Under the pieces are notes generated by a model that was not told the DNA's origin, did no database searches, and saw only the letters and a program-made list of their open reading frames with translations. A program made the translations under genes and the position numbers. Shown in pieces: positions 1-13,259 of a stretch of DNA of 13,259 nucleotides. The stretch's first letter is position 1, and every line of letters begins with the position of its first letter. The stretch comes from Terrimicrobiaceae bacterium (GTDB lineage: Bacteria; Verrucomicrobiota; Verrucomicrobiia; Chthoniobacterales; Terrimicrobiaceae), in contig JBIIPZ010000060.1 in the NCBI GenBank assembly GCA_044342325.1, positions 1 to 13,259 of the forward strand. The letters run 5' to 3'.

Positions 1-30
1 CGACAATTCAAATCGGTGTCGGGCTGTCAT
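1..30 (-). CDS. 5' end of an ORF running off the left edge (MTARHRFELS...), possibly a second PqiA-family protein
   Basis: Its ATG (30-28) overlaps the pqiA-like stop TGA (29-27) in an ATGA arrangement, and the frame is open to the edge. The product guess rests only on the upstream gene being half-length PqiA. Confidence 0.45.
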   Translation of the reverse strand, partial: MTARHRFELS

Positions 31-665
31 TTCACGCCCTCCACGTAAAGTTCGGCGCATTTTCGGTCGAAGCACTGAATGGCAAGCATGGTGAGGACGG
101 CAGTTGCGAGAATCCAGAGCGAGCCTGCCTCCCAGCTTACCGTGCCGAGGGTGCGGAGTTTCACGACGGAGACCATGCAGGCGATGGCGAAAACCGGCAG
201 GAGATTCCAGGGTTCAAGTGCCTTGACCAGGCGGAGCGCTGCTCCCATGAATGGAAGGCGCATTTGGAGAGTCCAACAGGCGGAAACATAAGAGACCGAG
301 AGCAGGTAGAAAACCGGCGCTAAAATAGCAGAGAAAAAAACAAGTGCGCCGAGGGGTTGAAATCCCTGCATCCACAAACCTTCGACACCTGTGATTATCA
401 AGTTTTCCTGATAATTTCCTGCGACGCTGAAGATGAGAATCGGATTCATATTAGCCGGGATGAGCGTGATCAAGGCCGCCATCGCAAAAGCCCAGGCCGC
501 CATCATCGTGCGCCCGGGGTGTGCTGACTTGATTTGCTCACCACAGCGTCCGCAGCAAAGGAATTCATGGGGTTTCAACTGGCGGTCGCGCAATGGAGCA
601 TGACAGCGGTGGCACTGAATCCAGCGCAGGTCGGGTGGCGGAGCTGATGAATTGAGTGCGGACAT
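27..665 (-). CDS. pqiA: Paraquat-inducible protein A family inner-membrane protein (single PqiA domain)
   Basis: 212 aa. N-terminal CxxC...CxxC pair (CHRCH, CGRCG), then ALITLIPANMNP, GVEGLW, LVFFSAILAP, PWNLLPVFAIACMVSVVKL and four hydrophobic segments, matching the PqiA pattern. Confidence 0.85.
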   Translation of the reverse strand: MSALNSSAPPPDLRWIQCHRCHAPLRDRQLKPHEFLCCGRCGEQIKSAHPGRTMMAAWAFAMAALITLIPANMNPILIFSVAGNYQENLIITGVEGLWMQGFQPLGALVFFSAILAPVFYLLSVSYVSACWTLQMRLPFMGAALRLVKALEPWNLLPVFAIACMVSVVKLRTLGTVSWEAGSLWILATAVLTMLAIQCFDRKCAELYVEGVK

Positions 666-717
666 AGCCGAGGACTAAATGACAACTCCGATCAGGGCGT
701 GAAAATCATTTGCCCGG

Positions 718-1518
718 TTAGCGTGGAACGATCGCGAGAAAATTCCGAACACGGACAATTTCGGCCAGTGAAATGCCATTTCCCGCCCACATGCCACTGG
801 AGCTGCCGCCATCGAGGTTGATGGCCGTTTTTGGCTTCCATGTATCAAGAATCGAAGGCAACGCGAGGATGCGGGCGGCATCTGCCAGTGTGACGGATGA
901 GATGTAAATAAGAGCGGTTTCGCCACGAGTTCCCTTCGCCACAACGGTCCGGCGGGCGATTCGTTCGTCATTGAGACCGGGGACCAACTGGTCATCCTCC
1001 ACAAGCATTGGCCCGCATTGGAGGGCTTGGAGGAGAGGCGATTTGCCGGAATCGTATTCCCCCGAGCGGAGGATCGAAACATGGCCGTCTTGTTTCACCC
1101 CGACCAGTCCACTGAGGAGTTTTGCCTTCTCAAAGCCGTTGATTGTTTTGCCATCGGAGATCATGAGGCCTACCGGACGGTAGTCTTTATGAAAATAGCC
1201 CCCGTTGACACCCGCCACTACCTTGGCGTTGTTCAGAGTGTTGGCCAGCGTCGCATTTCCAGGGGAGGGACTATCGATGACGCGAAGAGTGTGGTTTTTG
1301 TCATTGAAGCAAAGCGCAGTGACTCGGGCGGTCTGGTTTCCGTTCACACAGCGGGTTTCGATGACCTCCACCCCGGGACTAGGCGATCCGAGGCCTGTGG
1401 CAGAAACGATGCTCCACTCCGCCCCTGCCGAAAGAATCGTGGTGAGGAGGGCGATCTGAGCGACCAGGAACGCCCGCCACCTGCAACAGCTAGGAACTTT
1501 GGAAATGACTGAATTCAT
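718..1518 (-). CDS. Exported phosphodiester glycosidase family protein (NAGPA/DUF2233-like)
   Basis: Motifs GVNGGYF, GPMLV, ARRT and AINLDGGSSS. Signal-peptide-like RWRAFLVAQIALLTTILSAGA-EW. Start uncertain: ATG 1518 chosen, with ATG 1545 or TTG 1557 possible. Confidence 0.8.
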   Translation of the reverse strand: MNSVISKVPSCCRWRAFLVAQIALLTTILSAGAEWSIVSATGLGSPSPGVEVIETRCVNGNQTARVTALCFNDKNHTLRVIDSPSPGNATLANTLNNAKVVAGVNGGYFHKDYRPVGLMISDGKTINGFEKAKLLSGLVGVKQDGHVSILRSGEYDSGKSPLLQALQCGPMLVEDDQLVPGLNDERIARRTVVAKGTRGETALIYISSVTLADAARILALPSILDTWKPKTAINLDGGSSSGMWAGNGISLAEIVRVRNFLAIVPR

Positions 1519-1559
1519 GCTGAAGCAAGCGGGCGGTTGGAGCATTCGGATGTTCAATG

Positions 1560-3509
1560 TTACTCGTCTTTTGCAGAACTGAGGCGTGTAAGAACGCTCA
1601 AATCTTCGAGCGTCGTCGTGTCGCCGGTGATCTGGACTCCGGCGGCGATTTGTTTCAAGAGACGGCGCATGATTTTTCCACTTCGTGTTTTTGGCAGGGA
1701 CTCGGTGAAACGAATTTCGTCCGGCTTGGCGATGGGACCGATGACTTTTCCAACATGGTTGCGAATTTCCGCCGAAAGGTGCTTCGATGCGGCATGGCCT
1801 TCGCGGAGGGTAACGAAAGCCACCACGCCTTGGCCTTTGATCTCATCGGGACGCCCCACAACTGCCGCTTCGGCAACGGAAGGATGACCGACGAGGGCAC
1901 TTTCGACTTCGGCCGTTCCGAGTCGGTGACCGGCGACATTCAACACATCATCGATACGGCCAACGATCCAGAAATAGCCGTCTTTGTCCCGGCGTGCACC
2001 GTCGCCCGTGAAGTAGGCGCCTTTAACCTCGCTCCAATACTGTTTTTTGTAGCGAGGCTTGTCTCCGTAGATTGTCCGAAGCATGGCAGGCCAAGGTTTG
2101 CGAATGACAAGCTTGCCGCCTTCACCATGCTTCACTTCTTTACCGTTGTCGTCGACGATTGCTGCATCGACGCCGAAGAAAGGAAGCGTGGCCGTGCCTG
2201 GTTTGAGTGGCGTGGCACCTGGCAACGGTGAAATGAGAATCATGCCAGTCTCAGTCTGCCACCAGGTGTCAACAATCGGACAACGCTCGGCGCCGATGTG
2301 TTTATGATACCACATCCAGGCTTCGGGGTTGATGGGTTCTCCCACGCTACCGAGGAGTCTGAGTGAGGAGAGGTCGTGTTTCTTTGGCCACTCGTCTCCC
2401 CATTTCATGAATGCACGAATGGCGGTGGGTGCCGTGTAAAGGATCGTCACGCCGAGTTCCTCGATGATTTTCCAAAAGCGATCCGGCTCCGGCCAATTCG
2501 GGGCACCCTCGTAAAGAACGCAGGTAGCTCCATTGGCAAGCGGGCCGTAAACTAGGTAGCTGTGTCCGGTGATCCAGCCAACGTCGGCTGTGCACCAGTA
2601 AACATCCTCTTCTTTGAGGTCGAAGATGTATTTACTCGTTGCAGCCGTGCCGGTCATGTAGCCGCCAGTCGTGTGCAGAATGCCCTTCGGCTTCCCGGTA
2701 GAGCCGCTTGTGTAGAGGATGAACAACGGATGTTCGCTGTCGAGCGGGATGGCAGGGCAATTCGCATCGACATATTCAGCCTCGCGATGCCACCAGACAT
2801 CGCGGCCTTCTTCGATGTGGACATCCATCGTGGTGCGCTTGGCAACGATGACGCGTTTGACCTCGGTGTTCCCTTGGAGGGCGTGGTCGACATTCTGCTT
2901 GAGCGTGACGCATTGACCACGGCGGTAGCCGGCGTCTGCTGTCACCACAATTTTCGAACCGCTGTCCGCCAAGCGATCCTTGATGCTTTCACTGCTGAAT
3001 CCACCGAAGACAACCGTGTGAACCGCTCCAATGCGGGCGCAGGCCAACATCGCGATGACAGCCTCCGGAATAAGAGGCATGTAGATCAAAACGCGGTCGC
3101 CCTTTTTGACGCCATTGCGCTTGAGGATATTTCCAAAGATGCAGACTTCGCGGTGAAGTTGGTGATAGGTCAGCGTGCGGCGCTCACCAGGTTCGCCTTC
3201 CCAAATAATGGCCGCCTTGTTGCGGCGAGGTCCGTTGAGATGGCGATCGAGGCAGTTTTCCGAGGCGTTTAATTGGCCCCCGACGAACCATTCGGCATAG
3301 GGCTCTTTCCAGTCCAAAACTTTTTTCCACTTCTTTTGCCAGACTAGCTCAGATGCCTCACGGGCCCAAAATTTCTCGGGATTCTTGAGAGAATCGGCGT
3401 GAAGTTTTTTGTAATCGGCGAAACTTTTGACTGCTGCTTTTTTTGAGAAAGCGGAGGCTGGTTTGAAGATGCGTTTTTCTTGTAGGTGGGATTCGATATT
3501 TTGACTCAT
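1560..3509 (-). CDS. acs: Acetyl-CoA synthetase (AMP-forming)
   Basis: 649 aa with [62 protein letters not shown] and [11 protein letters not shown] (acetylation-site Lys). Confidence 0.98.
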
Positions 3510-3576
3510 AGGGGCAGGAACGGATATTTAAGGCAGATCGGTTGTGGTTTTGCAACACAGCATCGAAATTCCCTGC

Positions 3577-3607
3577 TTGCCAAAAAGGGATGCCAAGCGG
3601 GTAGTGT
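3577..3607 (+). promoter_or_regulatory. Putative sigma70-type promoter for the RelE-like/aminotransferase unit, probably leaderless
   Basis: TTGCCA (3577-3582), a 19-bp spacer (longer than usual), TAGTGT (3602-3607), then GTG start 6 nt later with no clear SD. Confidence 0.35.
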
Positions 3608-3613
3608 GGGGTT

Positions 3614-3976
3614 GTGTTTCAAGTGATTTTCAATCGAATCAGCGCTGCGGAGATGGCTGCGCTGCCAAAGGATTTGCAGTTGGACCTGCTGGCGGAATTT
3701 CAGTTTCTACCCGGAGATCTAGAGTCTCTGGAGGATGAGAAATTTGGAAAGGTCTCGAGGGATGGACGCTCGCTGCTGCGCTATCGGGCGAGGGATTACC
3801 GGATTTATTTTGAGAAGCATCCTGAGGGGCTTTTGATTCACCGTGTGCTTCACAAAAACACGATTCGCGACTTCCTTTTTCGCTCGAATCTCCCGATCGA
3901 TGAAGAGGACGGGGAGGTCGCCAAGACAAATGATTTCTGGTCGCTTATCCACGAAGCCGAGGAGTCGAGAAAGTGA
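3614..3976 (+). CDS. RelE/ParE-fold protein with acidic C-terminal extension; no adjacent antitoxin
   Basis: 120 aa. MFQVIF..SAAEMAALP start, LRYRARDYRIYF (compare RelE YRLRVGDYRI) and IHRVLHK. Stop overlaps the next start (GTGA, 3973-3976). Confidence 0.7.
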   Translation: MFQVIFNRISAAEMAALPKDLQLDLLAEFQFLPGDLESLEDEKFGKVSRDGRSLLRYRARDYRIYFEKHPEGLLIHRVLHKNTIRDFLFRSNLPIDEEDGEVAKTNDFWSLIHEAEESRK

Positions 3977-5124
3977 GATTTTTCAAAGACGAGGCTGAGC
4001 GTAGGCGGGAGTTTCCTGTTGTCGAAAACGGAATTTTTCTTGGCCACGCCGGTGTGACAATACTCCCGCGTCTCGCGGCGGATGCCATGAAGGCCCATGC
4101 GGAGGCGAGTTGTCACAAGCATCAGGAATTTGGAGAGGTCCTGCGGGATGTCGCCCGAACGCGCTCGCTCTGCGCGAAGCTCATTGGCGCAAATGCCGAT
4201 GAAATCGCACTGCTCGGGCCGACTTCGCTTGGGCTGAGCTTGTTTGCAAATGGGCTCGATTGGCAGGCCGGTGACGAGGTTGTTTATTACGGGGACGACT
4301 ACCCTGCGAATGTGTATCCGTGGACTGCGCTTGCTTCGCGCGGTGTCGCTGCAAAGGAACTTCACCCTGATCAGCCTGGAGGAATCACTCCTGAGCTCGT
4401 CGAATCCGCTCTGACGCCGAGAACTAAATTGGTCGCGCTGGCATCCTGTCACTACCTGAGCGGGCGCCGAATCGATGTCGAAGCAATCGGCCTCATGCTT
4501 CGGGAGAAAGGCGTCTTGTTTTCGCTTGATGCCATACAGACCCTTGGTGCAGCGCCACTCGATGTCGAGTTCGTTGATTTCCTCAGTGCCGATGCTCATA
4601 AGTGGATGCTTGGGCCCATGGCCATGGGAATCGTTTTTGTGGCGCGGAGGAATTTTGAAAAATGCCGTCCGACATTGCTTGGGGCTTGGAATGTCAAATC
4701 CCCGGATTTTATCGCTCAAAAGGAAATTGCCTTTGAAGAGACCGCCCGCCGCTATGAACCTGGAGTTTTAAATATCGCCGGCATGTATGGGATGAAGGCC
4801 AGCCTCGAAATGCTTCTCGAGATCGGCTTGGAAAATGTGCAATCCGGGATTTTGGAGAACAGGGATTATTTGGAGGACAAACTCAGCGCGGCAGGCTTTG
4901 AATTTCTCTCGCCAAGAGCTGGGGATCCTATGAGGTCCGGGATTTTAACGACGAGGCACGCATCCATCGAAAGTGGCGCGATATTTTCGAGACTCGAAGC
5001 CGCAGGAATAACTGCTTCAGTGAGAAAAAGCCATTGCGGCAGGCACTGGATTAGGTTCAGTCCGCATTTCTACAATACTATTAATGAAATGGAACGCGTC
5101 GCGGAAATTATGACACGGGATTAG
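3973..5124 (+). CDS. Class V PLP-dependent aminotransferase / cysteine desulfurase or cystine lyase-like enzyme
   Basis: 383 aa. REFP..FLGHAG, DYPAN, DAIQTLG, SADAHKWMLGP (PLP Lys), RYEPG and IRFSPHFYN. Confidence 0.92.
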   Translation: MRFFKDEAERRREFPVVENGIFLGHAGVTILPRLAADAMKAHAEASCHKHQEFGEVLRDVARTRSLCAKLIGANADEIALLGPTSLGLSLFANGLDWQAGDEVVYYGDDYPANVYPWTALASRGVAAKELHPDQPGGITPELVESALTPRTKLVALASCHYLSGRRIDVEAIGLMLREKGVLFSLDAIQTLGAAPLDVEFVDFLSADAHKWMLGPMAMGIVFVARRNFEKCRPTLLGAWNVKSPDFIAQKEIAFEETARRYEPGVLNIAGMYGMKASLEMLLEIGLENVQSGILENRDYLEDKLSAAGFEFLSPRAGDPMRSGILTTRHASIESGAIFSRLEAAGITASVRKSHCGRHWIRFSPHFYNTINEMERVAEIMTRD

Positions 5125-5150
5125 TGTAGAGGCAAGAAAATAAATTTTAA

Positions 5151-5197
5151 GGCGCGTATAATAATTTAGTGGCATTTTTAAATGGCGCGTTTACAAT
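5151..5197 (+). promoter_or_regulatory. AT-rich promoter region of the Fic gene with a GGCGCGT direct repeat, each copy followed by a -10-like hexamer
   Basis: GGCGCGT at 5151-5157 and 5184-5190; TATAAT at 5157-5162 and TACAAT at 5192-5197. Confidence 0.45.
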
Positions 5198-5210
5198 TCG
5201 TGCTAAGAAA

Positions 5211-6545
5211 ATGCCAAGAAAAATATCACATTCCAGAGTCTACTCGGTTATAAAAGCTGCCGAGTGCTTTCCTTTTGGAGCATCGATCAAGGACATTCTC
5301 ACCATCCCCATGATGAGGGGAACTCCAAAAAGAACGCTTCAAAGAGACCTCGACCGATTGGTTCAAGCCGGACACCTTAAACTTAAGGGCAAGGGACGCG
5401 CAACGCGTTACGTTATTCCTTTTGAAGAAGAAGGATCAACGAGCATCTTAAGAGAGGAACCAGATTCCTTTACGAGCGATACGCCATGGCTATCTCCCGA
5501 AGGGCGCCGTATTCGTTATTTGGTTCAGAGGCCTCGCACTGAACGCATTCCAGTCGGATACAGGTCCGATTTTTTGGATGCGTATCAACCGAATCGCACA
5601 TTTTACTTGCCCGCCGAAACGCGCGACGAACTGGCGCGATTTGGATATGTAGGCGCGGACGAATTGCCTCCTGGCACTTATTTGAGGCAAGTTTTGCAAC
5701 GCCTCTTGATCGAACTATCTTGGAATTCGAGCCGCCTTGAGGGAAATACCTACTCATTGCTTGAGACCGAACGCTTGCTCCACCTCGGTGAGGCCGCCGA
5801 GGGGCATAAATCCGAAGAGACGCAAATGATCCTCAACCATAAAGCAGCACTCGAGATGCTGTCCGACAACCCTACTGGCGTGGGGTTCAATAGCCATACT
5901 GTCTGCAATCTGCATGCGCTGCTTGCCGATAATCTCCTTCATGACCCGGCATCGTGCGGCCGCGTCCGCTCGCGGCCTGTTGGCATAAGCGGAACAGTTT
6001 TCCACCCGCTGGCTGTTCCACAACTTATTGAAGAGAAATTCGAGCAGATCTTATGGGTGGCGAAGCCATTTGAAGATGTGAATAAGAGGGTTTCCCGCCT
6101 TGCTGCAAACATTCCAATGATTCGCCATAACCTCTGCCCTCTCTCATTCACAGGGGTTGAGCAAAAGGATTACATCGGGGGTCTGCTTGGTGTCTATGAA
6201 CTGAACTGCATCGAGTATCTGCGCGATGTGTTTGTCTGGGCCTACAAAAGCTCCGCAAACCAATATATCGGCGTCAAAGAAACCCTCGGTTCGCCCGATC
6301 CATTTCGTTTAAAATACCGAAGCGAAATAACGCGTTTCGTTAGCGAAATCGCACGAAAACAAATGGATCGATTGCTATCCCTGGAATGGACGATCGCCGA
6401 GGCGGGTAGGTCCTTACCAAAAGACGATAGGGAGAGATTCCAAGAAGTCATACGCATCGAATTGGAGGGGTTGCATTCAGGCAATATCGCGAGACATCGC
6501 CTGCGCTTGTCGGAATTCGAGGCTTGGAAAAACAACTGGAAATAA
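5211..6545 (+). CDS. Fic (Fido) domain protein with N-terminal winged HTH; non-canonical and possibly deleted active site
   Basis: wHTH-like SIKDIL..PKRTLQRDLDRLVQAGHL..GKGRATRY, inhibitory motif SSRLEGN (5727-5747), LHALLADNL, and Fic loop variant KPFEDVNKRVSR. ATG 5211 preferred over GTG 5169, which lies in the promoter-like region. Confidence 0.88.
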   Translation: MPRKISHSRVYSVIKAAECFPFGASIKDILTIPMMRGTPKRTLQRDLDRLVQAGHLKLKGKGRATRYVIPFEEEGSTSILREEPDSFTSDTPWLSPEGRRIRYLVQRPRTERIPVGYRSDFLDAYQPNRTFYLPAETRDELARFGYVGADELPPGTYLRQVLQRLLIELSWNSSRLEGNTYSLLETERLLHLGEAAEGHKSEETQMILNHKAALEMLSDNPTGVGFNSHTVCNLHALLADNLLHDPASCGRVRSRPVGISGTVFHPLAVPQLIEEKFEQILWVAKPFEDVNKRVSRLAANIPMIRHNLCPLSFTGVEQKDYIGGLLGVYELNCIEYLRDVFVWAYKSSANQYIGVKETLGSPDPFRLKYRSEITRFVSEIARKQMDRLLSLEWTIAEAGRSLPKDDRERFQEVIRIELEGLHSGNIARHRLRLSEFEAWKNNWK

Positions 6546-6564
6546 CAATGCGCCGCGACTGCGG

Positions 6565-6592
6565 AAAAGCATTACCCCCATGATGCTTTTTT
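6565..6592. terminator. Possible bidirectional terminator hairpin between convergent genes
   Basis: AAAAGCATTA-CCCCCA-TGATGCTTTT is a 10-bp stem with one wobble pair, with an A-run on the left and a T-run on the right. The stem is AT-rich and therefore weak. Confidence 0.45.
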
Positions 6593-6605
6593 CTGAGCGG
6601 GATGA

Positions 6606-7703
6606 TTAGCTCCCGTGCTTGGAGTGCCAGTCTTTGTAAGCGAAGGGCGAGATTTCTGAGGGCTTGATCTCGCTGCGTCCGCCCCAGAAGACATTCGTGT
6701 AGGAGACAGGGATGCCGGCTTCGACAAGATGGGCGTCGATGGCGGCTTTGAATTGCATGACGCGATCCTTCTCGGTTCCATGGGAGACGGCCATGATGTT
6801 CACATTGTTGAACTCGGGACCTCCCTCGCGCCAGTAGCAATGCGTGAGACATTCGTGGCGACCGATCTGAGCGCCGACCTCTTCTTCGCGACCGACTGGA
6901 ACGGCCCAATGGAAGAGGGCGTTGAAACGAGTCACGCGCACGCCGGTTTGCGAGGGTTTCACATGTTCCAGAAAAGTGGAGAAACGACCAAGCAGCTTGC
7001 GCTGTTGGAGGGATTCGGCGACGGCGTAGAATTCCTCAAGGGTGACTCCAGCCTCCTCCGCTCGGGAGTGCCACGCCGGTTCGCGAATTTCCTCTGGAGC
7101 AAATTCGCGCTTGAGGGTCATGAGAACACGCCATTCGTGATCGGTAAGATGAACGACGCCTGTTTTGAGCATGCGGGCAGAACCCTCCGATTTGTCGCCC
7201 GGCTCGATCGTCTTGCGGCGGACATGACCGACTCCGAGGGCAAAGATGCCCTTAGCCGGCATAAGGCGATAGGCCTCGGCACCGGTAAGGCTCATGAGAA
7301 GGCGGCAATGGGCATCGAGCGACTGGCCTGCGGGCACTTTCAAAGTCGTCCAGAGTTTGTAGGCCTCGCCAGGGATTTTGGCATCCGTCGAGCGGATGAC
7401 GACATGGCCCGAAAACGGGTCCTCGCGGAACATGAAATCAAAGGCGGCATCGAGTTTCTCAGCGGGCACTTTCCAGGCCACAAGCGCCCCCTCGGCGAGA
7501 TTCGTGGCCAGAAGAGTCTGACGGACGCGGCGGATCGTTCCTGCATCAACCATGGCGCGGATGCGTTCGATAACGACGGGCAACTCCACGCCGCTGAGGC
7601 GGGAAATTTCCTGAAACGGCTCCCGGGGAAAACCGGAAATCTTGTCTTCGGAAACGGCGAGGATGCGGGCGTTGACGGGGTCGTGGTGCTCGGTCGGAAT
7701 CAT
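6606..7703 (-). CDS. Fused two-module Lrp/AsnC-fold protein, siroheme decarboxylase-like (AhbA/AhbB or NirDL type)
   Basis: Two HTH+RAM repeats (EPFQEISRLSGV..GTIRRV and EPAWHSRAEEAGV..KLLGRF) with GALVAWKVP / NALFHWAVP and HxxxR motifs SGHVVIR / THCYWR. ATG 7703 (365 aa) chosen over 7784, which overlaps the divergent promoter. Confidence 0.78.
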   Translation of the reverse strand: MIPTEHHDPVNARILAVSEDKISGFPREPFQEISRLSGVELPVVIERIRAMVDAGTIRRVRQTLLATNLAEGALVAWKVPAEKLDAAFDFMFREDPFSGHVVIRSTDAKIPGEAYKLWTTLKVPAGQSLDAHCRLLMSLTGAEAYRLMPAKGIFALGVGHVRRKTIEPGDKSEGSARMLKTGVVHLTDHEWRVLMTLKREFAPEEIREPAWHSRAEEAGVTLEEFYAVAESLQQRKLLGRFSTFLEHVKPSQTGVRVTRFNALFHWAVPVGREEEVGAQIGRHECLTHCYWREGGPEFNNVNIMAVSHGTEKDRVMQFKAAIDAHLVEAGIPVSYTNVFWGGRSEIKPSEISPFAYKDWHSKHGS

Positions 7704-7774
7704 TGGAAGACGGGGATGATTGCCGCAGGCACGCAATCTCTGCAAGGCGGGATGTTTTTTTGGCGGGGCGTTTC

Positions 7775-7802
7775 TTGCAATCAATCGCGCGAACGCTATG
7801 CT
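7775..7802 (+). promoter_or_regulatory. Putative sigma70 promoter of moeB
   Basis: TTGCAA (7775-7780), 16 bp, TATGCT (7797-7802), 23 nt upstream of ATG 7826. Confidence 0.5.
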
Positions 7803-7825
7803 TGCGGGCTCATTTTTTAAACGAC

Positions 7826-9013
7826 ATGAAAAGCATTCTGGATCCGGCCCGTGTGGAAAAAATCGACTTCAGCAACGATGAGGTGGCCCGCTACTCGCGG
7901 CATCTCATCATGCCCGAGGTCACCATGGAGGGGCAGAAGCGCCTCAAAGCAGCGAAGGTTCTCTGCATCGGCACAGGCGGACTCGGCTCGCCAATCGCTC
8001 TTTATCTGGCCGCTGCTGGCGTAGGCACGCTCGGGCTTGTGGATTTCGATGTCGTGGATTACTCGAACCTCCAGCGTCAAATTTTGCATGGAACGAAGGA
8101 TGTGGGCCGCAAGAAGCTCAACAGCGCCCGCGACCGCATCAAAGAAATCAATCCGAATGTGCAGGTGAATCTGCACGATGCCCTCTTCCAAGCCGAGAAC
8201 GCCCGCGAGATTGTCGAACCCTACGATATCGTGATCGACGGCACGGATAATTTTCCCACCCGCTACCTGAGCAACGATATCTGTGTTTTTCTGAAGAAGC
8301 CGAACATCTATGGCTCGATCTTCCGCTTCGACGGCCAGTGCACGGTCTTTGCCCCTCATCTCGGCGGTCCCTGCTACCGCTGCCTCTACCCGGAGCCTCC
8401 ACCGCCAGGGATGGTTCCAAGCTGCGCCGAGGGCGGCGTGCTGGGCGTTCTGCCAGGCGTGATTGGGGTGATGCAGGCGATTGAAGCGATCAAGCTCATC
8501 GTAGGAATTGGCGAACCGCTCATCGGCCGCCTTGTTCACTTCGACGCGCTGAAGATGAAATTCCGCGAGTTTAAAATCCGCAAGGATCCGAGCTGCCCAG
8601 TTTGCTCGGAAAACCCGACCATCACCGACCTCATTGATTACGAAACATTCTGCGGCATTCCTCAGGCCCGCGCTGAAGAGGAAGCTGAACAGCCTGTGCC
8701 GGAGATCACGGTGGAAGAACTGAAAGCCCGCATCGACCAGAACGACAAATTCGTCCTTCTCGATGTGCGCGAACCCTACGAATGGGACATCGCCCGCCTC
8801 CCTGGGGCGAAACTCATTCCGCTCGGCGAACTCTCCTCGCGCATGAGTGAGCTCGACACGGCGGATGAAATCATCATCCACTGCAAAGTCGGAGGACGTA
8901 GCGCCACGGCGGTGCGCCATCTGCAGAAGGCTGGTTTTTCGAAACTTCTTAATGTGGCCGGCGGCATCCTCGCTTGGGCTGACAGGGTGGATACCTCGAT
9001 GCCGAAATACTGA
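7826..9013 (+). CDS. moeB: MoeB/ThiF-family adenylyltransferase fused to a C-terminal rhodanese (MoeZ/MoeBR type)
   Basis: RYSRHL, GTGGLG, SNLQRQ, DGTDNF, PCYRC..SCAEGGVLG, CPVC, then rhodanese LLDVREPYEW and HCKVGGRS. Start at ATG 7826 (395 aa), not 7703. Confidence 0.95.
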   Translation: MKSILDPARVEKIDFSNDEVARYSRHLIMPEVTMEGQKRLKAAKVLCIGTGGLGSPIALYLAAAGVGTLGLVDFDVVDYSNLQRQILHGTKDVGRKKLNSARDRIKEINPNVQVNLHDALFQAENAREIVEPYDIVIDGTDNFPTRYLSNDICVFLKKPNIYGSIFRFDGQCTVFAPHLGGPCYRCLYPEPPPPGMVPSCAEGGVLGVLPGVIGVMQAIEAIKLIVGIGEPLIGRLVHFDALKMKFREFKIRKDPSCPVCSENPTITDLIDYETFCGIPQARAEEEAEQPVPEITVEELKARIDQNDKFVLLDVREPYEWDIARLPGAKLIPLGELSSRMSELDTADEIIIHCKVGGRSATAVRHLQKAGFSKLLNVAGGILAWADRVDTSMPKY

Positions 9014-9036
9014 GCCCACATCCAACAGGATTAATT

Positions 9037-9060
9037 ACGGAGGACACGGGGAGCACGGAG
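9037..9060 (+). repeat. Left arm of an inverted repeat built from 9-bp units (CACGGAG core)
   Basis: ACGGAGGACACGGGGAGCACGGAG. Its reverse complement matches 9392-9415 at 22 of 24 positions. Confidence 0.85.
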
Positions 9061-9078
9061 GGAGGATGAAACCTCAAG

Positions 9079-9092
9079 TTTAAGATCTTAAA
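9079..9092. repeat. Perfect 14-bp palindrome
   Basis: TTTAAGATCTTAAA is its own reverse complement; intergenic and AT-rich. Confidence 0.8.
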
Positions 9093-9165
9093 TTATCTGT
9101 GACACCAACGGACCTTCCTGCCATTCCGACCGATATTTCCGTTTCGAGTTAATATTTCCCATCTC

Positions 9166-9378
9166 ATGCAACCGACCCAATCCCAGTTCATATGCCCGCA
9201 AACGCGACAAAGCCTGCGCGAGGCGACGAATGAGGAACTGGCGGCCCTTCGGAGAATGCCAGAGCACTCCTCACTGGAAGCCGCTTGGATACGCACCGAC
9301 TCAGCCATTGCCTACCCCGTTCAAAACGGCATCCCCCTTCTCATCCCATCCGCCGCCATTCCACTCAGCCAAGCCTAA
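9166..9378 (+). CDS. Trm112/YcaR-like small protein
   Basis: 70 aa. FICPQTRQSL and AYPVQNGIPLLI match the Trm112p-like pattern. Confidence 0.85.
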   Translation: MQPTQSQFICPQTRQSLREATNEELAALRRMPEHSSLEAAWIRTDSAIAYPVQNGIPLLIPSAAIPLSQA

Positions 9379-9391
9379 ATTCTCTTTTCCA

Positions 9392-9418
9392 CTCCGTGAT
9401 CTCCGTGTCCTCCGTGGT
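9392..9418 (-). repeat. Right arm of the inverted repeat: three tandem 9-mers
   Basis: CTCCGTGAT-CTCCGTGTC-CTCCGTGGT, complementary to 9037-9060. Confidence 0.85.
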
Positions 9419-9444
9419 AAAAACCTCTTAAAACCCACCATCTC

Positions 9445-10332
9445 ATGACTGAACTCGAACGCATCCGCCACTCCGCCGCCCATGTGCTTGCCACGGCCAT
9501 CTCGAAAATCTGGCCCGAGGCCCAGTTCGCGGCAGGCCCGCCGGTGGAGAACGGGTTTTATTATGACTTGGAGCTTCCCCACCGCATTTCGCCGGAGGAT
9601 TTTGCCCGCATCGAGGAAGAGATGAAACGCGAGATCAAGGCCAACCATATCTTCGAGCGTGTTGAAATTTCCCGAGCCGACGCCCTTATCATGGCCGAGC
9701 GAGGTGAACTGGCATCCCTCGCGCCACGCGGTGTGCCATCCAAATTCAAGCTCGATATCGTTCAGAACATCCCGGAGCAGGAAACGATCACGCTCTACCG
9801 CAACGGCGAGTTCACCGATCTCTGCGCAGGTCCTCATGTGATGCGCACCGGCAACATCGGCGCGTTCAAGCTCACGCATGTCGCCAGCGCATATTACAAA
9901 GGCGACGAGCGGAACCCGCAACTCCAGCGCATCTATGGCACGGCATTCAAAAACAAGACCGCCATGGAGGAGTATTTCACCATGCTCGAGGAGGCCAAAA
10001 AGCGCGACCACCGCAAGATCGGCGCCGAGATGGGGCTTTACGCCATCGACTCCGAATTTGTTGGCCCCGGCATGCCACTCTGGCTACCCAAAGGCACCGT
10101 GCTGGTCGAGGAACTCGAAAAACTCGCCAAAGAATCTGAATTCGCCGCAGGCTATGTGCGCGTCCGCAGCCCACACCTCGCAAAGGAGAAAATGTATAAA
10201 ACCTCCGGCCACCTCCCCTACTACGCCGAGAGCATGTTTCCTCCGATGGAAATGGACGAGCACCGCGAGGAGCGCGCAAAAATCCTAAGTCGCATGGCCG
10301 AATTGGAGCGCATCCTGACACCGGAGGGCTGA
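9445..10332 (+). CDS. thrS: Threonyl-tRNA synthetase, N-terminal half only (editing domain plus motif 1); a split gene, trans-editing factor or truncated gene
   Basis: RHSAAHVLA, GPPVENGFYYD, DLCAGPH, AYYKGDERNPQLQRIYGTAF, RDHRKIG, GYVRVRSP, SGHLPYYAESMFPPM, then a stop at 295 aa. No MNCP zinc ligand, motif 2, motif 3 or anticodon domain in any frame before priA. Confidence 0.93.
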   Translation: MTELERIRHSAAHVLATAISKIWPEAQFAAGPPVENGFYYDLELPHRISPEDFARIEEEMKREIKANHIFERVEISRADALIMAERGELASLAPRGVPSKFKLDIVQNIPEQETITLYRNGEFTDLCAGPHVMRTGNIGAFKLTHVASAYYKGDERNPQLQRIYGTAFKNKTAMEEYFTMLEEAKKRDHRKIGAEMGLYAIDSEFVGPGMPLWLPKGTVLVEELEKLAKESEFAAGYVRVRSPHLAKEKMYKTSGHLPYYAESMFPPMEMDEHREERAKILSRMAELERILTPEG

Positions 10333-10370
10333 AGAATACCCGTTCCGAAACAACTCCGCTGGCGCAGAGC

Positions 10371-10399
10371 TTGCCGCAGGCAGGGATGGCGGGGATATT
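10371..10399 (+). promoter_or_regulatory. Putative leaderless sigma70 promoter of priA
   Basis: TTGCCG (10371-10376), 17 bp, GATATT (10394-10399), then ATG 10407 seven nt later. Confidence 0.4.
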
Positions 10400-10406
10400 T
10401 GGCGGA

Positions 10407-12611
10407 ATGTTTGTAAGAGTGTTACCTGACCAGGCCGCTGGCCGAATGCTGGATTACAGCGTTCCGGAGCCTATGCGGGCAGCTGTTGGGATCGGTTCTA
10501 GGGTGCGTGTGCCCGTGAGGACGCGGCTTCTACCTGGGACGGTGATTGAAATTTTGGAGGAATCGGAATTCGCCAAGGTGCGGGACATTGCCGAGTTGCT
10601 GGATGAGAAGCCCATGATCCGCCCGTCGCTTTTGGAATTGGCACGTTGGATGAGTGACTACTACTGCTGTCCGCTCGAAACGGCCGTTCGAAGTGTGCTA
10701 CCGGTCGCAGTCAGGGACGGGAAAGTCGGCGCCAAAAAGCAAAATACTGTGCGGACTGCGAGGGCGTTCACCGAGGAGGATTTTGAAGCTATCGCCCGCC
10801 GAGCCCCGCGTCAGGCTGATGCGCTGCGAGTGCTGACGGAGGAGCCTTTACTGGTTACGGAGGCGGCAACTAAGGCTGGTGTCCATGAAAGTGTCTTTCG
10901 CACTTTGGAAAAGAACGGCTTGGTTTTCATCGAGGCCTCGGTCATTTCCAGAAATCCCTACTCCGAGCGCTTTGTGGCAGGTGCCGAGTTGACTTTGAAT
11001 GCCGAGCAGGAGGCAGCGATGAAGGTTGTGGTCGAAACCATGGCTAAACCCGAGAAGCCGATTCTGCTCTTCGGCGTGACCGGTTCAGGGAAAACGGAAA
11101 TCTATCTGCGCGCCATCCGGCATGCGGTCGATACCGGCCGAACCGCTCTGGTGCTCGTTCCAGAGATCGCCCTCACTCCCCAGACGGTGGAGCGCTTCAA
11201 GTCCCGCTTCGCCGAGATGCAGGACCAGATTGCCGTGCTGCATAGCCACCTCTCGGAAGGCGAACGCCACGACGAGTGGCACAAAATTCACAACGGAACG
11301 GCAAGAATCGTGATTGGCGCCCGGAGTTCGATTTTTGCGCCGGTCGAAAACCCAGGGATCATCATCGTCGATGAGGAGCACGAGAATTCCTACAAACAAG
11401 ACGAGGCCCCGCGCTACAATGCCCGCGACATGGCTGTGCTTCGCGGAAAGCGTGAAGGCGCTGCCGTTCTTTTAGGCAGCGCAACGCCATCCCTCGAAAG
11501 CTGGCACAATGCCCAGTCGGGAAAATACCAACTCGTGCGTCTCGACCAGCGTGTAGATGACAAAAGCATGCCGGTCGTGAGGGTCACGGATCTGCGGCGT
11601 CCCACGAGGAATGATCCCGAGGGCGGCATTCTCTCGCGTGCCTTGCGCGAGGCTGTGGAAGGGCGAATCGCCAAGGGAGAACAGACGATTCTTTTTCTGA
11701 ACCGCCGGGGATTTTCCACCTCCATGATCTGCGAGGCATGCGGCCATGTATGCCAGTGTCCGGACTGCAGTGTCTCCCTCACCTACCACCGTGCCGCCGA
11801 GCGGTTGATGTGCCATATTTGCGGCCACAGCAGCCGGGCACCGAAGGTCTGTCCGAAATGTTCAGACCCGAAGATTCGATACTCGGGAACCGGCACGCAA
11901 AAGGTCGAAGAAGCCCTGAAGCGCATCTTCCCGAAAGCCCGCATCGCCCGCATGGATGCCGACTCCATGACCCGCAAGGAGGCTTACCGCGAGACGCTAG
12001 GAGCTTTTAAAGAAGGCCGTATCGACATCCTTCTCGGCACGCAAATGATCGCCAAGGGACTCCATTTCCCCAATGTCACGCTCGTCGGGATCGTGAATGC
12101 CGACCTCGGCCTCCACATCCCGGATTTCCGCGCTGGCGAGCGGACATTCCAGCTCCTCACACAAGTCGCCGGCCGTGCTGGCAGGGGCGAGATGGAGGGC
12201 GAGGTGTATGTGCAAACATTCACGCCCTTCAGCCCGTCGATCCAGTTTGCAAGACATCATGATTTCGAAGGATTCATGGAGCAGGAAATGGAATTCCGGA
12301 AACGCTTCGACTACCCACCGTTCGGCCGCATGGCCATGATCACGCTCAGGGGTGCCATGCGGGAGCGTGTGGAGTTCTCCGCCCAAACGCTTGCGAGAAA
12401 ACTGAAAGCCGCAGCGGCAGCTGGAGTCATCACAGGCGAAGGCGTGCCAGCACCTCTAGAAAAGGCAAAGACTTACTATCGCTTCCAAGTCTCACTTCGC
12501 GGTCCCTCCTCACTTCAACTTTCGCGTCTGGCGCGATCCACACTCGACGCCCTGCCAATGCCCGAAGATGTTTTTGTCGCGGTAGACATCGATCCGTTGC
12601 ACCTTATGTGA
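10407..12611 (+). CDS. priA: Primosomal protein N' (replication restart helicase)
   Basis: LDYSVP..GSRVRVP, GVTGSGKTE, LVPEIALTPQ, DEEHE, SATPS, four CxxC pairs, GTQMIAKGLHFP and QVAGRAGR. ATG 10407 preferred over TTG 10371. Confidence 0.98.
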   Translation: MFVRVLPDQAAGRMLDYSVPEPMRAAVGIGSRVRVPVRTRLLPGTVIEILEESEFAKVRDIAELLDEKPMIRPSLLELARWMSDYYCCPLETAVRSVLPVAVRDGKVGAKKQNTVRTARAFTEEDFEAIARRAPRQADALRVLTEEPLLVTEAATKAGVHESVFRTLEKNGLVFIEASVISRNPYSERFVAGAELTLNAEQEAAMKVVVETMAKPEKPILLFGVTGSGKTEIYLRAIRHAVDTGRTALVLVPEIALTPQTVERFKSRFAEMQDQIAVLHSHLSEGERHDEWHKIHNGTARIVIGARSSIFAPVENPGIIIVDEEHENSYKQDEAPRYNARDMAVLRGKREGAAVLLGSATPSLESWHNAQSGKYQLVRLDQRVDDKSMPVVRVTDLRRPTRNDPEGGILSRALREAVEGRIAKGEQTILFLNRRGFSTSMICEACGHVCQCPDCSVSLTYHRAAERLMCHICGHSSRAPKVCPKCSDPKIRYSGTGTQKVEEALKRIFPKARIARMDADSMTRKEAYRETLGAFKEGRIDILLGTQMIAKGLHFPNVTLVGIVNADLGLHIPDFRAGERTFQLLTQVAGRAGRGEMEGEVYVQTFTPFSPSIQFARHHDFEGFMEQEMEFRKRFDYPPFGRMAMITLRGAMRERVEFSAQTLARKLKAAAAAGVITGEGVPAPLEKAKTYYRFQVSLRGPSSLQLSRLARSTLDALPMPEDVFVAVDIDPLHLM

Positions 12612-12619
12612 CCGCTGAG

Positions 12620-13259
12620 ATGAAGGTTCACCCGATTGTCTATTTTCTATTCAAGTCCATGGTGCGATTGGCGCTGGTGCTGATCTTCGTCGGCATTCCG
12701 GCGGCAGTATACTATCAGCGCGTCCATGGAATCGGATTCGGCGCGAAGGAGGCCCTTGGCAAGGCGCTGAGCACTCCGACACTCGAAGTCACCATCGGTC
12801 ACCTGTCCATCAATCCCTTCATGGGACTTGTTGCGAGGGATGTTCGAGTCCACGAAATCAGCAACCACTCAAACGCCTTGGCATCCATCAACCAGGTCGC
12901 GATTGCCATCAGCCTTGGCGAACTCCTGCACCGGCGTATCATCGTGGACAGCCTTTCACTGAGATCGGCCGAAGCATCGATTCCGCTCCCGAAATCACCC
13001 GATGGACGCCGGGTTACGATCCAGCACATCAATGCGGAAATCACCCTTCTCGGAGACAGCCTCCGCGTGAGTTCGTTTGAAGCGGTAGTGGAAGGCATTC
13101 GCCTCCGATTAGCTGGAGAGGTTCTCAATCCCTTCTCTTTGAAGATACCGGAGCATTCACCAGATCCCAATCCTCCTGGGCAGGATCCGCCATTTGAAAA
13201 AATCCTGACCGCCCTGCGAGAGACATCCTTTCCGCGTGGGGAGTTGCTTATTCAAGGAA
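12620..13259 (+). CDS. Partial membrane-anchored AsmA/TamB-like beta-rich protein, running off the right edge (not in the ORF track)
   Basis: Hand translation from ATG 12620 is open to the end: MKVHPIVYFLFKSMVRLALVLIFVGIPAAVYY (TM anchor)...LEVTIGHLSINPFMGLVARDVRV...ISLGELLHRRIIVDSLSL, an AsmA-N-like pattern. Confidence 0.7.
   Translation, partial: MKVHPIVYFLFKSMVRLALVLIFVGIPAAVYYQRVHGIGFGAKEALGKALSTPTLEVTIGHLSINPFMGLVARDVRVHEISNHSNALASINQVAIAISLGELLHRRIIVDSLSLRSAEASIPLPKSPDGRRVTIQHINAEITLLGDSLRVSSFEAVVEGIRLRLAGEVLNPFSLKIPEHSPDPNPPGQDPPFEKILTALRETSFPRGELLIQG

Follow-up and report, generated by a model that had tools for sequence, protein, structure and literature searches.

A threonyl-tRNA synthetase gene of a Terrimicrobiaceae bacterium that ends within the catalytic core: a likely N-terminal subunit of a two-piece enzyme

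Why does an intact gene for an essential class II aminoacyl-tRNA synthetase end within the catalytic core? In the 13,259-nucleotide stretch of DNA from a Terrimicrobiaceae bacterium that was analysed here, hereafter the window, an open reading frame on the plus strand (9445..10332, thrS-N) begins with ATG at 9445, closes with TGA at 10330-10332 and encodes 295 amino acids that match the threonyl-tRNA synthetase (ThrRS) profile TIGR00418 over positions 1-256 of its 565, with 233.5 bits. An earlier sequence-only reading had set the boundaries of this half gene at 9445..10370, of which the start is correct, whereas the gene already ends at 10332 and 10370 is merely the last base before a TTG in the next frame. 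It had also left three explanations side by side, namely a naturally split two-chain ThrRS, a trans-editing protein or regulator docking through motif 1, and a recent rearrangement or misassembly. Our analysis favours the first of these, and we consider it likely that thrS-N is the N-terminal subunit of a ThrRS encoded as two genes.

The frame is uninterrupted, and the editing residues that had been recognised in it are intact. The core of the editing (N2) domain (9469..9837, plus strand) extends from HSAAH (aa 9-13, nt 9469-9483) to DLCAGPH (aa 125-131, nt 9817-9837; CAGPH is aa 127-131), and the Pfam tRNA_SAD domain is found at aa 115-164 (E 3.8e-16), such that both the HxxxH and the CxxxH motif of an N2 domain are present; the role of HxxxH is given in PMC3592468. 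No TGS domain was found ahead of the editing domain. From aa 187 the protein aligns with catalytic-domain-only ThrRS structures, and with 1nyq residues up to 327. Of the class II core only the first part is present, the motif 1 region (about aa 187-268, 10003..10248, plus strand), which ends at SMFPPM (aa 263-268, nt 10231-10248), exactly 27 codons before the stop, where about 27 had been estimated. These codons (aa 269-295, 10249..10329, plus strand) encode a lineage-specific C-terminal tail with a conserved motif and a predicted helix, a putative docking helix. A complete class II core with zinc site and motifs 2 and 3 is missing from the polypeptide, as is the anticodon-binding domain, and Pfam found neither PF00587 nor PF03129 in the product (P0001).

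The missing part does not follow in the window. When its six frames were searched by tblastn with an unsplit ThrRS of 600 aa (P0123) and with a separate C-terminal half (P0136), residues 1-275 gave the sole match (E 8e-168), every other E value was at least 0.79 and no ThrRS C-part appeared; a downstream resumption of ThrRS was therefore rejected, in line with the sequence-only reading. The downstream neighbour is priA (10407..12611, plus strand), the gene of the replication restart helicase and not a part of ThrRS, as identified by PriA Pfam domains and TIGR00595 (638 bits). Its frame opens at TTG 10371, and ATG 10407 lies 74 nt past the thrS-N stop, beyond a spacer at 10333..10406; alignments to PriA family models start at residue 12-14 of P0002, which agrees with this ATG and with the distance first reported. 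The promoter-like motif that had been placed before priA was not recovered, as a consensus scan of 8900-10600 returned no sigma-70-like promoter sites; two terminator-like sites in the same interval lie on the minus strand and are at chance level.

A pseudogene left by recent truncation, or thrS and priA joined in a chimeric assembly, might be suspected from a ThrRS score below the curated cutoff of 383.65 bits and from priA following directly on a contig of 13 kb. However, two loci from independent metagenome-assembled genomes named Terrimicrobiaceae, L065 (assembly JBILWM01) and L066 (assembly JBIKUM01), encode the same 295-aa frame, 98% identical to that of the window, with the TGA (10330..10332, plus strand, in the window) at the same position. 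Both have priA as downstream neighbour, and the thrS-N/priA junction is alike in all three sequences apart from an insert of about 1.2 kb in the spacer of L065 and L066 that carries a RhuM-family gene (L065:5968-6990 matches PF13310, E 2.8e-99). The 340-aa frame after the N-half in these two loci was considered as a C-half and ruled out, being this RhuM-family protein. Beyond these relatives, 102 of the 121 listed protein clusters of the N-part are, by regex count, N-only proteins with the conserved tail motif MEMDEHREER..AELE..L, with 11 being N-only without it, 4 unsplit and 4 having neither motif. Exactly 295 aa are found in 58 listed N-half clusters, and the N-half ends 12-41 residues (median 28) past the MFPPM motif among the listed clusters, some of which occur on contigs as long as 444 kb and 232 kb.

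Selection on thrS-N likewise speaks against decay. Over codons 1-268, dN/dS is 0.032 between the window and L065, 0.046 between the window and L066 and 0.012 between L065 and L066, hence no higher than 0.05 throughout, at dS values of 0.26-0.46 between split copies, and it is 0.030-0.035 between unsplit thrS genes; the tail shows 1.5 nonsynonymous vs 3.5 synonymous differences. Among 34 N-halves, H9, H13, D125, C127 and H131 are invariant and the catalytic-core fragment of about 80 residues is nearly so. The C/G-ending codon bias noted earlier is real too, GC at the third codon position being 0.73 in thrS-N and 0.52-0.70 in five other frames of the window, the highest of the six. As such, thrS-N is under strong purifying selection, with a dN/dS as low as that of intact thrS and without the relaxation that a relic would show, and it is neither a misassembly nor a relic, since dN/dS is 0.012-0.046 and the stop is common to L065, L066 and 58 clusters. 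A broken gene or a faulty contig is thus hardly credible as the cause of the truncation, and so is a recent rearrangement, although at some point in this lineage the halves did come apart through a rearrangement.

The surroundings connect the split gene with intact ones. A synteny anchor at 7703..9378 (plus strand) consists of a ThiF/rhodanese gene (7703-9013, plus strand) and a small frame of 70 aa (9166-9378, plus strand). The ThiF and Rhodanese domains occur upstream in the window, in L065 and in L002, which has an unsplit thrS, and the small frame, which bears some resemblance to a Trm112-like protein but has no Pfam or NCBIfam match and to which we assign no identity, aligns across the window, L065, L066, L002, L011 and L001. 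Together they precede the split N-half in the window, L065 and L066 and the unsplit thrS in L002, L011 and L001, and because the locus is the same, thrS-N is the positional orthologue of unsplit thrS. The unsplit verrucomicrobial enzymes (P0123, L031, P0181, P0355) share its domain order and likewise lack the TGS domain, are single chains of 597-714 aa and pass the thrS equivalog cutoff with 580-584 bits (580.1 bits for P0123, from L002). The ThrRS of L002 is 92% identical to the window in its N-part and 90% identical to P0136 in its C-part. These enzymes bear an insertion at the same site, between MFPPME and YYLKAMNCP, but unlike them thrS-N stops after the first inserted helix.

A family of candidate partners exists. 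Using the C-part of an unsplit relative as query, we obtained 120 listed clusters, 46 of which lack the motif 1 region, have a conserved head and measure 354-416 aa (regex), while the head of one further cluster, P0147, was recognised by eye; of the remainder, 44 include the motif 1 region, and fragments or other forms make up 29. Besides a conserved two-helix head, the C-halves have motifs 2 and 3, the zinc site and an anticodon domain, with matches to both PF00587 and PF03129, and they begin just before MNCP, where a separate second half had been expected to start. Across 27 of them, C56, H107 and H245 do not vary. In TIGR00418, P0136 covers positions 243-561 (348.7 bits, which is also below the cutoff), complementing positions 1-256 of the N-half. 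No C-half was found within loci L065 and L066, nor was a C-half-only locus of their assemblies among the matches listed (80 loci kept from at least 607 stretches), which included full-length ones down to 56% identity; this is weak evidence in either direction. Three pairs of N- and C-half clusters have longest contigs of identical size, 191164 (P0116/P0220), 6401 (P0101/P0153) and 9993 (P0071/P0156), with the same source within each pair. We take these as indirect hints of both halves on one contig; chance equality does occur for a short longest contig (2175), shared in size by clusters of the unsplit search and the C-part search that cannot share a contig. We infer that thrS-C is also present in this genome.

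Structure models support a putative assembly of the two chains into one catalytic domain. The complex model of N-half and C-half reached an ipSAE of 0.90, with 0.00 for the best of three controls; the mark applied is passed by 116 of 157 solved complexes and by 2 of 215 mismatched pairs, counts that hold only roughly because own alignments were used. At least 98% of contacts are common to the runs, and partner pLDDT is at least 88. Residues 236-240 of the N-half pair with C-half residues 76-79 in the model, and tail residues 273-292 and head residues 1-44 are among those in contact, with a period of about 3.5 residues. The core part of this result may stem from likeness to solved ThrRS structures, in which the tail (aa 275-295) and the head (aa 1-41) have no sequence counterpart, the alignment ending at aa 274-275. 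When modelled alone, the N-half has a tail helix at aa 274-291 (pLDDT 72-84) and the C-half has head helices at 3-18 and 24-42 (pLDDT 77-87), and the core fragments fall below pLDDT 50. These monomer models (mean pLDDT 65.9 and 56.0) were used for the secondary structure of tail and head alone, and the contrast with the complex is only suggestive, as the alignments were shallow and the predictor differed from that of the complex.

Based on these results, we propose that the chain encoded by thrS-N brings the editing (N2) domain and the linker into the enzyme, together with the first ~80 residues of its class II core around motif 1, and that it closes with a short helix for which ThrRS of the unsplit kind has no equivalent outside the clade. 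The product of thrS-C, encoded outside the window, would contribute the two-helix head, the anticodon-binding domain and what is left of the core, including zinc site and motifs 2 and 3. The two chains may associate by completing the beta sheet of the catalytic domain, with the tail helix of the N-half packing on the two head helices of the C-half to form a small helical bundle. ThrRS acts as a dimer through motif 1, and the active enzyme would therefore be expected to contain two copies of each chain, as an (N+C)2 heterotetramer capable of aminoacylation as well as editing, whereas either half by itself should be inactive. That the halves are instead rejoined into a single-chain ThrRS, by a split intein, trans-splicing or stop-codon readthrough, is a far-fetched alternative for which nothing speaks except the gene being in pieces. 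Intein halves are larger than a 27-residue tail or a head of about 45 residues, both of which are predicted to be plain helices, and P0001 and P0136 gave no match to an intein or Hint domain. Readthrough of the TGA would add 26 unrelated codons before a TAA, and an Rfam scan of the window gave no family at threshold, with no T-box or other leader identified.

Between MFPPM-x and YYLKAMNCP, 3-8 residues are found in the non-verrucomicrobial loci examined and 18-83 in verrucomicrobial ones, such that the cut falls in a Verrucomicrobia-specific insertion, and unsplit relatives bear low-complexity or helical inserts of 18-83 residues at this site. In one unsplit protein, P0355, tail and head are fused in a single chain (...MFPPMTIDEHQEGRRKLEARLAELSSQL..GGGGS..QVEQAVKSGSAPADVVAAFNELASLREQLKRFGEPESYYLKAMNCP), and among the 120 unsplit clusters listed it alone has both motifs. 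Homology between the insert of P0212 and the head has weak support from a BLAST extension that was ungapped and contained few identities, and a match of this insert to the tail of the N-half could not be extended. The split state is scattered over both trees, changing 11 times on that of the N-part and 12 times on that of the C-part, and a single split clade arising by vertical descent was rejected by the AU test (lnL difference 305, p 1.5e-95). Split and unsplit proteins are up to 97.0-97.5% identical outside the junction, which could reflect coexisting split and unsplit genes that exchange sequence.

Such exchange between paralogs would suit the possibility that either the two halves together or the N-half by itself form an auxiliary ThrRS-like system beside an intact thrS, in which the N-half might edit Ser-tRNA(Thr) in trans or act as a regulator; the intact and invariant editing residues fit it as well. 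We nonetheless consider it improbable. thrS-N sits where sister lineages have their unsplit thrS, behind the ThiF gene and the small frame, and has the dN/dS of an intact thrS. None of the 120 listed unsplit clusters equals any N-half cluster in longest-contig size, and, as a weaker point, no second thrS of the L065 and L066 assemblies was among the matches listed (80 loci). AlaX-type models do match thrS-N weakly, but AlaXM reaches 27 bits where its cutoff is 300, and whereas an AlaX or ThrRS-ed protein would be an editing domain alone with a family-model match, here about 80 core residues and the tail follow. Trans-editing, including the earlier idea of docking through motif 1, is disfavoured because the core fragment is near-invariant yet poorly modelled alone and is followed by a helix that contacts the C-half head in the model; to a free editing protein, neither core fragment nor docking tail would be of use.

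Returning to the two-gene ThrRS, its patchy distribution could be due to repeated fission and fusion, to cassette recombination or to paralog exchange. Here we speculate, tentatively, that a transferable split cassette (tail-stop...start-head) encodes a natural three-helix fragment-complementation device and was spread by recombination or mobile genes, which we see as possible rather than probable. Homologous recombination might proceed via the ultra-conserved flanks GHLPYYAESMFPP and YYLKAMNCPHHH, and could repeatedly switch verrucomicrobial thrS between one-gene and two-gene forms. The three-helix docking module would then act by fragment complementation, building a class II core from two chains. 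Mobile genes are found at the cut site, namely RAYT/IS200-like fusions and a RhuM gene, and may have made or spread the break. On this reading, separate genes would also allow the cell to tune the amount of active, editing-competent ThrRS via the supply of either half.

An essential class II enzyme with a cut inside the catalytic core, in what seems to be a large share of one phylum, is of interest beyond this locus. For evolutionary biology, it is a case of one essential gene alternating between fused and split forms among close relatives, and protein engineers may find in it an evolution-tested split site with a docking pair. As each half scores under the curated thrS cutoff, annotation pipelines may label either of them as partial, pseudogene or hypothetical, and some N-half and C-half cluster names do read 'partial' or 'hypothetical protein'. 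Genomes with a split thrS may thus be reported without ThrRS, which can bias estimates of completeness and of essential genes in Verrucomicrobia.

Synthetases encoded in pieces are rare and, to our knowledge, those described are cut at or near domain boundaries or are other enzymes; no description of a bacterial split ThrRS was found in the literature searched, subscription journals being outside its scope. The LeuRS of Aquifex aeolicus, an alpha/beta heterodimer from two genes that requires assembly, is similar in being a bacterial synthetase made from two genes, but it is a class I, leucine-specific enzyme, and we know of no dedicated docking helices in it. In crenarchaea, two genes, ThrRS-cat and ThrRS-ed, share editing and most of the synthetic site in a similar manner, with ThrRS-cat aminoacylating alone and ThrRS-ed editing in trans through a fold like that of archaeal D-aminoacyl-tRNA deacylase, as described in PMC3592468, in agreement with the different fold that the sequence-only reading had ascribed to these free-standing proteins. 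There the units are complete, whereas here the cut crosses the catalytic core and the editing domain is of the bacterial N2 type. The split AlaRS of Nanoarchaeum equitans is also a class II enzyme in two subunits, alpha and beta, but archaeal, and according to PMC10036535 its alpha subunit has an intact catalytic domain with low activity alone, the cut lying in the tRNA-recognition domain. The principle is shared with engineered split synthetases, in which, according to PMC9974479, fragments are reactivated by fused interacting domains; those are synthetic and concern other synthetases, while the helical module of the split ThrRS, which looks like a natural counterpart of their interaction tags, is natural, conserved and under selection.

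The window carries, at 9445-10332 on the forward strand, an unbroken frame of 295 codons (thrS-N or N-half; ATG start, TGA end) that is probably the N-terminal half of a naturally split two-chain ThrRS. The motifs HSAAH (aa 9-13), DLCAGPH (aa 125-131) and SMFPPM (aa 263-268) are all present in it, and the frame ends 27 codons past SMFPPM. Pfam recognised only the tRNA_SAD editing-domain signature, and TIGR00418, the NCBIfam thrS equivalog, matched at positions 1-256 of 565 with 233.5 bits, under its cutoff of 383.65 bits. The GC content at codon position 3 was 0.73, more than in any of the five other ORFs checked. The following gene, priA, has a frame from TTG 10371 and an ATG at 10407, 74 nt past the thrS-N stop, and tblastn of an unsplit relative and of a C-half (the separate complementary ThrRS protein) against the window gave no match past residue 275. 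A sequence-only reading had already described a 295-aa ORF with these editing motifs and this stop, a strong C/G-ending codon bias, priA at 74 nt (which holds when measured to the ATG) and no downstream frame resuming ThrRS. Given the ORF anatomy and the tblastn result, that description is accurate, except for a promoter-like motif ahead of priA, which a consensus promoter scan did not find. Protein splicing or recoding as an explanation has no support.

The truncation is conserved, which contradicts the view of the ORF as a pseudogene or misassembly, a recent rearrangement or misassembly having been the third proposal of the sequence-only reading. A search with the N-half, limited to proteins of similar length, gave 121 rows among the matches listed, 102 of which were N-only with the tail motif MEMDEHREER..AELE..L (regex count; the tail is the C-terminal helix, aa 269-295), while 11 N-only rows had a tail that was short or of another kind, contig ends truncated 4 unsplit proteins, and neither motif was seen in the last 4. 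Exactly 295 residues were present in 58 of these 121 rows, some of the listed proteins lie on 232- and 444-kb contigs, and the sources, where named, are Terrimicrobiaceae, Chthoniobacterales, Limisphaerales and Verrucomicrobiota. Among the matches listed in a genome-collection scan, L065 and L066, both MAG loci under the name Terrimicrobiaceae, encode the same ORF of 295 aa at 98% identity and share with the window the stop and the junction sequence to priA. The sole difference at this junction is an insert of ~1.2 kb without counterpart in the window, which carries a 340-aa RhuM-family gene (L065:5968-6990, L066:2385-3407; PF13310, E 2.8e-99) and lies between the thrS-N stop and priA, at the equivalent of window 10333-10370; this spacer thus accepts mobile DNA. 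By the Nei-Gojobori method over 268 shared codons, dN/dS was 0.012-0.046 among the three split copies (dS 0.26-0.46), 0.033-0.053 between split and unsplit copies and 0.030-0.035 among unsplit ones, values that indicate a constraint on thrS-N equal to that on an essential thrS in intact form. Both the shared stop with thrS-priA adjacency (beyond the RhuM insert) and the purifying selection had been put forward as checks, and both were found.

On sequence evidence, the ThrRS C-half exists as a protein family of its own. The C-terminal 318 residues of P0123, the unsplit ThrRS of the relative L002, were searched within a length window excluding full-length enzymes. Among the 120 clusters listed, 46 (regex count), plus P0147 by eye, lack the motif 1 region and bear instead a head of ~45 conserved residues ahead of YYLKAMNCP, with the consensus MSAILKDEEF.AIE.AVKAG.AP.EIAAAFNEL.ALR..LK.LGEPES; in a further 44, which are unsplit proteins or fragments, that region is present, and the last 29 comprise fragments and other forms. 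At 354-416 aa in length, the C-halves carry PF00587 and PF03129, occur on contigs of up to 484 kb, and in 27 members have invariant C56, H107 and H245, which we take to be the zinc ligands. One C-half, P0136, matched the thrS profile at positions 243-561 with 348.7 bits, and the halves summed (233.5 + 348.7 bits) match P0123 at 580.1 bits. The C-halves closest to the window lineage among the matches listed share 88-91% identity with the C-part of L002, and the window N-half shares 92% with its N-part. The conserved truncation, the C-half family and the constraint together bear out the first proposal of the sequence-only reading, a naturally split two-chain ThrRS.

Aligned to S. aureus ThrRS (1nyq), the N-half covers residues 70-327 and the C-half, from its residue 42, residues 322-621, so that tail aa 275-295 and head aa 1-41 have no counterpart in solved structures. 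Across 80 loci fetched, the gap between MFPPM-x and YYLKAMNCP is 3-8 residues in other phyla and 18-83 residues in verrucomicrobial loci, whose inserts are long helical segments in some cases and linkers rich in glycine and acidic residues in others; one ORF runs through the cut site in 78 of the 80, and a stop is present in two (L065 and L066). In one of 120 longer relatives listed, P0355 (714 aa), a single chain combines a helix like the tail, a GGGGS stretch and a segment like the head, so that the inserted helical module is split in its first loop. P0355 may represent the pre-split ancestor or a re-fusion of adjacent halves and, since its contig is only 4.4 kb, an assembly or frame error is also possible. 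In another protein, P0186 (487 aa), an IS200/RAYT-like transposase segment (PF01797 match, HVHILF motif) is continued in the same reading frame by ...GVERYYLKAMNCP and the remaining ThrRS; P0167 (435 aa) is similar by eye, with no Pfam transposase match. This fusion would be a second, different interruption of the same loop and may hint at the way in which splits originate. P0123 and all N-halves have no N-terminal TGS domain according to Pfam and start a few residues before HxxxH, and in the N-half-like P0082 (388 aa) part of the editing domain occurs twice in tandem and the C-terminal end is of unrelated sequence, which probably reflects chimerism or a frameshift in the assembly.

When modelled alone, the N-half formed a tail helix at aa 274-291 (pLDDT 72-84) and the C-half head helices at aa 3-18 and 24-42 (pLDDT 77-87), with the catalytic-core fragments of either half at pLDDT <50; because of the shallow alignments, these models were used for tail and head secondary structure only. 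For the complex, built from alignments of 34 (N-half) and 27 (C-half) rows, three runs put the ipSAE at 0.90, and the best of three controls scored 0.00; of 157 solved complexes 116 attain the ipSAE mark, as do 2 of 215 mismatched pairs, counts that are rough here because our own alignments were used. Contact agreement between runs was at least 98% and partner pLDDT at least 88. Likeness to solved structures can be enough for the two parts of a split gene to pass such modelling, a caveat that applies to the beta-sheet contacts of N 236-240 with C 76-79. The contacts of the tail (273-274, 276-277, 280-281, 283-284, 287-288, 290-292) and head (1, 6, 9-10, 13, 25-26, 29-30, 32-33, 36-37, 39-40, 43-44) show helix faces packed together, in segments that solved ThrRS structures lack. 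We read tail and head as a predicted three-helix docking bundle, in which the tail helix of the N-half and the two head helices of the C-half would dock and thereby join the chains.

By gene order, the N-half occupies the ancestral locus of thrS. Upstream of it in the window, L065 and L066 lie a ThiF/rhodanese gene and a short ORF of 70 aa (9166-9378, +, between ThiF and thrS; no Pfam or NCBIfam match), and these two also precede the unsplit thrS of L002, L011 and L001. Downstream lies priA in the window and a TonB-dependent receptor gene in L002; with the ancestral locus kept and the downstream contexts differing, the 3' half has become separated from the locus in the window lineage. This position speaks against a free-standing trans-editing paralog, the second proposal of the sequence-only reading, which is disfavoured since the N-half is the positional orthologue of thrS, is under selection equal to that on intact thrS, retains a core fragment and the predicted docking helix, and has an AlaX-type score far under the cutoff. 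No C-half was found in the 9.4 kb upstream or the 2.9 kb downstream of thrS-N in the window, nor in the 5-kb flanks of L065. In other genomes the two genes may lie near each other, as three N/C cluster pairs from the same source share their longest-contig size (191164, 6401 and 9993), which none of the 120 unsplit clusters among the matches listed does with an N-half cluster; only the 191-kb pair is strong, since short sizes can coincide by chance (as 2175 did between the C-half and unsplit lists). Around the 70-aa ORF, a 24-nt inverted repeat of CTCCGTG-like units (9037-9060 and 9392-9415; arms 92% complementary, 331 nt apart; 200 shuffles gave no match by chance) is shared with L065 and L066 and occurs in none of the other 78 loci, unsplit Terrimicrobiaceae included. 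A REP-like element is one candidate identity for it, a regulatory structure another.

Split and unsplit forms are distributed patchily. In a tree of N-parts (83 rows, 36 split, junction excluded), the labels need 11 changes, at least 4 forced by well-supported branches, and forcing the 36 split rows into one group lowers the log-likelihood by 305 units (AU p 1.5e-95). On the C-part tree (73 rows) the labels require 12 changes, of which at least 7 are forced. Outside the junction, split P0092 and unsplit L004 are 97.0% identical in the N-part, and split P0204 and unsplit L032 are 97.5% identical in the C-part; the junction sequences of such pairs are unrelated, and the tails and heads of split forms are homologous among themselves. 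Taken together, these results exclude a single vertical origin of the split, which both trees and the AU test rule out. The pattern could stem from repeated fission and fusion, from a junction cassette exchanged by recombination through conserved flanks, or from sequence exchange between coexisting paralogs, the last being the main reason why we hold the split ThrRS to be probable rather than certain. Seven contigs with verrucomicrobial-type thrS (L007, L009, L012, L017, L028, L036, L038) bear the titles Sulfotelmatobacter, Akkermansia muciniphila, Binatia, Bifidobacterium and Cyanophyceae, and L038 and L039 have an identical N-part despite different phylum labels; errors in some of the MAG labels or bins are likely. 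Short matches to the last 40-50 ThrRS residues, ~1 kb downstream of an intact thrS (L028:7991-8104, L040:7780-7935), may be small duplicated 3' fragments.

Elsewhere in the window, a 458-aa ORF at 5169-6545 (+) belongs to no Pfam or NCBIfam family, overlaps the lowest-GC stretch (4751-5500; 0.44-0.45 vs about 0.57), has a GC3 of only 0.52 and may have been acquired from elsewhere. The ORFs at 6729-7820 (+), antisense to an AsnC/NirDL-like gene (6606-7784, -), and at 7817-9025 (-), antisense to the ThiF gene (7703-9013, +), have no family match and look like shadow frames.

Synthetase specialists and protein engineers should find a split ThrRS of clear interest, and it matters in practice for annotation, as each half scores under the curated thrS cutoff. 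A full-text literature search, with most subscription journals outside its scope, returned no account of a bacterial split ThrRS. Among divided synthetases, the LeuRS of Aquifex aeolicus is a heterodimer. In some crenarchaea, ThrRS is divided into ThrRS-cat and ThrRS-ed, complete units acting in trans, with His73 and His77 of the HxxxH motif central to editing (PMC3592468). Two further papers describe the split AlaRS of Nanoarchaeum equitans, whose alpha subunit has an intact catalytic domain (PMC10036535), and engineered split synthetases switched on by added interaction domains (PMC9974479). In contrast to these four systems, the present case concerns a bacterial ThrRS, cut inside the class II core and predicted to bring its own docking helices.
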